Shown piece by piece: positions 1 through 64,000 of a DNA stretch of 64,000 nt. This DNA comes from Patescibacteria group bacterium (lineage in GTDB: Bacteria > Patescibacteriota > UBA1384 > XYA2-FULL-43-10 > 1-14-0-10-43-13), in the NCBI GenBank assembly GCA_041671645.1, contig JBAZBD010000001.1, positions 607,234 to 671,233 on the forward strand, given 5' to 3'. Every line of letters starts with the position of its first letter. Within the stretch, counting starts at the first letter, position 1. Position numbers and translations under genes: made by a program. The notes below the pieces were generated by a model. That model saw only the letters and a list, made by a program, of their open reading frames with translations, was not told the DNA's origin and did not search any database.

Positions 1-388
1 CTTGGATCGAAGCCAATCCGTTCGATGCGACCGCTCTTTCACTGAGTATTTCTTTACCTGCGATAGTGCCTTTTGCTGCTAGTTTTGTGTCACTTATTTC
101 GTCCATGAAAGCATGGATTTGTTTTATATTCTTTTGCGCTTCAGCAGTATCTTGATGTTCGTTTCTGTCTATCTCGGATTGTTTATCGTTTGTAGCTAAA
201 GCAAGCTCTTCTGCACCTTCTGGTAGATTCTTCTTCGACAAATCCATAAGTCGACCAAACGCGCCTTTTAGATCTAAAAGTTTTTGTCGCATAATTGCTC
301 GATTCGCTTTCTCGACAGGGTCGCCTTTGGCAAGCTCATTTGCTTTAATAAGACCTGCGGCTCTATCTAAACTATATTTCTCATTCAT
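1..388 (-). CDS. Coiled-coil PspA/IM30-like protein, C-terminus truncated by the window edge
   Basis: ATG at 388 on the minus strand (not in the supplied ORF track). Hand translation begins MNEKYSLDRAAGLIKANELAKGDPVEKANRAIMRQKLLDL. It has weak PspA-like N-terminal similarity (the ..DP.K..R.. pattern) and the ORF stays open to position 1. Confidence 0.35.
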   Translation of the reverse strand, partial: MNEKYSLDRAAGLIKANELAKGDPVEKANRAIMRQKLLDLKGAFGRLMDLSKKNLPEGAEELALATNDKQSEIDRNEHQDTAEAQKNIKQIHAFMDEISDTKLAAKGTIAGKEILSERAVASNGLASIQ

Positions 389-447
389 ACTGGGCTCCTA
401 GATAATTTTATTACTTTAATTCTACGTCTTTCTGTGATTAAGTTCAA

Positions 448-480
448 ATAAAAAACTCGCCTTTTACGACGAGTTTTTTA
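448..480. terminator. Rho-independent terminator hairpin downstream of aspS
   Basis: AAAAAACTCG..CGAGTTTTTT stem flanked by an A-run and a T-run, placed right after the aspS stop. Confidence 0.5.
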
Positions 481-491
481 CTATTACTTTG

Positions 492-1925
492 TTAGTCCCC
501 TATCACAGTGTCAGCGCCCTTTAGCTGCTTGCCCTCAGCCTCTTTGGCCAATCCGATATGAACGTCTTTCAGCTGTTGCTCGGCTATCTGGCTCGGAGCG
601 CCCATCATTACGTCTCTAGCGTCACCGGTTTTGGGGAATGCCATTACTTCACGGATCGCGTCTTCGTGGGCCAATACTGCGACTAGCCGGTCAATGCCCC
701 ATGCTATACCACCATGCGGAGGAGCACCAAATTCGAAAGCTTCGAGCATGTGGCCAAAACGTCTTCCCTTCTCCTCTGGAGATACTCCGAGAAGATCAAA
801 TATCTTGTCCTGTATTTCTCTATCGTGGATTCTAATCGAGCCACCCGCTACCTCGAAACCATTCAAAACCAAGTCGTAGGCGTAGGCCCTGACTTCAGCA
901 GGTTTGCTGTCCAAGAGGCTCAGGTCTTCCTTCTGAGGCATAGTGAAGGGATGGTGAGAGGAAACTAACTTCTTGTCAGTATTTGAGTATTTAAATAGCG
1001 GCGCATCTGTTATCCAAAGGAAAGCCATCTCTTCTTTGTCGTTTTTGTCTTTTCTCAAGTCTGGCTTGTCAGTACCGTATTTCTCCATCGCCTCTTTGTA
1101 TGTCATGCGTGGAAATGGGGTAGAGACAATTTTATTTTCTGGAGTAATCTTGGTCACCAAGTCTATGGCCAATTTCTCCATAGTGTTTAGGATATCTTCT
1201 TGATCGATAAATGACATCTCAACATCGAGTTGGGTAAATTCTGGCTGTCGATCCCCTCTTTGATCTTCATCACGGAAGCAACGAGCGATCTGAAAATATC
1301 TTTCGATCCCGCCGACCATCAACAATTGCTTGAACTGCTGAGGGCTCTGTGGCAGTACATAAAACTCTCCAGGATAGATACGGCTTGGAACAACAAATTC
1401 TCTGGCTCCCTCTGGAGTTGATTTGGTCAAATAAGGTGTCTCAACCTCGCGGAAACCTTCAGCCCAAAAATACTCACGCATTGAGCGGATAACGTTGTGA
1501 CGAAGTGTGATATTCTTGTTCATTCGATCACTTCTGAGGTCTAGATAACGATATTTGAGTCTTAGTTCTTCGTCAATTCCGAGCGTATTCTTGTCCACTT
1601 CAAATGGTGGTGTCTTGGCTTGATTCAAGATTTCTAAGTCGGCAGCCTCCATCTCTACCGTGCCAGTGACCATACCAGGATTGACCATCTTCTCAGGTCT
1701 AGCCTTGACCATACCTGTGATTGAGACGACCCATTCTGGTCGGATATCTGATACTTTGTCATACGCCTTGGATCCTGGTACGAAAACGACCTGCAATGTG
1801 CCGGACATGTCACGCATGTCGAAGAAGACGATCTTGCCATGATCTCGGCGGGTATTAACCCAGCCCGATACCTTGACCTCTTCGCCAACCTTTTTGACTG
1901 TTTCTGATATTAGTATTCTTTTCAT
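492..1925 (-). CDS. aspS: Aspartate--tRNA ligase, class II, lacking the GAD insertion domain
   Basis: 477 aa. Motif 2 FRDEDQRGDRQPEFTQLD and motif 3 GGIAWGIDRLVAVL are present. Only about 45 aa separate KPDLR from HHPFT, where E. coli has about 130 aa (the GAD domain). Confidence 0.9.
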   Translation of the reverse strand: MKRILISETVKKVGEEVKVSGWVNTRRDHGKIVFFDMRDMSGTLQVVFVPGSKAYDKVSDIRPEWVVSITGMVKARPEKMVNPGMVTGTVEMEAADLEILNQAKTPPFEVDKNTLGIDEELRLKYRYLDLRSDRMNKNITLRHNVIRSMREYFWAEGFREVETPYLTKSTPEGAREFVVPSRIYPGEFYVLPQSPQQFKQLLMVGGIERYFQIARCFRDEDQRGDRQPEFTQLDVEMSFIDQEDILNTMEKLAIDLVTKITPENKIVSTPFPRMTYKEAMEKYGTDKPDLRKDKNDKEEMAFLWITDAPLFKYSNTDKKLVSSHHPFTMPQKEDLSLLDSKPAEVRAYAYDLVLNGFEVAGGSIRIHDREIQDKIFDLLGVSPEEKGRRFGHMLEAFEFGAPPHGGIAWGIDRLVAVLAHEDAIREVMAFPKTGDARDVMMGAPSQIAEQQLKDVHIGLAKEAEGKQLKGADTVIGD

Positions 1926-1933
1926 AATATTCC

Positions 1934-4204
1934 TTATATAGTTCTTAATTGTGCCTGATATTCGTTCTCGACCATTTTGACCACTTTCTTTACAACCTGT
2001 TCGGCCTCTTGGTCGGTCAAAGTCTTGTCCATATCCTGAAGGTAGAGATGATAAGCAACGTTTTTCTTGCCGACGCCCAGCTTGTCTGAAGCAAACTCGT
2101 CAAAAAGCTCAACTCTATTTATCATGTCCGAGACAGCATAAATTGACTGTGTGATCAAACTAGAATCAAGCTTCTTGTCTACCAGGAAGGCTAAGTCACG
2201 GGTTATCATCGGGTATTTTGATATCGGTCGGTAGACTGACTTGGAATAAGATTTTGGTAAATCTAATTTCTTCTCATCTATCTTTGATTTCTCAAGGACT
2301 AGAGACAGATCGATTTCGGCAACAAAAACTGTTGGCTTCTTGACCTTGAATTTCTGAAGTTCGTCTCGACTGAACTCTGTGATCTCTGCATCAAATTTCT
2401 TGCTCAAAAGTTCTTTGAGTGCGCTCAAGGCTTTCTCGATGGAAGGCTTCGCATTTTTACCGGAGGCAATGATCGCTAAGTTGGTGGTTTCCTTGCTCTT
2501 GGTATATACGTGAGCAATTTCGAATAAGAGAACAGGGTCGAACGCTGGGTTCTTGGCCACTGCCTTGATCAGACCAGGCAGAAGAGAGATTCGGAGGTAC
2601 TTGAGCTCTTCCTGCAAAGGATTGGCAACCTCAAGTAATTTGTCTTTTTTCAATCTTAGAAGCTCGACGTCCTTCTCTGACAGATACGGATAGCTGATAG
2701 TCTCGGAAAAACCGTTGTTGATAAGGGCTTCCTTGACTGATTCTTCGCGGAAATATTGGGAAAATTTGGGACAATTTGCTTTGTCGAAATAAACTGGAAC
2801 GATTTTGTCATAACCCTCGACTCGTCCAACTTCATCCGCCACGTCTTCGATGATCGATAAGTCGTGTCGCCAAAGAGGTACGATGGCCTCATCTGTGCTC
2901 AGCTCGATATCCAGAGCCTTCAGATGATGACGAATGATCTCATCTGATAATTTCATACCGAGGATTTGATTTATCTTTTCATAATTTAGCTTAATGATTT
3001 TCTTGGCTGGCGTCTGGCCACTTTTCAAAATCCCGTTGGCAATATTGCCACCAGCAACTTCGGCTATCATATTGGCCGCTTGATTGATGATGTATTCGGT
3101 GTCGCCCTCATCAATGCCCCGCTCGAATCGATAGCTTGCCTCAGACTGAAGCTTCAAGGTCTTGGAGCTGAGTCGGGCAGTCCTGGGATCAAATACTGCG
3201 GCCTCGATAACTACGTTCACCGTATCGTCATCGACTTCGCTATCTTTCCCGCCCATGATTCCAGCAATAGCAATTGGGTGTTTGGCATCTGCGATAACTA
3301 AGTCATTGGAGTCCAATACTCTCTCGACTCCGTCGAGGGAAACAATCTTTTCATTGGATTTGGCACCTCTCACAACGATTTTCTTGCCCCCGATTTTGGA
3401 TAGATCAAAAGCGTGGATCGGGTGACCGGTATCCAAAAGAACGAAATTCGTGACGTCGACGACATTGTTGATCGAACGGACCCCAGATAGCTCAAGCTTG
3501 CGCTTCAGCCACTCTGGCGATGGTCCAACCTTGACATTCTGTACCACTCTAGCGAAATACTGTGGGCATTTTGATCCATCCTGCACTTCTAGCGCGAGAA
3601 TTGATTGTATATCGCTTCCAGTTTTGGCGACCGAGACAGGCTCTTTCTTGATCTGCTTGCCAATCATCGCCGCCAGTTCACGAGCTGATCCAATATGCGA
3701 GAGAAGGTCTCCCCTATTTGGAGTGATTGAAATATCAAAGATGGTCTCGTTGCCAAGATATTTGTTCAGTGGTTCGCCTAACTCATATTCTTTGGGCAGT
3801 ACGATAATACCGCTATGATCGTCTCCGAGACCGAGCTCATCTGCGGCGCAGAGCATACCTTCGGATTCAACTCCGCGAATAGTACTTTTCTTGATCATGA
3901 AATCGCCAGGCAACAGAGCGCCAATCTTGGCCAATGGTACTTTCATACCTTTGGCAATATTTGGCGCGCCACAAACTATTTTGTAGGTCTGGGTATTGTC
4001 TTGTACGTCAGCTAGGCTTAATCTGTCGGCGTTGGGATGCTTTTCAACGTTCAAAATCTCGGCGACCACAACATTGTCGTCCAGGCCGGACTCTATGGAT
4101 TCTACCTCAATTCCGCCGCGACGAAAAAGCTCAGCGACCGCATCGGCGCTCATCTCCCCTATCTCTTTGACGTATTTTTCAAGCCAGCTTTTCTGTATCT
4201 TCAT
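1934..4204 (-). CDS. pheT: Phenylalanine--tRNA ligase beta subunit
   Basis: 756 aa. The N-terminal tRNA-binding domain is present (VVAEILNVEKHPNADRLSLADV...GMLCAADELGL), then B3/4 and B5 regions. It sits downstream of pheS as in the canonical pheST operon. Confidence 0.9.
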   Translation of the reverse strand: MKIQKSWLEKYVKEIGEMSADAVAELFRRGGIEVESIESGLDDNVVVAEILNVEKHPNADRLSLADVQDNTQTYKIVCGAPNIAKGMKVPLAKIGALLPGDFMIKKSTIRGVESEGMLCAADELGLGDDHSGIIVLPKEYELGEPLNKYLGNETIFDISITPNRGDLLSHIGSARELAAMIGKQIKKEPVSVAKTGSDIQSILALEVQDGSKCPQYFARVVQNVKVGPSPEWLKRKLELSGVRSINNVVDVTNFVLLDTGHPIHAFDLSKIGGKKIVVRGAKSNEKIVSLDGVERVLDSNDLVIADAKHPIAIAGIMGGKDSEVDDDTVNVVIEAAVFDPRTARLSSKTLKLQSEASYRFERGIDEGDTEYIINQAANMIAEVAGGNIANGILKSGQTPAKKIIKLNYEKINQILGMKLSDEIIRHHLKALDIELSTDEAIVPLWRHDLSIIEDVADEVGRVEGYDKIVPVYFDKANCPKFSQYFREESVKEALINNGFSETISYPYLSEKDVELLRLKKDKLLEVANPLQEELKYLRISLLPGLIKAVAKNPAFDPVLLFEIAHVYTKSKETTNLAIIASGKNAKPSIEKALSALKELLSKKFDAEITEFSRDELQKFKVKKPTVFVAEIDLSLVLEKSKIDEKKLDLPKSYSKSVYRPISKYPMITRDLAFLVDKKLDSSLITQSIYAVSDMINRVELFDEFASDKLGVGKKNVAYHLYLQDMDKTLTDQEAEQVVKKVVKMVENEYQAQLRTI

Positions 4205-4220
4205 ATTTTTTCGATATTAA

Positions 4221-4916
4221 TTAGAATTGCTTTAGAAATCTAAGATCTCCTGAACGCAGATTTCGGATATCTTCGATACCGTATTTGAGCATTACGAGCC
4301 GGTCTATGCCCATACCAAATGCGAATCCAGAGTACACTTTGGGGTCGATTTTCATGTTTTTCAACACTTTGGGGTGGACCATTCCGGCGCCGAGTAGCTC
4401 AATCCATTTGCCCTTGTATTTGGCTTCAACTTCAAACCCTGGCTCGACAAAAGGGAAGAAGCTGGGTCGAAATCTGATTTCAGTCTCTTCTCCATACATT
4501 TTCTTGAAAAACTGCTCAAGTGTGCCAAATAGATGGCCAACGTTGATATTTTTGTCGATACACAAGCCTTCGAGTTGATAAATGCTGGTTTCATGCTTGA
4601 AGTCGGTCGCTTCATTGCGATAAACCTGGCCAGGGAAAACAGCCTTGATCGGCGGTTTGCGTGTTTCTGCGTACCTAACTTGGCCGTTCGAAGTGTGAGT
4701 GCGGAGTAGTTTACCGTTTGTAAGCCAGAAAGTGTCCTGCATGTCACGTGCGGGGTGATCAGAGGCCATGTTGAGTGCGTCAAAGTTGTACCATTCGGTC
4801 TCAACTTCCGGTCCCTGGTACACATCAAAACCAAGATCTCGAAAATTGGAGATTGCTTCTCTCAAAAGCTGAGTGATAGGATGTAGACTTCCTTTGACGT
4901 CCATGTTGACTCCCAA
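4221..4916 (-). CDS. pheS: Phenylalanine--tRNA ligase alpha subunit, catalytic core only (N-terminal coiled-coil absent)
   Basis: 231 aa. It aligns to the C-terminal roughly 230 aa of bacterial PheS (HPARDMQDTFW, FRPSFFPFVEPGFEV, FAFGMGIDRLVML). There is no room for an N-terminal extension because the membrane-protein gene stop lies 3 nt upstream. Confidence 0.85.
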   Translation of the reverse strand: MGVNMDVKGSLHPITQLLREAISNFRDLGFDVYQGPEVETEWYNFDALNMASDHPARDMQDTFWLTNGKLLRTHTSNGQVRYAETRKPPIKAVFPGQVYRNEATDFKHETSIYQLEGLCIDKNINVGHLFGTLEQFFKKMYGEETEIRFRPSFFPFVEPGFEVEAKYKGKWIELLGAGMVHPKVLKNMKIDPKVYSGFAFGMGIDRLVMLKYGIEDIRNLRSGDLRFLKQF

Positions 4917-4919
4917 TAT

Positions 4920-5300
4920 TTATGAATCGCGCTTCTTCGTTTCGAAGAAGAGCTCTAGCAGTACGACTACTATAATTACAGATCCGCCGACTAGATAATC
5001 CAGGATTTTCATGCCGCGAAGTAACAGAAGAGTCGAAATAGCGGTTGAAAATATTAACCCCTGCCTGACCGACGGCCAGAAGAAGATGTTGTTGGACTGG
5101 CTTTTGCTGATTCTGGTTTTGACTGCAATAATCAAAATCGCTATCAATCCGCCCAACCCTACCGTCAAAGAGGTATAAAAGTTGATGAAAACGGATCTTT
5201 CGGCGATATATGGATTATAATTGTAAACTGCCAGTAATGTCGAGACCAGGGCGAATATCGTGGCGCTGACAAGGAAGAAAAGATTTCTTACCATATTCAT
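4920..5300 (-). CDS. Hypothetical small integral membrane protein
   Basis: 126 aa with 3-4 hydrophobic helices and no recognisable domain. It is tightly packed between rbfA and pheS. Confidence 0.5.
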   Translation of the reverse strand: MNMVRNLFFLVSATIFALVSTLLAVYNYNPYIAERSVFINFYTSLTVGLGGLIAILIIAVKTRISKSQSNNIFFWPSVRQGLIFSTAISTLLLLRGMKILDYLVGGSVIIVVVLLELFFETKKRDS

Positions 5301-5302
5301 CT

Positions 5303-5620
5303 CTATATCTCCCGAAGTAACTGATCGATTCTAGCCGCTTTCTCCTCAGTCAAATCAGAAACAAAATAAAGAGAAGGCACTTTTCGTGCTTTGACACGTG
5401 TAGCCAAGACTTTTCGCAAATCCTTGGCACCCGCCTGGAACTTTTTGACTACGCCTTCTGGGTCCTTGACTGAGCTAATCCAGACTTTGGCAAAAGAGAG
5501 ATCCTTGGAGGTGTGGACCTGGGTAATAGATACGATTTCCTCAGGAAAAAACTCGGCCAACGCGATCGAGAGCTCTCGCAGAATCAATTCGTCAAATTTG
5601 TACATTCTTTGTGTAACCAT
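5303..5620 (-). CDS. rbfA: Ribosome-binding factor A
   Basis: 105 aa. ELILRELSIALAEFFPEEIVSITQVHTSKDLSFAKVWIS matches the RbfA KH-like core (compare E. coli EMQKEIALILQREI...VEMSRDLAYAKVYVT). Confidence 0.7.
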   Translation of the reverse strand: MVTQRMYKFDELILRELSIALAEFFPEEIVSITQVHTSKDLSFAKVWISSVKDPEGVVKKFQAGAKDLRKVLATRVKARKVPSLYFVSDLTEEKAARIDQLLREI

Positions 5621-5690
5621 TACTAATTTTATATCATATTACAGCTCTCTTTGCCATGGCAGAGAGATAATATCTGAAAGAATATAGGAA

Positions 5691-5728
5691 TAAAAAAAAA
5701 TACCCTGGGTCATGCTGGGTATACTTTT
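5691..5728. terminator. Bidirectional Rho-independent terminator
   Basis: A9 run, then ATACCCTGG..gtcatg..CTGGGTAT hairpin, then a T-rich tract. On the minus strand the hairpin is followed by T9, downstream of the 5829..6311 gene. Confidence 0.6.
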
Positions 5729-5828
5729 CATTAATTTAGTTTTGGGGGACTCGGGATTGGCTCAATGCTCAATATTTTGATAAGCGATTGAATCCGCACC
5801 CGAGTTGGAAATTTCCCTCCCCACTTGC

Positions 5829-6311
5829 CTATGGCACCATTCTTTTCTTCCCTCCATCGGGATTTGCTTTAGCTTTCGGCTTCCCATTCCCGGCGGGGTC
5901 AGAAGGTTTGTCGCCTTTACGGCGCTCGAATATTGCGCCGCAGTGCCAGCATCCGCGCTCATTCGGACGCAGTTTGGTTTTGCATCGCTTGCACACCCTA
6001 ACTGCTTCCCCTATTGAGGGCTGATCTTCTCCTCCACAATTATGTGGTGGATAGTTGTCTGCTGCGCCTTTCGGCGCTGCGGCTGGGCCCTTCGGCGGCG
6101 ATACTTTCGGCGCAGAACCGCAGTGACAGACGCCCTCGCCTTTTGAGCGATTTGCTTCGCGAGCCATTGAGCGCGCGAACATGTTTGCGTCTTCAAGCTG
6201 AGCACCGAGAGCTAAGACGACCGTCCGAAGAAGATCCATTGCTGGATCGGCTTCGGGCATGCGGCCGTCAATGATGACCCGGAATTGTCCGGGTTTTAGT
6301 TTCTTGGACAT
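5829..6311 (-). CDS. Hypothetical cysteine-rich (zinc-ribbon-like) protein, GC-rich gene
   Basis: 160 aa. Cys pairs CHCG...HNCGG...CKRCK...CWHCG. RBS AAGGAGGA 7 nt before the ATG. Gene GC is about 56% versus about 42% for the flanks. It has its own promoter and terminator. Confidence 0.6.
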   Translation of the reverse strand: MSKKLKPGQFRVIIDGRMPEADPAMDLLRTVVLALGAQLEDANMFARSMAREANRSKGEGVCHCGSAPKVSPPKGPAAAPKGAADNYPPHNCGGEDQPSIGEAVRVCKRCKTKLRPNERGCWHCGAIFERRKGDKPSDPAGNGKPKAKANPDGGKKRMVP

Positions 6312-6341
6312 TTTTGTGTCCTCCTTATCAGCGTTGCCGAT

Positions 6342-6370
6342 ACTATATCACAAATCTTTATTTTGGTCAA
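6342..6370 (-). promoter_or_regulatory. Sigma70-like promoter (TTGACC-17-TATAGT) for the cysteine-rich protein gene
   Basis: Minus-strand reading: TTGACC aaaataaagatttgtga TATAGT, located about 30 nt upstream of the RBS. Confidence 0.45.
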
Positions 6371-6384
6371 TACAAATTGAGCAC

Positions 6385-6418
6385 AAAAAACGCTTCGTGA
6401 TGATTGAAGCGTTTTTCG
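6385..6418. terminator. Rho-independent terminator downstream of rpsI
   Basis: AAAACGCTTC gtgatgatt GAAGCGTTTTT: a 10-bp stem followed by a T-run. Confidence 0.6.
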
Positions 6419-6441
6419 TATAGTTCGAATGTATTTGAATT

Positions 6442-6831
6442 TTAGCGTTTGGCCCACTGTGGTGCTCTGCGAGCACGTTTGAGACCTGGTTTCTTGCGCT
6501 CTTTCTCTCTTGGGTCGCGGGTGAGAAGACCAGCTTTTTTCAGGGTTGTGCGGAATTCTGGGTTGAATTTCTCAAGAGCACGAGCGATACCAAGTCTGAT
6601 TGCATCGATTTGGCTGACTTTGCCGCCACCTGAGACCTTGACGCTAAGGCCAAATTTGCCTTTTTCGCCGACTAGTTCAAATGGTGAATCAATCTCAGCA
6701 GTCATCTTGGCCGCTTTGGCATTGATCAAAATCTCTTTTTCACCAGTGATTTTGACAAAAGCGACAGCGGTTTTGCGTCGGCCGATACCAGTCCAGTATT
6801 GTTTTGTTGTAGTTTCTTTCTTCTCAACCAT
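6442..6831 (-). CDS. rpsI: 30S ribosomal protein S9
   Basis: 129 aa. YWTGIGRRKTAVAFV...GGGKVSQIDAIRLGIARAL...KRARRAPQWAKR is a canonical uS9. Confidence 0.95.
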   Translation of the reverse strand: MVEKKETTTKQYWTGIGRRKTAVAFVKITGEKEILINAKAAKMTAEIDSPFELVGEKGKFGLSVKVSGGGKVSQIDAIRLGIARALEKFNPEFRTTLKKAGLLTRDPREKERKKPGLKRARRAPQWAKR

Positions 6832-6845
6832 AATATTTTGATTAT

Positions 6846-7253
6846 TTAGCTATTCTTAAATTTCGCGTTGTTGTGTGGGTGCTCGGCGCCTGCGTAAATT
6901 TTCAGACGAGCCATGAATTTGTCCTGAAGTTTGTTGTGTGGAAGCATTCCCTGAACTGCTTTTTTGATCACTTCGCCTGGGTGCTTGGTCATCAAGTCTG
7001 AAACTGTGTCAGTCTTCAAGTTTCCAAGGTAGCCAGTGTGTTTGTAATAACGTTTTTGGTCCATTTTCTTGCCGGTAAGCACGAATTTGTCAGCATTCAC
7101 GACAACAACGAAGTCGCCACCGTCCTTGTTTGGACGAAAGTCAACTTTGTTCTTGCCTCTGAGCAAATCTGCGATCTGGGTGCTCAAGCGACCTAGCGTT
7201 TGGCCAGCGGCGTCGAAAAAGTACCAGTCTCTATTTTCAGTCGTATTTTCCAT
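6846..7253 (-). CDS. rplM: 50S ribosomal protein L13
   Basis: 135 aa. WYFFDAAGQTLGRLSTQIADLLRGK is the uL13 N-terminal signature. Confidence 0.95.
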   Translation of the reverse strand: MENTTENRDWYFFDAAGQTLGRLSTQIADLLRGKNKVDFRPNKDGGDFVVVVNADKFVLTGKKMDQKRYYKHTGYLGNLKTDTVSDLMTKHPGEVIKKAVQGMLPHNKLQDKFMARLKIYAGAEHPHNNAKFKNS

Positions 7254-7699
7254 TATTTCTTCACTTTTTCTTTAACTTTTTTCTCTACTTTGACAGCTTC
7301 TTCTGTTTTCTCAGCTTTTTCAGCTTTGGTTTCAACCTTTTTGTCCTCTTTGACAACTGTTTTCTTGCCGATAAGCTCTACGCGCATCATGCTAGAATTG
7401 TCGCCAACTCTGTTTTTCAGGTGATAGCTTTTGCAGAAACCACTTTTGCGATCAGCAAATCTAGGAACTAACTCTTCGATAACTTTCTTAACTGCGTTTT
7501 TGTCGAAGAAAATAGTATTTAGATTTCTGATTACATTGAAATCAGTGCCTTTGTTGCGAGCCAATACCTTGTCGATATATGACTTAACCTCTTTGGCTTT
7601 GGCTTCGGTGGTATCGATTGTTTCATACAATACCAAAGAAGTAGCCAGGTTTCGGATTAAGTGATTTCGGTGATCGGTTTTTCTTCCAAACTTTCTCAT
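7253..7699 (-). CDS. rplQ: 50S ribosomal protein L17 with a Lys/Glu-rich C-terminal tail
   Basis: 148 aa. MRKFGRKTDHRNHLIRNLATSLVLYETIDTTEAKAKE matches bL17. The C-terminal roughly 40 aa are K/E-rich. Confidence 0.9.
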   Translation of the reverse strand: MRKFGRKTDHRNHLIRNLATSLVLYETIDTTEAKAKEVKSYIDKVLARNKGTDFNVIRNLNTIFFDKNAVKKVIEELVPRFADRKSGFCKSYHLKNRVGDNSSMMRVELIGKKTVVKEDKKVETKAEKAEKTEEAVKVEKKVKEKVKK

Positions 7700-7719
7700 A
7701 TCTGTTTCTCTGATTTATA

Positions 7720-8652
7720 TTAGCCGAGGATCATTAGGATCTCTTCAACACCCTTTTTGCCAAGACCCTTGACCTCTTCAAGCTTGAGCTGGGAGAGTTT
7801 TTTCAAACCGCCAACTGTCTTGATACCGGAGTTAAGCAAAGCGTTAAGTGTGCGTGAAGAAAGGTTTAAGTCTTCAACTTTTGTCTTGTTATCAATTTCG
7901 CCGTCAATTACAACAGCTTCTTCTCCGTCAACAGGAATTTCAAGGGCAGACTCAACGATTTCTTCTGGTGCATCACCCTCGATGAGGATAGCGCTGAAGT
8001 GGTCGATAAGTACTGTGGAAGCCTCTTTGAGAGCCTGGAAAGGAGCAACTGTACCGTTGGTGATGACTTCAAGGATAAGTTTGTCATAGTTGGTCATCAT
8101 ACCGACACGAGTGTCTTCGATATTCATGGCAACACGTAGGACTGGTGAGAAAAGAGCATCGATGCCAATCTGGCCGATTTCACCTTTTTCGCCGGTACCA
8201 ATGTGAACTGCGCGAAAGCCACGATCTTTTTCGATGGTTACTTCCATCTCGAAATTGGCACCCTTGTCGAGTGTCACGATGTGAGCATCAGGATTGATGA
8301 TTTCGATGTTGCTGTTGGCCTTGAAATCCTTGGCAGTAACAGTAGCAGGACCCTTCTTTGAGAGTTCCAAGACGACTGGTTCGTCGCTGAAAGAACGGAA
8401 TGAAACGCCCTTTAGGTTCATCATGATTTCGATAACGTCTTCTTTGGCGTGTGGTACTGCGGTAAATTCATGAGAAGCGCCTTCAATCTTGAATGAAGTA
8501 GCGGCTGCGCCAGTGATAGACGAAAGCAATACTCGGCGAATTGAATTACCGATTGTTGCACCGTAACCTGGATAAAGAGGTTCGATAGAAAACTTGGAGT
8601 GATTGTCACCCAATTTTTCTTCTGTTATTTTTGGCAAGCTGATTTTTTCCAT
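7720..8652 (-). CDS. rpoA: DNA-directed RNA polymerase alpha subunit
   Basis: The start was moved to the internal ATG (MEKISLPKI) because it is preceded by GGGAG 8 nt upstream. The track's longer start at 8691 would overlap rpsD. The core is IEPLYPGYGATIGNSIRRVLLSS. Confidence 0.9.
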   Translation of the reverse strand: MEKISLPKITEEKLGDNHSKFSIEPLYPGYGATIGNSIRRVLLSSITGAAATSFKIEGASHEFTAVPHAKEDVIEIMMNLKGVSFRSFSDEPVVLELSKKGPATVTAKDFKANSNIEIINPDAHIVTLDKGANFEMEVTIEKDRGFRAVHIGTGEKGEIGQIGIDALFSPVLRVAMNIEDTRVGMMTNYDKLILEVITNGTVAPFQALKEASTVLIDHFSAILIEGDAPEEIVESALEIPVDGEEAVVIDGEIDNKTKVEDLNLSSRTLNALLNSGIKTVGGLKKLSQLKLEEVKGLGKKGVEEILMILG

Positions 8653-8671
8653 TTTTGTATCTCCCTTAAAA

Positions 8672-9265
8672 TTATCTAGAGTAGTACTCAATAATTAGAC
8701 TTTCATTGATAGGTGTGTCAATTTCTTCACGGGCAGGTAGATGTCGGATGACAACTGTCATTTTCTTGGTATCAGTTTCTAGCCATGAAAGTGAGGTGCT
8801 GAGGGAAATTTCAGAATATGCTTCCTTTTTCTTTGGAGCGATAATGTCACCGATCTGAACCTGAATAGAAGGAGTATAGATAGGGTGACCGTTGAGAGTG
8901 AAAAGACCATGAGAAATGCACTGTCTTGCCTTCGAATGTGAAGGAGCAAATCCGGCGCGAAGAATGATATTGTCAACTCGAGTTTCGAGCAACTGCATCA
9001 AATTCTCAGTCTTGTTACCAATCATTTTCTCGGCTTTTACAACGTAGTTTTTGAATTGAGTTTCGTTGATATTATAAATGCGTTTGGCTTTCTGCTTCTC
9101 ACGAAGTTGTTTGCCATATTCACTCATTTTGCCTTTGAAACCCTGCCCAGAAGAGCCAGGAGCATAAGGACGCTTGACGATTGCACATTTGTTCGACAAA
9201 CATCTCTCACCTTTTAAGATGAGCTTAACTCCCTCACGACGGCATTTTTTGCAGGCTGTCTCCAT
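8672..9265 (-). CDS. rpsD: 30S ribosomal protein S4
   Basis: 197 aa. The N-terminal Cys cluster CKKCRREG...C..KC and the S4 domain (RLDNIILRAGFAPSHSKARQ) are present. Confidence 0.95.
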   Translation of the reverse strand: METACKKCRREGVKLILKGERCLSNKCAIVKRPYAPGSSGQGFKGKMSEYGKQLREKQKAKRIYNINETQFKNYVVKAEKMIGNKTENLMQLLETRVDNIILRAGFAPSHSKARQCISHGLFTLNGHPIYTPSIQVQIGDIIAPKKKEAYSEISLSTSLSWLETDTKKMTVVIRHLPAREEIDTPINESLIIEYYSR

Positions 9266-9292
9266 AAATATCTTCCAAAAACTTATTTACTA

Positions 9293-9703
9293 TTAAACTC
9301 TACGTGGCTTCTTCGCTCGGCAACCATTGTGCGCGAGAGGAGTAGTATCCTTGATTACAGAAGCTTCAATGTTGGCATTCGCCAAGGCTCTAACGGCAGC
9401 ATCACGACCAGGGCCAACTCCAGAAACGAATACATTCGCTTTGTGGAAGCCCCGAAGCTTTGCTTTTTCAAGAGCGTTCGCGATAGCAAGCTGAGCGGCA
9501 TAAGGAGTTGATTTCTTGGCTCCACGGAAACCCAAGGCTCCGGCGGTTGACCAAGCGATTACTCCACCATTTTCGTCTGTAACTGTAACGATGGTGTTGT
9601 TGAAGGTGGATTGGATATAAATGCTACCAGAATAAACCGGTGCCTTTTTCTTCGCTACCTTCTTGACTACTTTCTTATCTGCTTTTTTTGCTTCTTTTGG
9701 CAT
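9293..9703 (-). CDS. rpsK: 30S ribosomal protein S11
   Basis: 136 aa. IYIQSTFNNTIVTVTDENGGVIAWSTAGALGFRGAKKSTPYAAQ is a canonical uS11. Confidence 0.95.
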   Translation of the reverse strand: MPKEAKKADKKVVKKVAKKKAPVYSGSIYIQSTFNNTIVTVTDENGGVIAWSTAGALGFRGAKKSTPYAAQLAIANALEKAKLRGFHKANVFVSGVGPGRDAAVRALANANIEASVIKDTTPLAHNGCRAKKPRRV

Positions 9704-9721
9704 ATCAATATTTGTTCGTTA

Positions 9722-10105
9722 TTATTTCTTCTCTACTGCTCTTCGGCCAGAGCCCATAGTGACTTTCTTGCCACGTTTGGTACGAGCGTTGGTCTTGGTC
9801 TGTTGACCGCGAACTGGCAAGCCTTTGGCGTGACGAGTCCCTCTGTAGCTTGAAATTTCTTTCAATCGTTTGATGTTTTGGGCCACTTCAGAGCGAAGAT
9901 CACCTTCGACTTTGTAGCTTTTGCCAATGAATTGGCGAATATTTTCCAAATCTTGCTCAGTAACGTCTTTAACTCTAATATCAGGGCTAATTTTGAGCTC
10001 TTTCAGAATTTTCTGACTCAAAGGCAACCCGATACCGTACAGATATGTAAGGGCGATTTCGATTCTTTTTTCATTTGGAAGGTTGATACCACCGACTCGA
10101 GCCAT
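9722..10105 (-). CDS. rpsM: 30S ribosomal protein S13
   Basis: 127 aa. [26 protein letters not shown]...[15 protein letters not shown]. Confidence 0.95.
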
Positions 10106-10178
10106 TATTTGATTCCTTATTACTTTGACTTAACTTTATGAGCTTTATGGACTTTTGACTTTAGACTTGCGCTACGCG

Positions 10179-10325
10179 TTAGCCTTGTCTCTGTTTGTGC
10201 TTTGGATTCTCACATAAGATAAAAACCCGCTTCTTCGAGCTGATTCGGGAACATTTTCCCTTCTTGCTTCGGATAACGACTTTACACTTATCACAAATTT
10301 TCTTTACGGATGCCTGTACTTTCAT
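10179..10325 (-). CDS. rpmJ: 50S ribosomal protein L36 (zinc-ribbon type, with a small insertion)
   Basis: Not in the ORF track (under 60 aa). Hand translation gives [48 protein letters not shown] (48 aa). It lies between rpsM and infA as in the canonical spc/alpha cluster. Confidence 0.85.
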
Positions 10326-10370
10326 AAATATATGGGATTACGTTTGAAAATAAAAAATTTCCCTTGTGCT

Positions 10371-10616
10371 TTATCTGCGAGGAGGCTGACCTTGTGAAAG
10401 GTTCAACCTTCTAGTGATCCGACCGCGCGACAGGTCATATGGGGTCAACTCCATGGTGACTGAGTCGCCAGTAGTGACCTGAATATGATTCTGTTTCATT
10501 CGCCCAGACAAATAACCTAGCACCGGATGACCAGTGTCGAGTAAGACCTTGTAACGTGAATCCGCTAGGACCTCGACTACTTTTCCGGCAACCTCAATAA
10601 TATCATCTTTTGACAT
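10371..10616 (-). CDS. infA: Translation initiation factor IF-1
   Basis: Start set at the internal ATG (MSKDDIIEVAGKVVEVL...). The S1-like OB fold (GHPVLGYLSGRMKQNHIQVTTGDSVTMELTPYDLSRGRI) is present. The track's longer form would begin at a TTG. Confidence 0.85.
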   Translation of the reverse strand: MSKDDIIEVAGKVVEVLADSRYKVLLDTGHPVLGYLSGRMKQNHIQVTTGDSVTMELTPYDLSRGRITRRLNLSQGQPPRR

Positions 10617-10689
10617 ATTTAATATGCTAAATTTAACATAAACCAAGCCTAAAGTCAACAACTGGTCGACTTGGGCGGAATAATCAAAT

Positions 10690-11460
10690 CTATACCTTCG
10701 TTATAATTACTGGTAAACCATTTTCTATAATAATTGTGTGCTCGAAATGGGCCGCTTTGCTGTGATCTGAAGTGACTACGGTCCAGCCATCGGGCCGAAC
10801 ATCCGTCTCGCCCCTCCCAAGCGTCAGCATAGGCTCGATCGCCAAGGCCATTCCTTCAGCGATAGTAATTCCTTCTCCTGCCTCGCCGTAATTCGGAATC
10901 TGAGGTGGTAAGTGGGGTTTTCGGCCAATTCCGTGACCAACGTAATCCCTGACGATGCCCAAATTATTCAGATTGGCGACTTTTTCGACTGCTTCACCGA
11001 TATGCCCGATCGTATTCCCTGACTTCGCCGCCTCGATCCCGCGATAGAGTGAATCTTCGGTAAATTTGAGAAGCTTGGCATCAGCATCGCTTATTTCGCC
11101 AACCGGCACAGTGACGGCCATGTCGGTATAGACACCGTTGTATCCAGCACCAAGATCGATGGAGACGAGATCGCCTTCCTTGAAAACCTTGGTCTTTAGT
11201 GGAATACCATGGACTACTTCTTCGTTCACGGAAATACACGTGCTTGCTGGAAAATTCCCGGCCCCATATACATAATAGTTGAGAAACGCTGGGGTCAACC
11301 CGGCCTGGTCAAAAAGTTTCAAAGCAAGAGTCTCGATTTTGTCGGCCGTGACGCCAGGCTTGATCTCGGCCTTGAGCTGATCAACAAGCAAGGCCAATTT
11401 GTGACCGTTAACCTTGAGATCTGCGATTTCTTCCTTGTTGAGAATATTATTCATGCGCAA
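10690..11460 (-). CDS. map: Methionine aminopeptidase type I
   Basis: 256 aa. The metal ligands fall in the conserved motifs (DLGAGYNGVYTDMAVT, HGIGR, AIEPM, FEHTIII). Confidence 0.95.
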   Translation of the reverse strand: MRMNNILNKEEIADLKVNGHKLALLVDQLKAEIKPGVTADKIETLALKLFDQAGLTPAFLNYYVYGAGNFPASTCISVNEEVVHGIPLKTKVFKEGDLVSIDLGAGYNGVYTDMAVTVPVGEISDADAKLLKFTEDSLYRGIEAAKSGNTIGHIGEAVEKVANLNNLGIVRDYVGHGIGRKPHLPPQIPNYGEAGEGITIAEGMALAIEPMLTLGRGETDVRPDGWTVVTSDHSKAAHFEHTIIIENGLPVIITKV

Positions 11461-12097
11461 TCATGGCAAGTTCAAGCGCGATAGCTTCTACGCTACGCTC
11501 GCCGTCAATCTCAAATAATTTTACATTTTCTTGGCGTAGATAATCGATGACTTCTTCCATTTTTGGAATATAGAAAGATAGTCTATTCTTGACGATTTCA
11601 GATTCATCATCAGCTCTGGTCTCGAGTATTGTGCCACATTTTGGGCAGTTACCCCGTACAGAGCTGTCATAAGTCCCGCCGCACTGCGTGCAGGTCAGTC
11701 TCCCGGCGATGCGAGCGAGTGAAGTTTCTGGCTTGATCTTAATATAGATGACAACTGGTCCAGCCCATTCAGGATTTTCTTTGATAAAATTCAGCAAGAA
11801 TTCGGCTTGGCCTCGACCAAAAGGAAAATTGTCTAGGATGATGGTGCCAGTTGCCTCGTGCAAATAATCGCTCAAAAGCTTGATAGCTACGTCGTCAGGC
11901 TGTGGCTCGCCACTGTCATATCTCTCCTTGACCGCTCTGGCATAGTCGGAATCTTCATTTCGGGCCATGTATTCTCTGATCAGCGTGCCAACACTGATAA
12001 ATAAATCCGCCCCAATTTCTTTCAAAAAGAGCTCGGCCTGTGTGCCTTTGCCCGATCCTGGTAATCCTAGAAATGAATATATTGTCTTCTTCGCCAT
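11447..12097 (-). CDS. adk: Adenylate kinase (zinc-binding LID)
   Basis: 216 aa. P-loop GLPGSGKGTQA. LID with CTQCGGTY...CPKCG. It overlaps the map start by 14 nt. Confidence 0.9.
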   Translation of the reverse strand: MAKKTIYSFLGLPGSGKGTQAELFLKEIGADLFISVGTLIREYMARNEDSDYARAVKERYDSGEPQPDDVAIKLLSDYLHEATGTIILDNFPFGRGQAEFLLNFIKENPEWAGPVVIYIKIKPETSLARIAGRLTCTQCGGTYDSSVRGNCPKCGTILETRADDESEIVKNRLSFYIPKMEEVIDYLRQENVKLFEIDGERSVEAIALELAMIAHE

Positions 12098-12112
12098 GTT
12101 TTTGCTTTTAGT

Positions 12113-13384
12113 TTAATATCGTTCGTAAGTATGCATGGTGATCTGAGATTGAACTTGTCGCATTGTTTCGATCACGACGGAGACCACGATCAATATGCCC
12201 GTGCCGCCCAGGACCAAGGTGGTTAGGTTGGTAAGAGATTGTATGATAAATGGCAAGACTGCGATCAGACCCAAGAAGAGTGCGCCAAAAAGAGTAATAC
12301 GATTGATGACTAACCCGAGATATTTCTTGGTTTCGGTGCCCGGACGAATGCCAGGGATGAAGCCACTCTGTTTCTGCAGGTTTTCGGCGATTTGCTCAGG
12401 CTTGAAAACTACGCTGGTGTAGAAATATGTGAAGATAATGACTAAAGCGAAATATAGTACGCCGTACCAAACTTCATTTGCGAGGAAGGAGTTCACGCCT
12501 TTGGCAAAGTTGGCCAGCCAAACTGATCTAGCGGTCTCTAAGTATTTGGCCATGAAACCAGGGATGACCAGGATGCTCATGGCAAAGATAATAGGAATCA
12601 CACCTGCGATATTGACCCTGATTGGCAGATGGCTTGAGTAGCCTCCAGATTGGCCATTACGCGATTTTCGGGCATAGGTAACAGGAATATTGCGCTGTCC
12701 TTCCTGAATCATAATAATGGCGGCGGTGATAAGTAGGAACACTACTAGAAATACGATCGCACCAATAATTTTGGAACTGTCCCCGCTTTGCAACAGCAAA
12801 GCAGTATCACGAACCTGAGAAGGTATGCCCGAGAGAATGCCAAGGGCGATAATCATCGAAGTTCCATTGCCTATCCCCTTTTCTGTGATCAACTCGCCAA
12901 TCCACATCAACAGCATTGAGCCGGCCGTGACGGAAATAAGCATGGTCAAGAGATCAAAAGGAGTCCAGGTCGGAATGATTCCCTGATTGCGAAGAAGGAC
13001 CAGCATTGAGTAAGCCTGAATGATCGCAAGTGGGACTGTGGCTAGTCTAGTGTATTGTGTGATCTTCTGACGTCCAGCTTCACCCTCTTTTTGGAGTTGC
13101 TCGACGGCAGGAAAAATCATACCGAGTAATTGAAATATAATAGATGCAGTAATGTATGGGCCAACACCCATCAGGATAATTGAAAAGTTGGCCATAGTAC
13201 CACCGGAAAACATGTTTAGGAAGCCAAACACCTGGTTTTGAGAGAAGAAAGTCTCTAATTGCTGAAGATTGACCCCAGGTAGCGGGACGTGAGCTAGGAT
13301 TCTGGTCAACAGCAAAAGTCCACCTGCTACCAGGATTTTGTTGCGTAAGTCTTTGTACTCCCAAAATTTCAGTAATTTATCCAT
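12113..13384 (-). CDS. secY: Preprotein translocase subunit SecY
   Basis: 423 aa polytopic membrane protein with SecY signature regions (GGTMANFSIILMGVGPYITASII, TEKGIGNGTSMII). Confidence 0.95.
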   Translation of the reverse strand: MDKLLKFWEYKDLRNKILVAGGLLLLTRILAHVPLPGVNLQQLETFFSQNQVFGFLNMFSGGTMANFSIILMGVGPYITASIIFQLLGMIFPAVEQLQKEGEAGRQKITQYTRLATVPLAIIQAYSMLVLLRNQGIIPTWTPFDLLTMLISVTAGSMLLMWIGELITEKGIGNGTSMIIALGILSGIPSQVRDTALLLQSGDSSKIIGAIVFLVVFLLITAAIIMIQEGQRNIPVTYARKSRNGQSGGYSSHLPIRVNIAGVIPIIFAMSILVIPGFMAKYLETARSVWLANFAKGVNSFLANEVWYGVLYFALVIIFTYFYTSVVFKPEQIAENLQKQSGFIPGIRPGTETKKYLGLVINRITLFGALFLGLIAVLPFIIQSLTNLTTLVLGGTGILIVVSVVIETMRQVQSQITMHTYERY

Positions 13385-13623
13385 GATTGAAGGATCTGTC
13401 TAATAACTACTCTCGAAACGAAAACGAGAATATTTCGAGCGAGAAGAAGGAAGTGTAAGGAAAGGTAGATATCTCTACCTTGACGAGCAGTTCGTTCTTT
13501 GCAGCCGGAATAGGCCGTTTGCAGTTATCAGATGTAGTTGTTCGATAGATTCTACGTTTACTATACATTAATTCTCAGAGTAAATCAACGATTATTTCGG
13601 CATATTTTGGATAAATTTTGAAA

Positions 13624-13662
13624 ATAAAAAGACCACCGATTTCGGTGATCTTGGTCTTTATC
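13624..13662. terminator. Hairpin terminator downstream of the YfiH-like gene
   Basis: AAAAAGACCA ccgatttcggtgatc TTGGTCTTT: a 7-8 bp stem with a nested CCGAtttCGG hairpin, T-rich after it. Confidence 0.45.
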
Positions 13663-14446
13663 TGGTGCGATGCAAAAATGCGCAATCGCGCGGTGAATAG
13701 GGGTGCTCCGGGTCTAACCCTTTGACCCGGCAATACTGATCGGACCCCCATCTGGTCGCTCCGCCTAATCGTGCGCAGAATGGACAATCGTGAGCATTCG
13801 GAATTCCGCAGTTGAAACGCAGGATTTGGTCGACACCATGATCGGCGAAAACCCACTCTATGGCGCTGGTGACATCATAGCCCTGAGTGTCCCAGACGGT
13901 CTTGCAAGCAAACCTGTCCAGATCCGTACCAGCTACAGCGCTAATGTCTGGTAGCTCGTAGTGCTTACCGCAGATAGCTGGCCCGATAAAGAGCGACGTT
14001 TCCTCCGGGGAGTCAGGCCATTTCTGCATGAAACTCTGGATCAAGCCTCCGAACAGTTCCGGCCGACCGACATGCATGAAGGCCATGTGGTCAAATCCCA
14101 TCACTACGATGCATGCGCAATCAGCAACCAAAGTCTCAAGGCTGATTCGCCACCAGCGTGGGAAAATGATCGAGTCACAATTGACCGTGGTATGAGAATT
14201 TGGCATCTCGTTTAGTACCAGGACTTGATTGTGCTCTTTGTGAGCGAGGGACATATGGACAATTGGTCCATAGGCCTTTCCAATTGTTTGCTCGATTGCG
14301 ATACGGGCCGCTACGGCAGTAGTATCTGGGTCTTGCACATTGCCTATCGGGAAATCACCTTGTTTCCCAGTTGAATGAAGGTAGGACAGATCCCACCCTT
14401 GCATCGTACGACTTGTCAAGTCGTCGCGTAAATCTGGCAGTGACAT
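13658..14446 (-). CDS. YfiH/PgeF/LACC1-family (DUF152, laccase-domain) protein, GC-rich
   Basis: 262 aa. ADCACIVVMGFDHMAFMHVGRPEL resembles the YfiH T-ADC-PVL...AAHAGWRG core, and IGPAICGKHYEL resembles IGPSI..ECYEV. RBS AAGGAGGG. GC is about 55%. Confidence 0.5.
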   Translation of the reverse strand: MSLPDLRDDLTSRTMQGWDLSYLHSTGKQGDFPIGNVQDPDTTAVAARIAIEQTIGKAYGPIVHMSLAHKEHNQVLVLNEMPNSHTTVNCDSIIFPRWWRISLETLVADCACIVVMGFDHMAFMHVGRPELFGGLIQSFMQKWPDSPEETSLFIGPAICGKHYELPDISAVAGTDLDRFACKTVWDTQGYDVTSAIEWVFADHGVDQILRFNCGIPNAHDCPFCARLGGATRWGSDQYCRVKGLDPEHPYSPRDCAFLHRTR

Positions 14447-14492
14447 TCATCTGCCCTCCTTGTTTTCCGATTGTTCAGACAAAAATTTCTGA

Positions 14493-14527
14493 ACTCAACA
14501 GCATAGCAAAAACCTCGCCCCTTGACA
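14493..14527 (-). promoter_or_regulatory. Sigma70-like promoter (TTGTCA-17-TATGCT) for the YfiH-like gene
   Basis: Minus-strand reading: TTGTCA aggggcgaggtttttgc TATGCT. Its -35 sits within CTTGACAAG at 14521-14529, shared with the divergent plus-strand promoter. Confidence 0.4.
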
Positions 14528-14550
14528 AGAGCAGAACTACATGATATACT
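14522..14550 (+). promoter_or_regulatory. Near-consensus sigma70 promoter (TTGACA-17-TATACT), distal promoter of a long leader
   Basis: TTGACA at 14522-14527, a 17-nt spacer, then TATACT at 14545-14550. There is no ORF for about 440 nt downstream until the ATG at 14995. Confidence 0.5.
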
Positions 14551-14748
14551 AGCAACACTTGATAGTTTTTGTACTAAGTATTAAGTGATTGACTAAGGTT
14601 CTGGTGCCAATTTTGCACTCTCTCCAATCTCAACCAAATTTATTGGCGTTTTATCGTCCAAGGGCTGAGCAACTTACAGAGAAATACAGTATCTAGTCAC
14701 AGCAAATTTGTACTATTTGTCTTTAATGACACGCTAATTTTACGCCCT

Positions 14749-14762
14749 CCGCCAGCTGGCGG
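14749..14762. repeat. Perfect palindrome CCGCCAGCTGGCGG (16 bp with flanks: TCCGCCAGCTGGCGGA), copy 1
   Basis: Exact 16-mer TCCGCCAGCTGGCGGA. The same sequence recurs at 28863-28878. Confidence 0.8.
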
Positions 14763-14867
14763 ATTGGGCAAGTCTATGATCCCCCGAATATTCTGACCAT
14801 ATAATTGGTCAATCGCCGGCACTCCGAGACAACAATAAAATTAGCTGTCATCACAGAACTTTGTATA

Positions 14868-14896
14868 TTGACTTATTTGTCATTTTGTACTATGAT
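14868..14896 (+). promoter_or_regulatory. Near-consensus sigma70 promoter (TTGACT-17-TATGAT), proximal promoter of the 14995 gene
   Basis: TTGACT at 14868-14873, a 17-nt spacer, then TATGAT at 14891-14896. About 90 nt upstream of GGAGG-ATG. Confidence 0.5.
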
Positions 14897-14994
14897 ATGC
14901 TATTCCTGTTAGAGAATATTGCTAACTATTTTTGTTGGTAATTTCTCCGATAGGAGGCTGACATGCTAGGCATGCAGTGATGAGGAGGTATCTT

Positions 14995-15468
14995 ATGAAG
15001 ATGCTCAATTACCTTACCGATCCGGTAAATAACATCGCCGAGTTTGGCGATAATTTGTCGGAGAAACCAGAGGATGCCGAGATCGCGGGCGTATTGCCTG
15101 AAGAACTTCGGACAATTGCCATACGCTTAGCCAATATGGCAGAAGTCGTCAAGGAGGCGCAATCCAGGATCGAGGACATAGAAGATCGCTCCACAATCCT
15201 TGAGGCAGTCGAGGAGATCAATACGCTTGCCATAATGCATAACGCAATCAACGATGCATTTTGGTCAGACGTCAGAGCCTCCAATAGCAATCTCACCGAC
15301 GACCTCGGCATATCCAAAGGCTGGAAAGTCTGGCAGCGCAAAGCGGCCAAATTGCCAGAATGCGATACCATCAATTGCGCAGATTGCCTTGCGAGCATTA
15401 TCTGCCCGATCCGGGGTCGCTCTGATGGCTCCAAAATCATTCACGTAGGCATCCGCGTGATCCGTTAA
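14995..15468 (+). CDS. Hypothetical protein (start refined to the RBS-supported ATG)
   Basis: 157 aa. GGAGG lies 6 nt before the ATG at 14995 (MKMLNYLTD...). The track's GTG at 14977 was rejected. The C-terminus has a Cys cluster ECDTINCADCLASIICP. No family was recognised. GC is moderately high. Confidence 0.55.
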   Translation: MKMLNYLTDPVNNIAEFGDNLSEKPEDAEIAGVLPEELRTIAIRLANMAEVVKEAQSRIEDIEDRSTILEAVEEINTLAIMHNAINDAFWSDVRASNSNLTDDLGISKGWKVWQRKAAKLPECDTINCADCLASIICPIRGRSDGSKIIHVGIRVIR

Positions 15469-15477
15469 ACATTTCGA

Positions 15478-15530
15478 AAGACCATCAATTTCAAGACTTT
15501 ACATCTTGATCGGTGGTCTTTTCGCCTTTT
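15478..15530 (+). terminator. Putative terminator after the 14995..15468 gene
   Basis: ACCATCAA ..loop.. TTGATCGGT stem followed by CTTTTCGCCTTTT. Confidence 0.35.
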
Positions 15531-15686
15531 ATGACACAAAAAAGCCGATCGTGACAGTCATTGACTTCCGGTCAGAATGGAGTAAAGTTAAATCATTAGG
15601 TACGGTTTTCAGAAGGATAATATCTTTTCGAAATCCTATCTGGGAGAGTCGTAGCATACGGGCTCTCTCTTTTTCTATCCAAATTC

Positions 15687-15851
15687 TTATTGCTTGTCGT
15701 ACTTTTCGACAAATGCCTTGACCGCTTCAATATTTTCGAGAACTAATTTTGCTTTTTTCACACCAAACTGAAAAGGATATTGATCTTCTTCATTGTTCTT
15801 CAATACGATCATTTTGTTACCCTTGAACTCGGACTCTTCGACAATAGACAT
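15687..15851 (-). CDS. Hypothetical small protein (54 aa)
   Basis: Not in the track. GGAGGAG RBS 5 nt before the ATG. Translates to MSIVEESEFKGNKMIVLKNNEEDQYPFQFGVKKAKLVLENIEAVKAFVEKYDKQ. It lies directly downstream of the YkgJ-like gene. Confidence 0.4.
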   Translation of the reverse strand: MSIVEESEFKGNKMIVLKNNEEDQYPFQFGVKKAKLVLENIEAVKAFVEKYDKQ

Positions 15852-15923
15852 AAATCTCCTCCAACTAGTTTTTAATATATCGATATTCTACCAAAGCTTC
15901 GATCATTTGGTAAGGGCAAAACG

Positions 15924-16253
15924 TCATTCTGCTATCTCGGCCTTGGATCGTTGAATCAGTTCTATCATCTTGCCATATCGCTGGTCGTCCGATTTGCAGA
16001 AGAATTCTCGACACACCTTCGGCCTGTCGGTGTGGATGCTACAATTATCATTTTCCAGGTATATACAGCCGCCATCATCATTCTTGGCTAGGAGATTGGC
16101 GCCGCATCCGCTTGCCAATTCAAAATCTTCAATGAGATCTATGTCACCAAAAAAGAGCTGGAATTTCCCAGAGCGGTACTCCTGTTCGTCGAGATTGATA
16201 AGGAAATGCTTGCAACAGATGCCGCATCGATCACATGTGTGTTTGTCGCTCAT
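15924..16253 (-). CDS. YkgJ-family CxxCxxCC putative zinc/iron-chelating protein (UPF0153)
   Basis: 109 aa. The N-terminal CDRCGICC is the hallmark of PF03692. Additional Cys at GGCIYL, NCSIH and VCREFFC. Confidence 0.6.
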   Translation of the reverse strand: MSDKHTCDRCGICCKHFLINLDEQEYRSGKFQLFFGDIDLIEDFELASGCGANLLAKNDDGGCIYLENDNCSIHTDRPKVCREFFCKSDDQRYGKMIELIQRSKAEIAE

Positions 16254-16281
16254 GAGGAAGCTTGATTTAAATTAGTACTCG

Positions 16282-17736
16282 TTAAACTTTGCCAAGATCA
16301 ATGTACTCGTCAAACCTGATCTGACTAACAAAATCTGGCATATGGCTGACCATAATCATGGCGCCCTTGTATTGATCGATTGCTTTCGCGATAACTGGAA
16401 GGTGTCTAAAGTTTATGTGGTTGGTCGGCTCGTCCATAATGAGCAGTCCCGGCTCCATCAATACCAATCTGGCGAAGGAGAGGAGGCCTTTTTGGCCTTC
16501 GGAGAGCTCACTAACCTTGTGGCCCATCAATCCGCCGCCGATTAGAAACCCGGCTGCTATCGAGCGCATTGTCTGAATATCCGTGTCCCCCATTTTGGCG
16601 CTGGCGAGAGAATCAAATACCGTCTGTTCGAAATCTAGATTCGAAAAATCCTGGCTGTAATAGCCTATACGTACCCCCTCTAATATTTCTGCTTTTGTAT
16701 TTTGGCCAGAGACTAGAGATCGGAGGAAGGTGCTTTTGCCGATCCCGTTTGGACCGGTCACGATACAGTGCATCCTTTTGCGGATTATCTTATCTACCTT
16801 GAGAGTGTGAACTTCATGGTCGCGAAAGGCTGATAATTCTGTGATTTTGACAATATCGCCGACAATTTCTTGCATCGGGATATCGAACTCTCTAATGGTT
16901 CTGTCCTCGTGCCTGACGTCGATAATGTCTTCTTCCATCTCGGCGGCTTCATCCTTCAGCTTTTTGGCCAACTGGCGCATCTTGCCGCCCTTGTTTGAGA
17001 AGAAGTTTACCTTCTCTTTGCGATCGATGATTGCGCGTCGAAGCTGGGCGTTTTTGCGCTCTTCACTCTCGACTCGCCTCTTGATCTCTTCGACAACTGA
17101 GTAATAGTCGCCAAGGTAATATTCAATCTTGTGTGTAAAATTGTTGAGATAGATGACACCTTCGGTGAAGCAGTTTAGGAAGTCCGCATCATGTGAGATC
17201 ACAATTACGGTTTTCTGATACATAATCAGAAATTCGATTAGGTGATCGATGCCAGACTGATCGAGATTGTTGGTCGGTTCATCGAGCAAGAGAATATCGG
17301 AGTTCTGAATCAAGGCGAAAGCAAGCAAAAGCCTAGCCTGTTGGCCGCCAGACAAATCTCCGACCAAACGATCGGTAGGAACGCTCAAATTAACCACCTC
17401 CATCGCTTTGTGGACCTTGCTGATTAGATCATTTGATTGAGTGGCGAAGGCCATCGCAAAGTATTCCAGGATTGTCTTTGTGAGATCCTGGCGATTCACG
17501 ACCTGCTTGGCCGTAGCGATGGTGATGTCTTTGGCGATGTTGATTTGGCCCTTCTTTGGCTTGAGCTCACCGGTAATCATGTTGAAGAGCGAGCTTTTGC
17601 CAGCGCCGTTTTGGCCCATCAAGGTAATTTTGGAATTTCTGCGCACAGAAAAGCTAGCCTCATCCAGAAGCGGCTTGTCGTGCTGATATTCAAAGGAAAC
17701 TTCGTCAAATCTAAGGATTACTTCTTCATTCATATT
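16282..17736 (-). CDS. ABC-F family ATPase (two tandem ABC domains, no TMD)
   Basis: Start set at the internal ATG (MNEEVILRFDEV...). Walker A GQNGAGKSS and signature LSGGQQARL in domain 1, GPNGIGKST and LSEGQKGLL in domain 2. A charged inter-domain linker and the absence of a membrane domain fit ABC-F. Confidence 0.85.
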   Translation of the reverse strand, partial: NMNEEVILRFDEVSFEYQHDKPLLDEASFSVRRNSKITLMGQNGAGKSSLFNMITGELKPKKGQINIAKDITIATAKQVVNRQDLTKTILEYFAMAFATQSNDLISKVHKAMEVVNLSVPTDRLVGDLSGGQQARLLLAFALIQNSDILLLDEPTNNLDQSGIDHLIEFLIMYQKTVIVISHDADFLNCFTEGVIYLNNFTHKIEYYLGDYYSVVEEIKRRVESEERKNAQLRRAIIDRKEKVNFFSNKGGKMRQLAKKLKDEAAEMEEDIIDVRHEDRTIREFDIPMQEIVGDIVKITELSAFRDHEVHTLKVDKIIRKRMHCIVTGPNGIGKSTFLRSLVSGQNTKAEILEGVRIGYYSQDFSNLDFEQTVFDSLASAKMGDTDIQTMRSIAAGFLIGGGLMGHKVSELSEGQKGLLSFARLVLMEPGLLIMDEPTNHINFRHLPVIAKAIDQYKGAMIMVSHMPDFVSQIRFDEYIDLGKV

Positions 17737-17852
17737 TTGGCCCAAAAATAAAAGGGCGCGATTAACGCCGATGACAATAGTATAACATATTTTATTCAAA
17801 AACACACTCCGCCAGCCGTTGTTGGCGAAATTAAAAACTCAGAGCAAAAAGG

Positions 17853-17942
17853 CTAGCTTCGAGTCAGTGGTCCTAGACCCTTTTGCTTCTTGTTTTTCTT
17901 TGGTTTCTTGACCTCTTTTTTGGCATTTTGATCCTTGCCCAT
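17853..17942 (-). CDS. Possible 29-aa lysine-rich peptide
   Basis: GGAGGG RBS 5 nt before the ATG. MGKDQNAKKEVKKPKKNKKQKGLGPLTRS. It starts 24 nt after the stop of the preceding gene. This is speculative. Confidence 0.2.
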   Translation of the reverse strand: MGKDQNAKKEVKKPKKNKKQKGLGPLTRS

Positions 17943-17966
17943 ATACCCTCCACAAATATTATAAAA

Positions 17967-18242
17967 TTATTCTTTGCTGTCCCAAAACTCTTCGGCCTCG
18001 TCCTCTAGCTTCTCCAGCCGATCGTAGTAATCAGGGAACTCGTTCAGATGTGCCAATGCAATCTTGCCCGTGATAAGTGGATCATCGTTGGTCACATTGG
18101 TCGACTCGTCCACGAGACCGTGCTCAAGCTCGACGTCCATACCTTGGCGAAATTGGTCAACATCAAACTTGTCCCATTCGATTCCCAGTCTCTCCCCTAT
18201 TTCCTGCGATTGTTCAACCGTAAATTTTTTCTTTCCAGACAT
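17967..18242 (-). CDS. Conserved small acidic protein of unknown function (DUF-type; widespread in bacteria and phages)
   Basis: 91 aa. MSGKKKFTVEQSQEIGERLGIEWDKFDVDQFRQGMDVELEHG...NVTNDDPLITGKIALAHLNEFPDYY matches a recurrent uncharacterised family known to me from memory. The exact Pfam ID is not certain. Confidence 0.5.
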   Translation of the reverse strand: MSGKKKFTVEQSQEIGERLGIEWDKFDVDQFRQGMDVELEHGLVDESTNVTNDDPLITGKIALAHLNEFPDYYDRLEKLEDEAEEFWDSKE

Positions 18243-18253
18243 GATTCTCCTTG

Positions 18254-18745
18254 TTAAAATATTTTTTGCTTGCCACAGCCAGACCCTAGGCTAGGCGTTG
18301 TGTCGACAATTTGTGCTTTATTTCGATCGTTATTAGTATTCTCCCCACTATCCTTCGCACCAAAATATGAGACTATTCCGGTAGCTAGCGCCAGGATTGG
18401 GATAATATATAGCCATTTCATTTTGTTATTTTTGTTCCAATGGCTTACTAAATATACCGAAAGAAAGGCAGCAAAAGCAAAGGCGAAGTATGCAAGATAG
18501 TAATCGGTACGTGAAATATTTACAATCAGGCTGAAATATCCATATAATCCCCAGACAGAGAAAACAACTATGCCCGCTTTTGTTAAAAAATCCAAGAGCG
18601 CCTTTTTGCGGAGGGAGTTGACTATGATACGAATTATCACGAAGCCAACAAACAAAGCCACTAGCACATCAGTGGCACCGATCGTGAGAAAATAGATGCT
18701 GAAAAATAAAGGGTCGGGAGAGATACAATAAAGTTTTTTGGACAT
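18254..18745 (-). CDS. Hypothetical integral membrane protein
   Basis: 163 aa with 4-5 predicted TM helices. No recognisable motif. Confidence 0.5.
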   Translation of the reverse strand: MSKKLYCISPDPLFFSIYFLTIGATDVLVALFVGFVIIRIIVNSLRKKALLDFLTKAGIVVFSVWGLYGYFSLIVNISRTDYYLAYFAFAFAAFLSVYLVSHWNKNNKMKWLYIIPILALATGIVSYFGAKDSGENTNNDRNKAQIVDTTPSLGSGCGKQKIF

Positions 18746-18830
18746 TTCTTCCCTTCTTATCTAAGACATGCATTCCTGCGAACGACTGCTCTATATATAT
18801 TTTCTCCTATTTTTCTTTTATAATCAAATT

Positions 18831-19361
18831 ATGGAAAACGTAGAGTTTAGAAAACTGACGCAGAAAGATGAGAATGCCTATAATATTTATATAGGTGAAT
18901 TTCTTGATGCTGGCGAAGAAGTTATCCCTCGATCTATATTTAAAACAAATTTATCTTTCAAACAATGGCTCAAACAAAGACATGACTTTGAGAAAGGTAT
19001 TAATTTGCCAGTAGATAGGGTGAAGGCCACCACTTTCTTTCTAATCAGAAAACACGACGGAAAAATTCTTGGCGCGCTCGACTTACGGCATGAGCTAACT
19101 GAGCATTTATTGAAATTTGGCGGTAATATTGGATATGGAGTTGCGCCGTCCGAGAGGAAGAAAGGTTATGCCAATTATATGCTTGCAACAGCGTTGCCCA
19201 TATGCAAAGGATTGGGATTAGAAAAAGTTCTAATAACTTGCAACAAAGAAAATACCGGCTCCGCCCGAACAATCCAAAAGAACGGCGGCGTTTTAGAAAA
19301 CGAAGTCGACTATGATGGTGTGACTAGGCAAAGATATTGGATAGATTTGAATTCTGAATAA
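18831..19361 (+). CDS. GNAT-family N-acetyltransferase
   Basis: Start set at MENVEFRKL, with TATAAT 10 nt upstream (possibly leaderless or a short leader). The acetyl-CoA-binding core is ...GYGVAPSERKKGYANYML... Confidence 0.7.
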   Translation: MENVEFRKLTQKDENAYNIYIGEFLDAGEEVIPRSIFKTNLSFKQWLKQRHDFEKGINLPVDRVKATTFFLIRKHDGKILGALDLRHELTEHLLKFGGNIGYGVAPSERKKGYANYMLATALPICKGLGLEKVLITCNKENTGSARTIQKNGGVLENEVDYDGVTRQRYWIDLNSE

Positions 19362-19371
19362 ACTGTAATGT

Positions 19372-19408
19372 AAAAAAAATCCCCCCGATGTTGTCGGGGG
19401 GATTTTTG
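19372..19408. terminator. Bidirectional Rho-independent terminator (GNAT gene and rplO convergent)
   Basis: A8 run, then ATCCCCCCGA tgttg TCGGGGGGAT (perfect 10-bp stem), then TTTTTG. Confidence 0.8.
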
Positions 19409-19415
19409 TGAGTAC

Positions 19416-19922
19416 TTATTTGGTTTCTGTCTTCTTGACTGTTTTCTTAGGAGCCTTTGGAGCGGCTGGAGTCTTTTCTACCTTTGGAGCTTTCTCTTCA
19501 GCAACTTCGGCTTTGGCAACTTTTTTTGCCGGAATTTTGACTGATTTGGAGACTTTGACTTCTTTTGAGAATTCAACTGACTTGGTGAGCTCACCATTGT
19601 TTAGAATCTTGGCAGCTTCGAATATTCGGATCATGCCCTTCTCAACCAGCAATTTGTGAGTAACTGTCTCGCCATCTTTGAAAGCGGCAGAAATCTGGTC
19701 GAGAGAAATAACAATTGGTTTGCGCTTGTGGGAGGTGAATCCTGGAAGCTTTGGCAATCTCATTGAAAGTGGAGTCTGACCACCCTCAAATCTCTTTGGC
19801 AGGTTAAAACCACTGCGTGATCTCTGTCCTTTGGTACCGCGACCGGCGGTCTTACCCTGACCAGCTGCGATTCCGCGACCGACGCGTTGTTTTGTTTTAG
19901 ATTTTGTGGAAATTAGGTTCAT
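19416..19922 (-). CDS. rplO: 50S ribosomal protein L15 with a Lys/Ala/Pro-rich C-terminal extension
   Basis: 168 aa. KQRVGRGIAAGQGKTAGRGTKGQRSRSG is the uL15 signature. The C-terminal roughly 45 aa are low complexity. Confidence 0.95.
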   Translation of the reverse strand: MNLISTKSKTKQRVGRGIAAGQGKTAGRGTKGQRSRSGFNLPKRFEGGQTPLSMRLPKLPGFTSHKRKPIVISLDQISAAFKDGETVTHKLLVEKGMIRIFEAAKILNNGELTKSVEFSKEVKVSKSVKIPAKKVAKAEVAEEKAPKVEKTPAAPKAPKKTVKKTETK

Positions 19923-19931
19923 TATAACTTT

Positions 19932-20621
19932 CTATTTCATGCTTTTCTTAGCGGCTTTTTTGGTGGTTTTCTTGACGGCTTTTTTCTCTTCCTCAACTGG
20001 GGCTTCGGCAACGACTTCTAGAGGTTTGATTTTGACGTCCTGAGCTTCGATAAGTTTCTTCTTGGCTTCGCTTCTATCAGTAATGATCTTGGTATATGAA
20101 GCGTCAAAAGATGAGAAAGCCTTGAGTGTTGCCATGACGTTGTTCAATTTGTTTGGACTGCCCATCATTTTGGAAAGAAGATCTGTGATGCCAGCAAGCT
20201 CTGCAACTGCGCGAACGCTTCCACCAGCAACAATTGAAGTACCAGAGGTGGCTGGGCGAAGCATGACAACTGCTGAAGCGAATTTGGTAGTCATTTCGTA
20301 AGGAATTGTACCATTGATAATTGGTACGATAATCATATCTTTTTTGGCCGCAACAACTGCTTTTTTGACAGCTTCAGAAACATCATTGGCCTTGCCGATA
20401 CCGGCGCCAACTTTGCCCTTCTTGTTGCCAATTACAACCAAAGCGCGGAAACGAATACGTCGTCCGCCTTTGACGGTACGAGCGACTCTGCGCACTTCAA
20501 TAACTCGCTCTTCGAACTCAGAATCTCTTTTCTCACCCTCGTATTTGCGAGGACGCATGAAATTCTTTGTCGCACGAGCTGGTTGGTTGGCTGCATCCAA
20601 ATTTGTAGTATTATCTACCAT
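19932..20621 (-). CDS. rpsE: 30S ribosomal protein S5 with N- and C-terminal extensions
   Basis: 229 aa. ERVIEVRRVARTVKGGRRIRFRALVVIGNKKGKVGAGIGKANDV is the uS5 core. It directly abuts rplO, with no rpmD/L30 gene between them. Confidence 0.95.
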   Translation of the reverse strand: MVDNTTNLDAANQPARATKNFMRPRKYEGEKRDSEFEERVIEVRRVARTVKGGRRIRFRALVVIGNKKGKVGAGIGKANDVSEAVKKAVVAAKKDMIIVPIINGTIPYEMTTKFASAVVMLRPATSGTSIVAGGSVRAVAELAGITDLLSKMMGSPNKLNNVMATLKAFSSFDASYTKIITDRSEAKKKLIEAQDVKIKPLEVVAEAPVEEEKKAVKKTTKKAAKKSMK

Positions 20622-20640
20622 TTATATTCCTTTATTTCGA

Positions 20641-20955
20641 CTAGAAGACTAGACCGCCTTTACGAAGGCCTTCGGCTAGGCTTTTGACTTGACCATGATA
20701 TTTAAAGTTGCTTCGGTCATAAATAACTTGGGCGATTTTTTTGGTTTTGGCTATTTTGGCAAGTTCCTCGCCCAAAGCAAATGCTCTCTCGACTGGTTTA
20801 CCAGTCTTGATAGACTTCGAAGTCATACCAAGAATGGTGATGCCTTTTTCGTCATCGATAAATTGAGCAGTGATAGCTTTGTTGGATCGGAATATTGCAA
20901 CTCTTGGACGAATCGCTGTACCCCATAATTTTTTGTTGAATGTATTTAATGTCAT
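20641..20955 (-). CDS. rplR: 50S ribosomal protein L18
   Basis: 104 aa. RPRVAIFRSNKAITAQFIDDEKGITI...LAEGLRKGGLVF. Confidence 0.95.
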   Translation of the reverse strand: MTLNTFNKKLWGTAIRPRVAIFRSNKAITAQFIDDEKGITILGMTSKSIKTGKPVERAFALGEELAKIAKTKKIAQVIYDRSNFKYHGQVKSLAEGLRKGGLVF

Positions 20956-20964
20956 GAAATTCCT

Positions 20965-21504
20965 TTATTTAGACGCTGCTGTTTTGCCAGCTTTTCGTCT
21001 AATATGTTCCTCTTTGTATTTGATACCTTTGCCCTTATATGGCTCTGGTGGTCTGACTTCGCGCACCTTTGCGGCAAATTGTCCGACTTGCTGTTTGTCT
21101 ATGCCAGAGGTAATAATTGAGTTTTTGACAACTTTGACTTCTAGGTTCGATGGAATTTCTAATTTGATATCATGGGAATAACCCATAGCGAGAACCAGCT
21201 CAGATCCGACAACGGCGGCGCGGTATCCAGTACCCATGAAGGTAAGTTCTCTCGTAAAACCAGCGCTTACACCAGTGATCATATTGGCAATCAATCTGGC
21301 GATAAGACCATGTTTTGATTTGGCAATTTTACTGTCGTTGATTCGAGAAACCAAAACGTTACCGTCTTCGATTTTGACAGTTGTTTCGTGTGGGATAGTC
21401 AGCTCAAGTGTCTTCTCGCCTGATTTTGCAGTGAAAAGATTGGCACTCAATGTGACTTCTACGCCCTCTTCAATTTTTACTGGTCTTTTACCTATTTTGC
21501 TCAT
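20965..21504 (-). CDS. rplF: 50S ribosomal protein L6
   Basis: 179 aa. MSKIGKRPVKIEEGVEV...GTGYRA...EPYKGKGI. Confidence 0.95.
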   Translation of the reverse strand: MSKIGKRPVKIEEGVEVTLSANLFTAKSGEKTLELTIPHETTVKIEDGNVLVSRINDSKIAKSKHGLIARLIANMITGVSAGFTRELTFMGTGYRAAVVGSELVLAMGYSHDIKLEIPSNLEVKVVKNSIITSGIDKQQVGQFAAKVREVRPPEPYKGKGIKYKEEHIRRKAGKTAASK

Positions 21505-21532
21505 AATTGCCTTTATATTTTGATCTTGCCGT

Positions 21533-21910
21533 TTACCAAATCTCGCAGATTACTTCTCCGCCAAGTCCCTTTTTGGCCGCTTCACGACCGGTGATGACTC
21601 CCTGCGAAGTAGAAACGATCACAATACCCAAACCCCGAAGTGGACGTGGCAACTCTTTGGCCTTGTTGTAAACTCGGCGTCCTGATTTGCTGATCTGTCG
21701 TATGTGAGTAGGGATTTTGGTTTTGCTGATTGTAATCTTCAAAAATTCCTTCTCGTCCTCTTTGACAGTTTCTACATTGGATAAGAAACCTTCGCGAACG
21801 AGGATATCCAAAATAGCCTTCTTGATCTTAGAAAATGAGATTGTAACCTCACTCTTTCCGACCATGGCTGAATTTTTGATTCTGATTAATAAATCTGCTA
21901 TTTGATCCAT
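21533..21910 (-). CDS. rpsH: 30S ribosomal protein S8
   Basis: 125 aa. MDQIADLLIRIKNS...GLGIVIVSTSQGVITGREAAKKGLGGEVICEIW. Confidence 0.95.
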   Translation of the reverse strand: MDQIADLLIRIKNSAMVGKSEVTISFSKIKKAILDILVREGFLSNVETVKEDEKEFLKITISKTKIPTHIRQISKSGRRVYNKAKELPRPLRGLGIVIVSTSQGVITGREAAKKGLGGEVICEIW

Positions 21911-21957
21911 TTTTGATACCTTTTATTGTATATTCGTTATTCGATACTTCGTAATTT

Positions 21958-22143
21958 TTACCAACTGGACTTTGAAACTCCTGGAATGTCACCACGTGAA
22001 GCAAACTCACGGAAACAGATACGGCACATCTGGAATTTTCTCATATATGCGTGTTTTCGACCGCACATTTTGCATCGTGTTATTGTCCGTGTAGAAAACT
22101 TTGGTTTTCTATTGGCTTTTACAATCATTGATGTCTTGGCCAT
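21958..22143 (-). CDS. rpsN: 30S ribosomal protein S14, type Z (zinc-binding)
   Basis: 61 aa. C..C...C..C: [24 protein letters not shown]. Confidence 0.95.
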
Positions 22144-22145
22144 AT

Positions 22146-22694
22146 CTATTTACCTTCCTTTTTGAATGGGAAACCGAGGCGAACAAGTAATTGCTTCGAG
22201 TCTTCCTTGGATTTGCTTCTAATCTTAATGTTTATCTCAAGACCGAAGTTAACAGTTGCTTCTTCAAATTTGATCTCTGGGAAAATAGAATAGTCTCTGA
22301 GCCCTATGCTATAATTTCCCTTTTCATCAAAACTTGTGTTTGAAAGACCACGGAAGTCGCGAACACGAGGTAGGGCTACATTAACCAAACGGTTGATGAA
22401 ATCGTACATTCGTGTACCGCGAAGGGTAACTGTAAGGCCAATTGGCTGACCAATTCTAAGCTTGAAAGCAGAAACCGCTTTCTTGGAGAGGTTAAGCTTG
22501 ACTTTCTGACCAGTGATTCGAGTAAGCTCAGTGCTGATCTGCTCAACGATTTTCTTGTCTTCCTTAAAATCACCGATTCCAGAAGAGACAACGATCTTTT
22601 CGATCTGTGGTGACTCAAAATCGTTCTTGTACCCAAGCTCTTTTTTCAGCTCAAGCTTGATTCGATTGGTATATTGTTCGCTTAATCTTTCCAT
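22146..22694 (-). CDS. rplE: 50S ribosomal protein L5
   Basis: 182 aa, uL5 core. Confidence 0.95.
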
Positions 22695-23014
22695 TATTTT
22701 CCACTTCCTTCTAGGCTACCACCACATTTTTTACAAATTCGAAGCTTTCCGTTCTCACTTATTTTGTAAGAGATTTTGGTTGGCTTGCCACATGATGGGC
22801 AGATGATCATGACATTGGATGAATTGATCTTCTGGTTGATATCGATGATACCACCCTGTGGATTTTTGCGGCTTGGCTTAACATGCTTCTTAGCGATTGC
22901 AATCCCTTTGACCACGATTCTGGCATCCTGAACGAAGACACGCTCAACCAAACCGGTCTTGCCTTTGTCCTTGCCTGTGATCACCATTACATTGTCGCTT
23001 TTCTTAATCTTCAT
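22694..23014 (-). CDS. rplX: 50S ribosomal protein L24 carrying a C-terminal C4 zinc ribbon
   Basis: 106 aa. The KOW N-terminus VMVITGKDKGKTG is present. The C-terminal beta-hairpin region reads ICPSCGKPTKISYKISENGKLRICKKCGG (4 Cys) where E. coli L24 has no Cys. Confidence 0.9.
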   Translation of the reverse strand: MKIKKSDNVMVITGKDKGKTGLVERVFVQDARIVVKGIAIAKKHVKPSRKNPQGGIIDINQKINSSNVMIICPSCGKPTKISYKISENGKLRICKKCGGSLEGSGK

Positions 23015-23040
23015 AATATTTTCTTAACTTTATACTTTTA

Positions 23041-23406
23041 TTAAAGAACCTCTGGGGCTAGTGAAATAATTTTCATATAACCGTTTCTGATCTCGCGTGG
23101 GATTGGTCCGAAGATACGTGTGCCACGTGGTTCTTTGTTGGCATCAATAATGACTGCAGCGTTTTCGTCGAAACTAATATATGAACCGTCTTCACGAGCA
23201 AAATGTTTGGCTTGTCGGACGATTACCGCTTTCACAACTTCCTTCTTCTTGACTGTTCCTCTTGGAATAGCGTCTTTGACTGAAGCTGAGATGATATCGC
23301 CAATCTCGCCACCGCATCTCTTGGCACGTCCAAGAACAGTGATGCATTCAATTTCTTTTGCACCCGTATTATCGGCAACTTTTAATCTTGTTCCTGGCTG
23401 AATCAT
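23041..23406 (-). CDS. rplN: 50S ribosomal protein L14
   Basis: 121 aa. [17 protein letters not shown]. Confidence 0.95.
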
Positions 23407-23651
23407 TATTTAACTTTCTTTGTAACCTTAAATTTTTTGTCTCGGCTCATAGGAGCAATTTCGACAAATTCAACAACATCGCCAACTTTGAACTGGTTTT
23501 CTTGATCATCCGCTTTGAATTTGTTACTGACAGCGTATTTTTTCAAGTAAAGTCTGTGAGCGACGGTGCGATCAACTCTGATCACAACAGTCTTATCCAT
23601 TTTATCGGATACTACTGTGCCTATTCTTGTTTTGTTTACTTTATTTTCCAT
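23406..23651 (-). CDS. rpsQ: 30S ribosomal protein S17
   Basis: 81 aa. [29 protein letters not shown]. Confidence 0.95.
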
Positions 23652-23653
23652 AA

Positions 23654-23890
23654 TTACTCGCTCTGAAATTCGTTAATTATCGTCATAATTCTGGCAACTT
23701 TTGCTTTGTTTTTTCCCAAAAGCGAATAATTATCAAGCTTATCAACCTTAACCTTGAGCATGTTGTTGGTATATTCTTTGGTGGCTGAAGCAAGCTCCTT
23801 CAAAAGGGCTTCTTTGTCTAGCGCGCGCAAATTTTTCATTTCTTCAGTTGATTTCATAATTCTATCTTTATTCTTCGTCTTTGCTGACAA
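23654..23890 (-). CDS. rpmC: 50S ribosomal protein L29
   Basis: 78 aa helical protein ([25 protein letters not shown]). Its position between rplP and rpsQ fits uL29. Confidence 0.85.
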
Positions 23891-24281
23891 ACTTACTTTT
23901 CATAGGAATTTTGTGAATAGCCAATCTCATAGCTTCTTTGGCAGTAGCGTGATCGACACCGTCCATCTCAAACATCATTCGGCCCGGCTTGATAACTGCG
24001 GCAAAGTGATCGACTGCACCTTTACCCGAACCCATTGGAGTTTCAGGTGAAGTAGAAGTGATTGGCTTGTCAGGGAAGATCCGGATCCAGATTTGTCCAC
24101 CCTTTTTGATGTATCTTGTCATAGCTCGGCGAGCAGCTTCAATCGATCGAGCTGAAATCCAGCCAGCTGCTTCTGCCTTGATACCATATTTGCCAAAAGC
24201 AAAATCGTTACCACGAGTAGCCAAACCGCCGCGTTTGCCGCGCTGTTGCTTTCTGTATTTCATTTTCTTTGGCATCAACAT
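23868..24281 (-). CDS. rplP: 50S ribosomal protein L16
   Basis: 137 aa. [24 protein letters not shown]... Confidence 0.95.
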
Positions 24282-24312
24282 AATATTTTCCTAAAACAAA
24301 ATCTAAATAAAC

Positions 24313-24960
24313 TTATTTGGTCAAATCTTCGAGCGTTAATAGCCTCTCACCCTTGTAAACCCAAACCTTGATACCGATAATTCCGAAGGTTGTCAGGGCT
24401 GTTGTATATTTGTAATCGATATCACTCTTGAATGTGCCAAGTGGTACTGTGCCAAAAGCAACTTTTTCGCTTCTCGCAATGTCAGCACCGTTCAAACGTC
24501 CAGAAACCTGAACTTTGATACCCATGATTCCGGCTGCTTTGGCTTTTTCTACAGCCTGTCTCATCGCTCGGCGGAAGGCGATACGTTTCTCGATCTGCGC
24601 AGCGATGTTGGCTGCAATAATCGAAGCATCGCCGTCTGGCTTTTTCACTTCAATAATATTGATCTGAAGTTTTTCTTTGATCCAGGTAGTGAGGAATTTC
24701 TTCAAGTCCTCTGTCCCCTGTCCACCGCGACCGATGATTACGCCAGGACGTCCGGAATAAATATCGAGGGTCACTTTGTTGGAATCACGGCTAATCAAGA
24801 TTTTTGAAACTGAAGCGTCTTTGAGCTTCTTGGCCAATGCGCGTTTCACCATAAGGTCAGCAATCAGGCTTTCAGCATAATTTGTTCTGCCAAACCAGCG
24901 AGAACTCCAAGTCTGGTTGATTTTCAAACGGATTGATTTTGGGTTTACTTTCTGTCCCAT
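24313..24960 (-). CDS. rpsC: 30S ribosomal protein S3
   Basis: 215 aa. MGQKVNPKSIRLKINQTW, then KH and S3-C domains. Confidence 0.95.
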   Translation of the reverse strand: MGQKVNPKSIRLKINQTWSSRWFGRTNYAESLIADLMVKRALAKKLKDASVSKILISRDSNKVTLDIYSGRPGVIIGRGGQGTEDLKKFLTTWIKEKLQINIIEVKKPDGDASIIAANIAAQIEKRIAFRRAMRQAVEKAKAAGIMGIKVQVSGRLNGADIARSEKVAFGTVPLGTFKSDIDYKYTTALTTFGIIGIKVWVYKGERLLTLEDLTK

Positions 24961-25379
24961 TATTTCACTTCCTCTGATTTAGTTTTCTCGGCTTTTGGAG
25001 CCCCAACGGGGCCCCCTTTGGAGGCTGGTTCAACGTCTACTTTTTTGTCCTCTACACCTTCGACTGTCAAAACTAGATGGGCCATTCTCTTGGTGATTCG
25101 GCGTGCCTGTCCCTTGGACCATGGCATGATTCTCTTCAGTCTTGGACCTTCTTCACACACGAAGCGTGAAATTACAACTTTGTCAGCCTCGAGATAATTC
25201 TCTTTGGCAGCCGCAATTGCTGATTTTACAAGGCTGTGAGCGAAATATGCACCTTTTCGGTTGATAAACTTCAAAGATATCAAAGCGTCGCTCAAAGTCT
25301 GGCTAGAAAGTCCATGCAAAATAGGTCGCATCTTGCGTGGTGAAATTCCGATATATTTATTTTTGACTGTAATTTCCAT
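24960..25379 (-). CDS. rplV: 50S ribosomal protein L22
   Basis: 139 aa, uL22 core, with a Lys/Glu-rich C-terminal tail. Confidence 0.95.
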   Translation of the reverse strand: MEITVKNKYIGISPRKMRPILHGLSSQTLSDALISLKFINRKGAYFAHSLVKSAIAAAKENYLEADKVVISRFVCEEGPRLKRIMPWSKGQARRITKRMAHLVLTVEGVEDKKVDVEPASKGGPVGAPKAEKTKSEEVK

Positions 25380-25408
25380 TTTTTTGCTTTATGCTTTCGC
25401 AGTTATAA

Positions 25409-25699
25409 CTATTTTGCTGATTTGGCCTGTTCTTTGGCCATCTTGCCACCGTGTCCACGGAATTTTCTTGTTGGAGAAAACTCACCCAATTTGTGTCCGA
25501 CCATTTCCTCAACAATAAAGACTGGAATGTGCTCTTTGCCATTGTGGACTGCGAAACTGAATCCTACCATTTCTGGGATGATTGTAGCGCATCTTGACCA
25601 TGTCTTGATTGGTTTTTTGTCGCCAGTTGCTTCAGCTTTCTTGACCTTTGCAAGGAGCCGCTCATCAACGTATGGACCTTTTTTGAGTGATCGTGACAT
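25409..25699 (-). CDS. rpsS: 30S ribosomal protein S19
   Basis: 96 aa. [19 protein letters not shown]...[11 protein letters not shown]. Confidence 0.95.
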
Positions 25700-25706
25700 A
25701 TTTTCC

Positions 25707-26537
25707 TTATTTCTTCCGTCTAGCGATAATTAATTTCTGGCTTGATTTCTTCTTGTTTCGTGTTCTCTTACCAAGCGCAGGCGCACCCCATGGAGTTTTT
25801 GGATATTTCATACCGATTGGAGAGTGACCCTCACCACCACCATGTGGATGGTCGACAGGGTTCTTTTCTTTACCCAAAACAGTTGGTCTGATACCCATGT
25901 GACGGCTTCGGCCGGCTTTACCGATATTGACCTTGTTGTGGTCGATATTGGAGACAACTCCGATTGAAGCGTAACACTCGGCTAATACCTTGCGAGTTTC
26001 CAAGGAAGGCATCCGGATGATAGCATAAATGCCATCAACACCAAGCAGGGTTGCAAAATTACCAGCACTTCTGGCCATCTGTCCACCTTTGCCTGGAGTC
26101 AATTCGATATTGTGAATTTGTGTTGAAGCAGGAATATTTTTGAGCTTCATACGATTACCCATTTTGGCAGGAGCGATCTCGTCAACGCTGACAATCTGTC
26201 CAGCTTCCATACCGTCTGGGGCCAAAATATATGATTTTGAATTGTCAGGGTATTCTACCAAAGCGATATTGGCAGATCTGTTTGGGTCATACTGAATGCT
26301 AGTCACAGTAGCTTTTTCGCCGATTCTGCTAGTCATATCCAAGTCAACCATACGATATTTTCTCTTGGCTCCGCCGCCCTTGTGCATCACTACAAGCTCA
26401 CCCTTGTTATCACGGCCAGAGCCGCGTTTGATACCAAAAGTCAGAGACTTCAAAGGTTTAACTTTGTCGACCTGAAAGTCGAGGTATGACATTCCTCTTC
26501 GGCCGTTGGTTGTAGGTTTTACTTTTATGATTGGCAT
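25707..26537 (-). CDS. rplB: 50S ribosomal protein L2
   Basis: 276 aa, uL2 core ([29 protein letters not shown]). Confidence 0.95.
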
Positions 26538-26625
26538 AATATTCTAAATAAACGGATGGCTGATTTTACTGATAACAGATTTTTTGTATTATCTGCTTAT
26601 CTGTTGAATCGGTTATCCTTTTCTG

Positions 26626-27012
26626 TTACTTTTTCTTTTCTCTTACTTTGACAGTTGTATCCTTGTCCTCTTTGACTGCCTTTTCTTTTGTCTTTGGGCC
26701 TTCATTTTTGGACTTGTCTTTGCCCTTGTCCTCAGTCTCAACTTCGAAAAGATCAATCTTGTCGCCCTTTTTGAGGGTCAAAATTGCTTTTCTAACATCT
26801 GAGCGTCTGCCAAATCCTTTTTTGCCCTTTTTGATCTTGCCTGGGATATTGATGGTATTGATCGAAAGAACAGTAACATTGAAAAGATCCTGAACAGCTG
26901 CTCGGACTTCATCCTTGCTGGAGCTATCGTCAATAATGAAGGTAAACTTGTTTTCAGATACCTTGGCGAAGCTTTTCTCGGAAACTAATGGTTTTTTAAG
27001 AATGTTTTTCAT
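26626..27012 (-). CDS. rplW: 50S ribosomal protein L23 with a K/E-rich C-terminal extension
   Basis: 128 aa. The uL23 core is KKPLVSEKSFAKVSENKFTFIID...VRAAVQDLFNVTV. The C-terminal roughly 30 aa are low complexity. Confidence 0.9.
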   Translation of the reverse strand: MKNILKKPLVSEKSFAKVSENKFTFIIDDSSSKDEVRAAVQDLFNVTVLSINTINIPGKIKKGKKGFGRRSDVRKAILTLKKGDKIDLFEVETEDKGKDKSKNEGPKTKEKAVKEDKDTTVKVREKKK

Positions 27013-27636
27013 TTATTTGGTGTATAAAGTCTCGAATTCTTTGAGGCAAGCCTCAGAAACGATAACCTTGCTTGATGACATGATGCTGACAATATCGAGC
27101 TTGCCTGGCATTGAAAGCTTGACGCCTGCAATGTTGCGGAATGACTGTGCGGCGAACTCATCTTCAGAGCTTATAATAACAGAAATTTTACCGAAAGCCT
27201 TAACATTGTCCAAGATCTTAGAAGCATCCTGTGTTTTTGGGGCTTTAAGCTTCAAGGAATCGATAACGATCCCCTTCTCTTCTGTCAAAGCTTGACCAAG
27301 AATTGCTACAATTGCTTTTCTCTTCAGGCTTTTGTTGATTCTGGTGGTATAATTTCTCTCGTTTGTCGGGCCGAATGCAACACCACCACCAACAAAGTGT
27401 GGAGCGCGGCGTGAACCCTGACGAGCATTACCAGTACCCTTTTGTTTGTATGGCTTCTTGCCAGTACCAGAAACTTCGCTTCTGTCTTTGCTATTTGAGA
27501 TAGCATCGCGCATTGAATTGCGAAGATAATCAAGATACAAAGCCAAAGCACTGTCGCTTATTTTTGCCTCGAAAATGGGGCTAAGCGCCAAATCTTTAAC
27601 TTTCTCACCGGATTGATTTAAGACTGATATTTTCAT
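27013..27636 (-). CDS. rplD: 50S ribosomal protein L4
   Basis: 207 aa. Its position and the uL4 core (KPYKQKGTGNARQGSRRAPHFVGGGVAFGP) support the call. Confidence 0.9.
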   Translation of the reverse strand: MKISVLNQSGEKVKDLALSPIFEAKISDSALALYLDYLRNSMRDAISNSKDRSEVSGTGKKPYKQKGTGNARQGSRRAPHFVGGGVAFGPTNERNYTTRINKSLKRKAIVAILGQALTEEKGIVIDSLKLKAPKTQDASKILDNVKAFGKISVIISSEDEFAAQSFRNIAGVKLSMPGKLDIVSIMSSSKVIVSEACLKEFETLYTK

Positions 27637-27641
27637 AATAA

Positions 27642-28196
27642 TTATTTCGAATAAATCCTCAAGATTGCGCCATTGTTTCCTGGAATTGCGCCAGAGATCA
27701 GAATTGTCTCTTTGTCGATGTCGACAACTTTGAGATTTTGAACAGTGATGACAGTAGCGCCCATATGGCCGGCCATGCGGCGACCCTTGACCACACGCTG
27801 TGGTTGCTGAGCACCGATTGAGCCTGGCTCTCTCACATTGTTACCACCGTGAGATTCAGGACCACGTTTGAAGCCATGTCTCTTGATCGTACCAGCAAAA
27901 CCCTTGCCCTTGGTCACACCCTGTACGGCAACTGATTCGCCAGCGACGAGATCCACTTCGAGATTTTGACCAACTTTGTATTGATCAGCATTTTCGATGC
28001 GGAACTCAGTAATTTTGAGGTCAACTTCTTTCTTGCCCTTCTCTTTGACAGATTTGATTTGAATAGCAGAATATCCGTCCTTATCGGCGGTTTTGATAGC
28101 AGAAACGCTAGATGGAAGGATCTTTACAACAGTGACGGCAATATTCTTGCCCTCAGCGTCGAAGACTCTCGTCATATTCACTTTTTGACCTAGCAT
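27642..28196 (-). CDS. rplC: 50S ribosomal protein L3
   Basis: Start chosen at MLGQKVNMTRVF to match the uL3 N-terminus (M.G..GKKVGMTR.F). The track ORF extends to a GTG at 28238. No clear SD is present, so the start is uncertain by +/-15 codons. Confidence 0.85.
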   Translation of the reverse strand: MLGQKVNMTRVFDAEGKNIAVTVVKILPSSVSAIKTADKDGYSAIQIKSVKEKGKKEVDLKITEFRIENADQYKVGQNLEVDLVAGESVAVQGVTKGKGFAGTIKRHGFKRGPESHGGNNVREPGSIGAQQPQRVVKGRRMAGHMGATVITVQNLKVVDIDKETILISGAIPGNNGAILRIYSK

Positions 28197-28289
28197 GAAC
28201 TTCATAAGTTGCAGAACCATACGAATAGCGAATTTCACTAATTACGAATGGCAAATAATTTAATACCTTACCGCTGGATATAATTGTTT

Positions 28290-28486
28290 ACATCCAATGG
28301 AGGATATCCCGGTATAAGGAACCGGGATCTGTAGGGGGTGAGCTCACGTGAGCTCTGGTAAATGCGCCGTTGGCGCGGAATCGACTGCCCGACGGCTGAG
28401 CTGATAAGAGCTCTGCGTATGAGTCAGGCAGTGGCTACCACTATATTTCCGGGCATCACTCCGGGTCGCAGCCGTGGTAGCTGTTC
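28290..28486 (-). ncRNA. Candidate structured RNA element (GC-rich, multiple perfect hairpins) between tRNA and rplC. Family not determined.
   Basis: About 58% GC in an AT-rich context. Nested perfect stems include GATATCCCGG..CCGGGATC, GAGCTCACGTGAGCTC (16-bp perfect palindrome), GCGCC-gtt-GGCGC, GAGCT-gataag-AGCTC and GCTACCAC...GTGGTAGC (long range). There is no ORF. I could not match RNase P, SRP, tmRNA or 6S motifs by eye. Confidence 0.35.
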
Positions 28487-28562
28487 TGGCTCCCGAGACA
28501 GGACTTGAACCTGCGACCAGTGGCCTATAAACCACTTGCTCTACCAACTGAGCTACTCGGAA
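28487..28562 (-). tRNA. tRNA gene (CCA-encoded). Isotype uncertain: most like tRNA-Ile2/Met class, possible anticodon UAU, non-canonical 8-nt anticodon loop.
   Basis: Minus-strand reading: UUCCGAG-UA-GCUCAGUUGGUAGAGC-A-AGUGG-UUUAUAGG-CCACU-GGUC-GCAGG-UUCAAGU-CCUGU-CUCGGGA-G-CCA. The acceptor, D and T arms are perfect. The anticodon stem AGUGG/CCACU leaves an 8-nt loop. The backbone resembles E. coli ileX. Confidence 0.7.
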
Positions 28563-28575
28563 AAACCAATGAAAC

Positions 28576-28653
28576 TGGAGCCTCCTGCAGGGGTTGAACC
28601 TGCGACCTCTGTCTTAAATAGACAAGTGCTCTGGCCGACTGAGCTAAGGAGGC
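28576..28653 (-). tRNA. tRNA gene (CCA-encoded). Isotype uncertain: Lys(UUU)-like backbone with an irregular anticodon arm.
   Basis: GCCUCCU-UA-GCUC-AGUCGGCCA-GAGC-AC-UUGUC-UAUUUAA-GACAG-AGGUC-GCAGG-UUCAACC-CCUGC-AGGAGGC-U-CCA. It is 78 nt. The arms are perfect except the anticodon arm, which needs an extra nt at position 26 and gives A at position 33. Confidence 0.7.
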
Positions 28654-28862
28654 TTCGCTTTCGCGAAATGTAAAGTACAATCTAAGAGTAGAACAATGCC
28701 ATATTTGGCAGTTACCAAGCGGAGGTACCGTGCAAAGGTTATGTTCCGCTACTTTGGTTGAATATGCCGTTGTTCTACTCAGTTGAGTATACTTATCCGA
28801 TATTTGGTTGTGAAATACGTGATTTACTCCAAAAAAGAATGTGGCCATAGATCTTAGCTGAT

Positions 28863-28878
28863 TCCGCCAGCTGGCGGA
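28863..28878. repeat. Perfect palindrome TCCGCCAGCTGGCGGA, copy 2
   Basis: Exact match to the 16-mer at 14748-14763. It is intergenic between rpsJ and the tRNAs. Confidence 0.8.
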
Positions 28879-29019
28879 CAACTCGATATCTACGACTTGC
28901 TCATGGAGCTTTCAAATTATCTGATCTCAATATACCGAATTTGACTCGAAAAGTCAACTGCCTTCGGCAAGTTGAAAGTCCATCAAGTCGAAAGTCATAA
29001 AGCAACTATTTCTAGCACC

Positions 29020-29060
29020 TTATGACTTTATAGACTTTACGAACTTTATAACTTTTGACT
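29020..29060. repeat. ACTTT-rich short tandem repeat (site A of a dispersed family)
   Basis: TATGACTTTATAGACTTTACGAACTTTATAACTTTTGACT. GTCGAAAGTCATAAAG lies just upstream at 28987-29002. Confidence 0.7.
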
Positions 29061-29079
29061 AGTCGATCTAGATCGACTA
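29060..29079. terminator. Perfect 20-bp palindrome TAGTCGATCTAGATCGACTA overlapping the rpsJ stop codon
   Basis: An exact reverse-complement palindrome. It is a possible 3' stem-loop or protein-binding site and is followed by the A/T-rich repeat. Confidence 0.4.
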
Positions 29080-29400
29080 CATTTTGATTTCGATATCTAC
29101 GCCGTGTGGAAGGTCCAAGCTCATAAGATTGTCGATCGTCTTTGGAGTTGGGTTAATAACATCGATCAATCTCTTGTGTGTGCGCATTTCGAACTGTTCG
29201 CGAGCATCCTTGTGAACATGAGGCGATTTCAAGACGGTAATCTTGCACTTCTCAGTTGGCAGTGGGATTGGACCAGCTACTGTGGCCCCGCTTCTGATCG
29301 CGGTTTCGATAATCTGCTCACACGATTTGTCGATAATTCGATGATCGTATGCCTTCAGGCGTATTCTGATTTTTTGTCGTACTGCTTGCTTCTCAGCCAT
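29077..29400 (-). CDS. rpsJ: 30S ribosomal protein S10
   Basis: 107 aa. [41 protein letters not shown] is a canonical uS10. Confidence 0.95.
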
Positions 29401-29438
29401 GTTTTATTCTCTGTTTAAGCCGTTGTGACTTATGTAAC

Positions 29439-30617
<1,179 letters not shown>

Positions 30618-30696
30618 TGCAATCTCCTCTTAAATATTTATTTATTTGCCTAAAAACTATAACAAAAATGTGAACTTAATGCAAGAGTAATTGAAA

Positions 30697-32772
30697 TTAT
30701 TTCTTGCGCTTTTCGATGATCGTCTGTGCGACGTTGTTTGGAACCTCTGCATAGTGATCAAATTCCATCACTGCGGCCGCTCGTCCCTGTGACATTGAGC
30801 GTAAGCTGGTGGTATATCCAAACATTGAAGCGAGAGGAACAAATGCGTTGATGAGCTTGATACCGTTTGGTCTGTCTTCCATCTTGTTGATTTGACCACG
30901 TTTGGCGTTCAAGTCCCCGATAACATCGCCCATGAAGTCTTCAGGGGTAGTTACTTCAACTTTCATGACAGGCTCGAGCAATACTGGCTTGGCTTTCTTG
31001 AAACCGTCCTGGAAGGCCATAGAAGCGGCGATTTTGAAGGCAACCTCAGAAGAGTCAACTTCATGGTAAGAACCGTCATATACCTCTGCTGTGACGTCAA
31101 CAACTGGGTAACCAGCAATAACACCACGGCCCATAGCTTCCTTGATACCCTCTTCGATCGGTTTGATATATTCACGAGGGATAGCGCCACCAACGATAGA
31201 GTTGATGAAGACAAATCCTGCACCCTGCTCAGAAGGCTTGAGTCTGAGCCAGCAGTGACCATATTGACCACGACCACCGGTCTGACGAATGTATTTACCC
31301 TCTTGAGTGACTTCCTCACGAATAGTTTCGCGGAAAGCTACCTGTGGAGCACCGACATTGGCTTCGACTTTGAACTCGCGTTTCATACGATCTACGATGA
31401 TCTCGAGGTGAAGTTCGCCCATACCAGCGATAATCGTCTGAGAAGTTTCCTCATCAGTTCGAACACGGAAGGTAGGGTCTTCCTCGGCCAATCTCTGTAG
31501 AGCGATACCCATTTTTTCCTGATCAGCTTTGGTCTTTGGCTCAATCGCAATATCGATAACTGGCTCTGGGAAGGTAATCTTCTCGAGAATTACAGGGGAT
31601 GTGAGATCGCAAAGCGTGTCACCAGTAGTTGTATTAGAAAGTCCGACAGCGGCAGCGATTTCACCAGCGTAGACTGTGTCTACTTCCTCACGGTGATTGG
31701 CATGAAGTCGGACGATTCGGCCGATTCTCTCTTTGTTGCCAGTAGTAGAGTTTAGAATATATGAACCCTTGGTCAAAATACCGCGATAAAGGCGGAAGAA
31801 GATCAATTTACCAACAAATGGGTCAGTTGCGACCTTGAAAGCAAGTGCGGCAAATGGCTCGTTGTCGACTGGATTAACGTCAACTTCTGCATCAGTCTTG
31901 GGGTCAATACCACGTGCTGGTGGAACATCGAGAGGAGAAGGAAGATAGGCTACGATTGCATCAAGCAAGGAAACTGCGATGACACCGCGTCCGTCGCCAC
32001 CCAATACTGGGTAGAATTGGCCAGAGATACAAGCTTTACGAATAAGTATTTTCAGCTCTTCGTTTGAGATTGATTCGCCGCCAAGATATTTCTCCATGAG
32101 CGCGTCATCATACTCAACAACTTTCTCAACCAGCTTCTCGCGCCACTCATTGGCCTTGTCTACCATATCAGCTGGGATCTCAACTTCTTCGAGCTTGTGA
32201 TCTTTGTAATCCTTGTAAGTGTAGGCTTTCATGTCGACGAGATCGACGATACCGTTGATCGCCTGCTCAAATCCGATTGGGATCTGAATTGGTGAGGCAT
32301 TCTTGGAAAGGCGAAGGTGCATAGACTCGAGTGAGCGATAGAAGTCGCCACCGGTTTGATTGATCTTGTTGATGAAGCACATACGAGGAACGTTGTACTT
32401 GTCGGCTTGGCGCCAGACAGTCTCAGACTGTGGCTCTACGCCCATCTTGCCATCGAAGATGACTACTGCACCGTCGAGTACACGAAGAGAACGCTCAACC
32501 TCTACAGTGAAGTCTACGTGGCCTGGAGTATCGATAATATTGATGCGGTGATCTTTCCAAAAACAGGTGGTAGCAGCTGAGGTGATGGTAATACCACGCT
32601 CACGCTCTTGCTCCATCCAGTCCATGGTCGCAGCACCTTCATGAACCTCGCCGATCTTGTGGACGCGGCCGGTGGTGTACAAAATACCCTCAGTGACGGT
32701 GGTCTTGCCAGCGTCAATGTGAGCGATTGTACCAATATTTCGAACTCGGTCTAGTGTGTAGTCTCTTGCCAT
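30697..32772 (-). CDS. fusA: Elongation factor G
   Basis: 691 aa. [21 protein letters not shown]. All five EF-G domains are present. Confidence 0.97.
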
Positions 32773-32993
32773 AAATTTCCTAAGTAATTCTTAATTTTTA
32801 TTCGTTAATTTTTATTCAAATTCAAATTTGTAATTCTAAATTAATAATTGATTAGAAATTAATAATTAGGAACTAAAAATTTGATTGCCCTAGCAATCTA
32901 AAATTTTCCCCATTTCCGTTCAATATTAACACAATTATTCCCAAAGTGTCAATCGTGATTGAACGTGCCACAAATAGGCCATAAACGACAATT

Positions 32994-33017
32994 CCCTCAC
33001 CCGCTGTGGGGTGAGGG
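32994..33017. terminator. Hairpin CCCTCACCC-gctgt-GGGGTGAGGG downstream of the 33037..33366 gene
   Basis: 9-bp perfect GC-rich stem with a weak U-tract on the minus strand. Confidence 0.4.
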
Positions 33018-33036
33018 ACTGCAATCCTTATGGGGA

Positions 33037-33366
33037 CTATTGGTTCACGGTTTCGACCGTGATTTCGGTGACCGTCGTGGTCACCACTTTTCTGAATCTC
33101 AGCACGGTGACGGGGGGAAGCTCCGGCTCTGGTCTCTTCGAGACGGGCCGAATCATCGCCATTCGTGCTGCGACGGCCTTTGCCCGAACCTCGGGCTGGA
33201 GAATCTCACTGTACTGGGTGGCGAGATCCAAGATCTGCGCCTTTGCAGCACGTGTCTTCATCGACACAAGCAATTGAATAAGTTCAATCGCCTCGTCGAC
33301 CCCTCCGGGTTTTGACCCTTTTACTACGATTTGGCCAGCAATCTCGCTAGCCGTCTGCTTCTGCAT
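33037..33366 (-). CDS. Hypothetical protein, GC-rich gene (start refined)
   Basis: Start at MQKQTASEIAGQ..., with GGAGG 9 nt upstream. The track's longer start at 33423 would run into the shared promoter. 109 aa with no recognised domain. GC is about 55%. Confidence 0.5.
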   Translation of the reverse strand: MQKQTASEIAGQIVVKGSKPGGVDEAIELIQLLVSMKTRAAKAQILDLATQYSEILQPEVRAKAVAARMAMIRPVSKRPEPELPPVTVLRFRKVVTTTVTEITVETVNQ

Positions 33367-33413
33367 TTTCTGCATCCTCCGTTTTGTATTACCGCTATGC
33401 TTGCGGTAGACCA

Positions 33414-33460
33414 ATTCTAGCACAAATCACCTTGACATGTCAAGGGAAAAGGAGTATAAT
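33414..33460. promoter_or_regulatory. Divergent promoter pair sharing the palindromic -35 TTGACATGTCAA
   Basis: Plus strand: TTGACA at 33432-33437, a 17-nt spacer, TATAAT at 33455-33460. Minus strand: TTGACA (reverse complement of 33438-33443), an 18-nt spacer, TAGAAT (reverse complement of 33414-33419). Confidence 0.5.
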
Positions 33461-33519
33461 ATTAATTATCCAAAGAGCAGTTCGTGCTTGGAGGAAGATT
33501 TCTAAAGGAGGTAACGCTC

Positions 33520-33996
33520 ATGCGTTACACATTAATAATCCTGGCCATCGTGGCTATTATCCTTCTGAGTGGGTGTTCTGGCCTACAGGCTAAGTTCCCA
33601 CGGATCGAAAGGGTCCGCATGGACCGACCCTCGTCCTCCTTTATCGTTGTGACCAATAGGGCAGACGGCTATGTAAATGCCGAATGCTACTATCTGGTCG
33701 ACCATCTTGGCCAGCCAACGTCCAACGCGGCTGGTACGAAACATGTCGTTTTCACGACAAATCAGGTCAAAGTGATCGGGTTTGATCGTGAAAGAGGTCA
33801 GGCAATATTTGTCGTGACATCAGGCTATTGGGACTCGCTCCCCACAGCGGTCCCTGTTTATGTGGCGGCCCAGTATTCAAACTGGGTCTGGGATTATTCC
33901 CACCCGCAAAACAATGATCCTTCGACGTATGACGCCAGCACCTCTGGCTTGTTCCGATTTGATGTCGGAGCAACCGAGGGTGTCTCGGTATATTAG
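33520..33996 (+). CDS. Hypothetical lipoprotein, GC-rich gene
   Basis: AAGGAGGT lies 8 nt before the ATG at 33520. MRYTLIILAIVAIILLSGCSG is a signal peptide with the lipobox LSGC. 158 aa mature protein, rich in aromatics and Asn, with no known domain. Confidence 0.6.
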   Translation: MRYTLIILAIVAIILLSGCSGLQAKFPRIERVRMDRPSSSFIVVTNRADGYVNAECYYLVDHLGQPTSNAAGTKHVVFTTNQVKVIGFDRERGQAIFVVTSGYWDSLPTAVPVYVAAQYSNWVWDYSHPQNNDPSTYDASTSGLFRFDVGATEGVSVY

Positions 33997-34017
33997 ACCC
34001 AATTTAATTGGGATCAG

Positions 34018-34080
34018 GCAGATAACAGGAAGTTATCTGCACTGAAAAATGATCTTCTCTAGCAGGAGATCATTTTTTAT
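34018..34080 (+). terminator. Tandem hairpins ending in a T-run (Rho-independent terminator of the lipoprotein gene)
   Basis: GCAGATAAC-agga-aGTTATCTGC, then AAAAATGATCTtCT..AGgAGATCATTTTTT. Confidence 0.6.
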
Positions 34081-34130
34081 TTACACAATTCAACCACGCA
34101 ATTGAATTATTCATTCAAAACCTATAAATC

Positions 34131-34172
34131 ATGTCTATGATTTTGAAACGATCGTTTCTTATTCTTAGACAG
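34131..34172. repeat. 42-bp direct repeat copy 1 (contains the perfect palindrome GAAACGATCGTTTC), overlapping the 3' end of the PaaX-like gene
   Basis: ATGTCTATGATTTTGAAACGATCGTTTCTTATTCTTAGACAG. About 40 of 42 positions are identical to the copy at 34748-34789. It contains an internal TGTCTA...TAGACA inverted repeat. Confidence 0.8.
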
Positions 34173-34719
34173 ACTTTGAGAGAATTCCAAGTATTGATTT
34201 GTTGATACTGCTTTGCTCTGCGATGAAGCTCGCAACGTATTCTTCGACTTTGTACTCAATCGATGCCAGCTCAACAAATTCGGCCGCGTCTTTGTCGGTG
34301 ACCCACAAGCTCCTTTGGATTTGTTTGAAACCCATCCGTTTCAGAACCTTACGGAAATTATTTCGGCGAGTGCTCAAATATTCTGGGATATCGAAAGAAA
34401 CAAGTAAGAAACGATCAATTAGCTTGTTATGCTTCACAATTTTGTCGGCCACCTTCAATCTTGCCTTGTTCGTAAAAACGATAGACTCCTGCGCGTCCTG
34501 CCTGATCTCAATATATTTTCGCCTTTTCATGGAGTCAATAAATTTGCAGAAATTCCGATAGGTCAGTGTTGGTTCAGCATAGTAAAGCTGTCTGTAAACT
34601 TCTTTCCGTCCTCCTGCAATGATCAAAAATGACTCGGTTAACCCGAGGACAGAATCCAAAACCCTTTCCAAGGTAAGCGACGCCGCTTGAGCAATATTTT
34701 CTTTTAACTCCTTCTCCAT
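34165..34719 (-). CDS. PaaX-like putative transcriptional regulator (N-terminal wHTH-like region plus C-terminal Cas2-like domain)
   Basis: 184 aa. The C-terminal FLLVSFDIPEYLSTRRNNFRKVLKRMGFKQIQRSLWV follows the Cas2 beta1-alpha1-beta2 pattern (xLVxYDI....RR.KVxKxLxxxGxRxQxSVF). The N-terminal roughly 100 aa (FCKFIDSMKRRKYIEIRQD...SIVFTNKARLKV) look like a winged helix. The domain order matches PaaX. The call was made by eye. Confidence 0.4.
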   Translation of the reverse strand: MEKELKENIAQAASLTLERVLDSVLGLTESFLIIAGGRKEVYRQLYYAEPTLTYRNFCKFIDSMKRRKYIEIRQDAQESIVFTNKARLKVADKIVKHNKLIDRFLLVSFDIPEYLSTRRNNFRKVLKRMGFKQIQRSLWVTDKDAAEFVELASIEYKVEEYVASFIAEQSSINKSILGILSKSV

Positions 34720-34747
34720 ACATTAATCTTATTACGATTTATTATAT

Positions 34748-34789
34748 ATGTCTATGATTTTGAAACGATCGTTTCTTTTTCATAGACAG
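34748..34789. repeat. 42-bp direct repeat copy 2 (palindrome GAAACGATCGTTTC at 34762-34775), between the PaaX-like gene and paralog 1
   Basis: ATGTCTATGATTTTGAAACGATCGTTTCTTTTTCATAGACAG. It lies 12 nt upstream of the -35 of the paralog-1 promoter and 29 nt upstream of the PaaX-like start on the other strand. Confidence 0.8.
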
Positions 34790-34800
34790 TTTGCAAATGA

Positions 34801-34829
34801 TTGCTAATAACGAGCCGATTTGGTATAGC
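34801..34829 (+). promoter_or_regulatory. Sigma70-like promoter TTGCTA-17-TATAGC for paralog 1
   Basis: Part of the duplicated unit GAGCCGATTTGGTATAGCT shared with the paralog-2 upstream region. Confidence 0.4.
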
Positions 34830-34862
34830 TTTATTAAGATCAAACCTCAAAGGAGAAATTTG

Positions 34863-35417
34863 ATGCAAAATTGGATCGAAGAGATAGCCAATAAAATTGG
34901 AGTCGAGTTTTCTCGGCATCCCCTCACTCTATTACTGCTTGACCAGATCAAACTGGTCGAAGAGTCCGATTGTGTACACAAAGACAATCTTCTCGAGACA
35001 TTCGAAGTGTTCGTCTCAGCAGAGCACGACACCGCCTATATGGCGCTTGATTGGCTGGCCGAGGCAAGCGAAGGCGAGTGCAGCGAGCCAGAATGTGTAC
35101 AGCACGCCTCGATAATGTTGGTTGCCATTTTCACCGGAAAGGGAAGTATCCTCAACGTACTGGCTTCAGGCGACAAATGTCTGTATACGATTAAGCACTT
35201 CTACGAAAAAAATCGAAGGAACAAAGAGTTGAAGGCTTTCAACCGCCTGTGTCTTGCCGCTCTCAGACATGCAGGAGTAGACTTCTCCCAATGTCTTGAA
35301 ATAGATGAATCCTCCTGGGGATTTATTAAAATTGCGGAGGCGCACAAATGGATTGTTGATAGTAGTTATTATGACCGTTTCGAAGCGAATACCAAGAAAA
35401 AACCCGAGGGTTCTTAG
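34863..35417 (+). CDS. Hypothetical protein, tandem paralog 1
   Basis: Start at MQNWIEEIANK, with AAAGGAGAAA upstream. 184 aa. It shares conserved blocks with paralog 2 (HPLT..L+DQI..., P.CVQ+AS++L.A+FT.K, LCLA.L.HAGVD.SQC). No family was recognised. Confidence 0.6.
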   Translation: MQNWIEEIANKIGVEFSRHPLTLLLLDQIKLVEESDCVHKDNLLETFEVFVSAEHDTAYMALDWLAEASEGECSEPECVQHASIMLVAIFTGKGSILNVLASGDKCLYTIKHFYEKNRRNKELKAFNRLCLAALRHAGVDFSQCLEIDESSWGFIKIAEAHKWIVDSSYYDRFEANTKKKPEGS

Positions 35418-35452
35418 CAATAGCAAGAATCCTTTTTTATTTCTCTCCAAAA

Positions 35453-35481
35453 TTGCAAACCATGAGCCGATTTGGTATAGC
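35453..35481 (+). promoter_or_regulatory. Sigma70-like promoter TTGCAA-17-TATAGC for paralog 2
   Basis: Same architecture and core sequence as the paralog-1 promoter. Confidence 0.4.
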
Positions 35482-35520
35482 TGTATTAGAGATCAAATCC
35501 ATACAAGAAGGAGGCATCTG

Positions 35521-36069
35521 ATGCCCGGATTGCCTGAATATCTCAAACAGATCAGCACCCCTTTCGCGGAGCATCCGCTCACGAATTTCCTGATTGACCA
35601 GATCGAAATGGCCAATTTGACCAATTTTCCTGGCAAGCACAATTTACTTGCCACTTTCGAAGAGTATGTCCTCGCGAGAGGCTATAATGTTTACCTTGAA
35701 AATTTGGCGAACGACAGCCGCGGCAAAAGAAATCAGCCCAAATGCGTTCAGTACGCCTCGCTGATTCTGACCGCCCTTTTCACCGAGAAGGCAGTCGTAC
35801 TCAATTCGTTTTATCAGGGCAATTCAAGCCTGGACGCGCTTATAGACTTTTACGATGAAAATCGTGAAAATGATCAGCTCAAAGACCTAACCTGGCTATG
35901 TCTTGCCGGACTTGCACACGCAGGCGTCGACCTGTCCCAATGCTATGGCATAGCAAATTGGCAAACGGAGGGTCTGATCGAATCACCGCTCCAGTGGATT
36001 ATCGCCGGAACATATTCCATCCGTCTGGAGGCTAATAAGCAACCAAAACCCGAGGATTCTTCGCAGTAG
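35521..36069 (+). CDS. Hypothetical protein, tandem paralog 2
   Basis: Start at MPGLPEYLKQ, with AAGGAGG upstream. 182 aa. It is a paralog of 34863..35417 and is followed by a similar terminator hairpin. Confidence 0.6.
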   Translation: MPGLPEYLKQISTPFAEHPLTNFLIDQIEMANLTNFPGKHNLLATFEEYVLARGYNVYLENLANDSRGKRNQPKCVQYASLILTALFTEKAVVLNSFYQGNSSLDALIDFYDENRENDQLKDLTWLCLAGLAHAGVDLSQCYGIANWQTEGLIESPLQWIIAGTYSIRLEANKQPKPEDSSQ

Positions 36070-36090
36070 CAGGAATCCTTTTTTAATACC

Positions 36091-36116
36091 AAAAAACGGC
36101 CGAAGCCGTTTTTTGT
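36091..36116. terminator. Bidirectional Rho-independent terminator AAAAAACGGC-cgaa-GCCGTTTTTTG
   Basis: Perfect 8-bp stem with a GNRA-like loop, flanked by an A-run and a T-run. Confidence 0.75.
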
Positions 36117-36205
36117 CTGAAATAGTTGTCTGAGGCCAAAGAAATCAAAATCTTTAATTGCTTTGGTCCCAGTCGATGCTTTGTGCGATCGACCGGATAG
36201 TTTCC

Positions 36206-36850
36206 CTACTCAGGCTCGCTGACCCATAGGCCGCGATTCTGAAGGGAGGTCTTGTAACTGTCGTAGGCTCTGTCAGCGGCCCCTGGAGCGGTGGTGATAT
36301 CGAATGTGTCCCAGATATCACCGGTTTGGGGTAATGCCTTGCATTCCTCGTAAAATGCAGACCTACTCCCCTCTTCGGGGAAAGTGAATTCAATGAACTC
36401 AACCATCCGTGATTTGTCCCCTTCGAACATCCAGCTGCTGAACTTGTTGGTCCAGCAATAGGCTTCGCGGTCGAAGGGTTTCAGCCGCAGGTAGGCTTCA
36501 TACGCTTGCCTTTCGGCAACGTGGCTCAGGTATACCGCCAATTCGTACTGGTCGGTATAACCGTTATACTTTCGGGCCGGATTGTGCTCGGTGTACTGCT
36601 TATCAAGCAAGGCCACCTGGCGGGTGCGCTCGCGATACTCGTCATAGACTCGTATTGCGAAAGAAATCCTTGCCCAATCGGGCGTTTGCGCAGCGATAAT
36701 TTGCTGCGACTTCTGCTGCTCGATGGCAGCTCTGGCTTGTGCTTTTTCAGCACCAACGCGTTGTCCATACTCATAGCACACGCTACCAGTGATGGCGCAA
36801 ATTACAGCCATAATGACCAACTGGCCAAAATGAATTCCTATTCCCTTCAT
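36206..36850 (-). CDS. Hypothetical membrane-anchored protein, GC-rich gene (start refined)
   Basis: Start at MKGIGIHFGQLVIMAVICAITG (AAAGGAGA lies 5 nt upstream). The track's 297-aa form would overlap rpsG. 214 aa with one N-terminal TM helix and no known domain. Confidence 0.55.
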   Translation of the reverse strand: MKGIGIHFGQLVIMAVICAITGSVCYEYGQRVGAEKAQARAAIEQQKSQQIIAAQTPDWARISFAIRVYDEYRERTRQVALLDKQYTEHNPARKYNGYTDQYELAVYLSHVAERQAYEAYLRLKPFDREAYCWTNKFSSWMFEGDKSRMVEFIEFTFPEEGSRSAFYEECKALPQTGDIWDTFDITTAPGAADRAYDSYKTSLQNRGLWVSEPE

Positions 36851-36983
36851 TACTGTCTCCTTTTTCGCATTTCGCGGGATAGATGTACTTATATTACTAC
36901 ATTTTGTCCTATTTGTCAATGGTAAATACAAAAATGGCTCCGGGTGAGCGGAGTCATTTTCTATATTCTGTGAATCTATTTGA

Positions 36984-37460
36984 TTAGAATCTGGCGAAGT
37001 GGGCGAAAGCCTTGTTGGCCTCGGCCATTCTGTGAGTATCTTCCTTCTTCTTGATCGCGTTACCTTCACCTTTGAAGGCGTTGATGATCTCAGAAGCAAG
37101 CTTCTCGTTCATAGGGCGACCCTTCTGGCTGCGAGCTGCGGCGATAACCCAGCGCATAGCGAGAGTATTTCGTCTGTCCTTGCTAACTTCCATAGGCACC
37201 TGGTAGTTTGCGCCACCGATACGTTTGGATTTGACCTCGACGATTGGACCAACATTTTTGATCGCCTGATCGAAGATTTCCATCGGATCGAGCTTGAGCT
37301 GTTCGCTAGCTTTCTCAAAAGCCATGTAGACGATTCTCTCGGCGATGGTCTTCTTGCCGTTGACCATAATGTAATTGATGAGCTTGGCGATCACCGGGCT
37401 GTTAAATTTAACATCCACACCGATCGAGCTCTTTCTGATTTTGACGTGACCTCTTGGCAT
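36984..37460 (-). CDS. rpsG: 30S ribosomal protein S7
   Basis: 158 aa. MPRGHVKIRKSSIGVDVKFNSPVIAKLINYIMVNGKK is a canonical uS7. Confidence 0.95.
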   Translation of the reverse strand: MPRGHVKIRKSSIGVDVKFNSPVIAKLINYIMVNGKKTIAERIVYMAFEKASEQLKLDPMEIFDQAIKNVGPIVEVKSKRIGGANYQVPMEVSKDRRNTLAMRWVIAAARSQKGRPMNEKLASEIINAFKGEGNAIKKKEDTHRMAEANKAFAHFARF

Positions 37461-37515
37461 AATCTATTTCCTTTCAAACAATCGATGAATAATTCTTATC
37501 TTTTCTAAATCGACT

Positions 37516-37552
37516 GCTTTACTTTTTAACTTTATACTTTATAACTTTTAAC
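37516..37552. repeat. ACTTT-rich short tandem repeat (site B), rpsL-rpsG intergenic
   Basis: CTTTACTTTTTAACTTTATACTTTATAACTTTTAACT. Confidence 0.6.
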
Positions 37553-37965
37553 TATTCTTTCCCTGCTTTGGCGCCGTACTTGCTACGAGACTGTTTGCGG
37601 CCTTTGACACCGGCCAAGTCGAGCTTGCCACGAACGATATGATATCGCATACCTGGAAGGTCTTTCACACGACCACCACGGATTACTACAACTGAGTGCT
37701 CCTGGAGATTGTGGCCTTCACCACCGATATAAGCGTTTACCTCATAACCATTGGTTAATCTGACACGGGCGAATTTACGCAAAGCTGAGTTTGGTTTCTT
37801 TGGTGTCATAGTACCAACTTTGATACAAACACCGCGTTTTTGAGGACAACCAAGCTTAACCGGCTTGTTCTGAAGAAAGTTAAAAGTATTCTTCAAAGCG
37901 GTTGTCTTTGATTTTCTAGTGGTTTTCTGTCGACCCTGTCTGACTAATTGATTGATTGTTGGCAT
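37552..37965 (-). CDS. rpsL: 30S ribosomal protein S12
   Basis: 137 aa. [14 protein letters not shown]...[16 protein letters not shown]. Confidence 0.95.
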
Positions 37966-38010
37966 AATTCTTGTTTCTACTTATCGTTTTATTAAATTAA
38001 CATAAAAGTT

Positions 38011-41000
38011 TTATTCTGTCAAAGCCTCTACTGGCGCTTCGATAGGCTCCTCTTCGGGAGCGTCTTCTGGCAAATCGTCACGATTGACGTTGAATCCAGT
38101 TCCAGCTGGGATCAATTTACCGATAATAACGTTCTCTTTCAGGCCCTCGAGATAATCAACTTTGCCGGAAATGGCAGCGTCGATCAGAATAGAAGTTGTC
38201 TCCTGGAAAGAAGCGGCGGAGAGGAAGCTCTCGGTCTTCAAAGCAACTCGAGTAATACCCATGATCAGGTCTTCGTATTTGACCTGTTTTTCACCCTTGG
38301 CGGCATAACCCTTGTTCTTCTCGTTGACTTCATATCTAGAGACGATCTGGCCTGGCAGGTATTTCTCATTGCCCTCTAATACTTTGACTTTGCTGTTCAT
38401 CATACGGATGATGACTTCAATATGCTTGTCATTGATATCCTGGCCCTGTGTTTCGTAGATGGCCTGAACCTGTTTGATGATGTAACTCTGAGTTTTGGCT
38501 GCACCAAGTAATTTCAAACTCAAAGCGAGATCGAAGTGGCCTTCAGTCAATTGCTGACCCTTGGTAACCTGATCGCCGTTCTTCACAAGAAGTTGAGTGG
38601 TCTTGGCAGTTGTATACTCAATCGCGACTTCACCAGCTCCGGAAATCTTGGCTTTTCGACCATGAATTACGATTACGCCGGTAGCAGTTGCTCTAATTGG
38701 CTTGACTTCGGCTTTGGCGCCTTCAGCTACGACCTGATTCTTCACAACCTTGTCGCCATCGTTGACGATGAAATTGTAAGTGGCAGTAAGTGAAATATTT
38801 TCGTTCTGAATGCCCTGTCCAACAACTGTGATTCGGTAGATATCGCCATCTTTCTTGACTGATGCGACACCGGCAACCTCTGAGAGGATGGCTGGTTTCT
38901 TCGGTGTGCGAGCTTCAAAAAGCTCTTCAACACGAGGCAAACCTTGAGTAATATCTTCACCAGCTGCACCACCAGTGTGGAAGGTACGCATAGTGAGCTG
39001 AGTACCTGGCTCACCAATAGCCTGAGCGGCGATAATACCGACAGCGGTACCGATCTTGACTGGGTGACCAGTTGCAAGGTCAACACCATAACATTTCTGG
39101 CAAACACCACGTTCGGCTTCACAGGAGATCAGGGAGTAAGCATCAATTTCGGTGATTCCCTTTTCGTTTAGGGTTTTAATCTCTGGCTCAGTAAGTCTAG
39201 TTCCCTCTTTGATCCCAGCGACTGCCTTGCCCAGAACTCTACCCATAATATATTTGTCCCAATTTTCGCCGATTTCTTCGTAGAATTTCTTCTCGATTGT
39301 TCGGGTATTCTTGGTGCCACAGTCTTCGACAGTGATGACAACATCTTGAGAGACGTCGACAAGACGACGAGTAAGGTAGCCAGCTTCTGAAGTACGAAGA
39401 GCTGTATCAGCACGACCCTTTCTGGAACCGTGAGTTGATACAAAGTATTCAAAAACAGAAAGTCCTTCTTTGAAGTTTGAACGGATAGGAAGCTCGATGA
39501 TTGCACCAGTTGGGTCGGCAACCATACCTTTCATAGCGGCAACCTGGGTCATCTGTGAGATATTACCACGAGCACCTGAGCTCATGATGATATATAGGTC
39601 GTTGAGCTTTGGAAACTCAGCCATCATATCTTTTTCCATCTGAGCCTGAGCCATCATCCAAGTCTCTACGACTTTGGCATAACGCTCTTCGTCAGTAATC
39701 AAGCCACGTTGGTATTGTCTCTCGATAGTTCGGACCAATTCAGTAGAATCAGCCAAAATTTTCTCTTTTGAGACAGGAATGTGAATGTCTTCGAGAGCGA
39801 AAGTAAAGCCGGCTCTTTGGGCATATTTGAAACCGAGGTCTTTCAAGTCATCAGCGAACTGAGCGGCGCGATCAATGCCATACTGGTGATAGATCCGCTC
39901 CATCATCTTGCCAATCATTTTCTTGGTCAGGGCTTCATTGACGTAACCAAAAGTCTCAGGCAAGATTTCGTTCAAAATCAAACGTCCACAAGAAGTTTCG
40001 AGGACTTGTCCGTCAAATTTGACTTTGATCAGGGCGTTGATGTCGATGTGACCCAAATCACAGGTCGTCATAACTTCATGAGAATCTCTGAAAATCATAC
40101 CTTCGCCCTTGGCGCCTTCGATAACGGCGGTAAGATAGTTGGCACCCAAGACAATATCATATGAAAGTGAAAGTACTGGGTCTCCTGAAGCAGGTTTCAA
40201 AAGGTTTTTGGCTGAGAGCATAATCTCTCGAGCTTCCTGTTGAGCATTGTCAGAAAGTGGAAGGTGGACGGCCATCTGGTCACCATCAAAGTCAGCGTTG
40301 AAAGCTGAACAAACGAGAGGGTGGATCTGGATAGCTTTACCCTCGATAAGGATTGGTTGGAAGGCCTGAATACCAAGTCTGTGAAGAGTTGGGGCACGGT
40401 TTAGCATCACGTATTTGTTCTTGATGACGTCTTCTAGGATGTCCCAAACAAAGGACTCGCCACGCTCGATCAATCTGGTAGCATTTTTGACATTGTGAAC
40501 ATAACCATCAGAAATGAGGCGGCCGATGACAAATGGCTTGAACAGTTCGAGAGCCATGACCTTTGGCAGACCACATTGGTGAAGTTTGAGCTTTGGACCG
40601 ACGACGATTACACTTCGACCTGAATAGTCGACACGTTTACCGAGCAAGTTCTGTCGGAAACGACCCTGTTTGCCACGAAGCATGTCAGAGAGTGAGCGAA
40701 GTTTTCTTTTGCCACCTGTTGAGGAAGCGATCTTGTCTTTGCGAGCTGAGTTGTCGATCAATGCGTCAACAGCTTCCTGAAGCATACGTTTCTCGTTGCG
40801 GCAGATAACTTCTGGTGCACCTTGAGAGAGTAATCTCTTCAAGCGATTGTTGCGGTTGATGACTCGGCGATATAGATCGTTTAGGTCAGAAGCGGCAAAA
40901 CGGCCACCATCAAGTTGAACCATAGGACGAAGATCTGGTGGAATAACTGGAAGTCTGGTCAAAATAAGCCAGGCAGGATTGATGCCGGCGATTTTCATAT

Positions 41001-41799
41001 TTTGTAATACTCGAAGTCTCTTGAGCAACTTGGTACGAGTGAGACCAACCTGTTTGCGGGCTTCCTCGTTGACCAATTTCATATTGGCATCAATATCATA
41101 CTTTTTAAGCAGTTCGAGGATAGCTTCGGCACCGATACCGACTTTGACGATTTGACCATATTTCAGGTTCAATTCTCGGTATGTTTGCTCAGAAATGATT
41201 TTGCCGATAGACAAACCGTTGAGTTCTGATTTGGTATCACGATAAACCTGCTCGATTTCCATCTTGGCAATTTGCGCAGCTTCTTCAGTCGATTTGCCAG
41301 AAATGAAGTCCTTGTACTCTTTCTCAAGACTCTCAAGACTTTGCTGTTTCAACTCTTCGTTGATGTCCAAGATGACGTAACTGGCAAAGTATGAAACTTT
41401 CTCAATGTCAGCGCCAGACATGTTCAAAATGGTGGCAACGACACTTGAAGTGCCCTTGATATACCAGATGTGAGCGATAGGGACAGCCAAGTCGATATGA
41501 CCAAGTCTGACACGACGGACAGCTGATCTAGTGACTTCGACTCCACATTTATCGCAAACTACACCTTTGTAGCGGATTTTCTTGTATTTTCCGCAATAAC
41601 ATTCCCAGTCCTTGGTAGGGCCAAAAATTTTCTCGCAGAAAAGACCGTCGCGCTCTGGTTTTTGAGTTCGGTAGTTGATAGTTTCAGGCTTCAGCACCTC
41701 GCCATGTGACCATGTCAGGATGTCTTCAGGTGAAGCTACCGAGAGTCGGATAGCTTCGAAGTCAGTGACTGACACTTGATCTCTTACTTCTGTATTCAT
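38011..41799 (-). CDS. rpoC: DNA-directed RNA polymerase beta' subunit
   Basis: 1262 aa. Zinc-binding [20 protein letters not shown] and the catalytic NADFDGDQM motif are present. Confidence 0.97.
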
Positions 41800-41837
41800 A
41801 TATTCCTTATATTAGATATCTTAAGTATTAAATTGGC

Positions 41838-44800
41838 CTAGGCGATTTCCTCTTCTTCTGGCGCTTCATCCTTCTCTTCGTCGAAGACGATGTCGTCCTC
41901 AGCTTGAGTCTGTTCTGAAGCAATCTCAGTCAAAGTTTCATCAAATTTCTCTTCGTCATCGAGATCATCAACGTCGTCAGTTTCGTCAATTTCATAAACT
42001 GTATTTACTGGAGCGGCGACTTCTGTTGGTTTCTCGACTGGTCTGTTCTCAAGGATTTGAGCCTCTTCTTTGGTGCTGATAAGGTCAACATCAAGACACA
42101 AGCTCTGAAGTTCCTTGACCATAACATTGAAGGCTTCTGGAATAATTGGTTTTTGAATCTTCTCGCCCTTGATAATTGATTCGTAAATTCGACTTCGTCC
42201 GACAATATCGTCTGATTTGATCGTGAGCATTTCCTGAAGTGTGTGAGCGGCACCGTAAGCTTCAAGAGCCCAAACTTCCATCTCACCAAATCTCTGACCA
42301 CCGAATTGAGCTTTGCCACCAAGTGGCTGCTGAGTAATCATAGAGTAAGGTCCAACAGAACGTGCGTGCATCTTGTCGTCAACCAAGTGATGAAGTTTCA
42401 AAATATACATGATGCCAACGGTTGATTTGTGGCAGAATGCCTCACCAGTTTCACCGTCGTAGAGCTGGACTTTACCATCTTCTGGCAAGCCCTGTTCCTT
42501 CAATCTACCCTGGATTTCTTTCCAAGTGATACCTTCGAATACTGGGGTAGCGATTTTGTAGCCACCTGAAAGTGCGGCAAGACCCAAATGAGTTTCCAGG
42601 ATCTGACCTACATTCATACGTGAGATAACACCAAGTGGGTTTAGAATTACATCGACTGGGCGACCGTCTGGCAAGTAAGGCATATCTTCTTCTGGGAGGA
42701 TGACTGAGATAACACCTTTGTTACCATGTCGACCAGCAAGCTTGTCACCAACTGAGATTTTGCGAAGCTGAGCAACTGAGATTTCAACCATTTGATATAC
42801 ACCAGATGGAAGCTCGTCGCCGTTTTCCTTCGAAAATACTTTGACGTTTACGACTTTGCCGTATTCACCATGAGGTAATCTGAGAGATGAGTCACGAACG
42901 TCTTTGGCTTTTTCGCCGAAGATTGCGCGAAGAAGTTTTTCCTCACTAGAAAGCTCGGTTTCACCTTTTGGAGAAATCTTGCCGACCAGGATGTCGCCTG
43001 ATTTGACCTCAGCGCCAACTCGGATAATACCCATTTCATCAAGGTTTGAGAGAGCTTCTTCGGAAACATTTGGGATGTCCCGAGTTAGAACCTCAGGCCC
43101 TAGCTTGGTGTCGCGAACTTCGATCGAATATTGTTCGATATGAACTGATGACAAAGTATGATCTCTGACAAGTCTGTTGGAGATGATGATAGCATCCTCG
43201 TAGTTGCAACCACCCCATGACATGAAAGAAACGAGAAGGTTTTGGCCAAGAGCAAGCTCACCGTGGTCAGTAGAAGATGAGTCTGCAATGACGTCATCAG
43301 CTTTGACTGCGTCACCAACGTTCACAACTGGGCGTTGATTGATCAATGTGCCCTGGTTCGAGCGCATGAATTTATCAAGTGAATATTCTTCTTCGACACC
43401 CTTAGCTGATTTGACACTGATAGAGCGAGAAGAAACTTTGGTAACTGTACCATCATTTTTGGCGAGAACGATCTGGCCAGAATAATGAGCAGCTGCCTTC
43501 TCTACGCCGGTACCGACAACTGGAGAGTCTGGCTGAATCAAAGGCACAGCTTGACGTTGCATGTTTGAGCCCATCATGGCACGAGCGCCATCATCATGCT
43601 CTACGAAAGGAATAAGTGAAGTGGCGATAGACACAATCTGTCTTGGGCTAATATCCATGTACTGGACTTGCGTAGCAGGAGCAGTATCTGGATGACCAAA
43701 ACGGCGGACAATGACTCTATCCTCTTTAATATAGCCTTTTTCATCGATTTCGACAGAAGCTGGGGCGATAATCGCCTTTTCTTCGGTTCCGGCATCGAGA
43801 TAAACAATATCGTCAGTAACCTTGACCTTGCCGTTTTCAACCTTGGCAATACGATATGGGGTTTCCATAAATCCGTATTCGTTGATCTTGGCATAAGTGG
43901 CCATGTAGGAAACGAGACCAATGTTTGGACCTTCTGGCGACTCGATAGGACAGATACGACCGTAGTGAGATTCATGAACATCACGAACTTCGAAGCCAGC
44001 ACGTTCTCGAGAAAGACCGCCTGGGCCAGTAGCTGAGAGAGTACGTTTGTGCTCGAGCTCTGAAAGTGGATTGGTCTGGTTCATGAACTGTGAAAGCTGA
44101 GATGAAGAGTAAAACTCTTGGAGAGCAGCAACAATTGGGCGAGAGTTTACAAGTGCGGCTGGAGTAATATCAGCAGGATCCAAAACACTCATTCTGTCTT
44201 TGATAATACGCTCAACTCTGAGCAACCCGACACGAACACGACCTTGGACTGATTCGCCAACGGCCTTGATACGACGATTCTTGAGAGCGTCTGTATCGTC
44301 TGGGAGAGCACCTGGAGTATTGTTGAGTCTGATAATTTCTTTGATCACATTGATGAAGTCATCTTTGCGCAGAACTCTGTTTTCTGGAGTATTTTTGATA
44401 TCAACTGCGAGTCTCTGATTCAATTTGTATCGTCCTACTCGGCCCAAATCATAGCGTTTTGGGTTGTAGAACATTGTTTCGATGAAAGATTTGGCTGATT
44501 CTGGAGTTGCCAAATCACCTGGTCGGATTCTCTTGTATGTTTCGACTAGGCCTTCTTCTGCATTTTTGGCTGGGTCTTTGGCCAATGTAGCGTCGATATA
44601 TCGTACCTCTTCGGCGTCATCGACATCGGCAAACAAAGCTGAGATTTCTTCGTTGGTGCCATATCCGAGCGCACGGAGGAAAGTAGTAATTGGGATTCGG
44701 CGCTTGCGATCAACTTTGACAGTGATTACGCCCTTAGCGTTTGATTCAAGCTCGAGCCAAGCGCCGCGATTTGGGATGATTTTGGCACCGAAATAGTTGC

Positions 44801-45251
44801 GGCCGTTGATCATCTCTGAGGTGAAAAGTACACCGTAGGAGCGAACAATTTGAGATACGACACAACGCTCGACACCATTGATGATGAAAGTACCGTGACC
44901 GGTCATGAGTGGAAAATCACCCAAGAATACTTCGCCCTCTTTGATTTCTTTGGTTTGCTTGTTGAGTAATGACAACTTGACACGAAGAGGAGCCTTGTAG
45001 GTCTGATTCTTCTCTCGTGCTGTTTTCTCATCAATTCTTGGCTTATCGAGATAATAGTCGCCAAATGATAGGGAGTAGAGTTCGTTGGTGAAATCTTCGA
45101 CTGGTGAAATTTCATCAAGGAGCTCGCGTAGACCCTCTTTGAAGAACCATTCGTAAGACTTGGTCTGAATCTCGATTAGATTTGGCAATTTCTCGTAAGA
45201 AGCTTCTTTTCTCGGCAAAATTCTCTCGCCTGGCTTGGTTCTTTGTGACAT
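41838..45251 (-). CDS. rpoB: DNA-directed RNA polymerase beta subunit
   Basis: 1137 aa, collinear with bacterial RpoB (rifampicin-cluster region, [15 protein letters not shown]). Confidence 0.97.
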
Positions 45252-45520
45252 CGCTCTCCTTATATTGGGTTATATTTTTTTAAATTTGTATAAGACACGA
45301 AAATTTCCCCATGGGATGATGGGGCTGCACGTACTTAGCAACTGATTCTAGAGGACGAGATAGGCAACGTTATTCTTCCACCCTAAAATTATCTAGCTAA
45401 CTCAAATATTAGCACACAACAATCTGCTTGTCAACTTAAGCAGGGCAGGTTGGATCTATTGTTCTATAACAGTATATTTGAGCCATATACCCTTGTCAAT
45501 ACGCAAAGCTAGAGACGGTT

Positions 45521-46105
45521 TTACCATCTTATGCCACCTGGGGAATAAACTTTCCAAGAATGAAAATTGGCATTCGTATACGTTGATGGCAACTGGTCTA
45601 CTGGATTGTCCACAAGTGATTCTGGAGTGTCACCACAGTGCGTAGTGGAACCGCAATCTCGGGCTGTGTCAAGCAAGCTTGGCTGTGCGACCCAATTGAT
45701 CTCAGATTTCCCATCATGGCCGTAGTGCAGAAGCATCGCATAATCATTCGTGGTGGTGCCAATATAGATATAGCAGTACAAGCTTGCGCTCTTGTCGTAC
45801 TTAGGATCTTGCGGTAATGCGGGGAGATATGTAGGGATCAATCCAGGTATCATCGCTCCTGGAGTATAGGAGCCCCAGGCATCGCAGGTCGATGCATTGG
45901 CGGCAGGGCCCGTGGGGTAACTATTCTTCTCTGTATGATACATTGTTAGTGCAATCTCAATAGACTTAAGATTTGCTACTCTCGTCGCATCCCTGGCCTT
46001 CTTTTGCGCGTTGGTCAGATTCACCACCACCACCGTCGCCAAAATACCGATGATAGCGACTACCACCAACAACTCGATTAGAGTAAAACCCCTCCTCTTT
46101 TGCAT
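45521..46105 (-). CDS. Type IV pilin / pseudopilin-like protein (prepilin-type N-terminal methylation domain)
   Basis: 194 aa. [23 protein letters not shown] is a class III signal with the G-FTLIE motif. Confidence 0.85.
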
Positions 46106-46174
46106 TTCCCCTCACTTATTACGTATCAACATTATATAGTATTTTGCGCCAATACAACAAGTGGGATCAAACAG

Positions 46175-47161
46175 TTAGGCTCGATTAAATTCCGAGACCT
46201 CGAGTTTGATCCGTTGTGTTAGCGCCTCCAAGCCTTCATGGGTTGCGGCAGAAATCACGATTGGAGAGATCTTCTTTTTCTTGAGCTCCCTAACGTCTTC
46301 CTTGACCTTATCTGGAGAAACGGTATCGATTTTATTCAAGACAACAATTTCTTTCTTGTTCAGCATTTCTTTGGAAAAAGCTTTGAGTTCATTTCGAATA
46401 GTTTTGTAATCAGCTGTCAAATCAAGAGAAGCGGCATCCAAGATATGTATCAAAATTTTGGTTCTCTCAACATGACGGAGAAATCTGTCCCCCAGTCCCC
46501 TACCCAAAGAAGCACCCTCGATCAAACCTGGAATGTCGGCAATGATAATTCGTGTTTCGCGGTCGATAAATGTGCCTAGGTTTGGCTCTAATGTGGTAAA
46601 TGGGTAATCAGCAATTTTGGGGTGAGCACTTGTCAGAACGGAAAGTAGAGTTGATTTGCCAGCGTTTGGAAGACCAATCACTCCAATATCAGCGATTGTC
46701 TTCCAGATAAGTTTTAGTTTCTTGCCCTCGCCTCGCATACCATCTTTGGCCCAGGCTGGAGCCTGTTTGATCGATGTTGCGAAATGCTGGTTGCCCCAGC
46801 CACCGTTGCCGCCAGAAACAATTGTGATTTTCTGATCGTCACCGATCATATCGGCAATCAATTCGTCTTTTTCGAAGATCTGAGTGCCAGCAGGAACCTT
46901 GAGTATTAGATCAACAGCATTTTTGCCATGTTTGTTTTTGCCCATCCCCTTTTCGCCATCAGGTGCGAGAAATTTCTTTTGTCTGTTGTATTCAGAGAGC
47001 CCATGGATTCCAGAATCGACTTCGATAAGGATATCGCCGCCACGACCGCCATCGCCGCCGTCAGGACCGCCTTCGGGAATAAACTTCTCACGACGAAAAG
47101 AAACGACGCCGTTGCCGCCCTTGCCTGCCTTCACATAGATTTCTACTTCGTCTATAAACAA
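46175..47161 (-). CDS. obg: GTPase Obg/CgtA (no C-terminal TGS-like extension)
   Basis: 328 aa. The glycine-rich Obg fold GGNGG...DGGDGGRGG is followed by a G domain (GLPNAGKST, DIPGLIEGA, NKID). Confidence 0.95.
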   Translation of the reverse strand: MFIDEVEIYVKAGKGGNGVVSFRREKFIPEGGPDGGDGGRGGDILIEVDSGIHGLSEYNRQKKFLAPDGEKGMGKNKHGKNAVDLILKVPAGTQIFEKDELIADMIGDDQKITIVSGGNGGWGNQHFATSIKQAPAWAKDGMRGEGKKLKLIWKTIADIGVIGLPNAGKSTLLSVLTSAHPKIADYPFTTLEPNLGTFIDRETRIIIADIPGLIEGASLGRGLGDRFLRHVERTKILIHILDAASLDLTADYKTIRNELKAFSKEMLNKKEIVVLNKIDTVSPDKVKEDVRELKKKKISPIVISAATHEGLEALTQRIKLEVSEFNRA

Positions 47162-47256
47162 TTGAGTCCTTAAGGTTAAAAGTCATAAAGTCGAAAGTGC
47201 TATTACAATAACATAAACACAGAAAAATATCTACCCGCCGAATCTGACGGCTCGAT

Positions 47257-47296
47257 GGACTTTATGGACTTTATAGACTTTATGAACTTTATGAAC
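47257..47296. repeat. 9-bp tandem repeat GGACTTTAT x ~4.4 (site C of the ACTTT family), upstream of obg
   Basis: GGACTTTAT GGACTTTAT AGACTTTAT GAACTTTAT GAACT. The related AAGTCATAAAGTCGAAAGTG lies at 47176-47199. Confidence 0.8.
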
Positions 47297-48435
47297 TACC
47301 TGAGATCGAAATAAACCCAGTGGCCATCGACAATCTTTTCAAAATGAAGATGCGGGCCGGTAGAGCGGCCGGAATTGCCTGAGAGGCCGATAGTTTCGCC
47401 AGCAGAGACACTATCGCCTGGACTAACGCTAATCTGGCTCAAATGCGCGTAACGAGTGGCGACGCCATTACCGTGCGAAACGACAATTTCGTTTCCATAG
47501 CCGCCAGACCAGCCAGTTGAGACCTGAATCACGACACCGCTTGCCGCTGAGCGAACAGGTGTGCCGACACTAACAACGTAATCGATCCCAGTATGGCTAC
47601 GCCCGACACCGCGAGAAATATATGAATAAGCCACTGGCACAGAAAGGTTGGAATCACCTCCCTGATAGTCTCCGCTGTATGTTCTGCTTGAGGTCGATTG
47701 TCTGGCCACAGTATTTCGAGTCGCGGCAGCAACTAGGGCTTGCTTCGCCTTAGCCTTCTGTGCGATAAGGGTTGCCGATGTATCGTCGCCCTTTTTCGGC
47801 ACCTTGAGTCTCATACCTGGCTTGATCGCGTTGACGTTGTCAATATCGTTCACGTATTTCAAGGTTGTAAGTTTGAGATTAAATTTCCAAGCCAACACAG
47901 TTAGCGTGTCGCCAGGTCTGATGATGTAGGCGATTTCTGAGCCTGAATTATCTGGAAGCGGCTCAATTCTCGCTGTGATTTGTGTGTCTAAGGGGGCGAT
48001 ATTTCCGACAAAGCCGTCTTTCGAGGATAGGGCCATGTTACTTTTGTCGATTAATATGCCATCATTTTGCAATAAAACAGTGTATGAATCTACCGAACTA
48101 GCCAAAGTAATTTCATCTTCGGGACCAACCGCGACAAGCTTATCTTGAAGAGTGTCAGCTCTGGCCGTTTCATTAAAATTAGACAATGTCACGAGCAACA
48201 AAAGGGCCACCAAAGCAAAGTGAGGTAGAAATTTATTAGAAAGGAACGCCTGAACTGAGTTGCTTATCGCCTGTGCGATCGCATTGAAGAATCCTCTTGC
48301 TTGACCTGTTTTGCTTCCCACAGCATCAACGCATTCAGATATCATCTTGCCGGTATTTGATATAAATTCAATTTTTTGTTTAGTCTCTTTCGTCTCTTGC
48401 GACGAAGGAGGCTCGTCTTGTAAAATCAAGGCCAT
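47296..48435 (-). CDS. LysM domain-containing M23 family metallopeptidase (membrane-anchored)
   Basis: 379 aa. N-terminal TM helix. LysM: GDTLTVLAWKFNLKLTTLKYVNDIDNVNAIKPGMRLKVP. M23: HTGIDY...GNSGRSTGPHLHFE. Confidence 0.9.
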   Translation of the reverse strand: MALILQDEPPSSQETKETKQKIEFISNTGKMISECVDAVGSKTGQARGFFNAIAQAISNSVQAFLSNKFLPHFALVALLLLVTLSNFNETARADTLQDKLVAVGPEDEITLASSVDSYTVLLQNDGILIDKSNMALSSKDGFVGNIAPLDTQITARIEPLPDNSGSEIAYIIRPGDTLTVLAWKFNLKLTTLKYVNDIDNVNAIKPGMRLKVPKKGDDTSATLIAQKAKAKQALVAAATRNTVARQSTSSRTYSGDYQGGDSNLSVPVAYSYISRGVGRSHTGIDYVVSVGTPVRSAASGVVIQVSTGWSGGYGNEIVVSHGNGVATRYAHLSQISVSPGDSVSAGETIGLSGNSGRSTGPHLHFEKIVDGHWVYFDLR

Positions 48436-48564
48436 AATTTTTTAGCATCGCTTTTCACGACACTGTTTAGGATTTTACCATTGAAACGATCTCATTGTCA
48501 AGCAAACAGGGCAGAAAAAATAATAATCTGTGATGAAAAAATTAAAGGCAGAGATGGAGAACCA

Positions 48565-49782
48565 TTAGTTATTGCGGAGTCGGACCGTGACACTTTTTGG
48601 CAGAAATGAGACTAGTGTCACCCCCTGTGGCAGAGAGATGTTGTCCTGATTAACTTCGAAGGTAAAATCCCCAGTTCGGAGCGTCTTGCCAGCGAAATCA
48701 AATGTTATGCCGTAGGCGCTGGCGGCTACAACAGAGTCTGTCTGGCCCTTCACCGTCAAAGCGACTTCGGGAACAGAATATGATTCGACAGAGTAGCTAC
48801 CCAAATTCTTTGGCATGAAACTAGATGACAAAACCTTGACTTCGCGATTACCCTGGATGAAATCAACGGTAATACTCACGCTGACCTTGGTCGAAACCCC
48901 ACCCTGAAGCGCCACGCCGTTTGGCAATTGGATATTCGTCTCACGGTCGATATTGTCAGCTACCCCGCTAACGTCGATAACTAGAGTTTCCAAATATTTT
49001 GTGGAGGAAATCACATCTTTGACTCCAGAGATATCAACAATTTCGGGACTCGTAGTAATGCCAGAGATGAAGTATCCCGATTTGAGAGCGCCAGTGATTT
49101 TGGGCTTGATACCGACAGTTTTGATATTGGATCCCCTGACAACGGTGACTTCAGCAAGAACTTTGGTTAGATCGAAAGTGAGGCCTGAAACTACCTTGCC
49201 ATCACTATCATACGCACCAAGCGTAGCATCCTTCGAGAAATTTCCACTCTCGCCAGCCAGATTGATAGTCGCACCCACTTCTACGACACTTTCTATTGCG
49301 CTCTTGGCTCCCTTGACCCTTACTGTGTTGGTCGCAAATGAAACCCCACCCACAACCATACCGCTCGCCGTTTCACCGACCAGTTTGGGGCTTATAGTGA
49401 AATCCTTGGACACAACTGGCTCGATGCTGACTGTTATGCGGCTCGGGGTCTTGGACACTACCTGAACATCAGGCAACATCGTGAAGACATTGACCGAAAG
49501 TTCGTGCGTGCCAGATGGCAACCCAGCCAAGTCAACACTGGCGGTGAAAGAGTCAGCCGTGAGAGTTTGCCAAACACTTGATTTGGCCTTGACGCTTATC
49601 TCGACTGTTTTCTGGTCGAAGGAGGCGGCGTAGCTATCGCTGATGTTTATGGCTTTGATTTTGATGCTGCCGGGTAATTTTGTCACCATGTTTTGGCTGA
49701 TTGAAACATAGATCCAGAAAATTGATGCCAGGACCAGGCAAACTAATTTGACAACCCAGTTTTTAGTCAGGTGTTTCATCAT
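48565..49782 (-). CDS. cdaR: YbbR-domain protein CdaR (regulator of diadenylate cyclase CdaA)
   Basis: 405 aa. N-terminal TM helix, then repeated YbbR-like beta domains. It overlaps cdaA by 4 nt, which is the canonical cdaA-cdaR arrangement. Confidence 0.8.
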   Translation of the reverse strand: MMKHLTKNWVVKLVCLVLASIFWIYVSISQNMVTKLPGSIKIKAINISDSYAASFDQKTVEISVKAKSSVWQTLTADSFTASVDLAGLPSGTHELSVNVFTMLPDVQVVSKTPSRITVSIEPVVSKDFTISPKLVGETASGMVVGGVSFATNTVRVKGAKSAIESVVEVGATINLAGESGNFSKDATLGAYDSDGKVVSGLTFDLTKVLAEVTVVRGSNIKTVGIKPKITGALKSGYFISGITTSPEIVDISGVKDVISSTKYLETLVIDVSGVADNIDRETNIQLPNGVALQGGVSTKVSVSITVDFIQGNREVKVLSSSFMPKNLGSYSVESYSVPEVALTVKGQTDSVVAASAYGITFDFAGKTLRTGDFTFEVNQDNISLPQGVTLVSFLPKSVTVRLRNN

Positions 49783-50606
49783 TCGATGTTTGTTTTATTT
49801 TGTCTCATCAACGCGATCAGGCGATTGCGCAGTCTGTCTTCTGGGATTCTTCTCTCGATCTTCCCGCCAACGGCCAATGAAACTATCCCAGACTCTTCCG
49901 ACACCACGACAGCCAGTGCGTCTGAATCTTCGGTAATACCAAGGGCAGCCTTGTGCCTGGTGCCATATGAGCTGTTGACATAATTTTCGCTAACCGGCAG
50001 AACCGATCTGGCAGAAACAATTTTGTCGTCAACAATTATGACTGCTCCGTCGTGAAGCGGAGATTTCGGATAAAATATTGAAAGCAAGATATCCTTCGAG
50101 ACGTTGGCCTCAACTGGTGTCCCCTTCTCAATATATTCACGCAATCCCGTCTGACGCTGGATAATAATGAGGGCACCGATTTTTTGCTTGGCCAAAATAG
50201 AGACCGCGAGCATAACTTCATCGATAATTTTGCTAAAACTGCCCTTCCCGAAGATGGAATCGCTTAGGAATTTGGTACGGCCCAGTCTCTCTAGAGCAGT
50301 ACGAAGTTCGGGTTGGAATACGATTGGAATCGCGACTACCAGCATCGCCATGAAATATTGAAGTATCCAATTAAGCAGTGTCAGATTGAGAATTCTACCT
50401 ACGGCCATAATCGCTAGCAAGAAAAAAAGACCGTAGAGTATCCTCATGGCCCGTGTTTCCTTCAGAAACAAATAGATCCAATATATGACAATTGCGACAA
50501 TTACGATATCAATAATTGTAAGCGGCCGCAGGAAGCCCTTCAAGCTGTCCAAAACCGACATCGAGTTCGTTGCCGCTCCTAGTATTTTCCCTCCCGCATC
50601 GCCCAA
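49779..50606 (-). CDS. cdaA: Diadenylate cyclase CdaA (c-di-AMP synthase)
   Basis: 275 aa. Three N-terminal TM helices, then the DAC domain (LHDGAVIIVDDKIV, GTRHKAALGITE). Confidence 0.9.
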   Translation of the reverse strand: MGDAGGKILGAATNSMSVLDSLKGFLRPLTIIDIVIVAIVIYWIYLFLKETRAMRILYGLFFLLAIMAVGRILNLTLLNWILQYFMAMLVVAIPIVFQPELRTALERLGRTKFLSDSIFGKGSFSKIIDEVMLAVSILAKQKIGALIIIQRQTGLREYIEKGTPVEANVSKDILLSIFYPKSPLHDGAVIIVDDKIVSARSVLPVSENYVNSSYGTRHKAALGITEDSDALAVVVSEESGIVSLAVGGKIERRIPEDRLRNRLIALMRQNKTNIE

Positions 50607-50672
50607 TTTCCCTCCAAAAATGTTCTATATGTGTCTATAAATATTTTAACATCTATGCCCGATAAATCAAAA

Positions 50673-52451
50673 TCAGGCAATTTCTCTTTTTTTGTGAATC
50701 GTTTTGAAAACAATAAATTCATCCCCTACTGCTACGTTTGCCATAGCTGGTAGGCCAAAACCACACTCTGAGCCAGATTCGACTTCCTTCGCTTCTGATT
50801 TTTCACGGCGAAGAGAGAGAACCTTCGCCTTATATTTCTCATGTTTATTTTGCAAAAATTTGATTTCATCCCCTACCACAATCCGGCCAGAAAGCACGTT
50901 TCCGCCTGCTACAAATCCTTTTCTGTCGTCTCTGAAGATCCCAAGAATCTTGCCAGTTCCGAGTTCTTCCTCGATGATTTCCGGTGGCAATAGATCGGAA
51001 AGCTCGGTTTTGGCATTGTCAATAAGTTCGTAAATCACCTGGAAGGTGCTAATCCTGATACCCTCTTTTTCTGCAATTCGCTTGGCTGCACCTAACGCGC
51101 CGACACGGAATGACATAATAATAGAATGAGTTGCTTTGGCCAAAGTGACATCTGATTCACTAACGGCGCCGACACCTTCAGAAATAATCTTGATGCCGTA
51201 ATCGTCGCCACGAATTTCGGCCAGCATTTTCTTGAGCGCCTCCAGAGAACCGACTACATCGCTTCTGACGATAAGTCTTAGCTCATAGTAATCATTTGGC
51301 GCCTCTTCGGACCCACCGATTCTCTTGGCAGTTGCAATATTTACCTGAGGTTTATTCTCTTTTGCTTTGGCAGCGTTTTCCTTCGCCTCTTTTTCGTTGT
51401 CGAATGCGATCAGTTTGTCGCCAAAATCAGGCAGAGACTTGAGGCCTGCGATTCGGACCGGTGTACTTGGGCCAGCCGATTTGATCGCTCTGCCGAAGAA
51501 GTCCTCGAGAATTCTGACTTTGCCGTAAACTGAGCCGATCGATATTGGTTCGCCCTGTACTAGAGTACCGTTTTCAATCAGTACTGAGGCCATAGCGCCT
51601 GCTCCTTTTTCCATGTGAGATTCGATCACAACGCCGACCGCCTTGTCCTCGACAGAGGCTTTTAACTCCATCAATTCGGCTTGAAGCAAGATCATTTCGA
51701 GAAGATTATCGACTCCTGTACCCAGTTTAGCTGAAATTTCTACCATGATCGTTTTGCCGCCCCACTCCTCAGGGACTAGTTCAAATTCGGAAAGTTGCTG
51801 TTTTACTTTCATCGGATCAGCATCAGGAAGATCGACTTTGTTGATAGCTACTATAACCGGAACATTACTTTCCTTGGCTTGCTCGATTACTTCTTTGGTT
51901 TGCGGCATGATGCCGTCGTTGGCGGCTACGATCAGGACAACGATGTCGGTGATAGCAGTTCCATGTAAGCGCATTGCCGAGAAAGCGGCGTGACCTGGAG
52001 TATCGATGAATGTAATGGTTTTGTTCTTGATTTCTTTATTCTTGGTCTCAGTAAGTTGAACCTGGTATGCAGAAATATGCTGGGTAATACCGCCAGATTC
52101 GCCGGACGCGACATGAGCTTTTCGGATTTGGTCCAAAAGAGTTGTTTTGCCGTGATCAACATGGCCCATAATCGTGACTACTGGCGGACGAGGAACTAAA
52201 TTTCGTGAAGTAACTTCCGAGGGGGACTTTTCAAATGTTTTCTTGGATATGCCCTCTTTGACAACTTTGAGCCCAAGATCATCTCCGATGATTGAAGCAG
52301 TATCAAAATCAATAGTCTCATTAATATTCGCCAAAACGCCACTCTTCATGAGCTGGGATATCACGGCCGTTACAGGCAAATCTGCTTTCTCAGCAAAACT
52401 TTTGACTGTTACTACATCGCCGATTTCTATTGTTTTTTTGTCTTCAACCAT
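50673..52451 (-). CDS. infB: Translation initiation factor IF-2
   Basis: 592 aa. The G domain is [21 protein letters not shown]. Domain II and the C-terminal fMet-tRNA-binding domain are present. Confidence 0.95.
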   Translation of the reverse strand: MVEDKKTIEIGDVVTVKSFAEKADLPVTAVISQLMKSGVLANINETIDFDTASIIGDDLGLKVVKEGISKKTFEKSPSEVTSRNLVPRPPVVTIMGHVDHGKTTLLDQIRKAHVASGESGGITQHISAYQVQLTETKNKEIKNKTITFIDTPGHAAFSAMRLHGTAITDIVVLIVAANDGIMPQTKEVIEQAKESNVPVIVAINKVDLPDADPMKVKQQLSEFELVPEEWGGKTIMVEISAKLGTGVDNLLEMILLQAELMELKASVEDKAVGVVIESHMEKGAGAMASVLIENGTLVQGEPISIGSVYGKVRILEDFFGRAIKSAGPSTPVRIAGLKSLPDFGDKLIAFDNEKEAKENAAKAKENKPQVNIATAKRIGGSEEAPNDYYELRLIVRSDVVGSLEALKKMLAEIRGDDYGIKIISEGVGAVSESDVTLAKATHSIIMSFRVGALGAAKRIAEKEGIRISTFQVIYELIDNAKTELSDLLPPEIIEEELGTGKILGIFRDDRKGFVAGGNVLSGRIVVGDEIKFLQNKHEKYKAKVLSLRREKSEAKEVESGSECGFGLPAMANVAVGDEFIVFKTIHKKREIA

Positions 52452-52509
52452 TATTCCTTCGATCCAATTAATGTGTCATACATTATCATACTTTCACTTT
52501 TTCGGCAAT

Positions 52510-55506
52510 TTACTTCTTGCCCCAATAGTTTTTGTCCTCTGGATCATCCTTCGGATCAGACTTGGCGCTTTCATCATCGCGATTGTCAGGGTCAACTTTC
52601 ACTTTGTCGTTATAGAACTTAACGCTGAGGTTTGGCTTTACAACTGCGTTGATTGCCATATCGGGTTTGTCAGTAGCAATTTCCCCATCATCGGCGGCTT
52701 TGGATACTGCTGTAGCAGGTTTCGGCTCGGCCTTTTTCGAATCAGTCTTCCCCTTCTTGGCAATGGGCAATGTCTCGACAGGGGCTACTGTGCCCAACAA
52801 TTCAGGCTGATCTTGATCTATGCTCTTCTCTTCAGGTTGAATCAGCGCGACAGAAGAAACTTTGTCGCCAGAGTGAAGACGCATCAAAGTGACTCCCTGG
52901 GTATCACGACCGAGACGTTTGATATTCTTGATCTCCATTCGGATAAATTGTCCCTTTCTGGAGGCCAAGACAACGTCCGCCTTGTCATCATAGACAATAT
53001 GCATCCCGATGACATTTCCAGTCTTAGTGGTGCAGCTTGCGGCTCTGATCCCCATGCCGCCTCTTTTCTGAATATGGAAATTTCGGAGCATAGTACGTTT
53101 GCCAAAGCCATTTTCCAATACGATCAACATGTCAGGCTCACTTAGATTTTTCTTTGTGGTCTCCTCTGGCCATTGAGATCCTGGCACCAAATCCATCGAC
53201 ATCACCTTGTCGTCACGTCTCAATTTCATACCTGTTACGCCAGAAGCGCTTCGGCCCATCGGTCTAGCATCAGCTTCGCGATAACAGATAGCTTGGCCTT
53301 TTTCTGAAACTGCAACAACAATATCACCATCGTTGGCGCTCTTGACCCATTTCAATTCGTCGCCAGTTTTCAGCCCCATAGCGATAATGCCTGTTTTTCT
53401 TATATTGTCATACTTTTCGATTTCCGTTTTCTTGACTGCCCCCAACACTGTGCCTATGACGAAATACTTTTTGGCGTTTTGGCTTTTTGGAATTGTCAAA
53501 ATTGCTGTGACCTTTTCGTCCTGGCCGATCTGGATAATATTTACAATCGGCGTGCCCTTTGATTGTCTCGAAGTAGCTGGTAATTCATAAACCTTGCTCT
53601 TAAATACTCGGCCTTTGTTCGAGAAGAAATATATATCATCATGTGTTCTAGCCCCAACTAGATAATCGACGATATCTTCTTCTTTCGTAGTCATACCGAC
53701 GATACCGACTCCGCCACGTATCTGACGACGGTATGTATCAGTCTCCTGACGCTTGATGTAGTTGCCACGAGTAAAAGCAACAATAACTTGCTCATCCGGG
53801 ATCAAATCCTCGGCCGAGAAATCGCCAAGAGCATGAGGCATAATTGCTGTGCGGCGAGCATCGCCATATTTCTCCTTGACTTCATTAAGATCGTCTTTGA
53901 TCAAGCCTAGGATTTTTTCTGGATGGTCAAGCAGGTCTTTCAAGTATGCAATTTTGGATAAAATTTCGTTGTATTCATCTTCGATTCTCTTGCGTTCGAG
54001 TGCGGCTAGAGCAGATAGGCGCATTTCCAAAATCGCGTCCGCTTGTCTCTCGGAGAATGAGAATTTCTTCATCAAATTTGTTTTGGCATCATCGCGATTT
54101 GCGGAAGCACGGATGGTGTTGATGACTTCGTCAATATGATCAAGCGCAATCTTCAATCCCTCTAAAATGTGAGCCCTATCTTCTGCTTTTTTCAGCTCGA
54201 AACGAGTTCGTCGCTCAATAACTTCTTTACGGTGTTCAATATAGTATCCCAGAACGTCCTTCAGCGTCATGACTTGCGGCTCTAGATCAGGGGTAAGAGC
54301 CAACATATTAACGTGAAAAGCTGTCTGCATCGGAGTTAATTCAAAGAGTCTGTTTAGAACCTTGCGAGGATAGGAATTAGATTTCAGTTCGACGACAACG
54401 CGAACGCCTCGTCGGTCAGATTCGTCACGAAGGTCAGAAATACCTTCGATCTTTTTCTCTTTGACCAAATCAGCGATCTTCTCAATCATCGAGGATTTGT
54501 TCACGAGATATGGGATTTCGGTAATAATGATTCGGAAACCACGTTTGCCTTCTTCGATATCTGCCTTGGCTCGCATCACAATTTTGCCCTTGCCAGTAGC
54601 GTAGGCCATCTTGATATCTTCGTTGTTGTAGATGATGCCACCAGTCGGAAAGTCAGGTCCCTTCACAAACTCCATCAAATTATCGACGTTCGCTTCTGGA
54701 TTGTCGATCAAATGAGCGGTGGCGTCACATAATTCTGTTAAATTGTGGGGGGGGATATTGGTGGCCATGCCGACGGCGATACCCATCGTGCCGTTGAGCA
54801 GCAATTGCGGGACTCTGGCTGGCAAGACAACTGGCTCTTGTGTTGATCCGTCATAGTTGTCGACCCAGTTAACAGTATCTTTGTCGATATCAGCCAACAT
54901 TTCTTCGGCAATAGAAGACATACGACACTCGGTATAACGCATGGCGGCCGCGCCGTCACCGTCCATCGAGCCAAAGTTACCCTGGCCGTCGACAAGCATG
55001 TAGCGCATCGAGAAGTCCTGGGCCATGCGAACCAATGAATCATAGATAGCAGTGTCGCCATGTGGATGGTAATTACCCATGACTTCACCAACGACTTTGG
55101 CCGATTTGCGATATTTGACGTTGTGACGAAGGCCGGTAGAGTGCATACCATAAAGGACGCGACGATGGACTGGTTTCAAACCATCACGGACATCAGGCAA
55201 GGCACGAGAAACGATGACACTCATGGCGTAGTCGAGGTATGAAGTTTCCATCTCGACGATCAGATCCCGAGGCTTCATATTGCCAATCAAGGGATCGTAT
55301 TTGTCTTCGGTAATAGCTCGATCGGTGATCGTGCTATTGCGTGGGATAATCGCAGTGGGTGAAACTTCATCGGTAGAATCTTCCGCTGAGGCTTCTGTCT
55401 CAGTCGGATCTTCATCGACTAATTCATCAGAAATTTCATCGCTGGGAGTGATTTCTTCGATATCTTCGGCTGGTATGTTTTGATTGTCTAATTCTTCGTC
55501 ATTCAT
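52510..55506 (-). CDS. gyrA: DNA gyrase subunit A
   Basis: 998 aa. Active-site region [17 protein letters not shown]...MRYTE with the catalytic Tyr. Acidic N-terminal and K/D-rich C-terminal extensions. Confidence 0.95.
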
Positions 55507-55538
55507 GATTTTATATCTCTAAAAAATTTATAGTTTAA

Positions 55539-57710
<2,172 letters not shown>

Positions 57711-57811
57711 CTATGCCGCGTCATTACGGCTGATTCGTGTTCTATGGTCATTTTAACGCGTTTCGATCTATTTCACAAGGGCAAAATAAATGTTTAATAC
57801 GCAAAAACTGA

Positions 57812-57845
57812 CAACGTTTCGCTGCCAGTTTTTGTATGGATCATA
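57812..57845. terminator. Bidirectional hairpin AAAAACTGACA..TGCCAGTTTTT
   Basis: 10-bp stem with 1 mismatch, flanked by A and T runs. It lies downstream of gyrB. Confidence 0.5.
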
Positions 57846-57894
57846 TTAAATATGAAATATCTACTTGCTCTCGCCAGCTTCTTTCGCGAGTCAA

Positions 57895-59034
57895 TCAGCG
57901 TTTTTTGAGATAGGCAAATGTTTGAGCAATCAGTGAGCCAAAAATTGCGACAAATGAGACGAAGAGGACAAGCGGACCGAGAATTTTGACAAAGCCAAGC
58001 AGGAATGTGAAGAATGTTCCAATCAGAACAATCTTCCAGTTGAGCTCATATTCTTTCTTCTTGTTCACGACTTTGTCGACAAAGCTTCCCAAAACTATAC
58101 TCAATGCCCCCGCCGCCAGCATAATATAGAGCGTGTAGAGCAAGATTGCGGCGAAGCCAAACCAAGGCGCGATGAATAGAGAAAATAGAATTATCGCAAT
58201 AATTGGTAGCCCGATCAAAGTTAGGAAGCCCCAGCCAGAATTACTCCAAAAATTCGAAACGGTGTTACCAGTAAGAGTTTTGGCAAATTTCTTGAAACAG
58301 AAAGCCAGGAAGAACGAGACCAGAAGACCGCAGAAAAGTTTATAAATCATGCCTTCGACATAAGCCCAATCCTTAAAATTTGAAAAAGAGGCGCTCGTGC
58401 TGATTTTGTGAAACTCAGTTTTTCCCTTGATTTGTGCGTTGGCGCCAAGTACGACTGGCTCTTCTGCGTAATATGTGAAATCACCATTAATAATCGTGTT
58501 GTCCGAAAGAGCCACTGTCGTCGCTCCTCTGATTACGGCATTGCCGTCAACCACTCCGCCAATTGTGACAGTGGCTGCAGCAGCCTTGAGGTCGCCCAAG
58601 ATATGGACATTACCGATTGTAATGTCACTGCCAGCAATCAGAGCATCGCCTGCGATTGTAACGTCGTCTTTGAGCGTGATGCTACTTCCGCCAATCAGTA
58701 GATCTTCCTCTGTGTCAGCGCCGTAGGTAACAATGCTTCCGGCGATTCTGGCCGATCCACCAACTTCACCTTTGACATCGATATTGTTGCCAGCGGCAAA
58801 CAGACTACCGGTAGCGCCCTTGAGTACCGTGACATTATTTCCGGCCGCCACGAGGTCACTCGCGACCAGTGGGTCAACATCAACATTTTTGCCAGCGACG
58901 TAGAGATTGCGAGGGGCCGTATTTTCAGCAACCGTCACCGTCTTCTCTGAATCAACTTTGAACTCTGCGGCAAGCGCGGAAATCGGCGCAAGCAGGGCCA
59001 GGAATCCGAGTGAAATTAATAGTTTTTTCATCAT
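57895..59034 (-). CDS. Hypothetical secreted beta-helical-repeat protein with a C-terminal polytopic membrane domain
   Basis: 379 aa. Signal peptide MMKKLLISLGFLALLAPISALA. About 200 aa of G/A/V-rich short repeats (AAGNNV.V.G...AGNNIDVKG), which look bactofilin/adhesin-like. Then 4-5 TM helices. Confidence 0.5.
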   Translation of the reverse strand: MMKKLLISLGFLALLAPISALAAEFKVDSEKTVTVAENTAPRNLYVAGKNVDVDPLVASDLVAAGNNVTVLKGATGSLFAAGNNIDVKGEVGGSARIAGSIVTYGADTEEDLLIGGSSITLKDDVTIAGDALIAGSDITIGNVHILGDLKAAAATVTIGGVVDGNAVIRGATTVALSDNTIINGDFTYYAEEPVVLGANAQIKGKTEFHKISTSASFSNFKDWAYVEGMIYKLFCGLLVSFFLAFCFKKFAKTLTGNTVSNFWSNSGWGFLTLIGLPIIAIILFSLFIAPWFGFAAILLYTLYIMLAAGALSIVLGSFVDKVVNKKKEYELNWKIVLIGTFFTFLLGFVKILGPLVLFVSFVAIFGSLIAQTFAYLKKR

Positions 59035-59045
59035 TCCTCCAAAAA

Positions 59046-60137
59046 TTATTTTTTGTATTCTTTCATTAATTCTTCAACTTTTTCTTCTATCTCCCTCTTG
59101 AATCTATCTTTGCTGAAATTCTCGGCTTGTCGGCGGATTTTGATCGGGTCGTAATCTTCAACTTTGAAACTCTTGACTGCCTCGATCAGGCTTTCTGGAG
59201 TCTGCTCATCAAATAATATGCCTGTTGTGCCTGGGATTGCTGACTCTGCTTGTCCGCCCTTGGAATAGCAAATCACGGGGCGGCCACAAGCCATCGCTTC
59301 GACCGGCACTATTCCAAAATCCTCCTCGGCCATAAAGACAAAAGCTCTGGCTCGAGCAAAAATATCCTGGAGCTCCTTGCCAAATTTACCGCCCGCAAAC
59401 TCTATATTTGATTTGGCTATCGCTTTTAACTTTGCTTCATCTGGGCCATAACCGACTATTTTGAGCGGCAATCCGAGCTCATTGAAGGCCCTAATCGCGA
59501 CGTCGCATCTCTTGTAATCGACCAATCGACTGACAAAGAGAAAATAATCCCCGATTTCTTCCTTGGGCGCGGGAGTAAAATTGTCCACATCTACCGGCGG
59601 GTATATCACATCTGAATCTCGTCGGTAATACTTCTGAATACGGTTGGCCACATACTTAGAATTTGCCAGAAAATAGTCAACACGATCGGCGGCTAGGAAA
59701 TCCCAGATCCGAAGTTGGTGCATTACTCGGTCTCTCAAGCCCTTAAATTTACCCTTGGCCGCTCGCGGATCTAGATGGGGCTCCCAAATATATCTAGTTG
59801 GGGTGTGGCAGTACGATACATGGAGCGTATCGGGTTTGGTGATTATGCCCTTAGCAGGAAAAGTTGTGCTTGATATGACAATGTCATACTTGGAAAAATC
59901 AAACTGCTCGAAGGCAAAGGGTGTTAAAGGGATAAGTAGTTCCCTCTTCTTTTTCATCAGCGGAATCTTTTGCAAGAATGATGTATGGACCTTTTTGTCG
60001 CGAAAAGCAGTCACTTTGACTGGATCGTAGACCGAAGTATAGATTTCGGCTTCTGGATATATTTCAGAAAGAGCCAAGAGAACTCTCTCTGCTCCGGAAT
60101 AGACAGTTAGCCAATCATGGACAAGTGCTATTTTCAT
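59046..60137 (-). CDS. Glycosyltransferase family 4 (GT-B)
   Basis: 363 aa. C-terminal GT4 signature ...FVSRLVDYKRCDVAIRAF...AEEDFGIVPVEAMACGRPVI. Confidence 0.85.
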   Translation of the reverse strand: MKIALVHDWLTVYSGAERVLLALSEIYPEAEIYTSVYDPVKVTAFRDKKVHTSFLQKIPLMKKKRELLIPLTPFAFEQFDFSKYDIVISSTTFPAKGIITKPDTLHVSYCHTPTRYIWEPHLDPRAAKGKFKGLRDRVMHQLRIWDFLAADRVDYFLANSKYVANRIQKYYRRDSDVIYPPVDVDNFTPAPKEEIGDYFLFVSRLVDYKRCDVAIRAFNELGLPLKIVGYGPDEAKLKAIAKSNIEFAGGKFGKELQDIFARARAFVFMAEEDFGIVPVEAMACGRPVICYSKGGQAESAIPGTTGILFDEQTPESLIEAVKSFKVEDYDPIKIRRQAENFSKDRFKREIEEKVEELMKEYKK

Positions 60138-60148
60138 AAATATTTCTT

Positions 60149-61546
60149 TTAATACGCCCCTCGGCGGAAAATAACTACTAGAAATGTACGAACAATAATC
60201 TTGAGATCAAGCCAGATTGACCAATTCTCAATATAGTAGGCATCAAGTCGCACCCATTCGTCAAAACTGATGGAGGACCGCCCAGAGACCTGCCAAAGGC
60301 CAGTCATACCTGGCTTCACGCCAAGCCTTTGCTTTTGCCAATCGTTGTATTGCTTGACCTCAGATTCAAGTGGCGGCCGTGGGCCAACAAGGCTCATGTC
60401 GCCCTTTAGCACATTGAAAAGCTGAGGTAGTTCATCTAAACTAGTCTTCCGAATAAATCTGCCTACAGAAGTAATACGCGGATCATTTTTGATCTTAAAC
60501 ACAGGTCCGTCAGCTTCGTTTGAATTTTTGTTGAGATCTTCCCACTTCTTCTCGGCCGCTTCGCCGCCGTAATCTTCTCCGACACAATCCTCTAGTTTCA
60601 TCGATCGAAATTTGTAAAACATGAAATTAGCGTCCAACCCAACGCGTTCTTGACGATACAGGATAGGACCTTTTGAGGTAAATTTGACCATCAGGGCCAC
60701 GACCAACATGATTGGTGAAGCGATGACGATGCCGATAGACGATAACACTAGGTCAATGATTCTCTTGAAAATTCGGCCCCAACCATCCAGCGGGGTCCTA
60801 CGAAGCTCTAGAGCGGGAAAATCAACCACTTGGGTTAGGCGCATATGGGAAAATAATAAGAGGAATTGATCTGGGATTATCTTCAATGTTTTGCGATTCA
60901 GACGTGCATAAGACGCAATTTCCTGAATCTGTTCCGAGGAAAGATTTGATTGAGCGATGATAATGTCGTCGCATTTTGTCTTGTCCAGTTCGATTATCAG
61001 GTGGTCGCCAGGATTTAGCTTCGCCACGACCCGATAACCCAAACCCTTGTCTTCGCCGAGATTTGAGGCGATAGAAGAGGAGAATTCATCCCGACCGATG
61101 ATCGCGACTCTTCTCGTGCCGTAATTGTAGTAATATAAAATCCGCTGAATCAGCCCAAGCAAAGTACGACCAGCGAAGACCAATACAATGGTGAAGGCCC
61201 AGTTGAATAGAATAACTAATCTAGAGAAGAAATCAGTCTTGGTCAGGAAAAGCTCAATAATCATAATCGAAACATAAGCCGAAACAGCGATAATAATGCT
61301 GAGCAACTCAGCCAGGCTCGTTTTCTTGTGTCTGGAGTCATATGAGCCGGTGAGAGCGAAGATGAGAAGACAGAGCGGAATAAAATAAAAGACTAAATTC
61401 AGATAATCGTTGATCGGAGCCAACCCATAAAGCGAAGGCACATTGATAGTGCCACGATAATAATATGCCGCGAGAACAGCAATAGTGATCATAAAGGCGT
61501 CAACTGGCAAACGTAAGGCAAGGAAAAGTAATTCAATTTTCTTCAT
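60149..61546 (-). CDS. Polyprenyl-phosphate sugar phosphotransferase (bacterial sugar transferase / WbaP-like, EPS initiation)
   Basis: 465 aa. N-terminal TM helices. The C-terminal PF02397-like core is PILYRQERVGLDANFMFYKFRSM...SLDELPQLFNVLKGDMSLVGPRP. Confidence 0.85.
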   Translation of the reverse strand: MKKIELLFLALRLPVDAFMITIAVLAAYYYRGTINVPSLYGLAPINDYLNLVFYFIPLCLLIFALTGSYDSRHKKTSLAELLSIIIAVSAYVSIMIIELFLTKTDFFSRLVILFNWAFTIVLVFAGRTLLGLIQRILYYYNYGTRRVAIIGRDEFSSSIASNLGEDKGLGYRVVAKLNPGDHLIIELDKTKCDDIIIAQSNLSSEQIQEIASYARLNRKTLKIIPDQFLLLFSHMRLTQVVDFPALELRRTPLDGWGRIFKRIIDLVLSSIGIVIASPIMLVVALMVKFTSKGPILYRQERVGLDANFMFYKFRSMKLEDCVGEDYGGEAAEKKWEDLNKNSNEADGPVFKIKNDPRITSVGRFIRKTSLDELPQLFNVLKGDMSLVGPRPPLESEVKQYNDWQKQRLGVKPGMTGLWQVSGRSSISFDEWVRLDAYYIENWSIWLDLKIIVRTFLVVIFRRGAY

Positions 61547-61654
61547 GATCTAACTATATTATAATTCCCTATCCCTTTCAACCTTTGGCCAAAGAAAATG
61601 ACCCCGGTATTCGGAGCCATCTTCACTGTTCAAAAACAAAAAATTTGTCAAAAA

Positions 61655-61801
61655 TTATTTGTTGCCGCCGATGCGGAAAACCTTAGTACCACATTTTGGG
61701 CAAGAACCCTTGATTGCCATTTTACCGTTTTTCATTTGGTAATCTTCTGCACCTTGGATTTCAACCTTGCCTTTGCATTTAACACAATATGCTTCTGCCA
61801 T
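61655..61801 (-). CDS. Small zinc-ribbon protein (48 aa; conserved DUF-type family)
   Basis: Not in the track. GGAGGTG RBS. MAEAYCVKCKGKVEIQGAEDYQMKNGKMAIKGSCPKCGTKVFRIGGNK has a C..C...C..C pattern. The family is recognised from memory only. Confidence 0.6.
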   Translation of the reverse strand: MAEAYCVKCKGKVEIQGAEDYQMKNGKMAIKGSCPKCGTKVFRIGGNK

Positions 61802-62056
61802 TTTTTAATTCACCTCCTTCCTTATTTTTTCCCCTCCGCTTTGGGCCTCGCGGTCCTGCATGAGGAGTTTAAATTTCATAATACAATTGTAAGTTCGTTT
61901 GAGCTCACATGTCAAGCGTATTTGAGAATAAAAATCAGGCCTGTGAACTCATCAAAATATTATCTTCTCTGGAAGCTGTAAATTAGTCCATCAAGCTCAA
62001 AATACTTCAGCTTTCGACTTTCAACTTTCGACTATTGAGCGAGGTTATCCCCAGCA

Positions 62057-62548
62057 TTAGTTCGCAGGTGCGGCTGTGGTAGGATCAGTCTGGTTGAATC
62101 CGACGATTTGAGCAAGTTGAGAAAGAGTTTTGGCACCAGAATATTGAGTACCATTATAAATCCAGGTTGGGTAGCCAGTCACGTTCTTGGCTGTACACTC
62201 TGCTTCGTTGGCGCTAGGCCCCTGTGGGTCGCACTCGACGTAGTCAACATATTGAAACGCGTTGCCGAAGAGCTTCTTCTGATCCTGGCAATGAGGGCAC
62301 CAGTATGCACCGTACATGACCATGCCCTTTTCTGACATGAACTTGGCCAACTTTTCGATATAGTCTGTGGAGAAATTCTCAGTATCGGTAGTAGCGCCAG
62401 CGACATCCCCAATCTGATCGCTATAGTTGTCTGGCTGATTGTCAGCAGTCTTGGATTTGTCCCCTCTAGTAGAGGCAAAAATCAGTCCGCCCGCAAGCAC
62501 CACGATTATGGCAACCACTATCAGAAATGTTTTTGTATTTTGGTTCAT
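62057..62548 (-). CDS. Membrane-anchored thioredoxin-fold thiol:disulfide oxidoreductase (DsbA/VKOR-partner-like)
   Basis: 163 aa. N-terminal TM helix and the WCPHCQ active site. Confidence 0.75.
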   Translation of the reverse strand: MNQNTKTFLIVVAIIVVLAGGLIFASTRGDKSKTADNQPDNYSDQIGDVAGATTDTENFSTDYIEKLAKFMSEKGMVMYGAYWCPHCQDQKKLFGNAFQYVDYVECDPQGPSANEAECTAKNVTGYPTWIYNGTQYSGAKTLSQLAQIVGFNQTDPTTAAPAN

Positions 62549-62661
62549 CTTTTCCCTTCAATTATTCTTAATGCAACCATAGTAATCGAACCAGATTAAT
62601 CTGTCAAAAGGCGGCTTTCCTGAGCTCCAACAATTTCAACTTTATACTTTCTACTTTATAA

Positions 62662-64000
62662 CTAGCGAGGCCACTTGGAAATCATAATCGAGTCTTTGAG
62701 CCTTGGCGATATCTTGCGAAGTTCTTGCCAGACGGCTTCAGTCACGAAAGGCATGAATGGATGCAACATCTGAAGAGATTCAACGATGATCTTGATAAGA
62801 ATTTTCTTGGTATTGTTCCCAATTTTGCTGTCATCTAGTTGAGCCTTCGTCGCTTCTATATATACGTCGCAAAAATCGTGCCAGAAATAAGCGTAAATTT
62901 CCTCCGCAGCAAAAGAGAAATTATATTTCTCGATATTCTTGGTCACTGACTTAATTGTCTCAGCATGCTTTTTCAATATCGCTTTGTCGGCATCAGTCAA
63001 AATAGAATTATCAATTTCTAGATCCCCTATTGTTTCCTCTCCAATTTCACCTGTCTGAACGTCACCACCAGTGACACGTAAAATTGTAAATCTGGAAGCA
63101 TTCCAGATCTTGTTGGAGAAATTGCGCATACCACGAATCTTTTCCTCCGAAATCACTGCGTCGTTGCCTGCGGAAGTGCCGAAAACGAGCGCCATGCGGA
63201 CGGCGTCAGAACCATACAAATCGGCTACGCCGAGAGGATCTATCACATTTCCCTTGGATTTGCTCATCTTCTGGCGATCCTTGTCTCGGACCAAGCCGTG
63301 GAGATAAACATTTTCAAATGGAACCTTGTCGGTAACATAAAGTCCAAGCATCATCATACGAGCGACCCAGAAGAAGAGAATGTCCCAGCCGGTCTCCATG
63401 ACAGTTGTAGAGTAAAATTTGTCAAAATCTTTCGACTTTCGACTTTCGACTTTCGACTCGCCGCTTTGCGAGAGCAAAGTGGCAAAGGGCCATTGGCCAG
63501 AAGAAAACCAGGTATCGAATACGTCAGGATCGCGGTCAAGTTTGGTAGATCCGCATTCTGGGCATCGCTCTGGTGTTTCGCCGTTTGTAACTATCGTTTC
63601 GCCACATTTACAATACCAAACTGGCAACTGGATCCCCCAGACGATCTGGCGGGAGACATTCCAATCACGAATATTGGTCATCCAGTGACGATATATTTTT
63701 TCGAATTTTTCAGTTACGAACTTTGTCTTGCCGGTATCTACTGCGTCCAATGCATCCTTGGCTAGTGTCTTGCCGGACTTCTTGCCTTTTTCGTTCACAG
63801 CAATGAACCACTGAGGCAGGACTCTTGGCTCGATCACGGTGCCGCATTTGTAGCATTTACCAACAGTATGAGTATAATTCTCGTCAATTTTTTCGATCAA
63901 TCCCTTGGCCTGCATATCTTCTGCAACCTTGAGGCGGGCCTCTTTGACCTTCATGCCTTTGTATGGGCCTGCTTTTTCATTCAAACGTCCGTATTGATCT
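62662..64000 (-). CDS. valS: Valine--tRNA ligase, C-terminal half (5' end beyond the window edge)
   Basis: DVFDTWFSSGQWPF and TGWDILFFWVARMMM match ValRS (T. thermophilus-like, with zinc knuckles CYKCG...CKCG..CPECG). KMSKSKGN is present. The ORF remains open to nt 64000. Confidence 0.85.
   Translation of the reverse strand, partial: DQYGRLNEKAGPYKGMKVKEARLKVAEDMQAKGLIEKIDENYTHTVGKCYKCGTVIEPRVLPQWFIAVNEKGKKSGKTLAKDALDAVDTGKTKFVTEKFEKIYRHWMTNIRDWNVSRQIVWGIQLPVWYCKCGETIVTNGETPERCPECGSTKLDRDPDVFDTWFSSGQWPFATLLSQSGESKVESRKSKDFDKFYSTTVMETGWDILFFWVARMMMLGLYVTDKVPFENVYLHGLVRDKDRQKMSKSKGNVIDPLGVADLYGSDAVRMALVFGTSAGNDAVISEEKIRGMRNFSNKIWNASRFTILRVTGGDVQTGEIGEETIGDLEIDNSILTDADKAILKKHAETIKSVTKNIEKYNFSFAAEEIYAYFWHDFCDVYIEATKAQLDDSKIGNNTKKILIKIIVESLQMLHPFMPFVTEAVWQELRKISPRLKDSIMISKWPR
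63430..63457. repeat. 7-bp tandem repeat (TTTCGAC) x4 inside the valS coding sequence (site F of the ACTTT/TCGAAAGT family)
   Basis: tttcgac tttcgac tttcgac tttcgac. On the coding strand it encodes the in-frame low-complexity insert ESKVESRKSKD. Confidence 0.8.

What the first reader, a model, noticed from the sequence alone, without database searches (positions are those of the whole stretch)
34131..34789. PaaX-like (wHTH + Cas2-like) gene bracketed by 42-bp direct repeats carrying a perfect 14-bp palindrome
Two near-identical 42-bp elements (ATGTCTATGATTTTGAAACGATCGTTTCTT[A/T]TTC[T/A]TAGACAG) lie at the 3' end (34131-34172) and 29 nt upstream (34748-34789) of the 184-aa gene. The gene's C-terminus follows the Cas2/VapD fold pattern and its N-terminus looks like a winged helix. 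Each element contains the palindrome GAAACGATCGTTTC nested in a TGTCTA/TAGACA inverted repeat. The upstream copy sits between the regulator's start and the -35 of the divergent paralog-1 promoter. That is an ideal operator position for autoregulation and co-regulation of the paralogs. The alternative reading is footprints of a small mobile cassette.
Basis: partly seen in the sequence, partly recalled or inferred. Interest (0 to 1): 0.7.

Follow-up and report, generated by a model that had tools for sequence, protein, structure and literature searches.

The report
Mini PaaX-like repressor flanked by own operators
A small DNA-binding protein of an uncultivated Patescibacteria bacterium, wrongly labelled Cas2 in databases, has a copy of its own probable 40-bp palindromic binding site at each end of its gene, and about twenty relatives share this compact layout, which I found described nowhere.

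Summary
Two 42-nt elements (34131-34172 and 34748-34789) are 40/42 identical. Each is a 40-bp imperfect palindrome, TGTCTA-N28-TAGACA, around a perfect GAAACGATCGTTTC core. They bracket a 184-aa gene (34165-34719, minus strand) and occur nowhere else in the 64-kb window.

In 18 of 19 homologous Patescibacteria loci the gene is flanked by two palindromes centred on CGATCG (GATC in L023). In 17 of them the two are copies of one locus-specific sequence. Against a 76%-identical orthologue the elements are 38-39/42 identical, while third codon positions are 42% identical and the outer flanks are unrelated.

The gene-proximal arm supplies the -35 hexamer of a promoter that sits 6 nt before the ATG (TAGACA-17-TAAGAT). 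The 40-bp span matches the published PaaX operator, TGATTC-N27-GAATCA.

Best reading: these are cognate operators of an autorepressor. The upstream site occludes its own promoter. The role of the 3' site is unresolved (looping, roadblock, or a recombination end).

It is not a REP element, not CRISPR, and not phage- or plasmid-borne. Co-regulation of the neighbouring paralogues has no comparative support; the only close orthologue has a different neighbour there.

The parts
34748..34789 (.). Upstream copy of the 42-nt element: a 40-bp imperfect palindrome TGTCTA-N28-TAGACA with core GAAACGATCGTTTC at 34762-34775. Proposed primary operator; it overlaps the regulator's -35.
   Evidence: It is 39/42 identical to the orthologous copy in L002.
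34131..34172 (.). Downstream copy of the 42-nt element, with core at 34145-34158. It overlaps the last two codons and the TAA stop of the gene. Proposed second operator.
   Evidence: It is 38/42 identical to the orthologous copy in L002.
34165..34719 (-). 184-aa gene encoding an N-terminal winged helix (about residues 36-82) plus a Cas2-like / PaaX_M domain (about residues 100-170, with the invariant SFDIPE Asp110). There is no PaaX_C domain.
34749..34754 (-). -35-like hexamer TAGACA. It is the outer block of the gene-proximal arm of the upstream palindrome.
34726..34731 (-). -10-like hexamer TAAGAT. It lies 17 nt after the -35 and 6 nt before the ATG, which implies a leaderless or near-leaderless mRNA (inference).
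34045..34077 (.). Terminator-like hairpin (14-nt arms, 5-nt loop, T runs on both sides) between the downstream palindrome and the convergent lipoprotein gene. It shows that the palindrome is not needed as the terminator here.
   Evidence: (I10), by inspection. The terminator scan did not list it.
34800..34836 (+). Context only. A promoter-like block (TTGCTA-17-TGgTATAGC) of divergent paralogue 1, repeated at 86% identity upstream of paralogue 2 (35452-35488), where no palindrome is present.
   Evidence: (D4), by inspection. The scan did not flag it.

Best explanation
The gene encodes a minimal PaaX-type DNA-binding protein: a winged helix followed by a Cas2-like dimerisation domain, without the C-terminal ligand domain of PaaX. 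I propose that it binds as a dimer to the two 40-bp palindromes that flank its own gene.

In this model the recognition helices contact the outer 6-bp blocks (TGTCTA / TAGACA, about 28 bp apart). The dyad CGATCG lies under the Cas2-like core or the wings.

The upstream site includes the -35 hexamer of the gene's own promoter (TAGACA-17 nt-TAAGAT-6 nt-ATG). Binding there would therefore shut off transcription, giving negative autoregulation.

The second site overlaps the stop codon and is an integral part of the module. The most likely roles are co-operation with the upstream site through a loop of about 0.6 kb that encloses the gene, or a protein roadblock that insulates this self-contained unit from neighbouring transcription.

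Shown here: the repeats, their family-wide association with the gene, their conservation, the domain architecture, and the overlap with promoter-like hexamers. Inferred: dimeric binding, repression, the leaderless start, and the role of the 3' site.

For: 2. The gene and its palindromes travel together. In 18 of 19 distinct loci a CGATCG- or GATC-centred 34-48-bp palindrome lies at each end of the gene, 577-720 bp apart, and in 17 of them the two are cognate copies of one sequence. Across 256.5 kb of locus sequence, 27 of 30 such palindromes lie within 150 nt of a family gene end. The other 3 are cognate extra copies.

3. Specificity is encoded in cis. Paralogues in one genome carry different arms with no cross-sites. 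This holds for three paralogues in GCA_023484645.1, and for L007 versus L010 and L011 versus L012.

4. Purifying selection acts on both copies. Against the 76% orthologue they are 39/42 and 38/42 identical. The CDS is 69.5% identical, third codon positions 42%, and the outside flanks 8/40 and 10/26. The blastn homology block is exactly 34131-34792.

5. Promoter overlap. The scan finds TAGACA-17-TAAGAT at 34754..34726. Nine loci share the same layout: a -35-like hexamer in the proximal arm and a -10 ending 6-7 nt before the start codon.

6. The symmetry pattern fits a double-stranded protein site. Palindromy is strongest at the centre and at positions 14-19 from it. The mismatches in between are mostly A.A, and G.T mismatches are not enriched over A.C.

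7. The published E. coli PaaX site is TGATTC-N27-GAATCA, spanning 39 bp, and PaaX represses its own promoter by steric hindrance (PMC9493321).
Against: No binding experiment exists, and no model of the dimer on DNA was made.

A 3' operator has no obvious target in the window. The next gene is convergent, and a separate terminator follows.

Conservation of the 3' site within 13-84 nt of the stop codon (224 nt only in L015, where the gene is truncated), and of its direct-repeat orientation, would equally suit the ends of a mobile unit.

The Cas2 catalytic Asp is invariant in the family, which a pure repressor would not need.

Loop phasing shows no clear 10.5-bp periodicity, judged by hand from the spacings.

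I found no simple correspondence between recognition-helix sequence and outer block.

Half of the loci have a Shine-Dalgarno leader and a different promoter placement.
Confidence: 0.6

Rival explanations
1. The two palindromes are the ends of a tiny (about 0.66 kb) mobile or excisable cassette. The wHTH-Cas2-like protein, with its Cas2 metal-binding Asp intact, acts on them as a nuclease or recombination factor. Recombination or cleavage at the CGATCG dyads would excise or insert the gene.
For: Homology with the orthologous locus starts and stops exactly at the outer ends of the palindromes, and the flanks are unrelated.

The module sits at different places in otherwise syntenic genomes: after mfd in L016 and after dus in L018. 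L016 keeps a solo cognate palindrome right after dus.

Modules interrupt conserved operons (rpsG|fusA in the window; mfd|dprA in L016). One lies beside tRNA genes (L003) and one inside a T4SS/integrase-bearing region (L022).

Genomes carry 2-3 paralogues. Extra sites in L012 and L020 delimit neighbouring genes like a cassette array. Asp110 is invariant and aligns with the Cas2 catalytic Asp.
Against: No two near-identical copies occur in any genome. The paralogues carry different arm sequences, so there is no sign of recent transposition.

Both sites are under long-term purifying selection, and the upstream one is built into the promoter.

No transposase, integrase or Cas1 is adjacent in the window. 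No target-site duplication lies outside the palindromes (by inspection).

No relatives occur in viral contigs, phage records or plasmid records.

The solo site in L016 matches the sites flanking L016's own gene rather than those of L018. This fits a trans-acting binding site that co-evolves with its protein.
Confidence: 0.17
2. The palindromes act as nucleic-acid hairpins independently of the protein. They would be RNA stem-loops serving as terminators or mRNA-stabilising ends, or DNA cruciforms, and would be merely linked to the gene.
For: Many copies are perfect 34-48-nt palindromes that would fold stably. The 3' copy lies where a terminator is expected. In L024 it is the only element between convergent genes.
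Against: The arms are specific to each paralogue and are shared by the two ends of one gene, which points to a cis-encoded specificity partner.

If the predicted promoter is right, the upstream copy is not transcribed from it.

G.T mismatches are not favoured over A.C, and runs of 4 A.A mismatches are tolerated in mid-arm.

No consistent T-run follows the hairpin. The window has a separate terminator-like hairpin at 34045-34077.
Confidence: 0.06
3. It is a generic REP-like dispersed repeat, or a degenerate CRISPR unit with a bona fide Cas2.
For: The elements have palindromic, repeat-like sequence. NCBI and JGI name the protein Cas2, because TIGR01573 scores 27.1 bits against a cut-off of 24.5.
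Against: There are only two copies in 64 kb, and at most 2-4 in loci of 20 kb, always beside the gene.

The metagenome scan finds the motif only in the orthologue.

The window has no CRISPR array, and the neighbouring ORFs give no Cas hits. The protein is twice the length of Cas2 and carries an N-terminal wHTH. The 'spacer' between the repeats is the gene itself.
Confidence: 0.02

Closest known systems
PaaX, the phenylacetyl-CoA-responsive repressor of the paa catabolon (E. coli W structure 8a39; Pfam PaaX / PaaX_M / PaaX_C; TIGR02277)
   Different: This protein is 184 aa, against about 305-316 aa for PaaX, and has no PaaX_C ligand-binding domain. TIGR02277 scores 13.6 bits against a cut-off of 264.55. 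The neighbouring ORFs gave no paa-family hits. The Cas2-like domain keeps Cas2 sequence motifs, including the catalytic Asp. The whole 40 bp is palindromic, with a near-invariant CGATCG centre. A second operator sits at the 3' end of the gene.
Cas2 (CRISPR adaptation protein; TIGR01573, PF09827)
   Different: It is fused to a wHTH. No cas1 or other cas gene was found among the neighbouring ORFs, and there is no CRISPR array in the window. The flanking repeats enclose the gene itself, not spacers.
Lambda-type repressor genes lying between two operator regions (OR and OL) that co-operate by DNA looping
   Same: A repressor gene is enclosed by cognate operators on both sides. A loop would enclose the gene and tighten autoregulation. 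This comparison rests on my own knowledge and was not tested here.
   Different: The protein family is unrelated. The lambda operators are tripartite, lie 2.4 kb apart, and each controls an outward promoter. Here each side has a single 40-bp site, the sites are 0.6 kb apart, and the 3' site has no evident promoter.
REP / RAYT and IS200/IS605-like minimal elements (a small gene flanked by palindromes)
   Same: A small gene of about 180 aa is bracketed by imperfect palindromes, and the unit is about 0.7 kb.
   Different: There is no HUH or Y1 transposase domain. The repeats are not dispersed, and no identical copies exist. The palindromes are in direct orientation and are centred on a conserved dyad rather than being subterminal hairpins.

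Membership tests
PaaX family regulators | Central Cas2-like domain (Pfam PF20803, PaaX_M) | tested here: met
   48 bits against a cut-off of 24, residues 105-171. All 92 relatives hit it.
PaaX family regulators | N-terminal winged-helix DNA-binding domain | tested here: met
PaaX family regulators | C-terminal helical effector domain (PaaX_C) that binds phenylacetyl-CoA | tested here: not met
   The protein ends at residue 184, and neither it nor any of the 92 relatives hits PaaX_C.
PaaX family regulators | Equivalog-level sequence match (TIGR02277) | tested here: not met
   13.6 bits against a cut-off of 264.55.
PaaX family regulators | Operator with 6-bp inverted repeats about 27 bp apart, overlapping the regulated promoter | tested here: inconclusive
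   The sequence geometry matches: TGTCTA-N28-TAGACA overlaps a -35-like hexamer, compared with TGATTC-N27-GAATCA (PMC9493321). Binding cannot be tested with these tools.
CRISPR Cas2 | Cas2 domain above the curated threshold, with the conserved beta-1 Asp | tested here: met
   TIGR01573 scores 27.1 against 24.5. PF09827 scores 31.1 against 23.8. Asp110 aligns with the Asp of SSO8090 Cas2.
CRISPR Cas2 | Stand-alone protein of about 90-100 aa encoded next to cas1 and a CRISPR array | tested here: not met
   The protein is 184 aa with a wHTH. The five neighbouring ORFs have no PADLOC or NCBIfam Cas hits. TRF finds no array in 64 kb. The rest of the genome was not available.
REP-like dispersed repeats | Many copies scattered in intergenic regions of the genome | tested here: not met
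   There are two copies in 64 kb. In the related loci the copies lie only beside the gene. The metagenome scan found only the orthologous contig. The whole 867-kb contig was not available.
Insertion sequence / transposon | Transposase or recombinase gene, target-site duplication, and multiple near-identical copies | tested here: not met
   No transposase domain was found. No duplication lies outside the palindromes. Paralogues within a genome are divergent and have different ends.
Integron gene cassette (attC) | attC site with R''/R' core sites (RYYYAAC / GTTRRRY), plus a nearby intI | tested here: not met
   By inspection, the element ends are TGTCTA/TAGACA and carry no GTTRRRY core. The ORFs of the island give no integrase hit. 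A genome-wide search for intI was not possible.

The most novel reading that the evidence does not exclude
The module is a minimal self-contained genetic element. Its Cas2-like dimer has its metal-binding Asp pair on the two-fold axis and would sit over the invariant CGATCG dyad, where it would nick or cleave the flanking palindromes. The wHTH arms would measure out the 40-bp site.

The gene would then be excised or inserted together with a duplicated palindromic site. This is formally analogous to repeat duplication during CRISPR spacer integration. It would make the family a living relative of the Cas2 ancestor, working as a sequence-specific DNA ruler and nuclease without Cas1.
Probability: 0.07. 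Interest if true: 0.9.

Novelty: new variant of a known kind. Interest (0 to 1): 0.55.

Why it matters
1. Annotation. Members of this Patescibacteria family are named 'CRISPR-associated endonuclease Cas2' by NCBI and JGI, including this gene and several of the 120 relatives listed. The family has 411 representatives at E <= 1e-10. These proteins are PaaX-like DNA-binding proteins and none of the loci examined showed a CRISPR context, so counting them inflates CRISPR censuses in the candidate phyla radiation.

2. Regulation. The family offers ready-made pairs of a regulator and its site in organisms that cannot be cultured. Each paralogue carries its own 40-bp site at both ends of its gene. This is a natural data set for learning the DNA-recognition code of the wHTH-Cas2-like architecture, and for building orthogonal repressors.

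3. Evolution. The Cas2-like domain here is closer in sequence to Cas2 than to classical PaaX, and it is coupled to a ruler-like 40-bp duplex site. That bears on how Cas2 and PaaX are related.

4. An open problem. The invariable second site at the 3' end of the gene is an unexplained design principle. Looping, insulation and mobility are all open to test with simple in vitro experiments.

Tried and rejected
- Mantel test of protein distance against half-site distance. It is significant (r about 0.55-0.64, p = 0.0002). But it is equally strong for the N- and C-terminal halves and is driven by close pairs, so it says nothing beyond linkage.
- Search for a simple code between the recognition helix and the outer block. 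L003 and L023 share both, but L006 has the same SNICKI helix with a different block. No claim is made.
- Helical phasing of the two sites, worked out by hand from the spacings. There is no convincing 10.5-bp periodicity.
- RNA-hairpin reading. G.U-type mismatches are not enriched, so I rejected it as the main explanation.
- Terminator reading. No consistent T-run follows the palindrome, and the window has a separate terminator-like hairpin.
- Metagenome scan for the window-specific palindrome. It returned only the contig already known (L001 = L021). The window's own genome is evidently not in that collection, so copy number across the whole genome remains unknown.
- Family search in viral contigs, phage records and plasmid records: nothing found.
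- Homology search with paralogue 1: it finds only itself, so there is no comparative evidence for co-regulation.
- Rfam on the window and on L016: only two tRNAs in the window, and nothing at the palindromes or in the non-coding stretch after the L016 solo site.
- tblastn for a gene remnant beside the L016 solo site: none.
- Literature searches for PaaX with Cas2, for Cas2-like with HTH, and for Cas2 with winged helix and Patescibacteria: no description of this family or layout in the searchable library.

Full report
OBSERVATION

The window carries the ribosomal-protein and RNA-polymerase super-operon on the minus strand, identified from the translations and ORF sizes. A region of about 4.2 kb (about 32.8-37.0 kb) lies between rpsG (36984-37460) and fusA (30697-32772).

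Inside this region, the repeat finder reports a 42-nt direct repeat at 34131-34172 and 34748-34789:
- The two copies are 40/42 identical.
- Each copy is itself a 40-bp imperfect palindrome, with 16 of 20 arm positions complementary.
- The layout is TGTCTA-N28-TAGACA around a perfect GAAACGATCGTTTC core.

With up to three mismatches the 40-mer occurs only twice in 64 kb, against none in 100 shuffles. ACGATCGT occurs only in these two elements.

The repeats bracket a 184-aa ORF at 34165-34719 on the minus strand. The downstream copy contains the TAA stop codon. The upstream copy ends 28 nt before the ATG.

THE PROTEIN

Sequence-family hits:
- Pfam: PaaX_M ('PaaX central Cas2-like domain') at 1.3e-12 over residues 105-171, and CRISPR_Cas2 at 2.7e-07.
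- NCBIfam: TIGR01573 (cas2) at 27.1 bits, just above its 24.5 cut-off. This explains why NCBI and JGI call the protein Cas2.
- TIGR02277 (PaaX equivalog): 13.6 bits against a cut-off of 264.55.

The invariant SFDIPE motif aligns its Asp110 with the Cas2 beta-1 Asp. There is no PaaX_C effector domain.

In short, the protein is a 'mini-PaaX': the same architecture as PaaX without the ligand domain, with a Cas2-like half that is closer in sequence to Cas2 than to classical PaaX.

THE FAMILY

A profile search of 1.84 billion representative proteins finds 53 at E <= 1e-30 and 411 at E <= 1e-10. A second search lists 259 proteins at E <= 1e-10. Of the 120 listed nearly all are 170-210 aa (range 163-273), and where a source names the organism it is a Patescibacteria / CPR bacterium or an unclassified MAG. 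No relative was found in viral contigs, phage records or plasmid records.

THE REPEATS ARE A FAMILY-WIDE FEATURE

I collected 19 further distinct loci.

In 18 of them a 34-48-bp palindrome centred on CGATCG (GATC in L023) lies at each end of the gene. In 17 the two are cognate copies of one locus-specific sequence, 74-95% identical where repeat finder paired them. In L014 the two palindromes differ. Centres are 577-720 bp apart.

The one exception is L004/L005. It has an upstream palindrome only, and the contig ends 67 nt after the stop codon.

The arm sequences differ between loci. They also differ between paralogues in one genome, with no cross-sites in 20-kb flanks:
- three paralogues in GCA_023484645.1;
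- two each in the Berkelbacteria MAG PEZW01 and in JBAYVE01.

Over 256.5 kb of locus sequence there are 30 GATC-centred palindromes with at least 15 of 20 arm positions paired. Of these, 27 lie within 150 nt of a family gene end. The remaining 3 are cognate extra copies a few kb away: L012 5436, L016 19383 and L020 7679. This is an enrichment of about 340-fold.

SELECTION ON THE SITES

The closest relative is L001/L002. Its protein is 76% identical and its gene also lies downstream of rpsG. Compared with that locus:

| Region | Identity to L002 |
|---|---|
| Upstream palindrome | 39/42 |
| Downstream palindrome | 38/42 |
| CDS, all positions | 69.5% |
| CDS, third codon positions | 42% |
| 40 nt outside the upstream site | 8/40 |
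| 26 nt outside the downstream site | 10/26 |

The blastn homology block is exactly window 34131-34792. Both sites are therefore under strong purifying selection, and they form the outer limits of the conserved unit.

PROMOTER OVERLAP

On the minus strand the consensus scan finds TAGACA (34754-34749), a 17-nt spacer, then TAAGAT (34731-34726). The -10 ends 6 nt before the ATG. The -35 hexamer is the outer block of the gene-proximal arm of the palindrome.

The same design recurs in 9 of 18 loci: a -35-like hexamer at positions about 10-20 from the palindrome centre, a 16-18-nt spacer, and a TAnnnT hexamer ending 6-7 nt before the start codon. In most loci the centre-to-start distance is 43-56 nt. 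This implies leaderless transcripts, which is an inference.

The remaining loci have a Shine-Dalgarno leader, with the palindrome next to or over the likely promoter.

SHAPE OF THE SITE

Across 17 upstream and 19 downstream copies, complementarity is best at the centre (positions 1-3) and, in the upstream copies, at positions 14-19. Mismatches cluster at positions 5-13. They are mostly A.A, meaning an A-rich tract on the sense strand of both arms. G.T-type mismatches are not enriched over A.C-type: 16 against 12 upstream, and 10 against 17 downstream.

This pattern fits a two-fold symmetric protein that contacts the outer blocks and the dyad of double-stranded DNA. It does not fit an RNA hairpin.

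The published E. coli PaaX site is TGATTC-N27-GAATCA, and PaaX represses its own promoter by steric hindrance (PMC9493321, read). The window element, TGTCTA-N28-TAGACA, has the same geometry.

MECHANISM PROPOSED

A dimer held together by the Cas2-like domains places its two winged helices on the outer blocks, with the dyad CGATCG beneath the core. At the upstream site this occludes the -35 hexamer and gives negative autoregulation.

The 3' site lies 13-84 nt after the stop codon in every locus with an intact gene, and overlaps the stop codon in the window. In the window it cannot be an operator for a downstream gene. The next gene is convergent, and a separate terminator-like hairpin lies at 34045-34077.

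I consider three roles for the 3' site:
- co-operative looping that encloses the gene;
- a roadblock that insulates a self-contained module from surrounding transcription. Where the site covers the stop codon, a bound protein might also stall polymerase before the stop; this is speculation;
- a recombination end.

I cannot choose between them.

THE MOBILE-CASSETTE RIVAL

Several points favour it:
- The homology boundaries are exact.
- The module's position differs between syntenic genomes. L016 has it after mfd and L018 has it after dus, and L016 keeps a solo cognate site right after dus.
- Modules are inserted into conserved operons, beside tRNA genes, and within a T4SS/integrase region.
- The Cas2 Asp is intact.

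Other points count against it:
- There are no near-identical copies in any genome.
- Both sites are under long-term selection, and one is built into the promoter.
- The window region has no transposase, integrase or Cas1.
- There is no target-site duplication.
- The family is absent from phage and plasmid collections.
- The L016 solo site matches the sites flanking L016's own gene rather than those of L018, as expected for a co-evolving binding site in trans.

I give this rival about 0.17.

WHAT IT IS NOT

- Not a REP-like dispersed repeat.
- Not a CRISPR unit. There is no array in the window, no Cas hits among the neighbouring ORFs, and the 'spacer' is the gene itself.
- Not an integron cassette. 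There are no attC core sites, by inspection.

CO-REGULATION OF THE DIVERGENT PARALOGUES

- The operator is centred about 68 bp upstream of the likely paralogue-1 transcription start, outside its core promoter. This is my inspection and the D4 block.
- Paralogue 2 has the same promoter block but no palindrome.
- The 76% orthologue has a different, co-directional upstream neighbour.
- The paralogues are 41% identical to each other and have no detectable relatives elsewhere.

NOVELTY

The domain family is in Pfam, and PaaX operators are known. The library searches found no description of any of the following:
- a CPR-wide mini-PaaX family;
- its systematic mislabelling as Cas2;
- a near-invariant CGATCG dyad with arms specific to each paralogue;
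- the paired sites at both ends of the gene.

I rate it a new variant of a known kind, with interest 0.55. The most novel reading still open is a Cas2-like, dyad-centred nuclease that moves its own gene between duplicated palindromic sites. I give it about 7%.

Noticed in passing
window 32773-36983: The normally contiguous rpsL-rpsG-fusA-tuf (str) operon is split by an island of about 4.2 kb. Besides the regulator, the island holds lineage-specific ORFs with no family hits: a 128-aa ORF (33037-33423, minus strand), a 170-aa putative lipoprotein (33484-33996, plus strand), two 184-aa paralogues (34863-35417 and 35515-36069, plus strand), and a signal-peptide/TM protein of about 249 aa (36206-36955, minus strand). 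fusA must therefore have its own promoter.
   Followed up: partly
window 34800-34836 / 35452-35488 and 35341-35439 / 35987-36085: The two orphan paralogues are 41% identical as proteins. They share a conserved upstream promoter-like block (86% identical, TTGCWA-17-TGGTATAGC) and a conserved 3' hairpin-plus-T-run terminator block. This indicates a tandem duplication of a complete transcription unit. No homologues were found in 5.8 billion proteins.
   Followed up: partly
L016 19364-19402, then 19403-19956: A solo copy of the L016-type palindrome lies 7 nt after the dus stop codon. In the syntenic genome L018 a complete module occupies this place. It is followed by about 570 nt with no ORF, no remnant of the gene (tblastn) and no Rfam hit.
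   Followed up: partly
L015 2862-3574: A degenerate family member. Only the N-terminal wHTH half (residues about 2-90) is detectable, and the ORF stops after 112 aa. Both flanking palindromes persist at the usual spacing of 673 bp, and the downstream one is a perfect 48-mer.
   Followed up: partly
L012 3564-5456 and L020 7660-10634: Extra cognate palindromes delimit neighbouring genes. In L012 they enclose a 452-aa membrane protein. In L020 they enclose a DUF2130 gene plus a 173-aa gene, with two tandem sites 100 nt apart. The result looks like a short array of sites and genes, which could be a local regulon or cassette-like units.
   Followed up: no
L014 2624-2663 and 3201-3240: In this 30%-identical relative the two flanking CGATCG-centred palindromes have different arm sequences. 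It is the only such locus.
   Followed up: no
window, whole: GATC (363 observed against 243 expected) and TCGA (435 against 243) are over-represented. GTAC and CTAG are about two-fold under-represented. CGATCG itself is not avoided (23 against 12).
   Followed up: no
public annotation of window 34165-34719 and relatives: NCBI and JGI name this protein and several relatives 'CRISPR-associated endonuclease Cas2', because TIGR01573 is passed by 2.6 bits. One JGI record calls a relative 'DNA-binding transcriptional regulator PaaX'.
   Followed up: yes
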